Below, one piece after another: positions 1 to 64,000 of a stretch of 64,000 nt of DNA. A program made the position numbers and the translations under genes. Position 1 is the stretch's first letter. Every line of letters begins with the position of its first letter. Origin of the DNA: Oceanispirochaeta sp. (GTDB lineage Bacteria > Spirochaetota > Spirochaetia > DSM-2461). The notes below the pieces were generated by a model, which was not told the origin of the DNA, made no database searches, and saw only the letters and a program-made list of their open reading frames with translations. Location: NCBI GenBank assembly GCA_963666275.2, contig CAXXOA010000002.1, forward strand, positions 672,001 through 736,000, given 5' to 3'.

Positions 1-38
1 TTGGTTAATTCTGCCCTTGAATACCCGGAGGAGATAGA

Positions 39-347
39 ATGGTAATCAAATATGTTCATAGGCTGGGAGATGAAAAAAAGGAGCTGAAGGCGTATCAGTC
101 TCAGGATATCCCCGACAACATTATTGAGATTATTACAACAAATCCCAGATTTTCAGAGAGCTGTATTTTTGGACAGAAAGGACTAGGGGAACCTGATGAG
201 ATTGAACTCTTATCCATCATATCAGATGGAGGTGAAGAGATGTCCTTCACGTATTACAATAAAGGAATCCACTACATGATGAACGGAAGTCCAGAGGATC
301 AACCGATTTTTCAAGTCTTCACTTATTTCATGATGCTCAATAGATAG
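39..347 (+). CDS. hypothetical protein (102 aa)
   Basis: ORF with GGAGGAG RBS just upstream; no motif recognised. Confidence 0.7.
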   Translation: MVIKYVHRLGDEKKELKAYQSQDIPDNIIEIITTNPRFSESCIFGQKGLGEPDEIELLSIISDGGEEMSFTYYNKGIHYMMNGSPEDQPIFQVFTYFMMLNR

Positions 348-407
348 AAAATACCCCGCTCCCGGAAAGCATAGTTAGTAATAAAATGCACCAAAGGAGC
401 GGAACCC

Positions 408-896
408 ATGGGCCGTCATAAACTACCCTACAAAATGAAGAAGCCAAACCAGCATCACAGGTATTCGGGAGAAAAAGCAGCAGAGCTGCCACCTTAACGA
501 ACAAAGACACTTCGGACTTCGGTCCGGTGTCTTTATTGGCGATACGTCTTATCAACTGATCCACACAGATCAGAAATATCAACGAAAACCAAAGTAAAAT
601 ATGAAGCAGGGAGGATAGCCAAAGAAGCGTATCAGTTATCCATTCAGGAAGCAGATAAAGTCATTTCATTTGCAGAATACAGCGAAGACTTCTTTACTGA
701 CAAATGCAAACTGACTTTAAGACGACAGGCTTCCAACAAACCGATATCACCAGAGATTCTGAAAGCCAAAAGAGGGCAACTGCTGAATCATCTGCAACCT
801 CAGTTTGGTGATCTTCCTCTGAATGAAATTACCCAGGTGATGTATGAAGACTGGAGGATGGGTATCGATTCAGGCTTCCCTGATTATATTGCATAA
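408..896 (+). pseudogene. tyrosine recombinase/integrase N-terminal part, interrupted by a 72-bp insertion and 3'-truncated
   Basis: AAGGAG RBS 394-399 and ATG 408. Manual translation without 466-537: MGRHKLPYKMKKPNQHHRYWRYVLSTDPHRSEISTKTKVKYEAGRIA...ISFAEYSEDFF...LLNHLQPQFGDLPLNEITQVMYEDW, resembling integrase arm/core-binding (SAM-like) regions. No catalytic domain before TAA 894-896. Confidence 0.7.
462..537. mobile_element. miniature double-hairpin insertion element, copy 1 (68 bp, 466-533, between TATT direct repeats)
   Basis: Near-identical to 1627-1703; TATT at 462-465 and 534-537; interrupts the integrase ORF. Confidence 0.7.
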
Positions 897-1055
897 GAGC
901 TGTTATGACATACACAAGCTTACTTCTTATGAAGTACAAATTCTGATCATTAGCTGGAAGGGTCGCAGAAATAGAGCAAAAAACTCCTGCTGCAATGAAT
1001 TGAATCAACGATTTTCACTGTTTCCAAAAGGCACACATAGTGTTATGATAAGAAT

Positions 1056-1331
1056 ATGGATAAGTTCTTCAACTGGAATGATGAGAAGAATGCTCTATTG
1101 ATCAAAGAACGGAATATTTCGTTTGAGGAAGTCGTTTTCTGTATTCAAAATGGTGGGATCCTTGATGATGTAGCGCATGCCAATCAGGAGAAATATCCCA
1201 ATCAGAGGATTTTTAGCGTCTTGATTGATGACTATGTGTATTTAGTCCCTTATGTTGAAAACGATGATGAAATCTTCCTGAAGACTATAATTCCGAGCAG
1301 GAAGGCGAAAAAAGAATATCTTGGAGGGTAA
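1056..1331 (+). CDS. BrnT-like type II toxin
   Basis: FNWNDEKN..L.KERNISFEEV...YVYLVPYVE..EIFLKTIIPSRKA pattern; paired with downstream antitoxin. Confidence 0.8.
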   Translation: MDKFFNWNDEKNALLIKERNISFEEVVFCIQNGGILDDVAHANQEKYPNQRIFSVLIDDYVYLVPYVENDDEIFLKTIIPSRKAKKEYLGG

Positions 1332-1333
1332 GC

Positions 1334-1615
1334 ATGGAACTCGATGATTATGAAAAAGAAATACTCGAAGATTATGAATCTGGTAAGCTAAAATCCTCAG
1401 GGATTTGCGATACTGAAAAAGAGCGGTTCTCTGAAATAGCCGCAAATACTCTTAAAAAAAATAGACGGGTGAATATCCGATTGTCTGAGCATGATCTCCA
1501 GGCTATTCAGAGGAAAGCAGTTCAGGAAGGGTTGCCCTATCAGACATTAATTTCCAGTTTGATTCATAAATACACGAATGGATTGCTTGTTGATAAGTCA
1601 AAAGTGGCTGGTTAA
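1334..1615 (+). CDS. CopG/RHH-type antitoxin
   Basis: C-terminal RVNIRLSEHDL..IQRKA..EGLPYQTLISSLIHKY; 2 bp after the toxin; GGAGG RBS. Confidence 0.8.
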   Translation: MELDDYEKEILEDYESGKLKSSGICDTEKERFSEIAANTLKKNRRVNIRLSEHDLQAIQRKAVQEGLPYQTLISSLIHKYTNGLLVDKSKVAG

Positions 1616-1626
1616 TCTGACGCCAG

Positions 1627-1703
1627 TATTCGGAAGAAATAGCGGTGAAACCGCCACCTTAACGAACAAAGACACTTCGGACAAAAGGTCCGGTGTCTTT
1701 ATT
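1627..1703. mobile_element. miniature double-hairpin insertion element, copy 2 (69 bp, 1631-1699, between TATT direct repeats)
   Basis: Same element as 462-537 with compensatory stem changes; TATT at 1627-1630 and 1700-1703. Confidence 0.65.
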
Positions 1704-1779
1704 GACGCCTTTTGGAAATTCTTCCGGTCCTGGAATGGTGAAGAACTTCGCATTTATTCCAAATGAAAAAAAATGTCAA

Positions 1780-2247
1780 TTATTTTCGAAGAGATCTTAA
1801 ATACATAGGCAGCTCACTTACAGCCACTATTTTATCAATTATCATAACCAGCCAGCTTTCCGGGTAACGTGGAGGAATCAGGGTCAGTGGAAACATATGC
1901 CTTTTGATAATGTCGCGTTCAATGCGGTTTAAGTGAAATCTTTCTCTGGCATTATTCAGGGCTGTTACCGGATGGGTGAATCCATGCATTTTATGGATCT
2001 CATAAAATCTCTTGTAGGGATGAAGGGATTCCCTGCTCCAGTCGTACAGAAAAAAATCATGAAGGAGGGCTCCTCTGGCAAGGGAACGGGAATCCAGATG
2101 CAGTCTGTTTCCCCATTTCCAGGCCAGCCGGGCGACCTTCAGACTGTGATCAAGAATACTGTTGCCGTGGTGGTTTATACTATCCAGCGTCTGGATATCA
2201 TCATGGCTGAGTATCTCCTGAATTATCCTGTCAAAATCGTTTTCCAA
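1780..2247 (-). CDS. HD-domain phosphohydrolase
   Basis: HS.KVA...GALLHDFFLYDW...HGFTHP...HMFPLT...DK motifs. Confidence 0.85.
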   Translation of the reverse strand: MENDFDRIIQEILSHDDIQTLDSINHHGNSILDHSLKVARLAWKWGNRLHLDSRSLARGALLHDFFLYDWSRESLHPYKRFYEIHKMHGFTHPVTALNNARERFHLNRIERDIIKRHMFPLTLIPPRYPESWLVMIIDKIVAVSELPMYLRSLRK

Positions 2248-2254
2248 AATCTTT

Positions 2255-3055
2255 TCAGTTCTCTTTTTTATCCCGGTTCAGACGCTTGTTTAGAGCTTTT
2301 GTAAAGGGCTTTAGTCTGGATTGGATATTTAATGTGTGGCTTCTGAGACTCTCCAGGAAAGATGTTCCCAGTTCTCCTCTGAAGGGGAAGAAAAATCGCG
2401 TATGATTCCTGAACCCTTCCCGGACTCTGTCTCTGAGTTCCAGTTTCAGGTTTTCAAAATCAACGGGGATTTTCTCTTCTGTTTCATCTACAAATCTCTT
2501 GATGCGACCGGCAATGTTGAAAGACTGCCAGAGATCGACGGCAAAGAGTCCTGTAAATAGACCTATGAAAAAGGAGAGCTGCAGATAGTTATATAGCTGG
2601 TCTATTATGCTGTTCAGCCGGGGGTAGATCATCAGATAGAAAAACACCCCCAGTATGGTCCATAACAGGCTGTATAACGGGCAGATTAATCCCTGTATAT
2701 TTCCTTTGTTCCGGGAATAGTCCCAGAGCTTGATTTTAAAGTGATGAATAAAGATTAGCCCAGCAATGTATTCCAGCAGGGTCAAACTGATCAAAAATGT
2801 TAGAGCCTGCAGATAAAGAGGCAGATTCAATGAGCTGGTCCGGTACAGGATGATCGTGCCGAAACCGTATAGGGGCAGCCAGGGCCCCTGCAGGAATCCC
2901 GGGTTGATCCATCTTTTTGCCTCTCCGTAATATCGTCTCCAGAACAGTTCAATAAACCATCCGGCAACCGTTCCCACCGAAAAAAGAAGAACATATTTCA
3001 ATGTGAAATACAGAGTGTCTGCAATTATTTCCATTATCCGGGCCTCACTGATCAA
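2255..3055 (-). CDS. membrane protein, putative ABC transporter permease (CmpB-like family)
   Basis: GWFIE...NPGFL.GPWLPLYGFG...LWDYS..GNIQGLIC motif; multiple TM helices. Confidence 0.75.
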   Translation of the reverse strand: MISEARIMEIIADTLYFTLKYVLLFSVGTVAGWFIELFWRRYYGEAKRWINPGFLQGPWLPLYGFGTIILYRTSSLNLPLYLQALTFLISLTLLEYIAGLIFIHHFKIKLWDYSRNKGNIQGLICPLYSLLWTILGVFFYLMIYPRLNSIIDQLYNYLQLSFFIGLFTGLFAVDLWQSFNIAGRIKRFVDETEEKIPVDFENLKLELRDRVREGFRNHTRFFFPFRGELGTSFLESLRSHTLNIQSRLKPFTKALNKRLNRDKKEN

Positions 3056-3196
3056 AAAATAATATCAGTTCAGATGAAAGTCAATTCAAGTGTCTATACA
3101 CAAAATTCTTTTGAAAGATCTTCATTCTTCTCAATTGTAGTGATATGGTGTAAGGCATTCATAAAATATGCCCATTAAAGCAATCATTTGATTCAA

Positions 3197-3532
3197 CTAT
3201 TTGTAGTGCCAGTAGAATAGTTTTTTTATCCCTGAAAACAGAAATCCCAGGCCCATTACTAAGCCCACGGCGTAACCCGCTAAACCGATAATTGGTATTC
3301 CGTATATCTGTGGTTGGATATCTGAAAGTACAATTATCGAGGAACTTAATAAAAGTGCAGAAAGGACCAGGCCAAAAACAAGTCTAAACCCGACCTTGTC
3401 TAAGGTCTCTCTGAGCCTCTCTACCTGAGGAGTGCGTAAGGTAACTTCCCGTTCTTTGATAAGATTTCGTAGATCGACAAATAGATCCGGGGTTTGCAAT
3501 AACATTTCGGACCAGTTGAGTTCGAAGGTCAT
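3197..3532 (-). pseudogene. C-terminal remnant of an AarF/ABC1/UbiB-family kinase
   Basis: LDKVGFRLVFGLVLSALLLSSSIIV...GIPIIGLAGY two-TM tail typical of ABC1/UbiB proteins; in-frame stop at 3554-3556; kinase core absent. Confidence 0.55.
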
Positions 3533-3598
3533 GGCTATATTTCCGGCACGGCCTTACACAAAGAATTTTACAGGCTCCAACAAAACCAGAAAAAAGGT

Positions 3599-6235
3599 TT
3601 ACTCCCATACAATAACAGGCCCTTGTCCTTGTTTCCCTATCCATTTTATAGACCCAACTGAGACTTCCTTCTTTTTTGATGCAAAATCTTCATCCATCAA
3701 CTGAAACTGCAATCCACTATCATTTGTTGTAAAGTTCATGGAACCACCATCGCTGAACTTTATCAGCAAACTATAGCTATCGATGCGATACGTTCCCGGT
3801 TCGGTCACTTTTGTGGAGAAACGACCGTTTCTATCAGATCGGACAGTATAACTTTTATTGCTATCAATATTATAGAATTCCAGGGTAATTCCTTTTTCAA
3901 ATAAACCCGCAGTCTCAGGGTTATTATTATGCGCACTGAATTCAGCTTAGATTTTTCCGGATACAACAACGCTGCTATTCTGTCTCTTTCCCAGTTCAAC
4001 AGGAGCCTCATTATCAATACCGTTAAAGGAGACTTTGTATATACCCTTGTCTGTACCTAGAAGAATTCCATTGTCAATCGGGTAAAGGGAAAAATCTTCT
4101 GCAGAGACCGCATCCAATAGAGTTTTCTTTTCCACAAAATCTGTCAATTCCAATTTTGCCCAAGTCATCCCTCTATCAGTACTCATATGCATGGGAAAAA
4201 TACTTCTATAGGGTTCTCCATTCTCTGAATGATACTTTCCAAGATATAAAATGACGATATTATCTCCATTGATTGCCGTTACATAACCGTTATTAATAGG
4301 TTTGACAACCTTACCAACCGGCTGCCATGAATCGCTGCCCGGCCCTACCCGGTCTTTACGAAAAATAGCAATGTATGGGAAATCACCATCTTTTCTGAAA
4401 AATCCATATACCGCATTCCCCTCTTCATAAATATCAATTTTGTCAGGTGTAAAACCGATACCATTTTCGGCTCCAGTATTTCTAGCTTCATTTATCAAAT
4501 TGACCGGAATTTCGATTGGTTGCCAACTTTCCCCTCTATCCCTGGAAACATATCCACTGTAACCTCGCAGAAATATGGCGTCTCCTTCAAAATAGAAAAG
4601 GCCGATCTCATTTAAAGGAACAGGAAGAGAATCTATCTTTTTAAAAGTAAATCCGAAATCCTGACTCAAATAGAGTCCGTCCCGGGATTTTACCAGAACC
4701 TGATCGTTCTGCATGCAGATATCAGAATAGATGTGGGGGATAAACCGCATGTTGAATTCCAAATAGACCCTATCCAGAAGATCAAAATATTTTTGAGTGT
4801 TCGATCTGTCGAGAAGACCATCTGAATAATATGCAGCAAAAAGGAAGTCTTCGTAGGTTGGGGTATCATATATCCTGGAATGATCTGCTTTTTCGAAGTT
4901 GAATTTCACATCATTCCAGGACTGTCCCCCATCTCTGGAAATTTCTGTATGTCTTCCATCTATGGATCTGTCTCTGCCGTAATATTTAAAATTATCATCA
5001 TATCGTTCCCAGCTTTGCCCCATATCCAGGCTCCGTTCAAAGGGGTAGCTTTTATCAAGCGGGGCTGAACGGAAGAGAACAGGTTTTCCATCAATCTTTT
5101 CAACACCTGTTTTAATGGGATCAGGGATATCATAAGAGACCACTTGCAGTTGCTTTCCAGGACTGGAATTATTCATTTGTCTGAGCAAGTCAACATCTTC
5201 TGGATAATGATATGCTTTCACTTCCCAGGAAACTCCCCGATCCTCTGAAAATGCATAAAATCCCTGATTTTCTACGATTCTATCCTGAATCCCCCAAGTA
5301 TTATTTATGTTTTCACCAGGATGCTTCCGCTGCAAGTTCATAATAACGGAGTCTCCGTCAACCTTTCCGATAACCCAGGGATACCACCCATCAGGGAAAT
5401 CCGCTGATTCGGCAATATTCTGAAAAGAGTCCCCCTGATCATGGGAAATAAACATTCCGGTCATTCCTCCGACAATGATAATATTTTCATTCCTAAGTGC
5501 TGTACGGATATTGCCAGAAAGACCTGATTCTTCCTGTTTAATGATCTGCCATGAAGAATCTGATATATCGTAAAACGCAACCCCGGAGAAATCTGTTGCA
5601 ATGAATGTAATATACTTTTCATTTAGTTTCAGAAACCTGGCTTCAAAGGGAGGTTCAATCAACAAAGGCACATTATTATGCTTGGGATTCCAGAGAGCCG
5701 CCCCATATTGACTTCTAAAAATGATATTCTCACCATAGAAGCCTTTGGGACTAAAGAATACATCTGTATTGAAAGATGCCATACCAAAAGCCTTCCCATC
5801 TCTGGTGGTATGAAACACCCAGTGTTCTCCTCTATCCAGACTTAAGGCTGCTATATTGCCAGAATGAGAACTAAAGATAAGAATCATCTGATCCTGAAAA
5901 GCAATACGGTTACAGTCAATTGTATCGTAGGTTCCGAAGCGTGTGGATGACATTGACAGGCGCTGATTCAGAAAAGCTGTATGTTTCCATGATTCCCCGC
6001 CGTTTTGGGATACTGCTATATACTGATCTCCCGCAAACACCAGAAGGTCTCCATCTGAGCCATAACAACTTTGCGGTTTATATAAAACAGGGAGTTCCTG
6101 CGACTCGGTTTCAAAAAGAGTGACAAACTTAAAGGGACTGTCCAATTCTGTTAGATCAGGCGTTGTTGAACAGGAGAGTACGGAAAGAATAATAAGGCAG
6201 GTAATAGAAGAAAGAGCTTTACTGAGTCTTTTCAT
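3599..6235 (-). pseudogene. Asp-box (BNR) repeat beta-propeller lipoprotein with C-terminal beta-sandwich; premature TAA at 3947-3949
   Basis: Start ATG 6235 with GAGGAG RBS; lipobox-like VLSC; nine S-x-D/N-x-G-x-x-W/F Asp-boxes; frame stays open after the TAA down to 3599. Confidence 0.7.
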
Positions 6236-6803
6236 GGCTACGAACTCCTCAGGGAATTGTATTGGAAGTCTTCTGAAAAAAGCAAATTTGTTCATTTATT
6301 ATGGGTTGTTTCTGTTGGATTACGCAAGTATAAAGGCATGTCTCTGAAATGTTGATAACTGACTCACCTCCAACCCATCGTCGGAACAGAATGTAGAGTG
6401 CCTGAATAAAACACCGGAGAATCCTTCCAGATGCTATCCATCATTCTGATCGAGCAGTCCAGTATCGCTCCGGCAAATATGTGAATATGATGAAACAAGC
6501 TGGTTTGAAAGTATTAATGTCCCGGAAAGGAATATAAACAAATGAGGCAGCATAAGTCAGCTGTGTCCACTATTGACAGTCAAGGCCAGGTTTTATCATC
6601 GCGCTATAATGGAGTTTCCGGGATATTTCTCTCCCAAAAAAATTGAAATAATGTATTATAAACAGGAAGAACATCTGGCTGTAGGTGCCGGACCTAAATA
6701 AAACTGTTTTCGGGATTCAAGGGTGGTGCATTCAGAGCACGCCTGTTTTTTTTTGTAGAAGAATAGAATCCCTCAGAGTCAAGATTGAAAGGATTTACGA
6801 ACC

Positions 6804-9092
6804 ATGAAATATCAGAGAATACAACAGCTGATCTCCTTCCTGATCCTTCTTCTTTCCGGCAGCAGTCTGACAGCAGGAGTATTTCAGGAGGGAGAGAAAA
6901 AGAATGTTCTTCTGATTACGTCCTACCATTATGGAGATACCTGGACGGACAATGTGGTCAATGGAATTCAGGATATTCTCGACAGACTCAGCGGGATCGA
7001 GCTCTATACAGAGTACATGGACTTCAGACGCCGGCCGGAACTGGAATATTCCCGGGTAATGGAAGATTACATACTGGAAAAGTATCAGAATGAAAAAATT
7101 GATGTGATCATTGTATCGGATGATGCAGCCCTGGAACTGCTCATAAAACTGCGGGCGGATCGCTTTGCGGACATCCCTCTGGTATTTTGCGGGATCAACG
7201 AATTCCGTGAGGAGAGTCTGATGGGACAGACCGGCATCGTGGGTGTTAATGAGACCCTCATGATCGATCAGACACTGGATTTGGCCCTACAGCTGTTTCC
7301 ATTGACAAAAAGGGTCTACGGAGTCGCTACTGATATCAGTCTCGCCGGCCGTCGCAATCTGGAAGAGTATCGGACATCCTCTTATCAGTCATCCAGAAGG
7401 GTTCAGCTTCTGGAACTCCTGAATTTAACCACTGATGATGCGGCAGAGGTGCTGTCGAAGCTTCTGAAAGACTCAATTCTTCTGGATCTTTCAGGACTCA
7501 ACTCTCCTGAAGGGAGGCAGATTTCCCGAATACAGACCATGGAATTGATGACTGGGTATTCCAACCTGCCTGTCTTCACCCTCTGGTCCTCCTCTATGGG
7601 GGAAGCGGGAGCTTTAGGGGGAGTCGTGGTAGACGGATACAAACAGGGAGTCCAGGCTGGAAATCTGGCGACCCGGATTCTTATGGGAGATACCCCGGAT
7701 TCAATAGCCCTGGTGACAGAAAGTCCCAATGTCACCATGATTGACTACACGCTGATGAAACAGTTCAGCCTGAGCGAGAAGGATTTGCCCTTAGGGACTG
7801 TAAAATTGAACAAACCCACCAGCTTCTACGAACTGTACAAGAAGTATGTCTGGTTCTACACCTCCCTGATGTTCCTTTTGATTCTTTTGGTACTGCTGCT
7901 CCTGTACTCCTTTCTGCAGAAGAGGAGAGCCGTCCATACCATAGCTATCCAGGAGAAAAAGTTCCGCACCCTATTCGAAAACGTACCGGACTATGCGCTG
8001 CTGCTGGAAAAACGGGAGGATGGGGTTTTTATTTCCGATCTGAACGAGGCCGCCTGCCGTGTTCACGGCTATCAGAGGGAGGAATTACTGGAACAGCCTC
8101 TGGAGGTAATGGATCCCGAGTCTCTTGACCATGACAGGCTTGATTCTGAATTGAAGCAGATTGATCACCTGGGCCGGCTTCATCATGAGATTCTTCATCA
8201 TCGGAAAGATGGGAGCTGTTTTCCCGTCGAAGCGACAGTAACGCCTGTGGAGATAGAGGGGCGGAGCTTTCTTTTCTCAGTGGAAAGGGATCTTACCAGG
8301 CAGAAAGAGCTTGAGCAGGAGAAGAGCGAGCTGGAGAAACAGATCCGGCAGAAGCACAAAATGGAGGCCATCGGTGTTTTAACGGGAGGGATTGCACACA
8401 ACTTCAATAACAGCTTGAATGCCATCATTGGAAATTTTGAACTGGCCTCCGTGAAAAATGATGACCCTAGTATTCAGCAATATTTGAAAAACGGGATTGA
8501 GGCAGCCTTCAGGGCCAGTGGTCTGATCGATCAGCTGACGACTTACAGTCACTCTTATGAAAGGGATTATTCACTGGTAAACCTTTCCGGAGAAATAGAG
8601 AAGACGCTTTCTCTTATACGTTCTACCCTGCCTGCGACCTTAATTCTCACTGTAAAAATTTCTGAGGAGAGCCGTGATAAGCATATCATGGCTGATTCAC
8701 AGAGTATTCAGGAAGTTTTGAAGAATTTATACCGTAATGCAGCCGATGCAATTAGTGATAAGGGGTCTTTGACCATTTCTCTGGATCTGGCACCCGCCGG
8801 TAACCTGGATAATCACAGAGAGTACTCCCATCTGGATAAATGCCTGCAATTAAGAATCTCAGATACAGGGTGTGGTATCTCTGATGAAATCTTGGAAAAA
8901 ATCTTTGATCCATTTTTCTCTACTAAAGAGGTTGGAACCGGCATTGGAATCGGTCTGACAACGGTAAAAGGAATCATCAGTCAATTGGGTGGGACGATAC
9001 GGGTCAGGAGCCGGCTTCAGGAGGGCAGTACATTTGAGATCTACCTTCCCATTGCAGAATCAGAAACTCTGAGAAAAGTTCCTGAAAAATGA
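6804..9092 (+). CDS. sensor histidine kinase (periplasmic substrate-binding-like domain, TM, PAS, HisKA, HATPase)
   Basis: [10 protein letters not shown]-box, N-box [43 protein letters not shown]; no receiver domain. Confidence 0.9.
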
Positions 9093-9333
9093 TCCTATCC
9101 GGGATGACAGAAAAAATCCTTCTTATCGATAATGATGTTCTGGAACCCGATGTATTTTCCATAATTCTGCGCAGTTCCACCCGGTCCCATCATCGGCACT
9201 AAATATGGGGTTCTGATTATATACGATTGTGATTCCTCCATATTCACATACCGCGACTATTTTAGAGTTCTGAAATCGTATGGGGTTTATAGGTGACGAG
9301 TTCCTCAATTTAGAAACCGAGAGTGGAAAAGGA

Positions 9334-9759
9334 TCACATTTTGTTTGTTATACTTCTTAATAAATCATAGAATTTCTCTATGTCTTCAGTTGCAAGATCT
9401 GCAACACCTTCGGCAGTGAGGTCTCTGTGATGCTGACTGTGCTTCTGGTAATGTCCTTGTCCGTTCTCTGTCAGTACAATCACGATGGAACGACGGTCTT
9501 CCGGATTCGGGATTCTTTTCACCAGGTCGATTTTTTCCAGATTGTCGATTGCAACGGTTAATGTCCCTGTTGTAATTCCCATTTTCCCGGCCAAATCCTT
9601 CATCTTCATAGGTCCCTGTGCCCCAAGGATCTCTATTGTATGCATCTGTTGAAGAGTTATTCCAGAAGCAGATACAATGGAGTGCTCCCAGGAGGACAGT
9701 TTCTCATAAAACTCAATTATTAAATCTGAAAGTTTTCGGATATCATCATTTTTACTCAA
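9334..9759 (-). CDS. MarR-family transcriptional regulator
   Basis: wHTH with LVKRIPNPEDRRS; overlaps the ATPase stop. Confidence 0.9.
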   Translation of the reverse strand: MSKNDDIRKLSDLIIEFYEKLSSWEHSIVSASGITLQQMHTIEILGAQGPMKMKDLAGKMGITTGTLTVAIDNLEKIDLVKRIPNPEDRRSIVIVLTENGQGHYQKHSQHHRDLTAEGVADLATEDIEKFYDLLRSITNKM

Positions 9760-11611
9760 TTGTTTTCTCTCTTGTGAATGCTATAGATGATGATAACATG
9801 ACGACAAGAATCGATCCAATATTATGAGAGAGGGCTCCCAGAATAGGAGTTAATACACCAAAACCACTTAAGAGAATGGATACAAGATTGATCGACAGAC
9901 TGAGGATGAGGTCTATCTTTATAATCTTAACCATTCTTCTGCTCAGTCTGATAAGAAAGGGAAGAGAAGAGATACTATCCCGCATGAGGATTATATCGGA
10001 GGCTTCAATGGCCATATCAGTTCCTTTCAACCCCATGCAGACTCCAACAGTTGCGGATGCAAGAGAAGGGGAGTCATTCATTCCATCTCCTACAAACATG
10101 GTTGAAGATCTGTCCTCTTTTACTCTTTCGAGTTTTTGTTCTGGTTTCATTGAGTAGGAGAACTCTTCAATTCCCGCTTCAGATGCAGCCCGTTTTACAG
10201 ACGAATGGGAATCGCCGGAAAGGAGAGTTATTTTTTGAAGACCGTGGGTTCTCAATTGTGCGATTGATTCTTTTACACCCTTTTTCAGAGGATCAAACAA
10301 CTGGATTGTTCCAACAATAGTCTCTCCCCAAAGAATGTCTGAAACAGTAAAACCTTCAGTCTGATCCATATCTCCTGCAGTTATCATTGCCTCTTTTCCA
10401 TCGATAATCGCTGAAACTCCGTATCCTGGAATAACTTTCAGGTTCTCAGTCTGAGCAGGTGTAATGTTTCTACTCTGAGCCAATTCTATGACGGCACTTG
10501 CGATAGGGTGCGTACTACCTGCTTCAAGACCATAAGCCAGAGCCAATATTTCATCCTCCGTGTAACCTTCAGCAGCTAGGATCTCTTTAATTTGTGGTTT
10601 ACCCTTTGTAAGGGTTCCTGTTTTATCAAAATAGACCGATTCAACCCGGGCTGTCTGTTCCAGGGCATTCCCACCTCTTACCATGATACCCGCTCGGGCA
10701 GCCCGGCCAACAGCTGCAATTGTTGAAACAGGACCTGCCAGCAGGAAGGAGCATGGACAACCGACAATTAAAACAGTGATGGCTCTGTTAATATCCTTCG
10801 TGATGAGCATAACAATAATGGAAATAGACAGAATGACCGGGGTGAAGAAGGTTGCATATTTGTCAACGATGCGAGTGCTGGGGATTTTCTCATTTTCAGC
10901 AGAATGAACTAAATCAATTAATTTGCTTATTGTGGAGTCTTTTCCCTTGAGAGTTACCTGCATTTTTATTAAGCCGTCTGTATTGATTGCCCCTGCGGCT
11001 AATTTGTCTCCAATAGCTTTGGAAACAGGAAAGGATTCGCCTGTGAGCAATGATTCATCAACAGACGCTGATCCAGCGGTAAGGATACCATCAATGGGAA
11101 ATGTTTCTCCGGATTTGACGATGACAGTCTCTCCTATTTGAACCTGCTCAATATCCAGAAGAACTTCATTGCCCTCTCTTTCTACACGAGCCTTGGTTGG
11201 ATTCATATCTAAAAGGGATTCAATAGACGAACGGGCACGGCTGCTTACTGCCTCCTCAATAAAGGAGCCGGCCATCATTATAAAACTGACGATTGCTCCT
11301 TCCATAAAGTTTCCTGTTGCCATACAGGCAATCAAGGCAATACTGACAAGCTCGTCGACATTAACCTTTTTTTGAACAACTCCCTTAATGGCATCCAAAA
11401 TAATGGGAAGCCCATTCACAGCTATTGAAAGCAGTAAAATGATCTGAAGTAATAATTCCGGTTTGGGCAGAATAGAAAGATTATGAACAATTCCACTTTG
11501 GTTTATTAGCAATGCAATCGGAATTAATAATCCTCCCATCGCTATCTTCATAAAATCACTGGAACTGAAAATCTCGCGATAAACGGATAGATCACTGAAT
11601 CTGCCAACCAT
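9752..11611 (-). CDS. P1B-type heavy-metal-translocating P-type ATPase
   Basis: TGES, CPC, DKTGT, HP, GDGMND motifs; start moved to ATG 11611 (GAGG RBS). Confidence 0.92.
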   Translation of the reverse strand: MVGRFSDLSVYREIFSSSDFMKIAMGGLLIPIALLINQSGIVHNLSILPKPELLLQIILLLSIAVNGLPIILDAIKGVVQKKVNVDELVSIALIACMATGNFMEGAIVSFIMMAGSFIEEAVSSRARSSIESLLDMNPTKARVEREGNEVLLDIEQVQIGETVIVKSGETFPIDGILTAGSASVDESLLTGESFPVSKAIGDKLAAGAINTDGLIKMQVTLKGKDSTISKLIDLVHSAENEKIPSTRIVDKYATFFTPVILSISIIVMLITKDINRAITVLIVGCPCSFLLAGPVSTIAAVGRAARAGIMVRGGNALEQTARVESVYFDKTGTLTKGKPQIKEILAAEGYTEDEILALAYGLEAGSTHPIASAVIELAQSRNITPAQTENLKVIPGYGVSAIIDGKEAMITAGDMDQTEGFTVSDILWGETIVGTIQLFDPLKKGVKESIAQLRTHGLQKITLLSGDSHSSVKRAASEAGIEEFSYSMKPEQKLERVKEDRSSTMFVGDGMNDSPSLASATVGVCMGLKGTDMAIEASDIILMRDSISSLPFLIRLSRRMVKIIKIDLILSLSINLVSILLSGFGVLTPILGALSHNIGSILVVMLSSSIAFTREKTIE

Positions 11612-11636
11612 AAAAAACCTCTTTGAAAAACATATA

Positions 11637-11651
11637 GTTTGATAGTCAAAC
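11637..11651. promoter_or_regulatory. candidate MarR operator GTTTGA-tag-TCAAAC
   Basis: Perfect inverted repeat just upstream of the ATPase-marR operon. Confidence 0.55.
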
Positions 11652-11912
11652 AATAAGGATTGCTAACAAAGATGTCAATATGGTTTTAAGGAATATATAG
11701 ATTCCTGCTCTGATATTATAATGATTCTGGCGGTGTTTGCACAAAGAAAAATTGAGTATATTTACTGACTATATCGATATATATATTGACGCAATAATGA
11801 TAATTTGATCTGTCAGGAATCTTTTAAAAAAAACAAAAAAATAGTCTTGTTTCCTGCATGCATAAGTTCAGCATTTTTGATTTAATAAATCAATTTTTAT
11901 CAGGAGGCTATT

Positions 11913-12167
11913 ATGGCAAGAAGTCGTGATTCATTTTTAACTGAAGAGGAAAAAGATGATTTAGTAGAAAAAACAAAGGCATATTTTGAACAAGAAAGAG
12001 AAGAGCAACTTGGAAATATGGAATCATTTTTTATAATTGATTATTTTGTAAAAGAGTTAGGTCCTATCATTTCTTCAAAGGTTATTCGTAGGTTTAAGGA
12101 ACAGGTCGAAATGAAACTTGAAGATGCTGAAGTTGAAGTAATGACAAATCTGGATTTTGTAAATTGA
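11913..12167 (+). CDS. DUF2164-like small protein
   Basis: EEK..L....KAYFEQER.EQLGN.E...IIDYF..ELGP pattern; AGGAGG RBS. Confidence 0.75.
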   Translation: MARSRDSFLTEEEKDDLVEKTKAYFEQEREEQLGNMESFFIIDYFVKELGPIISSKVIRRFKEQVEMKLEDAEVEVMTNLDFVN

Positions 12168-12552
12168 ACAGTGCTGTATTGAAGCCGATATCGACACCTT
12201 TATTATTGATAGATAAATACTGCACCGTGACGGAATTCACCTGACAGTTGGCTTATAGAGAGGTGGCCATCTTATCTCCAGAAGGTATAATGATTTTACC
12301 ACAATTTGTTATATCAGATGGATTCAATGGCCACCTGCAGGACTGCAGCAAAAAAGGCTGCACTCAGAAAGATGAGTATGACCTCACCCCTCCTCATTTC
12401 GAACAGTTGCAGTAGTAGTTTGCTGCCTTATTGACTTATCCCATATTGGGATGAGGAAGAAGCTCTCTATTCTGCGGATTCTTTGCTCAGAAAGCATAAT
12501 AGTCCTAATGTAATATAATTTGTTTTGCTGAGAAATAAAGCAGATGAAAAAG

Positions 12553-12590
12553 ATTAACCAGGTTGACAATTTCAGGTTAACCTGGTTAAC
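12553..12590. promoter_or_regulatory. two MarR operators (GTTAACCWGGTTAAC) overlapping a TTGACA/TAACAT promoter
   Basis: ATTAACCAGGTTGAC 12553-12567 and GTTAACCTGGTTAAC 12576-12590. Confidence 0.7.
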
Positions 12591-12598
12591 ATAAGAGT

Positions 12599-13039
12599 AT
12601 GGAAGAGAAATCACTTCTTGATATGGTATTTAGATCGCATCAGTTATTACAAACCCTGGAAAGTTCTCCGCATGACTACGGAACAGGAGAAGTGCTGTTT
12701 TCCTCCGAGATCCATACGATTGTAACAATCGGAAAAAAGGGGAACTGTAATCTTTCTGAATTGGCCAGGGATATGTCTGTATCTAAACCGGCAGCATCTA
12801 AGTTTATCAGCAAGCTGACAAAATCCGGTTATGTTAACAAGACTGGTGATCCTGCTAATAAACGGGGAGTCATTATTACCTTAACCGGGAAGGGTATGAA
12901 GGCTGTTTCGGGACATGAGGAATTTATCAGGAAGATGTTTGGACCATTGAAAGAGGTAGAGTTGGAATTGTCCGGGAAAGACGTTTCGGTTATCGGCTCA
13001 TATCTTTCCTCTTTGATTGAAGAGTGCCCCTGGAGATAA
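12599..13039 (+). CDS. MarR-family transcriptional regulator
   Basis: SEIHTI..IG...NLSELARDMSVSKPAAS...DPANKRGVIITLT. Confidence 0.88.
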   Translation: MEEKSLLDMVFRSHQLLQTLESSPHDYGTGEVLFSSEIHTIVTIGKKGNCNLSELARDMSVSKPAASKFISKLTKSGYVNKTGDPANKRGVIITLTGKGMKAVSGHEEFIRKMFGPLKEVELELSGKDVSVIGSYLSSLIEECPWR

Positions 13040-13055
13040 AAATTTTTGTCTATAA

Positions 13056-13070
13056 GTTAACCAGGTTAAC
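13056..13070. promoter_or_regulatory. third MarR operator copy GTTAACCAGGTTAAC
   Basis: Same palindrome between marR and the next gene. Confidence 0.7.
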
Positions 13071-13093
13071 AGTTTGTTGTAAGGAGAATAAGT

Positions 13094-13753
13094 ATGTTTC
13101 ATTGTAATTCAATTGGCAGCTTTCAGGATTTCTTTCTGCGAGTTGTCGTTCTGTCCTGCTTTGTCTATCCGATTCTGGCGGCTCTGGCATTTGCTCTTCA
13201 TCCCAATCTTTTCTGTATGAGTATCAGTCATTCTGTTGAAACCAGGATTTCGGAATTTCATCATAACAGGTTCATGCATTTCGGCCACTTTTTATTGGTT
13301 GTCGCTGTCCCTTTTCTCATGCTGGCCGGTATTCATTTTGCCGCACTACTTTATGAAAAGGCCCCTCTTTTAGCCGGCCTGGGTTTTTTTCTGGTGATCT
13401 TTGGATGTTTCATTCTGATTCTGGATAAGTCGGCTTTGTGTTTTGTTCCCAGTGCTCTTGATACTCTGAGTGAGGATGAGTTTTCAGGATGCTTTCCCGG
13501 AATCAGGGCCATTTTTTCCTATAGGGGCTATCTGAAGGTTCTGCAGTTCCTGCCTGTCCTTCCTCTGGGATTCATTCTTATCGGAATAGGGTTGGTCGTG
13601 AAGCAGCCCATACCCCTGTCCCAGGGCATCCCCATTCTTGTAGGAGCCGTTCTCATGATGAATCCGGATATAGACCTGCTAAGCATGCTGGGGAGTGTTT
13701 CGATCGGAATAGGATTTATTCCCTATGCCGTCTCAATAGCCTCAGGCAATTAA
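13094..13753 (+). CDS. uncharacterised integral membrane protein
   Basis: About six hydrophobic segments; AAGGAG RBS. Confidence 0.7.
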   Translation: MFHCNSIGSFQDFFLRVVVLSCFVYPILAALAFALHPNLFCMSISHSVETRISEFHHNRFMHFGHFLLVVAVPFLMLAGIHFAALLYEKAPLLAGLGFFLVIFGCFILILDKSALCFVPSALDTLSEDEFSGCFPGIRAIFSYRGYLKVLQFLPVLPLGFILIGIGLVVKQPIPLSQGIPILVGAVLMMNPDIDLLSMLGSVSIGIGFIPYAVSIASGN

Positions 13754-13803
13754 GGAGAGATTTATAATTGAAGAAGTCACCCGAGAGCAGGCTGGAAACT
13801 TTT

Positions 13804-14247
13804 CTATTGCAGAGGCTGCAGTATCAGGAGAATATACTGCCTTTCGGGGATTCTTCGCAGACAGAATCTATATGTTGCATCTCTCTGGTTTTTATATTCT
13901 CCAAATACTTCCCTGGCCGTACCGCTCAGGAAATCTGTCATGAGACTATCCAGGGAACTGTCCAGTTCTGTGATATTTTTTCCGATGACAGTTTGATTGG
14001 GATGGGCCAGGATTGTTTTATCCCGGTCAATGATACAATAAAATCCGTCACCACTGATCTGCCGGTAAGACGTATCTTCCTGTATGTCATCCCTGTTTTT
14101 ATCTCTGATATCTCTTTCTATCAGATCTGCCTGGAGAGAGAGGTTTTCAAATTTCATCTGGTCGGGTTGCTGACTGGTCGCACACCCTATTAAAAGCGAT
14201 AGAAGGATTACAATCCCTGCTTTTTTTAATCCTATGATTTCTTTCAT
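13804..14247 (-). CDS. stand-alone Cache-like domain lipoprotein
   Basis: Lipobox LLIGC; GFYCIIDRD.TILAHPN..VIGKNI Cache signature. Confidence 0.65.
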   Translation of the reverse strand: MKEIIGLKKAGIVILLSLLIGCATSQQPDQMKFENLSLQADLIERDIRDKNRDDIQEDTSYRQISGDGFYCIIDRDKTILAHPNQTVIGKNITELDSSLDSLMTDFLSGTAREVFGEYKNQRDATYRFCLRRIPERQYILLILQPLQ

Positions 14248-14390
14248 TTCAAGTCATTCCCTATTTCCGGTTTGCCATGTTGCTAGCTTCTTGGAAATAT
14301 CGCATTATAAGCAGTTCTTGAGAACAGTTGTTTTCCTGAATTCCTTTTACACTCTATTGTATGAGCTCCGTTTTTCTACGGCTTTTGCTG

Positions 14391-15041
14391 TCAAACAGAT
14401 TCAGTCAGTTCCACTCTTAAAATGGTTTTCAGCTTCTCTTTTGCTGTTCTTCTGGGATCATTCAAATAGATTTCCCAGTGTTCTGTTTTTTTCCAGTTCA
14501 ATCCTGAAATCTTTAATTGTTCATGCATTGTCTGAAACGTGGCGGGTTCGTTGTCATAAGGTCCCATATGCAGAATCTGGGCAAAGCGTCCTTTTCCAAA
14601 GCTTCCGAACTGGAGGTGGTTAAAAGCATCCATCCCCGGATTCTCTTTTTTTGCTGCCTTACGCATAGCAATGTCCCTGTATTCTTCAAACAGCTCTTCC
14701 GTAAGAAACTGCGGCTGCCGGATCATGATTCTATACTGCAACTGGTCTTTACGGTGGGGAGAGTACTGATGTATCCCTTCCTGAAGAGTCCAGCAGCCCT
14801 GGAGCACTCCGACGGAATAATTATGGGCTCCCAGGGGTGAGTCCTCTTTCTTATAGCTCATTTTCAGAGTGTAACTGAAACTGTAGAGAGCACTGAGGTT
14901 CCATGAAAAATCCTGTTCATTAGGATCCCCTTTGCCCTCGATCCAGACAAAGGAACGATTTTTGAGGTTAATTATGTCTACTTTATTTTTTGGTGCCCTA
15001 TAGTCCCATGGATCGCTTTCTTTAAAATTTTCTTCCAACAT
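14391..15041 (-). CDS. GyrI-like small-molecule-binding protein
   Basis: IEGKGDPN...ALYSFSYTLKM...MIRQP...QILHMGPYDNEP...HWEIYLNDPRRTA.EKLKTILR. Confidence 0.85.
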   Translation of the reverse strand: MLEENFKESDPWDYRAPKNKVDIINLKNRSFVWIEGKGDPNEQDFSWNLSALYSFSYTLKMSYKKEDSPLGAHNYSVGVLQGCWTLQEGIHQYSPHRKDQLQYRIMIRQPQFLTEELFEEYRDIAMRKAAKKENPGMDAFNHLQFGSFGKGRFAQILHMGPYDNEPATFQTMHEQLKISGLNWKKTEHWEIYLNDPRRTAKEKLKTILRVELTESV

Positions 15042-15080
15042 TAATACCAGTCCTCCTGCCTGAAATTATGAATGATCTCT

Positions 15081-15099
15081 GTGACAGCTGTATGTCAGG
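15081..15099. promoter_or_regulatory. WYL-regulator operator (TGACA-N7-TGTCA) upstream of the gyrI-like gene
   Basis: Reverse complement CCTGACATACAGCTGTCAC; 1 mismatch to 16077-16095. Confidence 0.7.
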
Positions 15100-15104
15100 T
15101 TTCT

Positions 15105-16004
15105 TTAATAGTACAGAAGGGCTTTTTTCAGTTTCTCTTCTATCCTCTGGCGTAACGGGGCAGGTTCCATCACTTCTATGTATTCGGACATACCGCAAAG
15201 CAGCTGTTCCACCCAGGCATCTGTGGGCCAGGGGATCCTGATATCATGGGGGAGGGAAGAATCATCTGGTTTGTAGGGCCGGATGATAGGGAAGTCCTTG
15301 TATACACGCTCTTCGTGGACTCTCAGTGTGATCCCCGGAATGGATTCTCTATCGACCCGGTCATGAAAGTTCAGATCCGGGAGTTCTGTCATCTGTTCCT
15401 GCCGGTTGAAAGAGCTCTCTGTCACTTCCAGGGCGGCTATTCTGTCGAGCCGGAAAACCCTGTACTGATCTCTCAGACGGCATCTTGCCTGAAGGTACCA
15501 GCATCTACCCCGCAGTACGACTCTAAGAGGTTCTATCTCTCTGGATGATTCCTGCCTCTGATTATTCTCATATTGAATCTTCAGGGTTTTCTCTTCCGTT
15601 ATGGCATTAATGACTTTTGATAGACTGGCTTTCAGAGCCGAATCCGGAGAGAGTTCGGGAGACCAGCTGAACCATGTTGTTTCTGATAGTGATGAAAGGA
15701 GGCTTATGTCTCCCTCCAGTTCGGGCTGATCTAACATATCGCCCAGAGCTGCTACTGTATTGCACATCAGGGAAAGGCCGGTTGATGAAAAGAGATGTTT
15801 CTCCAGGCGGTAATGGGGTAGCAGACCGATTCCGCCTCCCCGGCCTACGCTGGAAACGAGGGGGAGTCCCGCTGTTTCCAGCTGGGCAAGATCCCTGTAT
15901 ATGGTACGTTCGCTGACCTCAAACTGTTCTGCCAGGGAACCGACTGTCTCTGTCCTTTTATATAAAAGAATCATGATGATAGAAAGAATTCGTTCCATTT
16001 TCAT
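15105..16004 (-). CDS. YafY-like HTH-WYL-WCX transcriptional regulator
   Basis: LAEQFEVSERTIYRDL..L..AG.P...G.GGG; REIEP...WYL.A.C.LR...RVFRLDRI. Confidence 0.92.
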   Translation of the reverse strand: MKMERILSIIMILLYKRTETVGSLAEQFEVSERTIYRDLAQLETAGLPLVSSVGRGGGIGLLPHYRLEKHLFSSTGLSLMCNTVAALGDMLDQPELEGDISLLSSLSETTWFSWSPELSPDSALKASLSKVINAITEEKTLKIQYENNQRQESSREIEPLRVVLRGRCWYLQARCRLRDQYRVFRLDRIAALEVTESSFNRQEQMTELPDLNFHDRVDRESIPGITLRVHEERVYKDFPIIRPYKPDDSSLPHDIRIPWPTDAWVEQLLCGMSEYIEVMEPAPLRQRIEEKLKKALLYY

Positions 16005-16076
16005 CCTTAAACTTTATCATCAACCTTCTGTTTGGTAATACAAAAACAGAGAAAAATCGGTCGTTACGGAATGAAC

Positions 16077-16095
16077 CCTGACATACAGTTGTCAC
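16077..16095. promoter_or_regulatory. WYL-regulator operator upstream of the DJ-1/PfpI gene
   Basis: CCTGACATACAGTTGTCAC. Confidence 0.7.
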
Positions 16096-16142
16096 CCGGG
16101 ATTGGTATGATGGATCAATCGTTATTGAACAGGAGAAGAATT

Positions 16143-16778
16143 ATGCTGTTAAAAGAGAAAAGGGTCTGTTATTTATATGTTCCGCACACTCTGGCGGACT
16201 GGGAAATCGGATTTATCACTTCAGAATTGAATAGTAAAAGATTCCTTTCAGGGCCTGGTCACTATGATCTTAAAACTGTCGGTGCCGGTCCCGAATCCAT
16301 TACAACAATGGGAGGGATTATTATAACACCACAGGAGTCCATTGAAACAATAGATTTCAGGGACGGTGATGTTCTGATCCTGCCGGGGGCTGACACATGG
16401 ATGGAAAAGACACATGACGGGCTTTTGAAGATGCTGCCTGATCTGCTGGAGAAAAACGTTATTGTCGCTGCCATTTGCGGAGCCACGTTTGCCCTTGCGA
16501 GATCCGGTGTGCTGGATGACAGATCACATACAAGCAACGACAGGGATTATCTTAAGATGATTTGCCCGGGGTATCGCGGCAGTTCCTGTTACGTTGATGA
16601 GCCTGTTTGTGTGGACGGGAACCTGATTACCGCTTCAGGGTTTGCTTCCCTGGAGTTCTCCTATGAAGTTTTTAAAAAAATGAATGTCATGAATGATGAT
16701 ACTCTAGAAGCCTGGTATAAGCTTTATCAGACAAAAGAAGCCGGATATTTTGTTCATCTATTGGAGTCTCTCAGATAA
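16143..16778 (+). CDS. DJ-1/PfpI-family (class I glutamine amidotransferase-like) protein
   Basis: LADWE, LILPGADTW, AAICGA, HTSN, LITASG; start set to ATG 16143 after AGGAG. Confidence 0.88.
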   Translation: MLLKEKRVCYLYVPHTLADWEIGFITSELNSKRFLSGPGHYDLKTVGAGPESITTMGGIIITPQESIETIDFRDGDVLILPGADTWMEKTHDGLLKMLPDLLEKNVIVAAICGATFALARSGVLDDRSHTSNDRDYLKMICPGYRGSSCYVDEPVCVDGNLITASGFASLEFSYEVFKKMNVMNDDTLEAWYKLYQTKEAGYFVHLLESLR

Positions 16779-16845
16779 AATAGGTAAGAATTTTCATCCA
16801 GAAATGTAATTTCAATTAATTCTGGAATGGAGAGGACGTATGCAA

Positions 16846-17367
16846 TTATAAGGACAAAATTGGAAAATCCAGCATATAGAATCTTGAATCATCTGGTCTC
16901 ATCTTTCGGACTTTGAGCTTTCTCTCATAAGTCTTTGTATTCTGATGGATGCAGACAATCATTTCTTTATTTGAATTGAGAGTCATTGCATCTATATGGA
17001 TAGATAAATCACACTGTGATGCTTCCATACTTTCCATGATCAACTTATCCAGTAATCGATACAGCTCCAGTTTTCGCACTGCCCAGTGAATGCTCATATA
17101 ATCAGATTCTATCCTGTATTGGAGCCTTCCCTGATAACGTAAGGACTGTTGTTCCAGGTAGAATCCAACAAAATGCAGTTCATGATCAACACGGGCGAAT
17201 TTGTTTGGCAGATGTGCATAAAAAAGCAATCTGCTGAGGCGAATGAAAGAGCTTTCCAGCACTCTTTCTCTGTTATCCTTTTCTTTAGTAAGCCCTCGAT
17301 TCAGGGCCACCAGATAGGTAAATGACTCTTCCAGAAAACTGTATTGAATGGAGTTTTTCGCTTGCAT
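16846..17367 (-). CDS. degenerate stand-alone LytS/YesM-type histidine-kinase-like domain protein
   Basis: RLSRLLFYA...ARVDHELHFV.FYLEQQSLRYQGRLQYRI resembles the His_kinase (LS.LLRY...EEL...YL.IQ..RF..RL) core; PH and ENAI.HG motifs absent. Confidence 0.5.
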   Translation of the reverse strand: MQAKNSIQYSFLEESFTYLVALNRGLTKEKDNRERVLESSFIRLSRLLFYAHLPNKFARVDHELHFVGFYLEQQSLRYQGRLQYRIESDYMSIHWAVRKLELYRLLDKLIMESMEASQCDLSIHIDAMTLNSNKEMIVCIHQNTKTYERKLKVRKMRPDDSRFYMLDFPILSL

Positions 17368-17451
17368 AATATCCCTCTCTAATTCCTGATCATAAATAGG
17401 ACATGAGGGATTTTCCTTGAGGATCGGGACAAAAACCTTTAATATTCAGTC

Positions 17452-18315
17452 ATGGTTCAGTATATTTCACCATCCAGTTATTACTCAGGTGAAGATCTCT
17501 TTCTGGACAATCATCCTCCCCTCCGGATACTGCATATGGATCATAGTATTGAGTATCCGAGTCATACCCATGACTTTACAGAAATGGCGATTGTTTATTC
17601 CGGATCAGCTGTCCACCATGTGGGTTCTGAAAGACATAGAGTTACGGCAAATGATGTTCTGTTGATCCCAAAGGGTGTTTCTCATTCCTATTCAGAAGTA
17701 GAAGATTTCTCATATGTAAATATACTTTTCGACTCAGAGAACCTATTTAAGTCAGTATTGCATAGGCACTTCTTTTCTCTGCTTAATGATTTCTATAATC
17801 CGCAGGAATTCCACAACTATAAGCTGAGTCCATATGAGGTTAAGGAAGCATTATCAATTGTTAAGAGGATTGACAGGGAGTTATACCGGAATATGGATAT
17901 TAGCAGGATTGCCTCGGTTTCTTATTTCATTCAATTGTTGTCCATGCTCTATGAAGCGAGTTCTGTAAGTTTCCCTGCTGGAAGTTCTACGGAGTTGCGT
18001 GTCCATGGGATTATTGATTTGATTGATAACAATGTAACCGAAAACTATCCCATCGAGTCCCTGGCAGCAAAGGCTATGACCAGTCCTCGCAATTTTACCC
18101 GACTTTTCAAGTCTCTCACAGGAAAATCTCCTTCTGTCTATATTAAGGGGAAGCGCATTGAGAAAGCCTGTGCTTTGCTATCTGGAACCGATATGACGAT
18201 AACACAGATTGCGTCGCTGGTCGGATTTGATGATCCGAATTATTTCTCACATACTTTCAGGGTTTTGAAGGGAAAGTCACCAAGGAAATTTCGCTCTGAA
18301 GAACAGTATTTTTAA
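17452..18315 (+). CDS. AraC-family regulator (cupin + HTH, RhaR/RhaS-like)
   Basis: HTHDFTEMAIV.SG cupin; ITQIA..VGFDDPNYFS..F...G.SPRKFR. Confidence 0.9.
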   Translation: MVQYISPSSYYSGEDLFLDNHPPLRILHMDHSIEYPSHTHDFTEMAIVYSGSAVHHVGSERHRVTANDVLLIPKGVSHSYSEVEDFSYVNILFDSENLFKSVLHRHFFSLLNDFYNPQEFHNYKLSPYEVKEALSIVKRIDRELYRNMDISRIASVSYFIQLLSMLYEASSVSFPAGSSTELRVHGIIDLIDNNVTENYPIESLAAKAMTSPRNFTRLFKSLTGKSPSVYIKGKRIEKACALLSGTDMTITQIASLVGFDDPNYFSHTFRVLKGKSPRKFRSEEQYF

Positions 18316-18739
18316 TAGTATTCATTGAAATTTTGAAGCTTGCTCAATTCCAATCCATCAAGCAGCAGGTTCTATTAAACCGGCTAATCCCTGGACGAGT
18401 GGATTTTTTAAAAATCATCTGCATGTGGCCTACCCAGATAATATTCCAGAATACTTCCAAGGTATGGGAGTAAGATAAATATCTTTTTACAAAACATTCT
18501 TACAAGCGATATATGTTAACAACATATCAACAGAACAGGTCAGATTTTAACAGTCTGTTAATAGTTGCTAAAAGTTCAATCGACGATTTTTACATTGCAG
18601 AATTCCTGACATATACTCATTTAATTCACGCTGCAAAAAGGATGGAATGGAAGTCTTGCATTAGGAATTTATCTCCAGTCTGTATCCTAGAGGCAATCCA
18701 TATCTTTTTCTTTTTTGCTAAAATGAGGAGGTATAAATT

Positions 18740-20361
18740 ATGAGGCACTGTTTAAATAAATACAGATCCAGCGCAGCAGGTCTGTTTATTGTCCTGTTCA
18801 TTCTTGTTTTCGGGGGGGGAGGATTCACAAGCTGTACAAATCCAGTAGACGATCAATTAAGCGAAACATCGGATATAACATCAAATGATTCTTCAAGTAA
18901 TACATCAAATCCTGAAGCATTATCCTGCAGCGCAGGGAGTGATCAGGATGCGGGACTCGGTACTGTCTCGCTGACCGGTTCAGTCAGTAATGCCGGAGAT
19001 GATGTTACCTATTCCTGGAGAGCCTCCGATAGCAATCCCTCAACGGTTTCCTTAGCTGACAGCACTTCATCCTCTGCCAGTTTTGATGTTTCATGCGATC
19101 TTGATGAGGGAGAGTATGAGTTTATCCTGACAGTTAGCGACGGAACTGCAACGGCAAATGATTCTGTGATTGTATCAGTCAATTATGTGGACAAAATGAT
19201 CGCCTATGACGGTGCAACTAAGGACTACTACAGCCTTTCAATAAGCCTTTCCCCTGACGGGACAACTGCACTTATCGGGGCTCCATATGATAACGACATG
19301 GGTACCTATTCCGGTTCCGCCTATATCTATACCTGTAATGACTCCGGCTGGAGTCTGGCTGCAAAGGTGACAGCTACAGATGGGGAAGCCTATGATTACT
19401 TCGGACGTTCAGTCAGTCTGTCCTCTGATGGTTCTACGGCTCTCATCGGAGCCCCCGGTCGTACGGATATCAATAGTGATGATGACAGTGCATCTTCCGG
19501 TTCCGCATACATATTTACCCGCAGCGGCTCAGGCTGGAGCCAGGCCGCAGAGCTTACAGCAGAAGATGGAGCTGCCTCTGATTGTTTCGGCAGAGCTGTC
19601 TCTCTCTCCTCAGACGGGTCTTCAGCCCTTATTGGAGCATCCAAGGATGACGACAACGGGGCGACCTCCGGTTCTGCCTATATCTTTTCTGGAAGCGGGT
19701 CCAGCTGGAGTCAGGAAAAAAACTGATAGCCTCTGATGGAGCTGAATTAGACATGTTTGGACGGTCGGTCTGCCTTTCTGCCGATGGTTCAACTGCTTTA
19801 ATCGGAGTTCCTGGTGACGATGACAATGGTGCTAACTCCGGCTCTGCTTATATCTATACCGGCAGTGGTTCCAGTTGGGATGAAAAAGCAAAGTTGACCG
19901 GTTCTGAAGGAGATTCCTATGTCACTTTTGGGAATGATGTCAGTCTTTCTTCAGATGGAACTTATGCTCTTGTCGGGGCTCCTAATAATGGCAAAGGTGC
20001 AGCTTACTTCTTTGCCTCTGACGGCTCCGGTTGGAGTCAAGAGGCCAAGATTATATCCTCTGATATCGAAACCAATGATTTACTGGGATTTTCCGTAAGT
20101 CTTTCCTCTGATGGAAAAACAGCGCTTATTGGAGCGTACGGGAATGATGACGATGGTCAATGCTCCGGTTCTGCTTATCTTTTTACCCGCAGTGGCTCCA
20201 GTTGGAGTGAAAAAATGAAACTGACTGCCCCTGATGCCGAAGCAAATGATTATTTTGGAAATACAGTGAGTCTGTCCGCTGATGGGACCGAAGCACTTGT
20301 CGGGGCATATCTGGATGATGACAATGGTCTGAGCTCCGGATCGGCATATTTTTTTTATTGA
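18740..20361 (+). pseudogene. lipoprotein with PKD/Ig-like domain and seven FG-GAP repeats; split by a frameshift in an A7 run (19716-19722)
   Basis: Repeats FG.SVSLS.DG.TALIGA...SGSAYIF in both ORFs (3+4); one extra A joins them. Confidence 0.8.
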
Positions 20362-20522
20362 TATTTTCTCCCAATGACAGTCCGGCATGCCAACTTTGAA
20401 TAATAGCGGAATATCACTGATAATTATGGAAGCGGGCTCAAAAATCAATTGATACCGGAATCAAGGAACGCTTTCTTGCCAAAAGTATCCAATATTAAGA
20501 TTCTAAAAAAAGGAGTTTGTAG

Positions 20523-21092
20523 ATGAGAAAGAGTATACTTTTTTTTATGGTTCTTGGGGTAGTTCTATTTTCCTGTAAAACAACAGACGAAGCAGTTCTC
20601 AGTGAGCCGGAATCTGAAGATGTCTCAACCATTGCAGAACAGATCAATACGGAGCTTAAGGATGAAATCGACAATGGGGAAATCCAGCTGTTTCAGTATG
20701 ATGAAGTTCTTGTTATAAGCATTGGAAGCCGTGTTCTCTTTGATCCGGATAGTTCCCAACTCAAAGAAGAGTTCAAACCTGTGCTGCTGGAGCTTTCTCG
20801 TTTTCTGATGAACGAATCTGATAAAATCATCCGAGTAGAAGGCTATACTGCATCAGCCCGGGTAAACAGAGTCGATTCATGGCAACTGGGAGCGGACAGG
20901 GCTGTGAATGTGCTCCGATTCATGCAGTTGGAAGGTGGAGTGGATCCGACAAGGCTCGTGGCGGTTTCCTATGGAGAGTACAGGCCGGTGGAGTCCAACG
21001 ATGACGACATCGCCAAGGTGCAGAACCGAAGGGTCCAGATTGTACTGGTTGACAAGCCCGTTTATCAAACAGAGATGATGAATAATCAATAA
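20523..21092 (+). CDS. OmpA/MotB-family peptidoglycan-binding lipoprotein
   Basis: Lipobox LFSC; IRVEGYT...SWQLGADRA.NV...VSYGEYRPV..N...NRRVQI. Confidence 0.88.
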   Translation: MRKSILFFMVLGVVLFSCKTTDEAVLSEPESEDVSTIAEQINTELKDEIDNGEIQLFQYDEVLVISIGSRVLFDPDSSQLKEEFKPVLLELSRFLMNESDKIIRVEGYTASARVNRVDSWQLGADRAVNVLRFMQLEGGVDPTRLVAVSYGEYRPVESNDDDIAKVQNRRVQIVLVDKPVYQTEMMNNQ

Positions 21093-21184
21093 AATCTGAT
21101 ATATTTTATTGTGCAACGGCGGAGGAATTCTAAAATGCAATGAATTGACTGACGCATGGTTTCTTATCCGGACAGGGACCAGAG

Positions 21185-21213
21185 AGCACTCCATTTTAGG
21201 AGTGCTTTTTTTT
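21185..21213 (+). terminator. intrinsic terminator
   Basis: AGCACTCC-atttta-GGAGTGCT followed by a T run. Confidence 0.75.
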
Positions 21214-21836
21214 ACCATCAGCTGCCTGCTTCTAAAAAGAGATTGACATCAGTTTTCCGAAGAAATAACAGTAAAACCAAATCTCCGAAGAACAATGACG
21301 CTTCAGACATTCCTCGGGAGTCTTTTAATATGACTATGGGAAAAGAGTTTATTTTTAGCATTCAAAAGGGAGTGTGATATAGTAAGGGCAAAATACCTTC
21401 AGAGCTGGAGGACTGGCAGATGAAACTACATGTGAAAAAAAACGGGGAATATTCCCTATACCAGGCCACAGGATCCGAACGGTACTTTTCCCTTTGGTCA
21501 ATTCGAATCTGGCTATGTCCATCAAAAACGAGAAAGCCGGATACAGGATTAAAGGCAGGACCATGAGTCAGTTTCTCCTAAAATCTAATAATCTACCTAT
21601 ATACCTGGTATTTCAACCTTTTGAAATAAAAAAAATCCCCCTCGATATCTGATTATGAAGCCGGCGAGTTGAGTCGGCGGGGCCTGTTTTGCAGATGGAC
21701 ATCCTCCGCCATTTGGAAAGATATCTTAGCTCTGTTTTCTTTTAGTTAATATTTGTTCTCCAATTATTTGATTTTTCCTTTTTAATCTCTAAGAATTTTA
21801 AAAAACAATCCGCTGTTTAAACTTGTATATCTGTGA

Positions 21837-24083
<2,247 letters not shown>

Positions 24084-24149
24084 TCTGTCGAACGGAAAAG
24101 GAGCCTGTGATGGTTAAAGAAACCACCCGTTTAACCATCACAGGAGGAT

Positions 24150-24554
24150 ATGAAAAAACTATTCCTTATTACTGCCGGTAATCTCTCGCTTTTCCTGGGC
24201 ATTGCGGGAATCTTTCTACCAGTATTGCCCACGACCCCCTTTCTGCTTCTATCGGCCACCTGTTATGTGAGAAGCTCAGAGAAACTCTATGTATGGCTGA
24301 TCAATCATAGAGTTTTCGGGCTTTATGTCCGTTCCTACATCCTGTATAGAGCGATCTCTCTCCGGGCAAAAATCATCTCTATTCTGGCTTTATGGATTGT
24401 CATGTTGTCGACAATTCTTTTTTTTATCAGTCTGTTATGGTTAAGAGTCCTTCTGTTTTGTATAGGGCTCGGCGTTACAGTTTATCTGGTACATTTTAAA
24501 ACTCTGACAGCAGCGATGATGGCTGAAATAAAGGAACAGCAGAATAGCCGTTGA
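24150..24554 (+). CDS. YbaN/DUF454-family membrane protein
   Basis: GIFLPVLPTTPFLLLSA.CY.RSS..L..WL.NH..FG. Confidence 0.88.
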   Translation: MKKLFLITAGNLSLFLGIAGIFLPVLPTTPFLLLSATCYVRSSEKLYVWLINHRVFGLYVRSYILYRAISLRAKIISILALWIVMLSTILFFISLLWLRVLLFCIGLGVTVYLVHFKTLTAAMMAEIKEQQNSR

Positions 24555-24648
24555 TACGCTAGATTTTATGAAATATAAATCAGCATATGCTCATTATCTA
24601 TGATAAACTCTCTTTATCAGATCGTCATAAAAGGAGTCCCATGGATTT

Positions 24649-25317
24649 ATGAAGAAGTATGTTTGTTCAATCTGCGGTTATATCTATGATGAAGCGCAAG
24701 GCTATCCGGAAGGAGATATTTCTCCTGGTACGCTTTGGGTGGATGTTCTATCTGAATTTGTCTGCCCCCTGTGCGGAGCTTCAAAGTCTGATTTTAAAGC
24801 ACAGGGAGGGGATCAGGCAGAGTCCGCCGGCATCTCGTCGGAAACACTCTCTCTGCCGGATGAAATAAGCTATACAGCAGCAGAACTCTCTGCTCTCTTC
24901 TCCAATCTGGCAAAGGGCTCTGAGAAGCAGTACAGGCCGGAGATGGCTGCTCTCTATAATGAATTGTCATCCTACTACAATCTGAAGTCGGATAAGGGCA
25001 GTAATCCGGATTTGGGGAATATGAAAGCCCGGCTCCAGGAAGATCTGTCATCCCATTTTGCCAGGGCCAATGAAGTGGCCGCAAAAAATCATGACAGGGG
25101 AGCCCTGCGGGCCTTGAAATGGGCGGAACAGGTTTCCCATATGATCAGCTCCCATTTGTCTAAGGTTGAGGGAGGTGAGGCTTCTTTTCTGAACGAGACA
25201 AATATCTATGTCTGTGATATCTGCGGGTTTATATATGTGGGAGATGAGAAACCCGAGATCTGTCCTGTCTGTAAGGTCCCGAGCTGGAAAATGACACAGG
25301 TCAGAAGGAGCGCCTGA
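24649..25317 (+). CDS. rubredoxin - helical - rubredoxin-like protein
   Basis: CSICGYIYD...CPLCG at N-terminus; CDICGFIY...CPVC at C-terminus. Confidence 0.85.
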   Translation: MKKYVCSICGYIYDEAQGYPEGDISPGTLWVDVLSEFVCPLCGASKSDFKAQGGDQAESAGISSETLSLPDEISYTAAELSALFSNLAKGSEKQYRPEMAALYNELSSYYNLKSDKGSNPDLGNMKARLQEDLSSHFARANEVAAKNHDRGALRALKWAEQVSHMISSHLSKVEGGEASFLNETNIYVCDICGFIYVGDEKPEICPVCKVPSWKMTQVRRSA

Positions 25318-25318
25318 T

Positions 25319-26314
25319 ATGCATGCAGTAAGAAATATAAGATTATGTACCAAAGATTGCCTATGCCTTTATGTCTGCCCTACCGGGGCAACCGATACGG
25401 AAACGGGTCAGATCGATGCGGAAACCTGTATCAGCGGATGCCGTTTGTGTGTGGACGCCTGTCCTTCCCATGCCATATCATTGATCCCCGAGACCTATCC
25501 TGCCCAGCAGGATACAGTGGATGATGTCAGAAAGGTTCTGGGAATTCTGTCAAAGAGCAAAACAGAGCAGGAAAGGATCGCTTTTGCTCTGGAAAAGGCA
25601 GCAGACGATCCCCTGATGAAACAGCTGTCCCGGGCGGTCGGTATGTCTAACCGCATAATGGCGGAAGACCTGATGCGCGAAGCAGGGTTTATGCTTCCCC
25701 AAAGTCATGTTATAAAAGAGTTGCTGACAAAATTATTCACCGAAAGTAAAGAGAGTGATTTTCCGAAAGAAACGGTGAAAAAATTGATTGAGCTTCTGAA
25801 TGAAAATACTAGAGAGGAGAAGAACATGTCTAAAACCACTGACAATTTAATGGACGCCTTTGCAGGAGAATCCCAGGCAAACAGAAAGTACACTGCCTTT
25901 GCCAAAAAGGCTGAGCAGGAGGGGCATTTAAATGCAGCCAAACTTTTTAGGGCTGCCGCTGATGCAGAGACAATTCATGCACTGAAGCACTTTGAAGTGG
26001 CTGGAAAAATCGGTTCTACCATGGAAAATCTGAAATCCGGAGTTGAAGGGGAGACCTACGAATACAAGGATATGTATCCTCCCTTTGTAGAACAGGCCGA
26101 GGCTGAAGGAAATAAAGCCGCAGTAAGAACTTTTACCTTTGCAATGAAAGCAGAAGAAGTTCATGCCGGCTTGTATCAGGAAGCCATGGATAATCTGGAT
26201 AATCAGGAAGAGGTTTTCTATTATCTGTGCCCTGTTTGCGGTAATATTGAAAAAGTTGTTCCCGGTAAATGCCCTATCTGCGGCGTTGCCGGTGAGAAAT
26301 TCATTAAATATTAA
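25319..26314 (+). CDS. 4Fe-4S dicluster protein fused in frame to rubrerythrin (internal RBS/ATG at 25826)
   Basis: CTKDCLCLYVCP and CISGCRLCVDACP; then AFAGESQANRKY...ETIHA...EEVHA...CPVCG..CPICG. Confidence 0.85.
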   Translation: MHAVRNIRLCTKDCLCLYVCPTGATDTETGQIDAETCISGCRLCVDACPSHAISLIPETYPAQQDTVDDVRKVLGILSKSKTEQERIAFALEKAADDPLMKQLSRAVGMSNRIMAEDLMREAGFMLPQSHVIKELLTKLFTESKESDFPKETVKKLIELLNENTREEKNMSKTTDNLMDAFAGESQANRKYTAFAKKAEQEGHLNAAKLFRAAADAETIHALKHFEVAGKIGSTMENLKSGVEGETYEYKDMYPPFVEQAEAEGNKAAVRTFTFAMKAEEVHAGLYQEAMDNLDNQEEVFYYLCPVCGNIEKVVPGKCPICGVAGEKFIKY

Positions 26315-26485
26315 TACCTGTACGTCTCAGATAAACTGGCAGGAAGCGCCCGATTGGGTTTTTCCTGTCAGCATAGGATTTAAGTCGTGTTTCATAAGGG
26401 ATTGAAATGACTATCAGCATGGTCTTTTTATGAAATACAATCTCTTCTCTTTTTTAGATTCCGAAGGATTCGTATTGACAAAAAA

Positions 26486-26499
26486 AGACCGATCGGTCT
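26486..26499. promoter_or_regulatory. TetR operator AGACCGATCGGTCT within a TTGACA/TAAATT promoter
   Basis: Perfect palindrome between the -35 and -10 of tetR. Confidence 0.75.
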
Positions 26500-26511
26500 A
26501 AATTCGCTGAC

Positions 26512-27102
26512 ATGAGCAAAGGTGATGAAACCCGTCAGCGTGTTATTGAAAAGACGGGAAAGCTCCTGAATCGGACAGGATATTTCTCTACATCCATGTC
26601 ATCCATCCTGACAGAAGTAGGCCTCAAGAAAGGAGGGCTCTACAATCATTTTCTCTCAAAGGAAGAGCTGGCACTGGAAGCATTCAAATCCAATGTGACC
26701 TGTGTCGGAAGTTATCTCAAAAATATAGCTGAAGAGCCGGATGATCCACTGGATGTACTATTTTCTCTCTGTGACGCAAGTTTGGATATCGCTTCAGGGC
26801 GAATCCTCCCCGGGGGCTGTCCTATTTTGAATGCCGGAATCGAGTCTGACTTCATCTCTGACAATCTTAAAACGGAAGCATCTCTGGCTATGGAGAAAAT
26901 GCGGAAACTGATCCTTATACCTCTCAGAAGGCTTGAGGAGGAGGGAAGGCTTAAGGCTGGTACAGATGTGAAGTCAATGGCTTTTTTTATCCTTGCTGCC
27001 GTTGAAGGGAGTATCCTGGTTTCCAAGATATCTGAGGATAAATCAGCGCAGCAGCAGGTTATTGAAAATCTGAAAAAATCCATCGATTCCTATATGATGT
27101 AA
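26512..27102 (+). CDS. TetR/AcrR-family regulator
   Basis: GYFSTSMS.I...GLKKGGLYNHF.SKEEL; GGCPILN. Confidence 0.92.
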   Translation: MSKGDETRQRVIEKTGKLLNRTGYFSTSMSSILTEVGLKKGGLYNHFLSKEELALEAFKSNVTCVGSYLKNIAEEPDDPLDVLFSLCDASLDIASGRILPGGCPILNAGIESDFISDNLKTEASLAMEKMRKLILIPLRRLEEEGRLKAGTDVKSMAFFILAAVEGSILVSKISEDKSAQQQVIENLKKSIDSYMM

Positions 27103-27116
27103 TTTTTTTATCACAA

Positions 27117-27136
27117 AAAAGACCGAACGGTCTTTT
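27117..27136. promoter_or_regulatory. second TetR operator AAAAGACCGAACGGTCTTTT
   Basis: Same palindrome immediately upstream of the fabF-like gene. Confidence 0.72.
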
Positions 27137-27154
27137 GTTTTGAGGAGAGTATCT

Positions 27155-28390
27155 ATGAAACAGAATTTTCGCCGTGTGGCTGTGACAGGCATGGGGGCAA
27201 TACATGCCCTAGGGGCAGATCCGGAATCCCTGTTTAAAGAAATCATTGCCGGAAGATCCGGAATCAGTACACTGGAAGATCCAGAACTTTCAAAGTTTCC
27301 AACGAAGAGAGCTGCTGGAGTTTCCGATTTTCCTGTTAGTAGCATACTGGATACAAAAGAGATCCGCCACTGGGACAGGTATATCCAGTTTGGTGTGTAC
27401 GCTGCATTGCAGGCGTGGGAATCTGCCGGTTTCAGTCTGGAGTATGAGGATGGCAGAACCGGAGTCTGGCTGGGCTCCGGTATCGGAGGTATTGCTACTC
27501 TGGTTAAAGCTCAAAACGGGATTACCCGTAATGAGTCCTGGCGGTGCAGTCCTTTTACTATCCCCATGATGCTGACAAATATGGCCGCAGGAATTGTATC
27601 CATGAAAATCGGGGCGAAAGGTCCCTGTCTTGCTCCGGTAACCGCCTGTGCTACAGGAAATAATGCCATTGGAGAAGCATTCTCCGCTATTCGGGTGGGT
27701 TCTGTTAAGAGGGCTGTCTGCGGGGGGGCGGAAGCGCCTCTGTCCCCGATTGCATTTTCAGGTTTCAATTCCATGAAGGCCATGTCGACGCAGGAGGACG
27801 GTGGACTCTGCCTGCCTTTTTCCGCCGGGCGTGACGGCTTTCTTATGGGAGAAGGATCAGGAGTCCTTGTTCTGGAGGATTGGGATTCTGCAATGGAAAG
27901 GGGGGCTGAAATCCTTGCAGAGGTAAAGGGGTATGGCTCAACCGCAGATGCCTACCATTTTACAAGTCCTGATCCGGAAGGGAAGGGAGCTGCAGCAGCC
28001 ATGCGATCTGCTATGGATCAGGCAGGTTGGAATCCTGAACAGCTAGATTACATTAATGCTCATGGCACAGGGACCCCCCTGGGGGATGTAGCAGAAACCA
28101 GGGCTATCCGGCAGTGTCTCGGTCACTTTTCAGATAAGGTCATGATCAGTTCCACAAAGGGGGCTACTGGTCATCTCTTCGGTGCGGCCGGAGGAATCGA
28201 AGCTGTTATTGCGGTCAGAGCCCTTCAGAGCGGTGTGATCCCGCCTACCCTCGGACTGGAAAATCCGGATCCTGAATGCAGCCTGGACTATGTTCCCTGT
28301 ACGGCAAGAAAGACAAACCCTGTTCGTCTGTTATCAAACGGCTTTGGTTTCGGTGGTCATAATGCAGTTATTGCATTGGAGAAAGCATAA
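27155..28390 (+). CDS. fabF: beta-ketoacyl-ACP synthase II (FabF paralogue)
   Basis: RRVAVTGMG, TACATG, DGF.MGEGSG, NAHGTGT, STKGATGHL, SNGFGFGGHNA. Confidence 0.88.
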   Translation: MKQNFRRVAVTGMGAIHALGADPESLFKEIIAGRSGISTLEDPELSKFPTKRAAGVSDFPVSSILDTKEIRHWDRYIQFGVYAALQAWESAGFSLEYEDGRTGVWLGSGIGGIATLVKAQNGITRNESWRCSPFTIPMMLTNMAAGIVSMKIGAKGPCLAPVTACATGNNAIGEAFSAIRVGSVKRAVCGGAEAPLSPIAFSGFNSMKAMSTQEDGGLCLPFSAGRDGFLMGEGSGVLVLEDWDSAMERGAEILAEVKGYGSTADAYHFTSPDPEGKGAAAAMRSAMDQAGWNPEQLDYINAHGTGTPLGDVAETRAIRQCLGHFSDKVMISSTKGATGHLFGAAGGIEAVIAVRALQSGVIPPTLGLENPDPECSLDYVPCTARKTNPVRLLSNGFGFGGHNAVIALEKA

Positions 28391-28616
28391 GCCTTTTTCA
28401 ATATTTAAACTAAAACCATTTTTTTTTGTCAGCTGTAAAAGGAGAATTAAGATGAAGTTCAAAAAAGTCCGCAGCTGAGGAAACACTCAGAAAAAAGCGC
28501 GGACAGGGAATCATTGCATCCTGCCAGTTTTCTCCCAATGATAATTTTCAGAAAAATTGTTTGCCTTCCCAAGGTGGGAAGGTTTTATAATTTTCTCATC
28601 ATAAAAAAAGGATGTA

Positions 28617-29603
28617 ATGATGACCCCCAAAGAGAATTATCTGACAGCTATAAACCATGGAATCCCTGAGGATGTCCCCGTCTACTCGAAACCGGTTCGT
28701 TACAACATCGGTTTAATGGATCCTTTTGAGAAAGGTCCGGCAGGAGGCGGCTTCGATGGTTTCGGAGTTATGTGGGAACATCTGCCAGAGGGGGCTACTC
28801 CCAGTTCTGATTATGTTTTAACCGACATCACAAAATGGAAAGAACAGGTCTCTTTTCCGGATCTTGACTCCATTGACTGGGCTGCCAAGGCAGAGAAAGA
28901 GCTTGCAGGATTCAACAGGGATGAGCAGATTCTTGAATATGGGATGGGGAACGGAACTTTTGAACGTTTCCTGGATCTTATAGGTTATGAGGGATTGATT
29001 TTCAGTATGATGGACAATCCGGACGCCTGCCATGAACTCCTGAATGCCCATACGGAATACCGGATAAAATTTATTAATATTGTAGCAGAGCACTATAAAC
29101 CGGATTTTATTGTTATTTACGATGATGTTGCCTATAAATCCGCTCCCTTTTTATCACCTGATATGTACAGGGAGTTTATTAAACCGGAGCATAAAAGGGT
29201 GAATGATGCCATTAAAGCGGCCGGTGTTATGCCCATTAATCACTGCTGCGGTAACGCCGAGATTCATATAGAGGATTTTATCGAAGAGGGCGCTGTCGCC
29301 TGGAGTTCCTGTCAGCCCCAGAATGATATTGTCTCACTGCTGAAAAAATACGGCGATCGTTACAGTTTTATTGGAGGCTTTGATACCCACAGCTCTGCTG
29401 CTTCTGTAAATGCAACAGAGGAAGAGAGGAGGGCAGAAATACGAAGAGCTATTGATACCTATGCTCCCTACGGCAGTTACATTCTCGGGAACCACATCGT
29501 TCAGGGAAAGACCAGAGAGGAAACTTTCCAATACAATTCTCAGATTTTGGATGAAGCCTATTCTTACGGGAAAGGTTTCTATAAGACGCTCTCAAAAGTT
29601 TAA
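28617..29603 (+). CDS. uroporphyrinogen decarboxylase / MtaA-CmuA superfamily protein
   Basis: DGFGV.W, DITKWKEQV.FPD, IYDDVA, SPDMYREFIKP, HCCG, GGFD. Confidence 0.8.
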   Translation: MMTPKENYLTAINHGIPEDVPVYSKPVRYNIGLMDPFEKGPAGGGFDGFGVMWEHLPEGATPSSDYVLTDITKWKEQVSFPDLDSIDWAAKAEKELAGFNRDEQILEYGMGNGTFERFLDLIGYEGLIFSMMDNPDACHELLNAHTEYRIKFINIVAEHYKPDFIVIYDDVAYKSAPFLSPDMYREFIKPEHKRVNDAIKAAGVMPINHCCGNAEIHIEDFIEEGAVAWSSCQPQNDIVSLLKKYGDRYSFIGGFDTHSSAASVNATEEERRAEIRRAIDTYAPYGSYILGNHIVQGKTREETFQYNSQILDEAYSYGKGFYKTLSKV

Positions 29604-29876
29604 TCTGACGCAATTGTTCCGGTCCGAAAGGATGTACGGATTGATTACACTAGGCATTCCATTTCTGGAGTGCTTTTTTTCTGTCTCTCTGTCGGAGAAA
29701 AAAACACAGGGGATATCAATTCCGTGCCATCCTCCCATTTTCCGGAGAAGGCCAGGTTCATTAAATGGCCTGAGAGGAAACAGGTGTTTTTGCTTTATTT
29801 AATTGCAGTCAGATGTTTACAGAGGCCTCTGGAGGGTATATCTTTAACTATATAATAGAATGCTGGAGGTATCATT

Positions 29877-30404
29877 ATGAAGAACAGATACCGATGGATT
29901 GTTCTATGCTTTGTTCTTTTTTATCCCATCGCTGTTTTCGCTGCGGGATCTTCGGAAACGAACCTGGAAAAAGTTCCCGTTGATCTGGATCTCTCAGAAA
30001 TCACCGAAGATATAGTTTACGAAGACCGGGATCTTATGGTCTTTGTTCTGCATGTACAAGGGCACACTGAACTAACTGGTGTTGGAGAAATTTTCTATAG
30101 TTCCTATGTTACCACAGAACCCTCCCCCCCTCATAAGAGCTGTGAAGAAGGAGAACTCGGTGGTGTTGGAATGGGGATTTCGATGATCTCTATACCCGGG
30201 CGTGGTATCCTGATGCTGGAAGTTGAATCTCTGGAGCAATGTGTTAATCCAGCCACAGGAGAATTCCGTGTTACTCAGAAGGAGAGGGTGATCGGTGGTA
30301 CAGGAGAGTTGAGCCGGGCATCAGGAAATTTTTTACTGGATGTTGAAGGCCAGATGGGTTCAGGTCAGAAGATTCATATGACCGGGGAGCTTGGTCTTCC
30401 CTGA
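29877..30404 (+). CDS. secreted hypothetical protein
   Basis: Signal peptide ending AVFA; GGAGG RBS; VIGGTGELSRASG motif. Confidence 0.65.
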   Translation: MKNRYRWIVLCFVLFYPIAVFAAGSSETNLEKVPVDLDLSEITEDIVYEDRDLMVFVLHVQGHTELTGVGEIFYSSYVTTEPSPPHKSCEEGELGGVGMGISMISIPGRGILMLEVESLEQCVNPATGEFRVTQKERVIGGTGELSRASGNFLLDVEGQMGSGQKIHMTGELGLP

Positions 30405-30455
30405 TTGGAATCAATATTTTAAATATCTCCGGTTTTTATAGTTTCGGGAACTGAT

Positions 30456-31784
30456 TCAGTCTCCCATGACTCTGTTCCGTCCCTCCTTTTTTCCCCGGTA
30501 GAGGTTCTTGTCCGCCCTGTCAATCAGCTCATCAATGTTCCAGTCAGGCTGAGACGACGCTACTCCGATTGTCATGGTTACGGAAAGGGAATGTTCTTCG
30601 TATATAAACACACTGGATTCTATGGCTGACCGTATTTTTTCAGCTGCGGTCAGAGCATCCCGGCTATCCGAATTTGTGATAAGGCAAAGGAACTCTTCTC
30701 CTCCCCAGCGGGAGGCTTTGTCTTCCTTGCGGATATTCTGCTGCAGTATCCGAGCGACTTCTTTTATGACAAGATCCCCCGCATCATGGCCGTAGGAATC
30801 ATTGACGGATTTGAAGAAATCAATGTCTCCCAGGAGGATGCTGAAGGGCTTTCCTGTTCGTAGAAAACGGGCTTTTTCATCCTCCAGGTAATCATACATG
30901 GCTCTTCTGTTGTACAGCATGGTCAAATGATCGGTGTAGGCCATTTCCTTTATCCTGTTAAAGGCTACCCGCAGCTGATCATTGGAATCTTTCAGTGTTG
31001 TAATATAGGCAGATATAACTTTGTTAATCCTCATTTCGAACAGGGTAACAAGTAACGTCAGAATGAGAAAAGACACGAGAATTGTCCTTGCTATCTGTGA
31101 GATTGTTTTTCTGTTGGTTTGAACCATTCTGATACTTTCCGATTTAACCAGAGCATCCACATCATCCAGATAAACCCCGGTTGATACAACCCAGTTGTAT
31201 GGTTTGTACAATTTTCCATAGGACATTTTTTTAGCCACAATGTCGGAATCGACTTTTCTGAAAAAATAGGTGTTATATGTCTCTCCGAAAGCATTGATTC
31301 CATTCAGTTCCTCCAGGTAGGGGAAATTGCCGTTGTTATCAATTGTATCTGTTGAAAGATACTCTCCCTCTGTTTCTCTCAGGTTCGGATGGACGAAGCG
31401 TATGGCATAATTCTCTCCTCCGCTATAGTTCAGTATCTCGTTTATCCAGATATAACCGTTCCGGGGCAGCTCCGTATTATGGATTAACTCCTTTACTGCG
31501 CTTCGGAACATTCTATCAAAATCATCCTCATTTCCGTATGTACCATATAAGCGTAGGATTTTCTCAAGTTCAGAAATTGTACTGATTGTCTGCAGGACTG
31601 TGGATCTGATCTGGTTTTGTTTCTGATACAGGATCCCCTGTTCCAGCTGATCCAGTTTTCTCCTGTATTCTCTTTGAATGTTCAGATAAATGGGGATGCA
31701 GAGCAGTGATGTTACAGAGACAATAAAAAACAGTGCACCGATATAATAGGTCCGTCTGAGTTTTGCCTTTCCAATTTTATCCAT
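30456..31784 (-). CDS. Cache-sensor diguanylate cyclase
   Basis: GYIWIN...HP...G Cache region between 2 TMs; DIDFFKSVNDSYGH, RKED I-site, GGEEF. Confidence 0.92.
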   Translation of the reverse strand: MDKIGKAKLRRTYYIGALFFIVSVTSLLCIPIYLNIQREYRRKLDQLEQGILYQKQNQIRSTVLQTISTISELEKILRLYGTYGNEDDFDRMFRSAVKELIHNTELPRNGYIWINEILNYSGGENYAIRFVHPNLRETEGEYLSTDTIDNNGNFPYLEELNGINAFGETYNTYFFRKVDSDIVAKKMSYGKLYKPYNWVVSTGVYLDDVDALVKSESIRMVQTNRKTISQIARTILVSFLILTLLVTLFEMRINKVISAYITTLKDSNDQLRVAFNRIKEMAYTDHLTMLYNRRAMYDYLEDEKARFLRTGKPFSILLGDIDFFKSVNDSYGHDAGDLVIKEVARILQQNIRKEDKASRWGGEEFLCLITNSDSRDALTAAEKIRSAIESSVFIYEEHSLSVTMTIGVASSQPDWNIDELIDRADKNLYRGKKEGRNRVMGD

Positions 31785-32090
31785 TGATCCTGAACCTTTG
31801 TAATCTACTGATAATAGGATCTATTCAATCACGAATAGAAGGTTGACTCAATTATTAGAGTTTTTACGGTCTACACCCATAATTATAGATTCCATGGAAT
31901 AGAGAAATCTAGCGGAATTCCTGTAACGTTCACTGCAGGATCAGGGAAAAAAATTAAGTGTCTCCTTTCAGATCAGTCCCATCCGGAAGTTCTGGCAATT
32001 CAGAGCTGGAAACATTACTCTTAAACTAAGGTTTATGCCATTTTGTATAAACACGGGAATCACAACAGAAGCCGGAAAAGGAGATCTTTT

Positions 32091-33020
32091 ATGGCAGGAA
32101 AAAATCAGATTGTTCCCCATCTATGGTTTGATACCAGGGCTATTGAAGCTGTGGAGTTCTATTGTTCTGTCTTTCCCGATTCAGGAATTCTGAAACAGAG
32201 AGTTATTCCGGACACTCCCTCGGGTGACTGTGACTATCTCACGTTTGAACTCTGGGGGCAGAGGTTTGAAGCCATCAATGCGGGCCCGGAATTTTCTATT
32301 AATCCCTCTATTTCCATGATGGTGAATTTTGATCCTCTTTTTTTCGGACAGGATAAGAACCCAGAACTGGCCGCCCGGGAAAAGCTGAACGAAATCTGGT
32401 CGTCTCTCAGTCGGGATGGTCAGGTCCTTATGGAACTGGGACAGTACGATTTCAGTCCCCTTTACGGATGGATACAGGATCGTTACGGTATGTCCTGGCA
32501 GTTGATCCTGACAGAACCGGGGGGAGACCCCAGACCGCCTGTTATGCCTTCCATGCTTTTTGTAGGGGATAACTGCGGAAAAGCAGAAGAAGCCGGGGCA
32601 TTTTACCGCTCTCTTTTTTCTGACTCCGAAGAGGGAATGCTTGTAAAATATCCTGCTGCAATGGGGCCTGATTCGGAAGATACAGTTATGTTTTCAGATT
32701 TCAGACTGGGAGATACATGGATAACTGCTATGGACAGCGCCTATGATCATCAGTTTCAATTCAATGAGGCACTGTCTTTCATTGTCTACTGCAAAGATCA
32801 GGATGAGGTCGATTATTACTGGAGCCAGCTTTCAGCGGATCAGGAAGCCGAGCAGTGCGGCTGGGTCAAAGACAAATACGGCGTTTCCTGGCAGATCATC
32901 CCCACGGAACTGAATACCCTGATGGAATCGGGGAGTGAAAGCCAGAACAAAGCCGCAATAAAAGAGCTGCTGGAGATGAAGAAGATTGATATTTCAGTCA
33001 TCAGAAAAGTCTATGACTAG
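32091..33020 (+). CDS. VOC-family protein (tandem PhnB/3-demethylubiquinone-9 methyltransferase-like domains)
   Basis: IVPHLWFD..A.EA..FY, D.YG.SWQ twice, EQCGWVKDKYGVSWQI; AAGGAG RBS. Confidence 0.88.
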   Translation: MAGKNQIVPHLWFDTRAIEAVEFYCSVFPDSGILKQRVIPDTPSGDCDYLTFELWGQRFEAINAGPEFSINPSISMMVNFDPLFFGQDKNPELAAREKLNEIWSSLSRDGQVLMELGQYDFSPLYGWIQDRYGMSWQLILTEPGGDPRPPVMPSMLFVGDNCGKAEEAGAFYRSLFSDSEEGMLVKYPAAMGPDSEDTVMFSDFRLGDTWITAMDSAYDHQFQFNEALSFIVYCKDQDEVDYYWSQLSADQEAEQCGWVKDKYGVSWQIIPTELNTLMESGSESQNKAAIKELLEMKKIDISVIRKVYD

Positions 33021-33120
33021 AGGACGTTCTGTTTTCATTTCCAGAGGGTTCCGAGCTGCCTTCTGGATTTTTCCGGGGGAAAAAGTATACATTAGTTAGA
33101 TACTCACAATAGGAGAGAAT

Positions 33121-33657
33121 ATGAAAGAAAAAAAAGGCCGGCCCAGAGTCCTCTCGTATGAGGATTTTCCCGGAGCGGATAAGGGAACATCCTGGATGGT
33201 CGGTATGCTGCTGGAGCTGGGTGAGCGGACCTATGACCAGGTGGAACATCTCGATGATCAGGCTCTGGATTTCAAATCAGAAGGTTCCTATCTGATCACA
33301 TCTGTCCTCCTGCTCCATCTGGTGCAGGCCGAATTGAATCTGTTCGGATTCATGGTGGCTGATTTTGAAATGCCCGAATATGCCCATGAAGTAGCCAATA
33401 CAGCTTCTACAGATCTTTCATCAAGGAAAGGGGCCGGCAGAAGATCGGTTGAGATCCTTGAAATGCATCTGAAGTTTCGCCATGAGTTTCTGAGGCAGTA
33501 TTGTGGGGGGGAAGGTTTTTTTGATAAACCCTCTCTCAATCCGAAATTCAAAACCTGCCGGGATGTCATGGGGCACCTGATCTGGCACTGGGCCAATCAT
33601 AGCGGTCATATCGGAGAAATTACCCTGAATGCAGGATACGAATACACCTGGCAGTAA
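33121..33657 (+). CDS. DinB-like protein
   Basis: LLLHLVQAE and HLIWHWANHSGHI metal-binding histidines. Confidence 0.7.
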   Translation: MKEKKGRPRVLSYEDFPGADKGTSWMVGMLLELGERTYDQVEHLDDQALDFKSEGSYLITSVLLLHLVQAELNLFGFMVADFEMPEYAHEVANTASTDLSSRKGAGRRSVEILEMHLKFRHEFLRQYCGGEGFFDKPSLNPKFKTCRDVMGHLIWHWANHSGHIGEITLNAGYEYTWQ

Positions 33658-33747
33658 ACACTCTGATGAATCGGGGCGTGAGGGTCATAGCAAAGCTCTT
33701 CCGGGGGTGAAAAAGATTCCTCTTTCAGTCCTCAGAAAAGCCTTTTG

Positions 33748-34995
33748 CTAAAGGGATTTCTGTTTTCTCTTCTTATCCTTCTTCGGCTTTTTCGCTTTAA
33801 AGGGTCTGGTATCCAGTTTCGATTCAGGGAGGGGCGGATCCAGCTGGAATCCCTCTGTTTCCACTCTGGGAATTATCTGTTTCGTGAGACGCTCTATGTC
33901 TTTCAGGCTGTCAAATTCTTCAGGACTCACAAAGGAGAGGGCTTCTCCTACCTGGCCGGCCCGGCCGGTTCTTCCGATTCTGTGAATGTAGTCTTCTTTC
34001 AGGTGGGGCAGGTCGAAGTTAATGACAAGGGGCAGCCCGTCTATGTCGAGTCCTCTGGCTGCCAGGTCTGTGGCGACAAGAATCGACGCCTTATCTTTTT
34101 TGAATTCGGCCAGGGCCCGGGTTCTGGCTCCCTGGCTTTTATCTCCATGGATCGCCTGGGCAATATATCCTGCATGGATGAGCTTTATTACAAGCCGGTC
34201 CGCCCTGTTTTTTGTTTTCACAAATATCAGAAATTTGAGCCAGCCCTTTTCCTGCATCAGTTCCAGAAGGAGCTCGGTTTTCCTTTCATGGGCTACAGGG
34301 AACACTGACTGTTTCACCGCTTCCAGTGTCACTTCTTCAGGAATAACAGATACTTCCAGGGGATCCTGCAGTAATTCTTTTGCCAGACCGCTTACTTCAT
34401 CAGACAGTGTGGCAGTGAACATCATGGTCTGCCTTTGGCGGGGAACTAAATGGAGGATCTCATTGACCTCATCCTGAAAACCCAGATTCAGCATCCTGTC
34501 GGCTTCGTCAAAAACAAGCACTTCCAGCCTGGAAAACTGCACTGCATTTTTCCTGTAAAGATCCAGGAGCCTGCCGGGGGTGGCAACCAGAATATCCACG
34601 CCTCTGCTCAGGCGGATCATCTGAGGATTGATCTTGACCCCTCCGTAGGCTACGGTGGACCGGATTTTGAGGTAGCGGCTGTAATTGACTGTGCTTTCAT
34701 AGACCTGAGCCGCCAGTTCCCTAGTGGGGACCAGGATGAGAGCCCTGATCTGATTGGGAGAGGCTTTCCCTTTTCTGTTGAGAATCTCCAGAACAGGGAG
34801 CATAAATGCCGCGGTTTTACCCGTCCCGGTCTGGGCTGTTCCCAGGATATCCCGGCCTGCCAGTACCGATGAAATAGTCTGGTCCTGAATCGGTGTGGGT
34901 TTTCTATAATTAAGGGCCTTCAGGGCTTTGAGTATGGGATCCGACAACCCTGTGGAGGCAAAGCCGGGGGAATTGGAATTTTCATTATTTATCAA
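33748..34995 (-). CDS. DEAD-box RNA helicase, RhlE-like
   Basis: AQTGTGKT, PTRELA, DEAD, HGDKSQ, ARGLD, HRIGRTGR; probable TTG start 34995 with GGAG RBS. Confidence 0.92.
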   Translation of the reverse strand: MINNENSNSPGFASTGLSDPILKALKALNYRKPTPIQDQTISSVLAGRDILGTAQTGTGKTAAFMLPVLEILNRKGKASPNQIRALILVPTRELAAQVYESTVNYSRYLKIRSTVAYGGVKINPQMIRLSRGVDILVATPGRLLDLYRKNAVQFSRLEVLVFDEADRMLNLGFQDEVNEILHLVPRQRQTMMFTATLSDEVSGLAKELLQDPLEVSVIPEEVTLEAVKQSVFPVAHERKTELLLELMQEKGWLKFLIFVKTKNRADRLVIKLIHAGYIAQAIHGDKSQGARTRALAEFKKDKASILVATDLAARGLDIDGLPLVINFDLPHLKEDYIHRIGRTGRAGQVGEALSFVSPEEFDSLKDIERLTKQIIPRVETEGFQLDPPLPESKLDTRPFKAKKPKKDKKRKQKSL

Positions 34996-35020
34996 TGTCT
35001 GTTCTCCGGGATACTTGTGA

Positions 35021-36397
35021 TTAAAAATGACGCCTGACTTTAAACTGCCGGCCTTTGATCTGGCCGTTCTCAAGCAGCTGCCGGGCTTTCTCGGCTGATT
35101 CGGATTCTACCGCAACAAAGGTAATATAATCCTGGCGATCAATTTTTCCAATGGCCGTTCCGGCAATACTGCCGTCGGCTGTCAGGGCTCCGAGAAGATC
35201 TCCCGGGCTGATTTTATTTTTCCGCCCTCCATTGATGGAAAGAGTGACCATGGAGGCCGGAGGATACACCGGGCTCTGAGGATCATTTTCAGGGAGCTCT
35301 TCTATTATATACCGGCTATAAAGAAAACTGTTGATGAGATCCAGACGAAACTGCTCTCTGGCTCCCAAAAGGGAAAAGGCATGCCCTTCCAGACCCGCCC
35401 TGCCTGTTCTGCCGATGCGATGGATGTAGTTTTCTGTTTCAAAGGGCATATCATAATTGATGACGGCCCCCAGTTCCCTGATATCCAGGCCTCTGGCAGC
35501 CACATCCGTGGCAATGAGGATTCTGACGCTGCCGTTGGAAAAACGGGTGAGCACCTCGGTCCGTTCTTTCTGCTCCAGGTCCCCGTGCAAAGCCAGGCAG
35601 GATAAACCGGTATCCTGAAGATCCCGGGCGATAGTCCGGCAGGCCTCTTTGGTATTGCAGAAAATCAGTACCGATTCGGGCTGATTCTTTTGAAGGATAC
35701 GAAGGACGGCCTGACTCTTTTCTCCCCTCCCTGCCCTGTAGAACCTCTGAGTAATGGCAATATCATCACCCTGAGACTCCACTTCGATCTCTCTGGGATC
35801 CTCCTGGAGTTCTCTGCTCAACGCTCTGATCTCTTCGGGAAAGGTTGCGGAGAAACAGAGAATCTGGGTTTTTTCCGGTACAAAATCGAAAATATCATGG
35901 ATTTCATCGATAAAACCCATATCAAGCATCCGGTCGGCTTCGTCCAGAACAACAGATTTTAAATCATCCAGCACAAGACTCCCCCTTCGAAGCAGCTTGT
36001 GCACCCTTCCGGGGGTACCTACGACAATATGGGCCTGATGACTGAGGGAGTGCTCCTGCTGGTAATGGGGAATCCCTCCTGTTATGGTCACAACCTTGAT
36101 GTTATGACGGAACCGGGCGAGTCGGCGCATCTCCCGGGAGACCTGATCGGCCAGTTCCCGGGTGGGGCAGAGAATCAGGTTCTGGACCCGGAATCGTTTT
36201 ACATCCAGGTTTTCCAGGATACCGATACTGAAGGCAGCGGTCTTCCCGCTCCCTGTTTTTGCCAGAGCCAGGATATCTTTCTTTTTGATTATGGGGGGAA
36301 TACTGACCTCCTGGATCGGGGTCATATGTTTATATTCGAGTTTATTAAGGTTCTCCAGCATTTCCGGAGAGAGCGACAGGGCGCTGAATGGTTTCAT
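35021..36397 (-). CDS. dbpA: ATP-dependent RNA helicase DbpA
   Basis: DEAD core plus C-terminal GGRKNKISPGDLLGAL...IGKID DbpA RNA-binding domain. Confidence 0.9.
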   Translation of the reverse strand: MKPFSALSLSPEMLENLNKLEYKHMTPIQEVSIPPIIKKKDILALAKTGSGKTAAFSIGILENLDVKRFRVQNLILCPTRELADQVSREMRRLARFRHNIKVVTITGGIPHYQQEHSLSHQAHIVVGTPGRVHKLLRRGSLVLDDLKSVVLDEADRMLDMGFIDEIHDIFDFVPEKTQILCFSATFPEEIRALSRELQEDPREIEVESQGDDIAITQRFYRAGRGEKSQAVLRILQKNQPESVLIFCNTKEACRTIARDLQDTGLSCLALHGDLEQKERTEVLTRFSNGSVRILIATDVAARGLDIRELGAVINYDMPFETENYIHRIGRTGRAGLEGHAFSLLGAREQFRLDLINSFLYSRYIIEELPENDPQSPVYPPASMVTLSINGGRKNKISPGDLLGALTADGSIAGTAIGKIDRQDYITFVAVESESAEKARQLLENGQIKGRQFKVRRHF

Positions 36398-36671
36398 TCC
36401 CGGGACACTATCATGGATGGGTAAAATTAAGCAATGGAAGAGTTTATTCTTTTCTTAATTCTTTGAACATTGAAGGCGGCCTGCCCAGCCTGTCCGTTCC
36501 GGAATGATGGATTTCCCACAGGATCTATTCACTTTACCTTTAAGGTCTTGTTTATTATTTTTGTAATATAAAGGTTTTGATTTATTACATGGGAAAGACA
36601 GGCTGTCATTTCCTGGCGATGTTTTTCCCATGGTAGATATAATGCCGGAAAAAATTCGTAAGGAGATATGT

Positions 36672-37559
36672 ATGAATGCTAAACAGCTTGAAAATATGAA
36701 AAGCGGTAAAGGTTTTATCGCGGCCCTCGATCAAAGCGGCGGGAGCACTCCCAAGGCCTTAACGGCTTATGGTATCACCCCCGAGTCCTATGATTCGGAT
36801 AAAAAAATGTTCGAACTCGTTCATGAAATGCGCACCCGGATTATTAAAAGCTCTGCCTTTACAAGTGATAAAATTCTGGGAGCCATTCTTTTTGAGCGCA
36901 CGATGGATAGTCCTGTGGATGGCAGATTTACAGCCGACTATCTCTGGGATGAGAAGGGGATTGTTCCTTTTCTGAAAATTGACAAAGGTCTGGCTGAGCC
37001 TGAGCAGGGAGTCCAGGTTATGAAGCCTATTCCGGGGCTGGAGGATCTGTTAACCCGGGCTCTGGAAAGGAATATTTTCGGAACAAAGATGCGTTCTATG
37101 ATCAAGGAGTATAATCCTGATGGTATTGGCAGAATTGTAGACCAGCAGTTTGAGTTAGGGCAGATAATCGCTGATCGGGGCCTTGTGCCTATTATTGAAC
37201 CGGAAGTGGATATTCACAGTGCTGAAAAGGACAAGTGCGAGACACTTCTGCTGGAGAAGATCCTTATGAAACTTGAGACCTGGGAGAGCGGGAAACCAGT
37301 GATATTTAAACTGACCATTCCCTCAAAACCGGATTTCTATCTTCCCCTGATTGATCACCCTAAGGTCACTCGTGTCGTTGCCCTGTCCGGAGGGTATTCC
37401 AGGGAAGATGCCAACAGGAAGCTTTCTGAAAATACCAGGATGATTGCCAGTTTTTCACGGGCTTTAGTCGAAGGCTTATCCTATCAGATCACGGATCGGG
37501 AATTTGATTCCATACTGGAAAGCTCGATAAGCTCCATTTATAACGCATCAATAGTATAG
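36672..37559 (+). CDS. class I fructose-bisphosphate aldolase
   Basis: GFIAALDQSGGSTPKAL, PFLKIDKGL, FGTKMRS, VVALSGGYSR. Confidence 0.93.
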   Translation: MNAKQLENMKSGKGFIAALDQSGGSTPKALTAYGITPESYDSDKKMFELVHEMRTRIIKSSAFTSDKILGAILFERTMDSPVDGRFTADYLWDEKGIVPFLKIDKGLAEPEQGVQVMKPIPGLEDLLTRALERNIFGTKMRSMIKEYNPDGIGRIVDQQFELGQIIADRGLVPIIEPEVDIHSAEKDKCETLLLEKILMKLETWESGKPVIFKLTIPSKPDFYLPLIDHPKVTRVVALSGGYSREDANRKLSENTRMIASFSRALVEGLSYQITDREFDSILESSISSIYNASIV

Positions 37560-37642
37560 AATGTTTCAGGTATGCAGCCCTGCGGGAAAGGGCTGCTTAT
37601 GAGTCTTTTTTTTCGAGCCCCCGGAGCTAATCGAAGAATGGA

Positions 37643-38368
37643 TCAATCTAGCGCAAAATCCGTATCCATGGTCTGAATGGTTTTCATGGAAATCCGGAAA
37701 TGATTTCTTACCAACTCAATAGCAACTTCTTCATTACCGACATTCAATGCCTTGAGTATATCCAGGTGTTCCTGATAGCTGTTGGGCGTAATTTTTTTCT
37801 GGGTATTTTTCATGCTGAATAACAGGAGATGGGTAAGGTGTTTGAACATATAATTCAGAACATCATTATTCATCAGAGCTACCAGACCTTTATGGAACTC
37901 CAGGTCCAGTTTTCTGTACTCTTCCAGATACTCTTCAGAGGATTTTGTTGACATCTCTGTGACAATCGCCTTGAGACTTTCCAGTCCCGGATAATCCGGA
38001 GATTCAATAAAACTTCTAATAGCCTGAATCTCGATCAGTTCTCTGGTTCTGAACAGATCCATGAGTATTTTCTTATTCTGAGGCAACTCGTAGGAAATGG
38101 ATTCGGTTAAAGAATTGAGATAAAAATCCAGTTTCTGCTTCCTTACAAAAACGCCTCTGCCATGTTCGATGGAAACAAGGCCTTTCATTTCGAGGAGCTT
38201 CAGAGCTTCTCTCATAATTCTCGATCCTACATGAAACTGTTCTGCCAATTCAGTCTGAGGGGGGAGTCTGTCGCCTTCTTTGTATTTATCAGAAAGAACC
38301 ATTTTTTCCAGTTCTGATTCAACATAGGCAGCTTTACTTTTTTGTGCGAAAGGATCTGCTTGTATCAT
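37643..38368 (-). CDS. GntR/FadR-family regulator
   Basis: GDRLPPQTELAEQF.VGS..MREALK.LE..GLV....GRGVFV plus FCD; start set to ATG 38368. Confidence 0.9.
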   Translation of the reverse strand: MIQADPFAQKSKAAYVESELEKMVLSDKYKEGDRLPPQTELAEQFHVGSRIMREALKLLEMKGLVSIEHGRGVFVRKQKLDFYLNSLTESISYELPQNKKILMDLFRTRELIEIQAIRSFIESPDYPGLESLKAIVTEMSTKSSEEYLEEYRKLDLEFHKGLVALMNNDVLNYMFKHLTHLLLFSMKNTQKKITPNSYQEHLDILKALNVGNEEVAIELVRNHFRISMKTIQTMDTDFALD

Positions 38369-38441
38369 GAATATGATTATACCCATAAAAAAGAATTTTA
38401 TGTCAACATTTATTGAAAAAAGGTGACAACTATAAAAATAA

Positions 38442-38459
38442 AGATGACATGTGACATCT
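38442..38459. promoter_or_regulatory. candidate FadR operator AGATGACATGTGACATCT
   Basis: Near-palindrome in the divergent gntR/dctP spacer. Confidence 0.45.
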
Positions 38460-38709
38460 ATTAAAAAATAGTTGACATAACTTGGCAAGTGGCTTTAATA
38501 TTCCCTCAGTTGTTTGGAAATGCAATAAACAGCATTCACTTGGGATCATAAAGATCCTGTTGAAAAACTGTTCCGGTCAGCTCCTGATATGTCCGAGAAA
38601 AAGGGGGTTGAATTACGGAATAGGAATTCAAATGGGATACGCTGAAATCAGGTTAATTTTTTTTATTGCAGATTGAAAATTGTTAATCAAAACAGGAAAG
38701 GAGACAATA

Positions 38710-39756
38710 ATGAAAAACAGAACAAACATTTTATTTATCGCCGTTATTTTGCTCTCATGCAGTGTGATTTTTGCTCAGGGCGGCCAGGATGGCGCTTCCG
38801 GAGATACCTCTTACAGTGCAGAGAAACCCCTTGTAATGCAGATTGGTAATGGTGTGGATGATATGAACCCCCAGACCATCGCTCTGAAAAATTTCGGTGA
38901 AGCCCTCAAAAGTGAAACAGAAGGCCGTGTAGACTATGAACTTTTCTCCAACTGTACTCTCGGGTCAGATGAGGAAATGGTAGAAATGGTCAGAACAAAT
39001 ACACTGCAGATGACCGAAGCCAACCTGACAATCAAAGACTACGTTCCTCAGATGTACGCATTCGGCCTGCCCTTCCTTTTTCACAGTTATGCTGATGCCT
39101 ATGACTATCTGTCAAACTCCGACACCGCAAAAGGGATCTGGGCAAAACTGGAAAGTGATATGAATATGCGGAAAGTGGCCATTTATCTGAATGGAGCCCG
39201 TGCTCTGACAACCAAAGACATTGAAGTCAAAGGCCCTGCTGATCTGGATGGTATTAAAATCCGTTCCATGACTTCTGCTGTTTCTCAGGATACAATCCAG
39301 GCTCTGGGCGGAACACCCGTTCCCATGTCCTATTCAGAATTGTATGTTGCCCTGCAGACAGGAGTTGTCTCCGGTCAGGACAATGGTCTTTCCAATGTTT
39401 ACTCCTCCAAGTTCTACGAAGTTCAGAACAGATTCTATAAAACCGAGCATGGCTATACCATCAATGTTGTTTATGTAAACCCCAGTTTCTATAACACTCT
39501 GACTGCTGAAGATCAGGCCATTTTTGACAAGCTGGCGAAAGAGTATCTTGAAGATCAGTATTCAGCGGACATGGATCTGTACTATGCGGAAGCTGAGAAA
39601 TCTCTGAAGAATGCAGGGATGAAAATTGTTGAACAGAAAGATATGGATATGCAGTCTTTCTTTGACAGTGCCTATGAAATGATCAATGCAAAATATACAA
39701 CCAATCAGGTGTATCTTGATATTGTGAACGATGTAAAAGATTTCTGTAACTATTAA
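38710..39756 (+). CDS. dctP: TRAP transporter substrate-binding protein
   Basis: Signal peptide; DLDGIKIRSM, ALGG.PVPM.YSELY.ALQTGVV.GQDN. Confidence 0.92.
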   Translation: MKNRTNILFIAVILLSCSVIFAQGGQDGASGDTSYSAEKPLVMQIGNGVDDMNPQTIALKNFGEALKSETEGRVDYELFSNCTLGSDEEMVEMVRTNTLQMTEANLTIKDYVPQMYAFGLPFLFHSYADAYDYLSNSDTAKGIWAKLESDMNMRKVAIYLNGARALTTKDIEVKGPADLDGIKIRSMTSAVSQDTIQALGGTPVPMSYSELYVALQTGVVSGQDNGLSNVYSSKFYEVQNRFYKTEHGYTINVVYVNPSFYNTLTAEDQAIFDKLAKEYLEDQYSADMDLYYAEAEKSLKNAGMKIVEQKDMDMQSFFDSAYEMINAKYTTNQVYLDIVNDVKDFCNY

Positions 39757-39829
39757 TCAAAAAGAATAATATTTGAAGCGCTCTTTTCTGTTGTCACAAC
39801 AGGAAGAGCCGCTTCAGGGAGTTTTCTCT

Positions 39830-40315
39830 GTGACTAACAAAATAAAATATATCTGGGACAATCTGGAAAGATATCTTATGATCTTTTTCTTCATTGTATT
39901 TTTTCTGAATGTCTTCATGCAGATAGCATCCAGAGTTTTTTTCAACAATCCCTTCAGATTTACCGAAGAACTGTCCCGTTATTGTTTTGTCTGGATGGTT
40001 TTCCTTGGAATGTCTTTCGGTACAAGGTACAACAAACATATTAAAATTGATGTTGTTGTCTCTATGATGCCTGAAATGGTTCGTCTCATTATTAACATAT
40101 TTATTGATATTCTTACTCTTGCCGTATTTACTTGGATAATTTTTCAGGGACTGGAATACGTACAGTACTCCAGCACTAATAACATATATACATTGCCGAT
40201 CAATAAGGGCGTTATTGTCTCTATACTCCCCATCACCGGGCTCCTCGTCGTGATCCGCTGCCTGGAAAAAATATACATTGATTTCAAAAAATACACTAAG
40301 GGAGCACAGTCATGA
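39830..40315 (+). CDS. dctQ: TRAP transporter small permease
   Basis: QI.SR..FN.P..FTEELSRY.FVW.VFLG...HIKID; GTG start after GGAG. Confidence 0.9.
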   Translation: MTNKIKYIWDNLERYLMIFFFIVFFLNVFMQIASRVFFNNPFRFTEELSRYCFVWMVFLGMSFGTRYNKHIKIDVVVSMMPEMVRLIINIFIDILTLAVFTWIIFQGLEYVQYSSTNNIYTLPINKGVIVSILPITGLLVVIRCLEKIYIDFKKYTKGAQS

Positions 40316-41598
40316 GTCTATTGGTTGTTTTCCTGATTATTTTTCTGGTGCTGCTTGTTATCGGCGCCCCTATTTATCTCTCCCTCCTGTCTTCCAGTCT
40401 TGTCTACTGTTTCATGCGAGGCGGTATTAATCCTTTGATGATTATGCAGAAGATGTTTACAAGTCTGGACAATTTTGTGCTCCTGGCGATCCCCATGTTC
40501 ATGCTTGCAGGTATTCTTATGAATGCAGGGGGCGTTACAAACCGGATCTTCTACTTCTGTAAATCCCTGGTGGGCCATCTGCCAGGCGGTCTGGCTCATG
40601 TAAATGTTCTGGCCAGTTTTATCTTCTCCGGTATGTCCGGCTCAGCCCTCGCCGACGTGGGCGGACTGGGACAGGTTGAAATGAAGGCCATGGAAGATGA
40701 AGGATACGATGATTTCATTACCCTTGGTGTGACTGCGGCCTCCTCGACTATGGGACCGATTGTTCCGCCTTCCATACCCATGGTGCTCTACGGTGCCGCT
40801 GCCAGTGTCTCCGTAGGAGCTCTGTTCAGTGCCGGATTAATCCCCGGGATCGTCATCGCCATCATTCTCTGTGTCATCATTGCTGTGGTGGCCAAAAAGA
40901 AGAACTTTCCTGTTCATGAAAAAGCGACCTTCAGAGAAGTGGTAAGAAGATATAAAAGCGGGTTCTGGGCTCTTCTGATGCCCTTTGTTATTATGGGCGG
41001 TATCTGGTGCGGGTATTTTACTCCCACCGAAGCTGCCTGTGTCAGCATTGTTTATGTACTTATCATCCAGATCTTTATATATAAGGAACTGAAGTTCAAG
41101 CAGATTCCCCAGGCTATCTCCAGTATGGTTGTAAGCATTGTTCCCGCCCTTGCTATTGTTTCTTCAGTTGCCCTGTTCGGCTGGGTCCTTCAGTTTGAGC
41201 ATCTGGGACAGATTATTCTCAACGGGATCCTTTCCATCTCTCACAACAGGAATGTGGTTCTGCTTCTGATCAATATCATTCTGCTCTGTATGGGATGCTT
41301 CCTGGACTCCACAGCGGTTATTCTGATGTTCATTCCCATGTTCCTTCCCCTGGTAAAGGTGGTGGGGATCAATGAAATCCACCTGGGAGTGATTGTTGTA
41401 TTAAACCTTATGATCGGTCTGATGACTCCTCCTGTCGGTCAGTCCCTCTATATGATGGCAAGTGTGACAAACAAGGAATTCGGCCATGTTGTGAAAAGCA
41501 CATGGAAATGGCTTATTCCGCTTTTTCTCTCCCTGCTTGTTATCACCTATTGTCCCGATCTGGTCCTCTGGCTTCCCAGAACCCTGGGCCTTATCTAA
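40312..41598 (+). CDS. dctM: TRAP transporter large permease
   Basis: LAIPMFMLAG.LM, SGMSGSALAD, IVPPSIPM, FTPTEA, TPPVG. Confidence 0.93.
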   Translation: MSLLVVFLIIFLVLLVIGAPIYLSLLSSSLVYCFMRGGINPLMIMQKMFTSLDNFVLLAIPMFMLAGILMNAGGVTNRIFYFCKSLVGHLPGGLAHVNVLASFIFSGMSGSALADVGGLGQVEMKAMEDEGYDDFITLGVTAASSTMGPIVPPSIPMVLYGAAASVSVGALFSAGLIPGIVIAIILCVIIAVVAKKKNFPVHEKATFREVVRRYKSGFWALLMPFVIMGGIWCGYFTPTEAACVSIVYVLIIQIFIYKELKFKQIPQAISSMVVSIVPALAIVSSVALFGWVLQFEHLGQIILNGILSISHNRNVVLLLINIILLCMGCFLDSTAVILMFIPMFLPLVKVVGINEIHLGVIVVLNLMIGLMTPPVGQSLYMMASVTNKEFGHVVKSTWKWLIPLFLSLLVITYCPDLVLWLPRTLGLI

Positions 41599-41634
41599 CA
41601 ACTTCCAATTACTGTGAATGAAAGGATTGATTCA

Positions 41635-42594
41635 ATGGAGAAAAAAAAGATACTTGTTTCTGTGACCAACTATCCGGAGTTCTGTTCAAAGGGCAAAAAA
41701 ATGCTTGAGGACTTCGGTTGTGAAATCACAGCGACTGAAGAGAGCCGTCCCTACAGCCGTGAAGAGCTCCTGGGAATGATAAAAGATTATGATGCCGCTG
41801 TTGTGGGATGTGATATCTGGAGTGAGGAAATCCTCGCAGCGGCTCCCAGGCTCAAGATTCTGTCCCGATTCGGCATCGGTGTAGATAACATTGACCTGGA
41901 AGCTGCGAAAAAGCATGATATCAGGGTAACCAACTGCCGGGGAATCAACAGCAATTCCGTTGCAGAGCATACAATGATGCTGCTCCTTTCCATGATCCGC
42001 CAGGTGGCTCATCTTGACAGATCAACCCGGGAAGGGGAGTGGGAACGGGCCGTTATTCATGAGATCAACTATTTCAGGATCGGTCTCGTCGGATTCGGCG
42101 GCATCGCCCGCAAGGTTGCGAAAAAACTGCAGCCCTTCGGACCGGAAATATATGCCTATGATGCGTATCCCGATCTGGAAGAAGCTGAAGCGTTAGGCGT
42201 AACGATCTGTGATTTTGATACGCTTCTGGAAAAATGCGATATCCTTTCCCTGCATGTACCGGCTCTCCCGGAAACCAGGCATCTCATTAATTCCGCAACC
42301 ATAGGAAAGATGAAAGACGGTGCCTATCTTATAAATACGGCCAGGGGGTCGATCGTGGATGAAAAAGCCGTTTATGACGCTTTGAATTCCAGGAAGCTCT
42401 CAGGTTACGCCACGGATGTATTTGAAACAGACCCTGTAGATAAGAACAACCCCTTACTGAAACTGAAGAATTTCATATGTACTCCTCATATTGCTGCCGA
42501 GTCATATGAGAATTATGACCTGACGGGAATCGAAACCGCTCAGGCGATTATCGATGCCTTTAGCGGAAAAACCCCGCAGAACTTACTTGTTTAG
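41635..42594 (+). CDS. D-2-hydroxyacid (phosphoglycerate dehydrogenase-like) dehydrogenase
   Basis: RFGIGVDNID, GFGGIA, LINTARG, DVFE.DP, TPHIAA. Confidence 0.9.
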   Translation: MEKKKILVSVTNYPEFCSKGKKMLEDFGCEITATEESRPYSREELLGMIKDYDAAVVGCDIWSEEILAAAPRLKILSRFGIGVDNIDLEAAKKHDIRVTNCRGINSNSVAEHTMMLLLSMIRQVAHLDRSTREGEWERAVIHEINYFRIGLVGFGGIARKVAKKLQPFGPEIYAYDAYPDLEEAEALGVTICDFDTLLEKCDILSLHVPALPETRHLINSATIGKMKDGAYLINTARGSIVDEKAVYDALNSRKLSGYATDVFETDPVDKNNPLLKLKNFICTPHIAAESYENYDLTGIETAQAIIDAFSGKTPQNLLV

Positions 42595-42603
42595 GAGAAC
42601 AAT

Positions 42604-43530
42604 ATGATTTCAAAATCCTTTGCTGATGGGGTCTATCCTGTAATGCTGACTCCCTTTTCTGATGATAATAAAGTGGATTATGCCTCTCTGGCCAAACTGG
42701 TGGACTGGTACCTTGAAAGCGGTGTAGCCGGTCTGTTTGCCAACTGCCAGTCCAGCGAAATGTTTTTTCTCTCTCTGGAAGAGAGGATAGAGCTGGCGGA
42801 GTTTATAATAAAACGCGTCGACTCTAAAGTTCCCGTTGTCGTCTCAGGCCATATTTCAGATTCCCGGGAAGATCAGCTGAAAGAACTGAATGCCATGGCT
42901 GACGCAGGCGCGGATGCTCTGATTCTTATCACCAACCGCCTGGCCGGAGAAAACGAGGGTGATGACGTCTGGTTTGCAAACCTGCAGAAACTCCTTGAAG
43001 GAATCCCTTCTGACATGCCTCTGGGGTTTTATGAATGTCCCTATCCCTATAAAAGACTCATCTCTGATGAGAGCCTCAAATGGTGTGCCGAATCGGGAAG
43101 GTTCTTTTTTATGAAAGATACCTGCTGTGATATTGAAACGATTGAGAGACGCTTGAAGATTGTGAAGGGTTCTCCCATGAAGCTTTTCAACGCCAATACC
43201 TCAACGCTTCTTGAAACTCTGAAGTCCGGTGCCAACGGGTTCAGCGGGGTAATGGCGAATTTTCATCCCGAGCTCTATACATGGCTGAACCGGGAGTATG
43301 AAAAGCAGCCCGAACTGGCGGAAAAAGTTTCCGACTTTCTGACCATCGCTTCGATGATAGAACGGCAGGTTTATCCTGTAAACGCCAAGTATTATCAGAA
43401 AATCATAGGGAACTTCTCTTCCATTCAGACAAGAGTCAAATCTCCCGAGCTTCTGAATGAAACCTGTCAGCTGGAGGTGAGAAAGCTGGATAATCTCACC
43501 CGGGAGATAAAATCCCTGCTTTTTAACTGA
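42604..43530 (+). CDS. dihydrodipicolinate synthase-family aldolase/lyase
   Basis: GVYPVMLTPF, ANCQSSE, YECPYP, Schiff-base MKDT. Confidence 0.85.
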   Translation: MISKSFADGVYPVMLTPFSDDNKVDYASLAKLVDWYLESGVAGLFANCQSSEMFFLSLEERIELAEFIIKRVDSKVPVVVSGHISDSREDQLKELNAMADAGADALILITNRLAGENEGDDVWFANLQKLLEGIPSDMPLGFYECPYPYKRLISDESLKWCAESGRFFFMKDTCCDIETIERRLKIVKGSPMKLFNANTSTLLETLKSGANGFSGVMANFHPELYTWLNREYEKQPELAEKVSDFLTIASMIERQVYPVNAKYYQKIIGNFSSIQTRVKSPELLNETCQLEVRKLDNLTREIKSLLFN

Positions 43531-43662
43531 ATAGCCCCGGAGGCTATACCAGTGAATTTCAGATCCGGCGGCATGGGGAGATGCGCCGGTCTGGTCAGGG
43601 TTTTTCAGTCCTGATGATCGTTCCAGTGGTTGAGAATGTAAAAAATAACCCAAGAGGTCTAT

Positions 43663-44391
43663 ATGGTATTAAAAAATAAAATCGCTCTGGTTACCGGTGC
43701 CGGTCGGGGCATCGGTAAGGCCATTGCGATGAAATTCGCAGAAGAAAAGGCAACAGTCGTCCTTTCGGGCAGAAATAAAGAGGTCCTGGAAAATACTCTC
43801 AGAGAGATTGAGAGTCTGGGCGGAGACGCATTTGTTGTCACTGGTGATTTAAGAGATAAAGAACAGGTTCAGTCCATTGTTGATACAGTCATGGAGAAGT
43901 ACGGGAAACTGGACATCCTTGTAAACAATGCGGGAATTTCCAGGGAAATGAAACTCATGGATATGTCCATGGATATCTGGGATGAAATCGTAGAGGTGAA
44001 TTTACGGACAGTTGTGCTTATGACAAAAGCGGTCCTGCCGATTTTCAAGCAGCAGGGCGGAGGGAACATCGTCAATATCGCTTCGGCTGCCGGACTGCGC
44101 GGACTTCCCGGCAGCACCGCCTACGCTTCCTCCAAAGCCGCCGTGATCTGTCTGTCCCAGGCACTGGGAGATGAAATGCGTCCAGACAATATCCGGGTCA
44201 ATGCTATCTGCCCCGGTCCTGTAGATACAGAACTGTTTCAGAAATCGGAACGCCGTCAGTTTATTCTGGATGCCGGAGGGGATCTGTTTCAGCCCGAGGA
44301 TATAGCCAATGGTGCCCTCTATCTGGCTTCAGATCTGTCTAAGGGAATGAGCAGTCAGGTTCTGACCATCCGGGGATTCAACCGCTGGTAG
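43663..44391 (+). CDS. SDR-family oxidoreductase
   Basis: TGAGRGIG, NNAG, YASSK, VNAICPG. Confidence 0.92.
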   Translation: MVLKNKIALVTGAGRGIGKAIAMKFAEEKATVVLSGRNKEVLENTLREIESLGGDAFVVTGDLRDKEQVQSIVDTVMEKYGKLDILVNNAGISREMKLMDMSMDIWDEIVEVNLRTVVLMTKAVLPIFKQQGGGNIVNIASAAGLRGLPGSTAYASSKAAVICLSQALGDEMRPDNIRVNAICPGPVDTELFQKSERRQFILDAGGDLFQPEDIANGALYLASDLSKGMSSQVLTIRGFNRW

Positions 44392-44512
44392 GGCGGGATG
44401 ACAGAGCCGGCCGGAGGGATTCCCTCTCCTGAGTGAATCTCCTGGAAACGATTCTGTTTCTTACCGGCTTCCATTCAGCCCCTCTTTCCGGGGGGCCGTT
44501 TTTTTTTCCTGT

Positions 44513-45181
44513 TTACAGAGGATCCTGCTCGACAGGTTTCCATGTCATTGCTTTTACACTATCCGCCACACTCTCATGATTAACGCTTTTTACATCAAAC
44601 CGCAGGATTTTAAAAGTGAACTGCAAAATGAATCCAATGCCGAAGACCGAGATGACTGTCCCTATGCCGACTTTCGCACCAAGAAGCCATCCTATAACAA
44701 GAACCGTACCCTCAATCATTCCCCGGATGGCTCCGATGGGGATACGGGGTATACGTTTTCCAAGGGCTACCATGAGAGCATCCCGGGGACCGCATCCCAG
44801 GGAGGCTCCGATATAGAAATAGCTTCCCAGGCAGATGACAACCTGTCCTGCCAGGATCATGAAAAGACCCGGCAGAAAACCTGTCATCAGGGGAACGATC
44901 TCAGACGACTGAATGACGTCCACAAACTTCCCGATAAGGATGGCATTGAGAATGGTTCCGAATCCGATTTTTTCTCTGAACAGGTAATCTATGAGAATGA
45001 TGGCGAATCCTGAAATGATAACGATATTGCCAAAGGATATATGTGTCTGATAGGAGAAGCCCATACTGAACGCATCCCAGGGGGATAAGCCCACATTAGC
45101 CTGAACGCTTAAAGAGATGCCCAGGGCATAAAGGAAGAGTCCGGATATGAGTCTCAGAATTCTGAGCATGTATGTCGTCAT
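44513..45181 (-). CDS. YczE/YyaS/YitT-family membrane protein
   Basis: ANVGLSPWD, IGFGTILN, LG.GPRDALM, G.KVGIGTV. Confidence 0.85.
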   Translation of the reverse strand: MTTYMLRILRLISGLFLYALGISLSVQANVGLSPWDAFSMGFSYQTHISFGNIVIISGFAIILIDYLFREKIGFGTILNAILIGKFVDVIQSSEIVPLMTGFLPGLFMILAGQVVICLGSYFYIGASLGCGPRDALMVALGKRIPRIPIGAIRGMIEGTVLVIGWLLGAKVGIGTVISVFGIGFILQFTFKILRFDVKSVNHESVADSVKAMTWKPVEQDPL

Positions 45182-45410
45182 TGTTTTCTCTTTTATTTTT
45201 CCTGTTTGAGCTGTATGTCGCTGCCAGTATCAGTTATAGCAGGATCAGGAAAAGGTAAACAGCACCCCGGGCCGATTTCAATGCAATAAGAATAGAGGCA
45301 GAGTTTTCTCTCCGTATCTATGCCATTTTTTTAATCAGAAAATAAAAGTCCGGTTTTTTTCCTGTGGTGGAGGGGAGGTCAGGGAAAACATACCATTGAG
45401 AAGCATCTCT

Positions 45411-45451
45411 CTGTTTCTGTATCAAACAGGTTTCCGTAGAGAGCAGCGGAT
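45411..45451. repeat. 41-bp direct repeat, copy A
   Basis: CTGTTTCTGTATCAAACAGGTTTCCGtaGaGAGCAGCGGAT; 38/41 identical to 48062-48102. Confidence 0.8.
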
Positions 45452-45646
45452 ATTCACAAAAATAATACACTGGTCGTGTGCCAGATAAATCATGCAGGCA
45501 GTTCCGACAATCCTGAAAGATTCAGAATGGGCTGGAAAGAATATGAGCTGAATCCCCTGGCTGTTTCAGAAAACTGATGATAGGGTAATATACACATAGG
45601 ATGTATGCTTTATGCACCGAATCTGAAATGAAGGAAGGCAGGAAGG

Positions 45647-46702
45647 GTGAAACGCTGGACAACAGAAGAGATCGAGGCCTGGTACGCCGCACAACCCTGG
45701 CTGGTAGGCTGCAACTACATACCCTCCACAGCGGTCAATCAACTGGAAATGTGGCAGGCTGAAACCTTCGATCCCGAGACTATCCGGCGGGAGCTGGGAT
45801 GGGCGGCGGATCTGGGAATGAACGCCCTGAGGGTGTACCTCCACGACCTGGTCTGGCTGGAGGACCCGGAAGGATTCAAAGAGCGGATACGCCTGTTTCT
45901 GGAAATCGCCGACGGGGCGGGAATGAAAACTCTCTTTGTCCTCTTTGACGACTGCTGGTTTCCGAATCCCCGTACAGGGAAGCAGGATCCTCCGGTCCCC
46001 GGATATCATAATTCCCGGTGGGCCAGTTCTCCCGGCCCCGCCGCTGCCCGGGATCCCGAACAGCAGGAGCGCCTGGAAACCTATGTGAAGGATATCGTGG
46101 GCTGCTTCGCCCGGGATGAAAGGATACTTCTCTGGGACGTTTATAACGAACTGGGCAACATTTTCCTGCCCACACTGGCCAAACCCTGGTTTATCCGTAT
46201 TCCCAGGCTTCTGTTTTTGTATCCCCGCTTTAAGATGGGGTACATACCCACGCTGGGGCTTTTCAGGAAGGCTGTCCGCTGGGTAAGGGAGGCCGGACCT
46301 TCCCAGCCGCTGACGGCGGCAGTATATATCCGTCATGGGAAACTGAACCGCCTTCTGATCGAATCCTCGGATATCCTTTCATTTCATAACTATGAGAATG
46401 TCAAATCCCTGGAGCGGCAGATCCGGAAACTGAAGAAAGCGGGAAGGCCCCTGCTCTGTACCGAATATCTGAACCGCTGCGGCAAAAGCCGCTTTGGTAC
46501 TTTCCTTCCTGTTTTCAGGCGGGAGAAGATAGGCTGTTTCAACTGGGGACTGGTGGACGGCAAAACTCAGACAAAATATTCCTGGCAGCATCCCCGTCCC
46601 GACGGTTCGGAGCCGCCCCTCTGGTTTCATGATATCTTCCATAGTAACGGAACACCTTATGATCCGGCAGAAATCGAGTTCTTTGAAAATCAGTGCAAAT
46701 AG
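45647..46702 (+). CDS. clan GH-A glycoside hydrolase (GH5-like)
   Basis: GCNYIPS.A.NQLEMWQ, RVYLHD, FVLFDDCW, WDVYNE (acid/base), CTEY (nucleophile). Confidence 0.82.
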   Translation: MKRWTTEEIEAWYAAQPWLVGCNYIPSTAVNQLEMWQAETFDPETIRRELGWAADLGMNALRVYLHDLVWLEDPEGFKERIRLFLEIADGAGMKTLFVLFDDCWFPNPRTGKQDPPVPGYHNSRWASSPGPAAARDPEQQERLETYVKDIVGCFARDERILLWDVYNELGNIFLPTLAKPWFIRIPRLLFLYPRFKMGYIPTLGLFRKAVRWVREAGPSQPLTAAVYIRHGKLNRLLIESSDILSFHNYENVKSLERQIRKLKKAGRPLLCTEYLNRCGKSRFGTFLPVFRREKIGCFNWGLVDGKTQTKYSWQHPRPDGSEPPLWFHDIFHSNGTPYDPAEIEFFENQCK

Positions 46703-46884
46703 AAGTCGCAGGTCCTGATTCTCTCCGGAAGTTGTCTTCAATCTCTCCAAAGCTTTAACAAATCTTTGTATTTGATTTACCTTTCCTTTTATATTCTATT
46801 TTAATATAAGGAGATTATGTTTATACAGATGAATTTATAAACACCTGATATTCACAACACCGGGGTGTCTGAGGATTAATATAT

Positions 46885-47994
46885 ATGATTTCAAATGCAC
46901 GGATTGATTTACACATTTTCTGCCTTATGGTTTTAATGGTGATATTCATATACATAAGGAGAAATAAGAAAAAAAGTTTTTCACCCCGGATGCTTAACTG
47001 GGTTATTCTGTTTCTTTCCTTCACCCTGATAACAGAAGCAACAGCATGGAGAACTGAGAGTTTATATAAAAATATTTCCTATTGGTTTTATGTCATTTCG
47101 CTCAGTACCAGCTCGTTTCAAACTGTTTCATGGATCTGCTATTTTGACTATAAGATCTATGGAGACATTCAAGCCCTGAAAAAGAGATTGAAATATTATG
47201 CTGTTGCGCCGGCAGCCATCCTGAGTCTTATGGTTTACAATTTTTTTCGGCCGGGAATTGTTTTTGAAATAGATCAGGCAGGAACCATTGTCTGGGGTTG
47301 GGGATCCTGGCTGCCGCCGGTTATCGTCTATGTATTGATTCTTGCCAGTTTATGGTTCTTTCTGAAGAATAGAAATATGATTGAGGGGCGGCTGACGCAG
47401 ATTCTTCTTGTATTTATTGTTCTCCCGATTTTTGGCTCGATTATTCAACAGTTTACAGAAGATATTCCCGTAAACTGGGCCATGTATACATTGGCATTGC
47501 TTATGACATTCATATCTGTTGAAATGCTGGAGCTGTACAGGGATGAATTGACTAACCTCGCAACAAGAAGACAGTTGGAGAACAGGCTTCAGTTTAAATT
47601 AAAAAACAAGGCGCCTTTTTTTGTCGTTATGATGGATCTGGATAATTTTAAAAGTATCAATGACACGAGAGGTCATTTGGAAGGCGATAGGGTTCTCCAG
47701 GCATTTGCTGATATTCTAATAACAAGCATTAATCCTGAGGATTTTGCATGCCGGGTCGGAGGTGATGAATTCATGCTGATTATTGAATCCCGGGAGGATC
47801 ATGTAATGCATGAGGTTATCCAGAGGATTAATATGAGAGTGGAGGAATTCAAGAAGGAAGAATCCTTTTTTGAACTGGGGGTAAGCATTGGTGTGGAAAA
47901 AGTGGAAACACCGGAATCCTATGATCTGGATGGTCTGCAGCGCTCCATTGACAGCAAAATGTATGAACATAAGAAAATGAAAAAACAAAGATAA
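46885..47994 (+). CDS. membrane-bound diguanylate cyclase
   Basis: About 7 TMs; DLDNFKSINDTRGH; GGDEF; no RxxD. Confidence 0.9.
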   Translation: MISNARIDLHIFCLMVLMVIFIYIRRNKKKSFSPRMLNWVILFLSFTLITEATAWRTESLYKNISYWFYVISLSTSSFQTVSWICYFDYKIYGDIQALKKRLKYYAVAPAAILSLMVYNFFRPGIVFEIDQAGTIVWGWGSWLPPVIVYVLILASLWFFLKNRNMIEGRLTQILLVFIVLPIFGSIIQQFTEDIPVNWAMYTLALLMTFISVEMLELYRDELTNLATRRQLENRLQFKLKNKAPFFVVMMDLDNFKSINDTRGHLEGDRVLQAFADILITSINPEDFACRVGGDEFMLIIESREDHVMHEVIQRINMRVEEFKKEESFFELGVSIGVEKVETPESYDLDGLQRSIDSKMYEHKKMKKQR

Positions 47995-48061
47995 AGTCCT
48001 GAGACTTGCTGTTGAATAAGATAAGGGATTCCCTTAGCATAGTCCTGCAACTTACCTTTTC

Positions 48062-48102
48062 CTGTTTCTGTATCAAACAGGTTTCCGCTGGGAGCAGCGG
48101 AT
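48062..48102. repeat. 41-bp direct repeat, copy B (two hairpins)
   Basis: CTGTTT/AAACAG and TCCGCTG/CAGCGGA stems upstream of 48125. Confidence 0.8.
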
Positions 48103-48124
48103 CTCAGAGCAGGAGGATTTCTCA

Positions 48125-48817
48125 ATGAAAAATGAAAATACCTTTCCCCAGGAGCTGGCTTATGTACTGGGGATCATCATCCTGGCCCTCAGTGCCGCTT
48201 TAATGGCCCGGGCGGACTTCGGTGTCTCCATGGTGATCGCGCCGGCCTATCTCGTCTATCTGAAGCTGTCCGCTGTTTCTCCGTCTTTTACATTCGGTAT
48301 GGCCGAATACGGGCTGCAGGGAATTCTTCTGATTCTGATGGTGCTGTTCCTGAAGCAGTTCAGATTGCGCTATCTCTTTTCCTTTTTCACAGCAGTATTC
48401 TACGGGCTGGTACTCGATTTCTGGATGACATCTGTCGTCCGTCTTGATCAGGCTCTGAACCTGCCGCCATTTCTCTATTTTTTCTCAGGCCTCTTCTTGG
48501 GTGCCCTGGGAGTGGCACTGCTCTTTCAGACCTATATATCCCCTGAGGTGTATGAGCTCTTTGTGATGGAGGTTTCCTCCCGCTTCGGCATAGAGGTCAG
48601 CCGGTTTAAAACCGGGTATGATATTGTCAGCTGTATCCTGGCCATAGGCCTTTCCTTCCTGTTTTTCGGATTTCTGCACTTCGAGGGAGTGAAATGGGGA
48701 ACCGTCATCTGCGCCATGGTCAATGGACCCCTGATAGGTCTTTTCAGCCGCTGGATGAAAAAGCGGCTGAATTTTGTGAGAGTTCTGGAGAAAAAGCAGG
48801 TTCTGGAATCAGTTTAA
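48125..48817 (+). CDS. YczE-like (DUF6198-type) membrane protein
   Basis: ADFGVSM..APAY, K..YD, GVKWGTVICA..NGPLIG. Confidence 0.75.
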   Translation: MKNENTFPQELAYVLGIIILALSAALMARADFGVSMVIAPAYLVYLKLSAVSPSFTFGMAEYGLQGILLILMVLFLKQFRLRYLFSFFTAVFYGLVLDFWMTSVVRLDQALNLPPFLYFFSGLFLGALGVALLFQTYISPEVYELFVMEVSSRFGIEVSRFKTGYDIVSCILAIGLSFLFFGFLHFEGVKWGTVICAMVNGPLIGLFSRWMKKRLNFVRVLEKKQVLESV

Positions 48818-49060
48818 TATGCATGAACCTAATTGCTTTTTTGCTGACGGCAGTTCGACATTTTCTCTGAATATCTATTCTTCGGGAACAAAGACTTCAG
48901 AGGTTTGAAGGATCATTCCCCATTCTTCTCATATGATAACTTGTAAATCTACCTATACCGGAAAAAGAATACAATAAAAAGGATTTTGTTTATTGGTTCA
49001 GAAACTCCCTTCAATTATTCTGTTTTTAGCAAACGGTAAAAGCTACTGTATCAGGAGACT

Positions 49061-50149
49061 ATGATGGAAAGCGTATCTAATGTCTATTACCAGAGAATTG
49101 ATGCTCACACATCAACCGGAGATATCCAGAGAATCACCGGGAAACTTTTAAAATCTCTGGTTGAAAAGGAGAATATCCAGCTTGAACAGAAAATCCCTCT
49201 GAAGGTTCATTTTGGTGAGAGTGGGAATGTCACTTTCCTTAAATCGGACAATTATCACGGGGTGATTGATTTTCTAAAAGAAAGGAATATCGATAGTTCT
49301 TATATTGAAACAAGTGTTCTCTACGGGGGGACTCGGTATAAGAGGGAGCTCCACGAACAGACGGCAAAGAAACACGGTTTCAACGAGCTTCCTTTGATTT
49401 TTGCGGACGGGGATCATGGAGAAGACTATGCCGAAGTGGAGATAAATAAGAAAAATTTCAAAACTTTCAAGGTGGGAAAGGCTTTTCTTGATTATAATCA
49501 GCTTATTGTTCTGGCTCATTTTAAAGGCCATCGGATGGCAGGTTTCGGCGGTGCTATGAAACAACTCTCAATGGGATGTGCTGCCAAAGGAGGTAAAATG
49601 GCCATGCATATGGGAGAAAAACCTCATATAATCAATAGAAAGTGCAAACAGTGTAAGATATGTAAAACAAGGTGTAACGAAAATGCCCTTCATATCGGGG
49701 TGATAAGAGAGAGCCGGGGAGCTGATAGAAAAAGGTCCTGGATCGACAAAGATAAGTGCGTCGGTTGCGGAGCCTGTGTGGCTATCTGTCCCCACCAGGC
49801 CGTTTCGATAATTTCACCGAAAAGCGTGTTGAAATTTCTGGGTATCGGGAATCCTTTTCTTGAAAAACTGGTTGAAGGGGCCTTCGCCGCTCAGAAGGGA
49901 AAAAACAATATCTATATAAACTTTGCCATGAATATCACACAGGGATGTGACTGCGAAGGAAAAAGAATGAAAATTCTTATGGATGATTTCGGTGTATTCA
50001 TTTCGACAGATCCCGTGGCAATCGACCGGGCCTGTTATGATATGACGAAAGAGAGAGGCCGGACATTTAAAGGAATAAAACAATTTGCCTATGCAGAAAA
50101 AATCGGTCTGGGTTCTACAAGATACAGATTGCATGAGATAGGGGCGTGA
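49061..50149 (+). CDS. DUF362-domain Fe-S protein with 4Fe-4S dicluster
   Basis: KVHFGE.GN, HFKGH...GFGGA.KQL.MGCA, CKQCKICKTRC, CVGCGACVAICP, CDC, DPVAID. Confidence 0.88.
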   Translation: MMESVSNVYYQRIDAHTSTGDIQRITGKLLKSLVEKENIQLEQKIPLKVHFGESGNVTFLKSDNYHGVIDFLKERNIDSSYIETSVLYGGTRYKRELHEQTAKKHGFNELPLIFADGDHGEDYAEVEINKKNFKTFKVGKAFLDYNQLIVLAHFKGHRMAGFGGAMKQLSMGCAAKGGKMAMHMGEKPHIINRKCKQCKICKTRCNENALHIGVIRESRGADRKRSWIDKDKCVGCGACVAICPHQAVSIISPKSVLKFLGIGNPFLEKLVEGAFAAQKGKNNIYINFAMNITQGCDCEGKRMKILMDDFGVFISTDPVAIDRACYDMTKERGRTFKGIKQFAYAEKIGLGSTRYRLHEIGA

Positions 50150-50155
50150 TCCCCA

Positions 50156-51070
50156 ATGGATGATTTTCTCCGGATAAGCAGCATAGCTCAGGTATATGAG
50201 GCCTTAGGGCTCTCAAAAGCATATCACCCGCTGGTCTCGGTATTTTCCCATCATGACCTAAAAAGTATGAAGGAATATGTCAATATCCCGATTCACCTGG
50301 ATCTGTATCACATCACCTTCAAGATGTGCTCTGAAGGGGTTATTCAATATGGAAGGAATTCCTATGATTTCCAGGAAGGGACGATGTTATTTACCCGGCC
50401 GGGACAGGTCCTTTCTTTCCGGGAGTGGAGGGAGGAGGATGGTCAAGGAGGGTGGACTCTTTTCTTTCATCCTGATCTGATACGGAAGTCAGATCTTGGA
50501 AATAATATCGATCAGTATAGATTCTTTGATTATGATGTAAATGAAGCGCTTCATCTCTCGGAAGATGAAAAAAAGACCCTTCTAGATATTATCGATAAGA
50601 TCATAAAGGAATACACAGCCAATCTTGACCGGCACAGTCAGAAGCTCATTGTCTCTAACATTGAGCTTCTGCTGGACTATTGTATCAGGTTTTATGACCG
50701 TCAGTTTTATACCCGTACAAATCTCAATTCCGACTTCGTTTCCCGATATGAACGATGGCTGTCAGAATATATGAAGAGCGAAAGTCTAAAAGAGTCCGGT
50801 CTTCCCTCAGTTGCACTTTGCGCTGATCATTTCAACCTTTCGCCAAGTTATTTAAGCGATATGTTAAAAAAGGAGACAGGAAAATCGGCTCAGGAACATA
50901 TCCATTACTACATTATTGACCGTGCAAAAACCATTCTTCTTAATTCGCAACGGACAATAGGAGAAATCGCCTATGAATTGGGATTTGAGTACCCCCAATA
51001 TTTCAGCAGACTTTTTAAGGCGAAAACCGGATTGACTCCGGGCGATTTCAGAGAGATATGTAAAGAGTGA
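50156..51070 (+). CDS. AraC-family regulator
   Basis: YGRNSYDFQEG, FHPDLI, YLSDMLKKETG, LGFEYPQYFSRLFK. Confidence 0.92.
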   Translation: MDDFLRISSIAQVYEALGLSKAYHPLVSVFSHHDLKSMKEYVNIPIHLDLYHITFKMCSEGVIQYGRNSYDFQEGTMLFTRPGQVLSFREWREEDGQGGWTLFFHPDLIRKSDLGNNIDQYRFFDYDVNEALHLSEDEKKTLLDIIDKIIKEYTANLDRHSQKLIVSNIELLLDYCIRFYDRQFYTRTNLNSDFVSRYERWLSEYMKSESLKESGLPSVALCADHFNLSPSYLSDMLKKETGKSAQEHIHYYIIDRAKTILLNSQRTIGEIAYELGFEYPQYFSRLFKAKTGLTPGDFREICKE

Positions 51071-51123
51071 CTTTATAGCATATCATGGAGAGGCCACCTC
51101 TCTCTGCGGATTGTACGATGGAA

Positions 51124-52134
51124 TCACCCTTCAAAATCCTCAAGCAGAGAGATGAACCTTTTTTTATCATTTTCATCCAGCCAGGAGGCTGTGAACGCAT
51201 TTTTCTGCAGAGTAATCAGCTCTGCTTCTGTCAGGGATTCCAGCTCCTGAACGGCTTTCAGGTTTTCCGACATATAGCCGGGAAAATAGGCCGGGTCATC
51301 AGAATTGACAGTGACAAGCATCCCCCTGTCCAGCATGGCTTTTATCTCCGCGGCCTTATGATCGGCTGCCACGTATTTATTGGAAATGGGACAGACAGTC
51401 AGCCCCAGTCCCCGCTTTTTTATCTCTTCCCAGAGGGCATCGTCTTCCAGTGAATTGACCCCGTGATCGATCCTGTCAACGCCGATCTCCTCCAGGCACT
51501 GCCTCAAATGCTCCCGCGTATTCTTCTGATCCACATCGCAGTGCATGGTCAGTTTCAATCCTTCCTTCCGGGCCCGTTCAAAAACTTTTCTGAATTTCAC
51601 AGGAGGATTCTCAAACTCGTTGGAATCCAGTCCCACTCCGATTATCCAGTCTCTGTAGGGCAGAGCCTCCATTAGAGTCGCCATGGCAAACTCGGCGCTC
51701 ATGTCGCGGAGAAAACACATGATAAGCCTGGTTTGGATGCCCAGGGTTTTCTCTGCATCCTCCTGAGCTCTTCTGATGCCTTTTATGACAGTCTCAAAAG
51801 AAACGCCTCTGGATGTGTGGGCCTGAGGATCAAAGAAAATCTCCGCATAGACCACATTCTGGGAGTGGGCTTTCTGCATATAGGCCATGGTGAGATCATA
51901 AAAATCCTCTTCCGTCAGAAGCACGCTCATGCCCTCATAGTAGACAGCAAGAAACGAGGGGAGATCGTCGAAATCATAGGCATCACGCATCTCCTTTTCA
52001 TTGGCGTAGGGGAGTTCCAGTTTGTTCCTTTCGGCCAGGCGGAATTTGAGTCCGGGTTCCAGACTCCCTTCAATGTGCAGATGCAGTTCCGCTTTGGGCA
52101 TTTTATCTATAAAATCGCTTATATTGCTTTTCAT
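51124..52134 (-). CDS. add: adenosine/adenine deaminase
   Basis: PKAELHLHIEGSLEP, EIFFDPQAH, RIDHGV, TVCP.SN, TVNSDDPAYF. Confidence 0.9.
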   Translation of the reverse strand: MKSNISDFIDKMPKAELHLHIEGSLEPGLKFRLAERNKLELPYANEKEMRDAYDFDDLPSFLAVYYEGMSVLLTEEDFYDLTMAYMQKAHSQNVVYAEIFFDPQAHTSRGVSFETVIKGIRRAQEDAEKTLGIQTRLIMCFLRDMSAEFAMATLMEALPYRDWIIGVGLDSNEFENPPVKFRKVFERARKEGLKLTMHCDVDQKNTREHLRQCLEEIGVDRIDHGVNSLEDDALWEEIKKRGLGLTVCPISNKYVAADHKAAEIKAMLDRGMLVTVNSDDPAYFPGYMSENLKAVQELESLTEAELITLQKNAFTASWLDENDKKRFISLLEDFEG

Positions 52135-52505
52135 ATAGGTCTTCTCCTGATGACATGGGTTGCGTCTACTTCAGAAATCCGCTCCTGAAGCCTTGTTAAC
52201 AGCATAATCGGGAAAAGGCCCGGTCGGCAATCGTTCCTTGAAATTATTGATACGGTCGGGATGTCTTTTCCCTTTTTCGGCCCGGAATTCCGAAGGCTGT
52301 GTCATTTCAGAGAAGAGCTGTTTATCACATCCAAGCACAGCGTTCAGGCTCTGTGGGATAATCCATCAAGCATTTCTCTCCGGATTTTGACTCTACATGG
52401 TGTTAAAATCATGAGAAGAAGGACCCATAAAGGATTTTAAACCTGTAGAAGCATGAGTCCGCTCAAAGGGAACTATTTCCCATCTTTTTCAGATGAAAAT
52501 CCCGT

Positions 52506-53999
52506 TCAGTTTTTCACAACCCGGTTCCTTCCGGATTTTTTCGCTTTGTAGAGAGCTTCATCAGCTCTGTTGAGGATCGCTCTTTCATCAAAATGGTCTG
52601 CTTCTTCCGATGCATTGAAGATCCCGATAGAAACAGTCATAGCTACAGTTCCTTCCGGTAGGAGAAGCGGCGACGACGCGATGTTCCGGCGGATCCGCTC
52701 TGCAATGCTTTCCGAAACATCAGGAGAGTCACAGTCTAACAGTACGGCGAACTCTTCTCCTCCGAACCGTGCCGGGAAGTCTTTATCCCGCAATGTGTGC
52801 TGCATGATCTGGGTGATATGCTTCAGAGCCTGATCTCCCACGCTATGGCCCCAGGTATCGTTGACCTTTTTAAAATGATCAATATCCAGAATCAGCAGGC
52901 TGAAAGGGGAGCCCTCTTCCCTGAGTTTCCGGATCATCTGAGAGAACCGGTTATCAAAGGAGCCCCGGTTGGGTATTCCCGTAAGGGGATCAAAAGTCGC
53001 CTTGTGGTAGAGCTCTTCCTCCATTTTCTTACGTTCCGGAATATCTATGATAATACCAGCCATTTTCTCCATATGGCCTTCAGTGTCCAGGCTGATCCTG
53101 GCGATGACTTCGCTCCATATATACTCACTGTCTCGGAGGATTCTCAGGTCCTGACGAAAGTGCTGCTCCCCGGAATGGCGCTGCTTCCGCAGATACCGGA
53201 AAGCTTTTTTCAGATCTGCAGGGTGAATGTATTTCAGAGTCTGCAGCAGGGGCTGGTGAAGATTCTCGCTGAGGCCTTTGACTCTGGAAACAATTTTCGA
53301 GTTGAACCAGCAGTACCCGGTGTTGACATCCAGTTCCCAGGCACTGGATTCCATAAGATTGGACAGGATCTCAAACTGTTTGCTGGTGGAGCTTAATCGG
53401 TTTCGGAGAACTGCGTCTGAGAGCAGATGGGCTGTCATCCGCAGCAGGGCAATTTCTTCATCACTCCACTGGCAGGGGGTGGTACAGTCATCCAGCCCCA
53501 GGAGGCCCCACCACTCACCCTGAACCATAACGGGAATGCTGACGGTGGACAGGACTCCCTGGGCTGTCTGATAGTCCTTGAAATCGCTCTCTTCCAGTTC
53601 CGGAATGTTAGCCGTTTGCCACTCTCCCCGTCTGCGGCTTTCTACAAGAGCCCGGTAAGTGGGAGAGCAGGTATCGAATCTCCAGTGCTTCGTATCAAAA
53701 TTCGGTCTTTTCTTCAGGGCATGCTTCTGGTCATCCACCCATTCAAAAGGGAAATTCATAAGCATGTGTTTGTCGCTGAGTTCCAGGACCTGAAACAGCC
53801 AGACCCTGTTCACCCCTGTGATCCGGCCCAGGTCCGCTATCAGATCAGACACCCCATCGGGCCATCCCTTACCGCTGCTCAGTGCTTCCGCTCCGCGGGC
53901 CAGGGCTGCCAGAAGGCTATGTTCCCTGTCAGGCTTCAGGGGAGAAAGCCCGGTTATTGTACCGGTACGGACACCGGGTATCTTTTTATCTGTACTCAT
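52506..53999 (-). CDS. GAF-PAS-GGDEF diguanylate cyclase
   Basis: GAF (IPVM..GEWWG.LGLDD...WSDEEI), PAS (IHPAD), RDKD I-site, GGEEF. Confidence 0.92.
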   Translation of the reverse strand: MSTDKKIPGVRTGTITGLSPLKPDREHSLLAALARGAEALSSGKGWPDGVSDLIADLGRITGVNRVWLFQVLELSDKHMLMNFPFEWVDDQKHALKKRPNFDTKHWRFDTCSPTYRALVESRRRGEWQTANIPELEESDFKDYQTAQGVLSTVSIPVMVQGEWWGLLGLDDCTTPCQWSDEEIALLRMTAHLLSDAVLRNRLSSTSKQFEILSNLMESSAWELDVNTGYCWFNSKIVSRVKGLSENLHQPLLQTLKYIHPADLKKAFRYLRKQRHSGEQHFRQDLRILRDSEYIWSEVIARISLDTEGHMEKMAGIIIDIPERKKMEEELYHKATFDPLTGIPNRGSFDNRFSQMIRKLREEGSPFSLLILDIDHFKKVNDTWGHSVGDQALKHITQIMQHTLRDKDFPARFGGEEFAVLLDCDSPDVSESIAERIRRNIASSPLLLPEGTVAMTVSIGIFNASEEADHFDERAILNRADEALYKAKKSGRNRVVKN

Positions 54000-54295
54000 G
54001 ATTTCAATAGCTCTGCTCTTATTCTCATGGAGTCATCAGAGCGTCTGCTATTCTCGGGGAGAGACTGAAAAATCAGATCCGGGCAGACTGACTACCATGA
54101 GCTTCTTACGTAATCTTAAAAAAATTAGATCATTGATCTTACTAATAATATATGGGAAACAGATAAAAAATGGTATGTAAAATCTGTAAATCCTTATTTT
54201 TCTTCTTCTGCTTCCCTGAAATCCGGCCGATTGAATCAGCTCTTTTTTCAGGCAGAAAAATTGACTCTCAGAAAGAAAAAATTACAATTGTAGGA

Positions 54296-55054
54296 ATGGA
54301 AACAATTTTTTTTATTCCGGGTATGTGGACAGGGAAAGCCGCTTTCCCCCACTTTACGAACTATTTCACAGAGAAAGGCTATCGCTGTATAAACTCTGTA
54401 CTCAGATATCATGACATAGAGCCCGGAGAGAAGCCTGACCGGTTGCTGGCTACCACAGGTATTAAAGATTATGTGGATGATCTTGAAAAAGAGTTCAGAG
54501 CGATCGAGGGTCCCGTCATTATCCTGGGTCATTCCATGGGTGGGCTGCTGGCTCAGCTCCTTTGTGAGCGGGTCTCTCCGGAGAAGCTCATTCTTTTCAG
54601 TTCTGCTCCCCCCCTGGGAATTGCCGCCCTTTCCTATTCGGTGGTAAAAACCTATCTGGGGATTTTTTTCAAGCCCTTTTTCTGGAAAAGAAGTCACAAG
54701 CTCTCTTTTAAACGGGCCTGTTATGCGATCCTGAATAATCTGGGGCCGGAAGAGCAGAAGAAGGAGTACGGCAATTTTGTCTATGAGTCTGGAAAAGCCA
54801 TGCGTGAAATAGGATTACCCCAGTTCTCCCGTCAAAAAGTGACAAAGGTTGATCCTGATAAAATTCACTGCCCTGTTCTGGTCATTCATGGCAGGGAAGA
54901 CCGTATTGTTCCCTCTAAAACCGGAGAGATGATTGCACAAAAATATAAAGATGTTGCCACTTTGAAACTGATAGAAAATAGGGCGCACCTGATCGAAATT
55001 GAAGAAGGTTGGGAAGAGGTTGCCGATTATATCTATTCCTGGATTCGAGCATGA
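54296..55054 (+). CDS. alpha/beta hydrolase
   Basis: GHSMGG, VIHG.ED.IVP, AH; start set to ATG 54296. Confidence 0.88.
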   Translation: METIFFIPGMWTGKAAFPHFTNYFTEKGYRCINSVLRYHDIEPGEKPDRLLATTGIKDYVDDLEKEFRAIEGPVIILGHSMGGLLAQLLCERVSPEKLILFSSAPPLGIAALSYSVVKTYLGIFFKPFFWKRSHKLSFKRACYAILNNLGPEEQKKEYGNFVYESGKAMREIGLPQFSRQKVTKVDPDKIHCPVLVIHGREDRIVPSKTGEMIAQKYKDVATLKLIENRAHLIEIEEGWEEVADYIYSWIRA

Positions 55055-55209
55055 TTGTTAATATTCCCCGGAATGACTGATCAGAGTGATATTGAGCTGT
55101 TTTTGCCGAAATTCTCTTGACTCTTTTTTCTTATTGTTTCAGAGTTTGGAAACTAAGAATATAATACTATTTATATATTGCGTCTATGCTATAAAAAGGG
55201 GTTGAAGAC

Positions 55210-56388
55210 ATGAGAGATAAGCGGAATATTATGCTTTTGACATTGGGACTGCTTGCGTTCCTTACAAATGGAGACAACTATGCGGCGGCGCCTCTGCTGC
55301 TGAATATATCCCGGGACCTGGGTCTGGAGTTGCCGAAAGCTGCTCTTTCTGTGACAGCCTATATGCTCTCTTTCGGTCTGTTTACACTGATTTTCGGACC
55401 TCTTTCCGACAGATTCGGGAAAGTTGCTATCATCAGAGTTGCCGCCTTTGGAACAGCCATCTTCAGTATTGTCGGAGGTTTTGCCTTCAATCTGCCCAGT
55501 CTGATCGTGTTCAGAAGTTTCAACGGGGCCTTCGGAGCCGGTATTTTTCCCGTTACGATGGCTCTGGTGGGTCAGTCCTTCAGTGATAAAGAAAGGCAGG
55601 GGGCCCTGGGAAAGGTCATGGGGCTGATGTTTCTGGGCGGGGCCACCGCAACAGCCCTGGGCGGTATCATCTCCTATTTCGGATCCTGGCGGCTTGTGTA
55701 TATCCTATATGGAGTGGGAGAACTTATTATTGCTTTCGCCATTCTGAAAATCCTTGAAAAAGACAAAAGTGTTGTGGAAAAACTGAATTTTCTGGAAGCC
55801 TATAAGACACCTTTCTCCAATTACCGGTTTATGAGGCTGGTCCTTGTGATTTTCCTTGTGGGATTTACTGTGTTCGGCAGCTTTACCTACTCGGGTAAGC
55901 TCCTTCAGTCTCTGACGGGGTTTTCAGTCCTTCAGGTGGGACTGATCCTCTCTTTCTTTGGACTGGGAACTGTCTTCGGAGGGAGGATCGCTCCCAGAGC
56001 CAGAATGATTCTGAAACACGGTTTCCTCGTTACCGCCGGAATCCTTGGGTTTGCGGGACTCTATGCTCTGTCAGTCCTGAATAATGTGTACTTCCTGGCG
56101 CTGGCTCTGTTCGGTTTTGGCGTGGCTTTTATTTTTCTCCAATCTACCCTTGTGGCAACGGCCCAGGCAAAGCTGCCGGCAATGCGCGGAACCGCTATGT
56201 CCCTGGCATCATTTAACATGTTTGTCGGGGGCGCTGTGGGAACTGCAGTCAATGGAAAGATCATGGCCGCGTTTGGTATCAGTTCCATTTTTTTCAATGC
56301 TTCCTTCGTCATTCTCATAGCCGGCCTGATTGCCTCGGTATTCATTGCCCGGTTCGAGATGAGGCAGAGGCTGGTAAAGGTCTCTTAA
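55210..56388 (+). CDS. MFS transporter
   Basis: GPLSDRFGK motif A; about 12 TMs. Confidence 0.92.
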   Translation: MRDKRNIMLLTLGLLAFLTNGDNYAAAPLLLNISRDLGLELPKAALSVTAYMLSFGLFTLIFGPLSDRFGKVAIIRVAAFGTAIFSIVGGFAFNLPSLIVFRSFNGAFGAGIFPVTMALVGQSFSDKERQGALGKVMGLMFLGGATATALGGIISYFGSWRLVYILYGVGELIIAFAILKILEKDKSVVEKLNFLEAYKTPFSNYRFMRLVLVIFLVGFTVFGSFTYSGKLLQSLTGFSVLQVGLILSFFGLGTVFGGRIAPRARMILKHGFLVTAGILGFAGLYALSVLNNVYFLALALFGFGVAFIFLQSTLVATAQAKLPAMRGTAMSLASFNMFVGGAVGTAVNGKIMAAFGISSIFFNASFVILIAGLIASVFIARFEMRQRLVKVS

Positions 56389-56509
56389 CACCGTTTCTCT
56401 CCTTACCCGGGGAAAACCCCCGGGAATGGCTTCTTCCCCTTTTCCGGACCGGGTATAATTGATTTATTGTATCCCTCTGCAGATCCCATCCCGGGAAAGG
56501 AAAGAAGCC

Positions 56510-57838
56510 GTGATCAGCAATGAAAATGTATACGAACAGATAGAAAGCCTCAGCGAGAACCTTCAGGAGTACATCCTTCAGATGAGGCGGGATTTTCATC
56601 AATTCCCCGAACCGGGCTGGCTGGAAGTCAGGACTTCATCGCTGATTGCCCGGGAACTGCACCGGATGGGATATGAGGTTTTAACAGGAGAGGATGTCTG
56701 TCTGAAGGAGGCCCGGATGGGGGTTCCATCCCGGGATGTGCTGGACCGGGAGTACGAACGCGCCCTGGCGCAGGGAGCGGATGAATCCTTTGCGGTAACA
56801 ATGCGGGACGGTATGACCGGGGTTATCGGTCTTCTGAAAAATGGTTCCGGCCCTACAACAGCCCTCCGCTTTGATCTGGATGCTCTGAGGGTTCAGGAAA
56901 GCGGGGACCCCGGCCATGGCCCCTGCAGAGAAGGTTTCGACTCAGTCAATGAGGGATACATGCATGCCTGCGGACATGACGGCCATGCCGCCCTGGGCCT
57001 GGGAGTCGCTGAAGTGCTCATGGAAATCCGCCATGAGTGGCAGGGAACCCTCAAGCTTATATTTCAACCCGCCGAAGAAGGGGTCCGGGGAGCAAAAGCC
57101 CTTGTTGAGAAGGGGCATCTCGATCATGTGGACTATCTGATCGGGGCCCATATTTCTGAATCAGAAGGGTATGACGGGGATTTCATTCCGGGATCCCATG
57201 GCGCCCTGGCAACGACAAAACTGGATGTGGTCTTCCATGGAAAGGGCGCCCATGCCGGATCGGCACCCCAGACAGGGAGGCATGTCATGCTGGGCGTTGC
57301 CGCGGCCATAAGCAATTTATATGGAATTCCAAGGACCGGCGCCGGGGCATCAAGGATTAACGTGGGAACCCTTAAAGCCGGGAGGGGGAGGAATATCATT
57401 GCGGACAATGCAGAAATGGAGATAGAGGTAAGAGGCGAAACTTCACAGATAAATCAGTACATGGAGGATTATGCCAGGAGAATCATTGCTTCATCTGCCC
57501 AGATGCATGGACTCTCCTGTGAAATCAGAGAGATGGGATCCGCACTGACTCTCAGCAGTGACAAAGACCTGATAGAAAGAGTCAGAACCATTTGCCGTGA
57601 AAATCTTGCTTCTGTTAAAGTCTCCTCTTTGGACAGTATGCATTTTGAAGAAAGCGAAGACTTTTCCATTATGATGAAGAGGGTGCAGGAAAAGGGGGGA
57701 TCCGCGACGTTTATGCGGCTCCTTTCTCCACTTGCCGATGTGCTCCACGGGAAAGAATTTGATTTTGATGAATCCTGTCTGATCCAGGGTGTAAAAGTCT
57801 TTGCCGCTGTTTGCCATGATCTGCTGCAGGACAATTGA
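56510..57838 (+). CDS. M20-family amidohydrolase (AbgA-like)
   Basis: RRDFH..PE.GW.E, RFDLDAL, MHACGHDGH, FQPAEEG, SEDF; GTG start 56510. Confidence 0.88.
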   Translation: MISNENVYEQIESLSENLQEYILQMRRDFHQFPEPGWLEVRTSSLIARELHRMGYEVLTGEDVCLKEARMGVPSRDVLDREYERALAQGADESFAVTMRDGMTGVIGLLKNGSGPTTALRFDLDALRVQESGDPGHGPCREGFDSVNEGYMHACGHDGHAALGLGVAEVLMEIRHEWQGTLKLIFQPAEEGVRGAKALVEKGHLDHVDYLIGAHISESEGYDGDFIPGSHGALATTKLDVVFHGKGAHAGSAPQTGRHVMLGVAAAISNLYGIPRTGAGASRINVGTLKAGRGRNIIADNAEMEIEVRGETSQINQYMEDYARRIIASSAQMHGLSCEIREMGSALTLSSDKDLIERVRTICRENLASVKVSSLDSMHFEESEDFSIMMKRVQEKGGSATFMRLLSPLADVLHGKEFDFDESCLIQGVKVFAAVCHDLLQDN

Positions 57839-57970
57839 ATTCCCGGACAGCACAATGCCCTGTCTCTGACTATAAACCCTTTGAAAGTATTTTAACCCCT
57901 CTGCCGTGGGAAGTGTGTTTGAAAAATTACTGAGCAGACACTAACGTTAAAGATAAGGAGTTTATTATTT

Positions 57971-58366
57971 ATGCCTTTGTTGAAATGGGATGATTCTTAT
58001 AGTACGGGAATAGAAAGGATGGATGATCAGCATAAAAAATGGATAAACATAATAAACAGGTTTTATGATGATCTGAACAATGTGGGATTTAAGGATAATA
58101 CTAAAAAGCTTCTGGACGATGCGATTGAGTATACCCATCATCATTTTTCACAGGAGGAAGAACTGATGAAAAAGATGAACTATCCCAAACTTGCTGAACA
58201 TCATGCCGAGCATGAAAGGATCAAGAAAAAACTGGTTGATTTTAAACAGGCTCTTGAGAAAGGAGCTCTTAATGTCTCTCAACCAATAACAAATGAATTG
58301 AAAAACTGGTTTAGAGAGCATGTTACTGCTCTTGATAAAGAGTATGGGGATTATTCAAAGCTCTGA
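57971..58366 (+). CDS. bacteriohemerythrin
   Basis: W...YSTGI..MD.QH, HF..EE, H..EH, H...D. Confidence 0.92.
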   Translation: MPLLKWDDSYSTGIERMDDQHKKWINIINRFYDDLNNVGFKDNTKKLLDDAIEYTHHHFSQEEELMKKMNYPKLAEHHAEHERIKKKLVDFKQALEKGALNVSQPITNELKNWFREHVTALDKEYGDYSKL

Positions 58367-58448
58367 ACTGTAATCTTCTTCTCTCTGCGGAAGGGACTTT
58401 TAGATAAGGCAGCCTTGCCGGCCCCTCCCGCAGTGGAAGGACGCCGTC

Positions 58449-58982
58449 TTAAATTGACGGTGTGGTTATACCCTGTTTCGAGAAGGTTTTGACAATTTTC
58501 TGGTAAAACATATTGTTGGGAACATGGGTGAGGTTCCCTTCAGAGTCACTGAGAACCACAAAAAAGCCGTTGATATCCTTGACCTTGCCTGAGATACCAT
58601 CGGGTAGAATTTCAATATCATCATCGACCTTGAAGGGCCGGAAAAAGAAAAGAATGACTCCGGCAAAAATATTGCTCAGGATACTCCAGACAGCAAAAAA
58701 ACCAATTGCGATGAGTCCTATGAATCCGGCAATAGAAACCCAGGCATTTTCAAAGGAGACTCCCCAGAGGATTATCAGGCCGATAATCGCAGCCATATTG
58801 AAAGCAATGGTTTTGGTTTTATGCATGGCCAGATTCCGGGGCTGGGACATCCTGTTTTTTCTGACATAGCTGTCAATGCCTTTCTGGGCGATTTTCTGGA
58901 GGAGTAAGTCTAAAAACAGAATTCCCAATGAAATGAATCCCTTAATCAGGATTGTTGAACTGATATTTATATTCTCTAACAT
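58449..58982 (-). CDS. small-conductance mechanosensitive channel (MscS-family, short)
   Basis: SNIFAG..L...RPFKVDD.I...G.V..I...VPNN; start ATG 58982. Confidence 0.85.
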   Translation of the reverse strand: MLENINISSTILIKGFISLGILFLDLLLQKIAQKGIDSYVRKNRMSQPRNLAMHKTKTIAFNMAAIIGLIILWGVSFENAWVSIAGFIGLIAIGFFAVWSILSNIFAGVILFFFRPFKVDDDIEILPDGISGKVKDINGFFVVLSDSEGNLTHVPNNMFYQKIVKTFSKQGITTPSI

Positions 58983-59272
58983 AATAGTTAGTATACTAAA
59001 TAAAAAACAGGATGTCACCCTAATAGATATTTTTCCTTTGAAAGGGGTCTGATCGAATTTATAGCTTTATAACGGGTTTTTTACCCTTTATATTAAAAAT
59101 CATTCCGAAAATTTTTAGCTATTTGACTCTCTTTAAAGCTAAGGCTGCTAATTAGTTCAGGTTTTAATTCCCATCCGGGAAGTATAAATCCACAAGGGCT
59201 CTATCTTATTATTCAATACCGTCTATAATGGGGCATACTCCGAAAAAATTCTCAGGAGTAAAAGGTCACAAC

Positions 59273-59518
59273 ATGCCATCAAAAGCCGATTCTCTTAAAA
59301 AACAGATTCTGGAAGCCATTCAAAATGATGATGCTCCTATCATCATGACATCTGTTTTAGTCTCCGTCGTGAAAAAAGGGTCATTTTTCTCTCCCTCTCT
59401 GGAAGTTCAGCTCAGCGGAAGGGTTGATAAAGAGAGTGATAAGGTCGCCATTGAACGGATTGCCGCAGAAACAGCCGGAAATACACCGGTGGTCAGTACT
59501 CTCCGTTTCAAACCCTGA
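59273..59518 (+). CDS. small BON-domain-like protein
   Basis: VQLSGRVD.E.DK...ERIA....G...VVSTL; AGGAG RBS. Confidence 0.6.
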   Translation: MPSKADSLKKQILEAIQNDDAPIIMTSVLVSVVKKGSFFSPSLEVQLSGRVDKESDKVAIERIAAETAGNTPVVSTLRFKP

Positions 59519-59625
59519 TAAACACAGGGCCTATTCCCCCGATGACACGCTCCTGATTTTCGGGAGATCTCTCACACGGATTTTCCTGTAAAAGAAAGGA
59601 TCCGTTTAAATGGGGAAATCTGAAT

Positions 59626-60819
59626 CTACTCTTTTCTGACCCTGTTGCGGCCGTCTATTTTGGCTTTGTAAAGGCGGTGGTCAGACAGTTTTAAAAGCTC
59701 TTCCCTGTCATAGGCTTCAGTCCAGGCGGCGACTCCGAGGCTGACGGTAACCTGCCCCACGTTTTCAAATGTATATGCTTCTATCCCTGCCCGGATCCGT
59801 TCTGCGAGTCTTGCTGCCTGATCTATACTGCTCAGCCGTACGATTATAAGGAATTCCTCGCCGCCCCATCTCCCGCAGATATCAAGTTCCCTGACATTTT
59901 CCTGAATAAGTTGGGCGATGGTCTTCAGAACCCGATCACCCACATCGTGTCCATGTGTGTCGTTCACAAGTTTGAAGTGGTCCACATCAAGCAGTATGAG
60001 GGAAAAATCATTATGATAGCGTTTACAGAGAGCAACCTCTTCAGAAAGAGCTTCTTCAAGTTTACGGCGGTTATATATGGATGTGAGAGAATCGTATGTG
60101 GATATATGCTTCAATTCTTCATTGATAACTGATATTTCTGAATTCTTTTCTTCAAGCCGTCTGTTGGCATCTTCAATTGTTTTTGCATTGAGAAATATTT
60201 TTACAAACCGGCTGTATTGCACGACTGCTATCAGCCACGCGAGAATCCCGTTTGAAATGACATCTGCCACAATGACCTGGCTCATTTTGTCCGGATAAAT
60301 GACAGGAAGCAAAGAAAGGACACTGAGGGAAAGCAGAAAATACAGGATGAAGCTTTGCATGTATGAGAGATAGAAAAATACAGAAATGACATAGATGACC
60401 GCAAGGTAGATCGTCGGGAGACGCAGTCCGTCAAAATCCACCAGAAAAAGCCGCATAAGAATAATTCCGATGCCTGCCAATCCTGGAATCAGTTCGAAGA
60501 CCTTATGAAAGAGACGGATCCTGCGTTTTTTGCTTCGGGTTTTGAGAAAATAGAGAGAGGCAGCAGCAACAACGCCCATGGAACAGGATGTCATTAAATA
60601 TATCTTCTGCAGCATGGATTGGGATTGAGAAACAATAAGGGCATAAAGAAACTGTTCAATGAATAGGAACAGGGAAATTGAAAAAATTCTGTAAATATTC
60701 TGGTTGAATTTATAACTGTAATAATCTGATCTCAGATCTGAAGGGATGCCGGGAAATAGAGAACCGGGTATTTTTGAAATAAAATCTTTTACCGTCACTG
60801 TTCTCTCCCTGATAATCAC
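59626..60819 (-). CDS. membrane-bound diguanylate cyclase
   Basis: About 6 TMs, coiled coil, DVDHFK.VNDT.GH, RELD I-site, GGEEF. Confidence 0.92.
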   Translation of the reverse strand: MIIRERTVTVKDFISKIPGSLFPGIPSDLRSDYYSYKFNQNIYRIFSISLFLFIEQFLYALIVSQSQSMLQKIYLMTSCSMGVVAAASLYFLKTRSKKRRIRLFHKVFELIPGLAGIGIILMRLFLVDFDGLRLPTIYLAVIYVISVFFYLSYMQSFILYFLLSLSVLSLLPVIYPDKMSQVIVADVISNGILAWLIAVVQYSRFVKIFLNAKTIEDANRRLEEKNSEISVINEELKHISTYDSLTSIYNRRKLEEALSEEVALCKRYHNDFSLILLDVDHFKLVNDTHGHDVGDRVLKTIAQLIQENVRELDICGRWGGEEFLIIVRLSSIDQAARLAERIRAGIEAYTFENVGQVTVSLGVAAWTEAYDREELLKLSDHRLYKAKIDGRNRVRKE

Positions 60820-61043
60820 TTCCCACCTTTATTAAATGACTGCAGCAAATCCGGCTTATAAAATGGTATCCTCAAGCCTATAGGGAATACTGTTTTATGC
60901 CAATACCAGTCTGACCCAGATGGGCCAGCTGAAATGGAAGAGTCCCGGTTTTTCCGGTGAGCCCTGAGGAATAAGAATGCTAAAAGGCATTGATTCTGAT
61001 CCGTTTTCACCCTATTTTTATTTAAAGAGAGTAGATCTTAAAA

Positions 61044-61787
61044 ATGGCCAGCAAAAGTAGGACATCCGATTCCCGGATAACAATGAAACAGAATCCGCGA
61101 TTCCCTGGAATTGAGGTTAAATCGGGAAAAAACCAATTTTCCCGTCATGCCCATATTCACCAGGCCTGGTCTTTCAGTTTTGTGCTGAAAGGGCAAACCC
61201 GTGTTTCATTGGGTACAGGAAAACTTGAGCTCAGTAAAAATCAGTTTATTGCGGTACCTCCGGGGGTCCCTCATCTTTGTTCTCCCGAAATTGACTCGGG
61301 TTTCAGTTTTACTGTTCTCTATCTACCGTCAGAGTATCTTGGTCTCCATGATTCTGAATTCAGACAGATCAGATCCGGAGAAATAGAAGCGGCCGTTGTC
61401 GATGATCTTGTCATACAGTTCCTTCAGAGTCATAGTGATAAGGATCTGGAAATCAGCAGGGAGAAGCTAAGGCATATTCTGGTTGGGAACAGTTCGGTAT
61501 TATTCGACAGCAGGGAATATAACTTTCTGGATCCGGAATCCGGATCTATGGAAAGAATTACCCAAGGCAGCCGGTTTCAGGAGTATCGATATGCCCGGAA
61601 AACTTTCGGTATCGGCATGAAAAAAATCTCTACGATTGAAAAGATGGAAAGAGCTAAAAAGCTCCTGTCTGATGAAGAGGATCTGGCAGACATCGCACTG
61701 CGCTGCGGATTCTATGATCAAAGCCATTTTTCCAGGGTTTTTAAGCTCTATACAGGTTTTACTCCCGCCAGTTATCTTAAAAAATAA
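61044..61787 (+). CDS. AraC-family regulator
   Basis: RHAHIH cupin; IALRCGFYDQSHFSRVFK..TG.TP; true start may be 61083. Confidence 0.82.
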   Translation: MASKSRTSDSRITMKQNPRFPGIEVKSGKNQFSRHAHIHQAWSFSFVLKGQTRVSLGTGKLELSKNQFIAVPPGVPHLCSPEIDSGFSFTVLYLPSEYLGLHDSEFRQIRSGEIEAAVVDDLVIQFLQSHSDKDLEISREKLRHILVGNSSVLFDSREYNFLDPESGSMERITQGSRFQEYRYARKTFGIGMKKISTIEKMERAKKLLSDEEDLADIALRCGFYDQSHFSRVFKLYTGFTPASYLKK

Positions 61788-61837
61788 TCCGCACATTTCT
61801 CCAATACAGATCATCGCTGATCCTCTATTCTTTTGCT

Positions 61838-62494
61838 ATGAATACATCCGTTTTTCCCCTGGTTATCACAGTTATTTTCGCCCATTTCCTGGCGCTTTTA
61901 AGTCCCGGCCCTGATTTCATGCTGCTTGTGAAGAGTGGAATCAGAAACAGATTACGAAGTGCCCTGGGGCTGTCTGTAGGGATCGCCTGCGCTAACGCTG
62001 TGTATATTCTCCTATGCATCATCGGTCTGGGTGAGTTCCTTACGAAATCTCTTTTCCTGCTCCGTCTTGTGAAAGCTTCGGGAGGAGTCTTTCTGCTGTA
62101 TATTGCAGTGTCTGCCCTGAAATCCGGAAAGGAAAAATATCATTTTAAGCAGGAAATTCAGACCTCAACGGGAGGGAAAGAAAAGTTTCACTCCGAGTTT
62201 CTGGCCGGTTTTCTGTCGGGCATTACAAATCCCAAAAATCTTGTTTTCTATTTAAGCCTCTTCTCAATGGTTCTTTCTGCCGGAACGGGTAAAGGGCTGA
62301 AGATCGGTCTGGGAGTCTGGATGACCTGTCTTGTCTTTTTCTGGGACAGTATGATTCTCATGGTTCTGTCCCGGGAGCCGGTGCGTAAGGCCTTTTCGGG
62401 TGTTGTCTACTACATCGATAAAACCGCGGGGATTATCATAGCTGGCCTGGGGGTGAAGCTCATAATCTCGGCTGTGAAAGATCACAGCATATGA
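61838..62494 (+). CDS. LysE-family exporter
   Basis: ALLSPGPDF, GG.FLLYIA, GFLSGITNPK. Confidence 0.9.
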   Translation: MNTSVFPLVITVIFAHFLALLSPGPDFMLLVKSGIRNRLRSALGLSVGIACANAVYILLCIIGLGEFLTKSLFLLRLVKASGGVFLLYIAVSALKSGKEKYHFKQEIQTSTGGKEKFHSEFLAGFLSGITNPKNLVFYLSLFSMVLSAGTGKGLKIGLGVWMTCLVFFWDSMILMVLSREPVRKAFSGVVYYIDKTAGIIIAGLGVKLIISAVKDHSI

Positions 62495-62668
62495 TTACTG
62501 TTGGCAGACTCCGGAATCAATCAGGCCCTTCCGGAACAGACCCCTCCGTTTTTGTAAAGCATAGCATAGTCAGTTTATACTAGTCGGTCATTGGTGGGAG
62601 GAACGTCTGTTCATCTATAGGAACTTCCTTCCTGTTTCTGTATACTGAATCTCATTCAGGAGGAACTG

Positions 62669-63472
62669 ATGGACTCTGTCCCGCAAATTTCCAGAACGAT
62701 TCAGCTTGGCTACCGATCGGTATTTCAGGACGGGCGTATTGCTCCGGCTCTTCTCTGGGAGGAGCTGGAAGAAACTGCAGAACAGCACTGCCGCGCCATA
62801 GGTCAAAATGTTTTTTCACTTCTCAGGAGGAATGAAGCCTGGGTGCTGAAAAGCGGACGCTCCCGTATGATCCGCTACCCCGGTTATGGGGAGTCCATTG
62901 AAATTACAAGCCATATTCGAAAGATGGACAGATTCAAAGGGTTCAGAGAGTTTGTTCTCCGGGATACGGCAGGCAGGATTCTGGGAGAGGTTTCCACCCT
63001 CTGGACGTATATGGATCTTGAAAAAAGGGCACTGAAACCAATTCCTGAAGTTTTCAACCGGAAATGGGGCTGTCTCCCCGGTATCTCTGAAATAGAGCCT
63101 CCCCGGAAAAAAGATTTCCTTCCCCTTACCGACTGCTTCAGTGAAACATTCAAAGTCAGAAGGCGTGATATAGACTCCAGCGCCCATGTTCATAATATCC
63201 GCTACCTCGAGTGGCTTATGGAATCAGTCCCGCATGGCCTCTACAGAGATTCTCAGATTTCAGATTTTTCGATCCTGTATCTGAAGGAGCTGGCTCCGGG
63301 AGCTTCCGTTCAGGTCAGAACCCAGGCCCTCGGTGGAGACTCTTTCCGGCACGACTATTTTGATGCCCATACTGGAATCCTCCTCTGCCGGGCCGCATCG
63401 CACTGGAAGAGTAAAGTCTCTTTGTACGGCATGCAGGAAGCCGAATCCCTTCCCATGGTCAGTTCCGGCTGA
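62669..63472 (+). CDS. acyl-ACP thioesterase
   Basis: WVL......RYP.YGE.I.I, VRRRDIDSSAHVHNIRYLEW..E. Confidence 0.85.
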   Translation: MDSVPQISRTIQLGYRSVFQDGRIAPALLWEELEETAEQHCRAIGQNVFSLLRRNEAWVLKSGRSRMIRYPGYGESIEITSHIRKMDRFKGFREFVLRDTAGRILGEVSTLWTYMDLEKRALKPIPEVFNRKWGCLPGISEIEPPRKKDFLPLTDCFSETFKVRRRDIDSSAHVHNIRYLEWLMESVPHGLYRDSQISDFSILYLKELAPGASVQVRTQALGGDSFRHDYFDAHTGILLCRAASHWKSKVSLYGMQEAESLPMVSSG

Positions 63473-63557
63473 AGCTGTGATTGTGAGGACCGCTCCAGGG
63501 GCTGAATCATCATGTAGAATTTCCGGGGAGCCTGGACTCCCCGGAGAATGAGCATTT

Positions 63558-64000
63558 TCAGTAATCGGGTTTGCCGAAGAAATAGGTTCCGTAAAAACTT
63601 CCCACAGCCACATAGTTCTCCCCGATCACAGGGGAATCCAGCCAGTCCTCGTCAAAGACAATCTCCTTTTCCAGGGAAGGTTTCAGGGGATTGCTTATAT
63701 CGTAGAAGACCAGGGCCGGTTCGTTTTTATCTATGGAACCATTGGCCAGACAGAGAAGATTCCCCTGTACATCGAAGTCGAACTTTTTCATATCAGGATC
63801 CCAGACCTTTTCCTTTACGGGATGGGAGGGATCGCTTATGTCAATCATCATGATTTTCCGGTCTTCCGTTTGGCCGTAAAGAACATCATTGGCAGTTTTC
63901 AATCCCCCCGAGCTGATCCATATGTTGAAATCGTAAACCCCTGAGACCTGGGGGGTGGCCGGGTCTGTCAGGTCTATCACTGTCAGGTTGCCTGAGTCGT
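63558..64000 (-). CDS. LVIVD-repeat protein, C-terminal part (starts beyond the window)
   Basis: Repeats VIDLTDPATP, IDISDPSHP, YDISNPLKP. Confidence 0.75.
   Translation of the reverse strand, partial: DSGNLTVIDLTDPATPQVSGVYDFNIWISSGGLKTANDVLYGQTEDRKIMMIDISDPSHPVKEKVWDPDMKKFDFDVQGNLLCLANGSIDKNEPALVFYDISNPLKPSLEKEIVFDEDWLDSPVIGENYVAVGSFYGTYFFGKPDY

Follow-up and report, generated by a model that had tools for sequence, protein, structure and literature searches.

Two hairpin-bearing units near the start of the window (the whole 64-kb stretch analyzed, G000 C2:672001-736000) are confirmed as real insertions, of 72 and 73 nt. Both represent the short form within a family of gene-less elements of 45 to 130 nt that carry one to three covarying hairpins and no terminal inverted repeats (TIRs). 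The family is almost certainly mobile. Literature searches found no description of the element and Rfam gave no match at the gathering or E-value level, and as far as these searches reach the family seems to be previously undescribed. An earlier interpretation made from the window alone (the sequence-only reading) had called the copies a non-autonomous, target-selective, TIR-less inserted unit. Those attributes held, but the GTATTG target and the target duplication that came with them did not. The mechanism that we favor, at a probability of roughly 35%, is the exchange of a folded single-stranded circle at ATT by a tyrosine recombinase acting in trans.

Two short-form copies in the window

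The source genome of the window, G000, is 5.27 Mb in size, and copies 1 and 2 were the sole matches when it was searched by BLASTN. The copies, their parts, and the host genes around them are given for the + strand. Copy 1 occupies positions 466 to 537, including its own terminal TATT (534 to 537), and follows a TATT of the host (462 to 465) that is the target core; the uninserted paralogues read TACT and TTCT here. It scored 91 bits against a covariance model for which it was itself among the building sequences. Within it lie hairpin B (477 to 489; 5 bp with a 3-nt loop), which covaries family-wide, a conserved CGAACA (498 to 503), and hairpin C (504 to 533), with a TT bulge and a C(TTCG)G tip. 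The predicted partner of CGAACA is either the right core (A503:T534, with a C x A mismatch) or the left-junction sequence TATTCG. Copy 2, identified by BLASTN, the covariance model, and empty-site comparison, spans 1631 to 1703 next to a target core at 1627 to 1630. Its hairpin B is at 1642 to 1654, CGAACA at 1663 to 1668, hairpin C at 1669 to 1699, and its own TATT at 1700 to 1703.

The coordinates and sequences first assigned to the two copies proved correct on re-reading. Direct inspection likewise bore out the claims that the stem of hairpin B differs between them by two compensatory changes and that hairpin C differs in its loop only, the TT bulge being kept in both. Over 57 nt, the two match at 86% of positions. 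Each has a fold z-score of about -5.1, with 0 of 200 shuffles equally stable, and both score as terminator-like on either strand. A possible third short-form copy, heavily decayed, lies at 21253 to 21328 (63% over 57 nt; model score of 22 bits, E of 0.012); its fold z-score of +0.7 corresponds to no stable fold.

A BrnT-like toxin and CopG-like antitoxin pair (1056 to 1615) lies between the copies. We rejected a composite transposon carrying this pair as cargo, as neither copy accompanies the paralogous module at C2:652590. TGACGCC repeats at 1618 to 1624 and 1703 to 1709 bracket the copy 2 target and have the look of arm-type integrase sites belonging to a decayed tRNA island. Repeat pairs of this type also were noted next to tRNA-end remnants at G000 C2:640963, 653405, 623549, 2211842, and 2251697, and the element inserted at such decayed-island sites independently in G000 and in G012. 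The window is itself a decayed island; three IS66-like elements plus an IS3-like element (labels from translations) lie directly upstream at L001:3976-10942. Elsewhere in the window, at 19244 to 20349, there are tandem coding repeats of 156 to 186 nt that resemble FG-GAP beta-propeller repeats; the reading frame seems to shift ahead of the ORF at 19753.

The copies are insertions

The sequence-only reading held that removal of copy 1 plus one TATT restores an open integrase frame. This is borne out by an uninterrupted paralogue at G000 C2:652012, which encodes HRYWRY within a 134-amino-acid frame. The codon at its insertion point is TAC (in TACT), and because of this codon the paralogue has no TATT target. 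A second paralogue, at C2:647219, also is uninterrupted at the copy 1 point and reads TTCT where the filled allele has TATT. Contigs in read data that skip copy 1 turned out to be these uninterrupted paralogues; no junction of a circle was seen in these contigs, which does not bear on whether circles form. The claim of an interrupted integrase gene requires qualification: the frame is split by copy 1, but the host gene (408 to 896) is just an N-terminal integrase fragment, with a weak match to Phage_int_SAM_3 (E of 3e-4, below the cut-off).

For copy 2, a natural empty site was found. Its flank recurs at G000 C2:640963 with a single TATT. A contig from a second organism (run X4) carries copy 2 at the same site, at about 94% identity, and the copy is therefore not brand new. 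The comparison of filled and empty sites that had been proposed as a check thus succeeded within G000 for both copies (paralogues without an interruption in the case of copy 1, a natural empty site in that of copy 2), and it extended to pairs between genomes: one site is filled in G012 and empty in G000, and another is filled in G025 and empty in G021 and G017. Among the 5' ends of 10 group II introns, a longer relative of the element was present in three, six were empty, and one was deleted across the site. A MarR-like pseudogene near G000 C2:1.94 Mb carries two tandem-dimer insertions, one at GATT and the other at TATT, that are missing from its intact paralogue. Presence and absence at identical sites and the interruption of coding frames speak against an origin of the unit as an ordinary terminator or host regulatory RNA.

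Forms, structure, and range of the family

Covariance models were built from seven copies for the short form and 11 for the long form. The two-hairpin form originally described is correct for the window copies but not for the family, in which the majority of copies have the long, three-hairpin form of 100 to 130 nt: a TATTCG left junction, hairpin A, hairpin B, CGAACA, hairpin C, and TTATT. The short form (about 70 nt), to which the window copies belong, lacks hairpin A, and a minimal form of about 45 nt is a deletion form that keeps the left end, one hairpin, and the right end. Hairpins A and C have a common tip, often GNAGC-TT-GCTNC. When the stems were compared in an unfitted alignment of the seven short copies, 10 of 20 pairs showed two-sided change, and 0 of 500 shuffles scored as high; in a model-fitted alignment of 54 copies the figure was 27 of 30 pairs, with 87% paired versus 73%. 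The structure is kept while the sequence drifts freely. Template-switch correction of hairpins can also generate stem covariation, so part of this signal may arise without selection.

With the models at E of 0.001, members were found in nine of 38 genomes of the bacterial family, in three genera, including all four genomes of genus g3. The highest count in one genome was 47 model hits at E of 0.5, in G025; these figures are lower bounds, with 22 to 150 candidates scored per genome. Outside the family, 150 genomes of the class gave single weak hits in two, one of which is probably spurious. A GTDB record of a Spirochaetaceae bacterium holds exact members. An exact 21-mer search of GTDB gave no hits, and a gapped-pattern search gave three loci, one of them a chance match within a coding frame. 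The gapped pattern found five loci in metagenomes, one a true member. Viral sequence searches returned no loci and then three, all nonmembers, and a plasmid search found no members. A loose pattern matched in 20 of the 401 genomes of the class, no more often than controls except in G000 and G025, and a strict pattern matched in one of 401 phylum genomes. The range of the element is narrow.

The copies lie mostly between genes, in either orientation, and frequently abut stop codons of the AATAA type or fall in T-rich terminator tails. At 61 sites the flanking genes were both antisense to the element in 24, both sense in 12, mixed in 17, and unknown in eight. Tandem arrays occur at about nine sites, their units identical in some and diverged in others, and several sites retain remnants of deleted tandem units. 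Five sister copies cluster near G000 C2:1.94 Mb. Active group II introns carry copies in the sense orientation. Loop motifs are biased to the top strand (GCTTGC, 25 top versus five bottom; G-T 75 versus A-C 58). By replication strand, 26 copies are leading and 18 lagging (P = 0.29), with weak calls in G025, where only eight were confident (4:4); opposite orientations on one contig were seen twice.

Target and ends

The reported target, GTATTG, is correct for the two window sites; for the family, the target is (T)ATT. Tabulation of the flanks, another check that had been proposed, gave TATT as the left 4-mer in 40 of 48 copies (background, 0.8%), a proportion biased upward by models built on TATT-ended copies; on the right, TATT was found in 26 and CATT in seven. 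Where an empty allele is available in G000, at five sites, ATT is what stays constant in the target, and a GATT target site carries TATT on its right side.

The flanking TATT sequences had been read as a target duplication. This interpretation was not upheld: the core on the right is part of the element itself and pairs internally. The last base of GAAC[A/G] and the first base of the right core form A:T in 36 copies, G:C in eight, G:T in three, and A:C in one (Fisher P = 4e-6), although the copies are kin, their counts are not independent events, and the G:C label needs four tree changes, with a single origin possible. Watson-Crick pairs were found in 45 of 53 copies, compared with 32 in shuffles. 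No covariation was found between GAAC[A/G] and the left core (37 of 54 versus 38 in shuffles), and all 11 GAACG copies have a left TATT, while eight of the 11 end in CA. The covariation on the right, the absence of a link to the left, and the TATT site of all 11 G copies together argue that the right core is the element's own and that there is no target duplication. Covariation at the seventh pair of the junction is weak (27 of 46 versus 21; P = 0.02).

The core lies 1 nt from the hairpin C stem and pairs antiparallel. The prediction is that it forms part of a duplex where hairpin C begins, together with a C x A mismatch that hardly varies (40 of 53 copies), which would place the junction inside a fold-back duplex, as in an integron attC site. 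In a circle, the duplex would continue through the left end by pairing of CGAACA with TATTCG.

Two other accounts of the ends were considered and rejected. At two G025 sites, 15 to 22 nt of the left flank seemed to be duplicated as the 3' arm of hairpin C, as if the stem were target derived (snap-back synthesis). At C240, the orthologous empty sites in G021 and G017 lack this stretch, which is therefore a remnant of a deleted tandem copy; the stretch at C53 is probably the same. Over 46 copies, similarity of the left flank to the 3' arm was slight (P = 0.02 at 8 nt) and was driven by two tandem remnants. A group I intron-like reading of the bottom-strand wobble would, on paper reasoning, not restore the empty site.

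Search for a mobilizer

No mobilizer was found in the window, in agreement with the sequence-only reading, and no gene-carrying version, such as a long copy around a transposase, was found in G000. Y1_Tnp occurs in eight of 38 family genomes and TnpB in one, a noncarrier. The search for a parent IS with the same ends, which covered G000, TnpB in the 38 genomes, and 14 Y1 loci, in genomes that are incomplete, found none. Y2_Tnp was present in one of five genomes, and IS110 hits were present; no match of the element ends to a resident IS91 or IS110 element was seen, and the only model hit near these loci was 1.2 kb off and beyond an IS3 remnant. Among 27 enzyme loci, one had an element copy nearby, with no link. 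Profile searches for RVT_1 and GIY-YIG revealed nothing specific to the element. Rep_trans was found in 0 of 38 family genomes, as was Viral_Rep, for which the positive control also gave no signal. The 220 ORFs beside copies contained no recurrent mobility gene; the Pfam scan of neighbors covered 56 small ORFs of 100, plus five window ORFs.

IntI, the integron integrase, was found in six of nine carrier genomes and 19 of 29 noncarriers. It was not found in three carriers, one of them a single-contig genome.

A proposed folded single-strand model for mobility

Of the routes offered by the sequence-only reading, recombination at a short core fits best, with a shared core of ATT and a right core that is the element's own and base paired. 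We consider a folded single-strand intermediate with a paired core to be rather probable. In the complete mechanism that we favor, the element would move as a folded single-stranded DNA circle, the junction of which would form the short duplex CGAACA/TATTCG with its C x A mismatch. A tyrosine recombinase supplied in trans would exchange this junction with a chromosomal ATT, and the single-strand exchange would be resolved by replication, as for integron attC sites. The regenerated TATT could then take a further insertion, giving tandems.

Chemistry of the IntI/attC kind is suggested by the core in a fold-back duplex, the 3-nt target, the tolerance of stem sequence, the arrays, and the lack of a clear replication bias. 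This reading is weakened by the core (ATT, against the GWT target of IntI), the absence of attC signatures, the failure of IntI to track carriers, and the top-strand loop motifs; attC recombines on its bottom strand. IntI has been described as inserting folded attC cassettes at genomic GWT without strand, replication, or transcription bias (bioRxiv 10.1101/2022.09.11.507474).

A passenger of the PATE or REPIN type would be moved by an HUH transposase, be it IS200/IS605 TnpA, RAYT, or some relative of these. The enzyme would cleave both ends just 3' of TTAT/TATT and paste a single-stranded DNA circle. Such an enzyme would suit the lack of TIRs and of duplication, the fixed tetranucleotide, and the right tetranucleotide inside the element, features described for IS608 (PMC5934647, PMC3201880). 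It also would suit the likeness of long-form hairpins A and C, which resemble paired subterminal palindromes, the ends and single hairpin retained in 45-nt deletion forms, and the favored top-strand folding. The HUH mobilizer put forward by the sequence-only reading nevertheless is unsupported so far: Y1_Tnp was found in 0 of four genomes of the copy-rich genus (87 to 99% complete), TnpB is missing from all carriers, none of the 14 Y1 loci has an element end, and the seven G000 Y1 genes are flanked by another repeat, GGGACGGAGG. The geometry also differs, in that a single nucleotide separates the core from the stem and its pairing is antiparallel, whereas the right cleavage site of IS608 is 10 nt from the hairpin foot with out-of-register guide pairing, according to PMC3201880 and PMC5934647. 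A guide of the IS608 type, AANA for TTAT, was ruled out by the antiparallel covariation. No clear lagging-strand bias, as such a passenger should show, emerged from the weak strand calls given above. We regard this route as rather doubtful.

Insertion through RNA appears unlikely as well. Here a small structured RNA would be reverse transcribed by a group II intron-type reverse transcriptase (RT) and inserted at a short ATT microhomology; an RNA-mediated route has reportedly been proposed for cyanobacterial SDR repeats. The top strand has CUUG- and UUCG-type loops, but this argument is weakened by the fact that CTTG loops are stable in DNA as well. Copies lie in sense orientation inside active group II introns and sister copies cluster locally (in the window and near C2:1.94 Mb), yet flanking genes at the 61 sites show no sense bias, and the ends are precise, with neither a truncation series nor added bases. 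RT genes occur in four of five carriers tested; G021, with six to seven copies, had no RT hit, and the sole RT of copy-rich G025 is internally deleted. Still less probable is a process without a dedicated enzyme, in which slippage, template switching, or repair copies the hairpin unit between TATT microhomologies. The identical tandem units, the deleted-unit remnants, and the lack of a partner gene among the 220 neighboring ORFs are consistent with it, and it would explain tandem gain and loss, but not precise dispersal to dozens of unrelated loci, the fixed left junction TATTCG, or the conserved paired core. That the units are ordinary, immobile terminators or host regulatory RNAs can hardly be maintained. 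The terminator-like scores of both window copies and the intergenic position of most family copies speak for such a role, and a secondary one is possible; a terminator origin is refuted by the empty sites, and the interrupted frames, both orientations, and arrays also oppose it.

Other short insertions and repeats in the carrier genomes

G000 has a chromosomal integron (C1:1,032,000-1,064,700, with IntI at C1:1063760), and the observation extends to C2:1,176,000 and C3:187,000-276,000. Its cassette array is interspersed with some ten group II introns that are almost identical to one another. They lie on the other strand from the cassettes and are inserted at TTG|TTA, which is the core of attC sites as read on the bottom strand. 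Another family of mini-insertions, 42 nt long (CTGGTCGYAAAC...GTTTRC), occurs at CCGG-like cores and is polymorphic among intron copies. Its loci are G000 C1:1038216, 1038729, 1043079, and 1060374; G000 C3:187708, 188443, 191625, 269915, 270023, and 273933; and L161 and L225. It lies in frame in the RT gene, where it adds 14 residues; G025 has it too, and in G021 it occurs within an IS91-like gene. A third insertion, a hairpin of 24 nt net, was seen in intron domain I at C1:1038175 and C3:269874, and its GCGAGTCACGCAGC recurs in a cassette behind tmRNA at C1:1548460.

Cassettes linked to tRNA or tmRNA (G000 C1:1548460 [-], L103, and L090) start with the T-loop region in inverted copy, and the tRNA 3' end is repeated at their far side. 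They hold AACGAACA or GAACA before a stem, as does the TATT family, and at L103 and L090 a TATT-family copy directly precedes the cassette. The seven Y1 genes of G000 (RAYT/TIRYT-like; L033-L039 in G000, listed together with L152-L158) are flanked by inverted, often repeated GGGACGGAGG motifs, and in some TATT-family copies of G003 and G017 the tip of hairpin C is a head-to-head GGGACGGAGG pair. A stand-alone small GIY-YIG gene (G000 C1:1676300-1677300) has tandem CTGAGCGAAGTCGAAG-type repeats unrelated to the TATT family. A site occupied by a TATT-family copy in G010 holds, in G000, a different repeat of about 250 nt that is built of ATCGCG/CGCGAT units (C1:2383091-2383342).

A broader and rather speculative suggestion, which we doubt more than we believe, is that such units are attachment-site-only parasites: minimal folded single-stranded DNA circles with only their own recombination site, served by a borrowed host recombinase or an undescribed kind of enzyme. 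Spirochaetes would then harbor several families of this build, among them the TATT family, the 42-nt CCGG-like family, and the tRNA-targeting cassette with AACGAACA. If so, one enzyme would write short structured DNA into 3- to 4-nt targets without duplication.

Comparison with known systems

How tiny TIR-less hairpin repeats (SDRs, CGTC REPs, and Rickettsia palindromes) spread in bacteria is a long-standing question. With its exact ends, filled and empty alleles within a genome, 45-nt minimal forms, and covarying junction pair, the TATT family offers a ready substrate and a pairing rule for enzyme tests. If a recombinase inserts so short a folded donor at a 3- to 4-nt target without duplication, this would be a compact insertion chemistry of practical interest; otherwise, the family is one more selfish repeat family with a narrow range.

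The element resembles integron attC x attG recombination in its predicted folded strand with a 3-nt core in a duplex, kept structure, short target, and head-to-tail arrays; on the weak strand calls, no clear replication bias was seen. The core of attC is AAC/GTT and its target GWT, whereas the element has ATT and (T)ATT. Sites of the attC type have L boxes and conserved extrahelical bases on the bottom strand; in the element the position and identity of the bulge vary, and there is no conserved L box or extrahelical G/T. Unlike an integron cassette, it has the extra hairpins A and B, is gene-less, and lies outside the integron array except inside introns, and IntI does not track with it. The single resident attC recovered by our scan was canonical and unlike the element.

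PATEs and IS608 share with it the lack of TIRs and of duplication, a tetranucleotide target, subterminal hairpins, and an internal right tetranucleotide, but no parent IS was found in the search described above, and TnpA and TnpB are missing from the main carriers. REP/REPIN-RAYT systems, GTAG and CGTC REPs, and Ssn motifs are likewise small, multicopy, mostly intergenic, tandem hairpins; the element differs in having no GTAG or CGTC tag, in not flanking RAYT or GIY-YIG genes, and in being a defined unit with a fixed target. Kinship with Ssn or CGTC repeats was rejected (PMC11893778, PMC3733652, and PMC6006769): the SRM search pattern published in PMC11893778 matched 0 of 61 copies exactly, and with two mismatches it matched six and four, compared with 4.1 and 2.3 in shuffles. 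For CGTC REPs no transposase is known, according to PMC3733652. MITEs of DDE elements are gene-less, multicopy, and structured and have empty sites (PMC3184786), as does the family described here, which lacks their TIRs and target duplication.

Nostoc SDRs (Elhai and colleagues, 2008) and Rickettsia palindromic elements are similar in being very small, structured mobile repeats with short targets and nesting. The element is larger (45 to 130 nt, against 21 to 27 nt) and differs in sequence, target, and phylum. SDR5 is placed at HIP1 sites in PMC5861425. By analogy, we would consider the Nostoc SDRs closest in spirit. In its behavior the element combines traits of a PATE with those of an attC cassette devoid of genes, but it lacks defining features of each.
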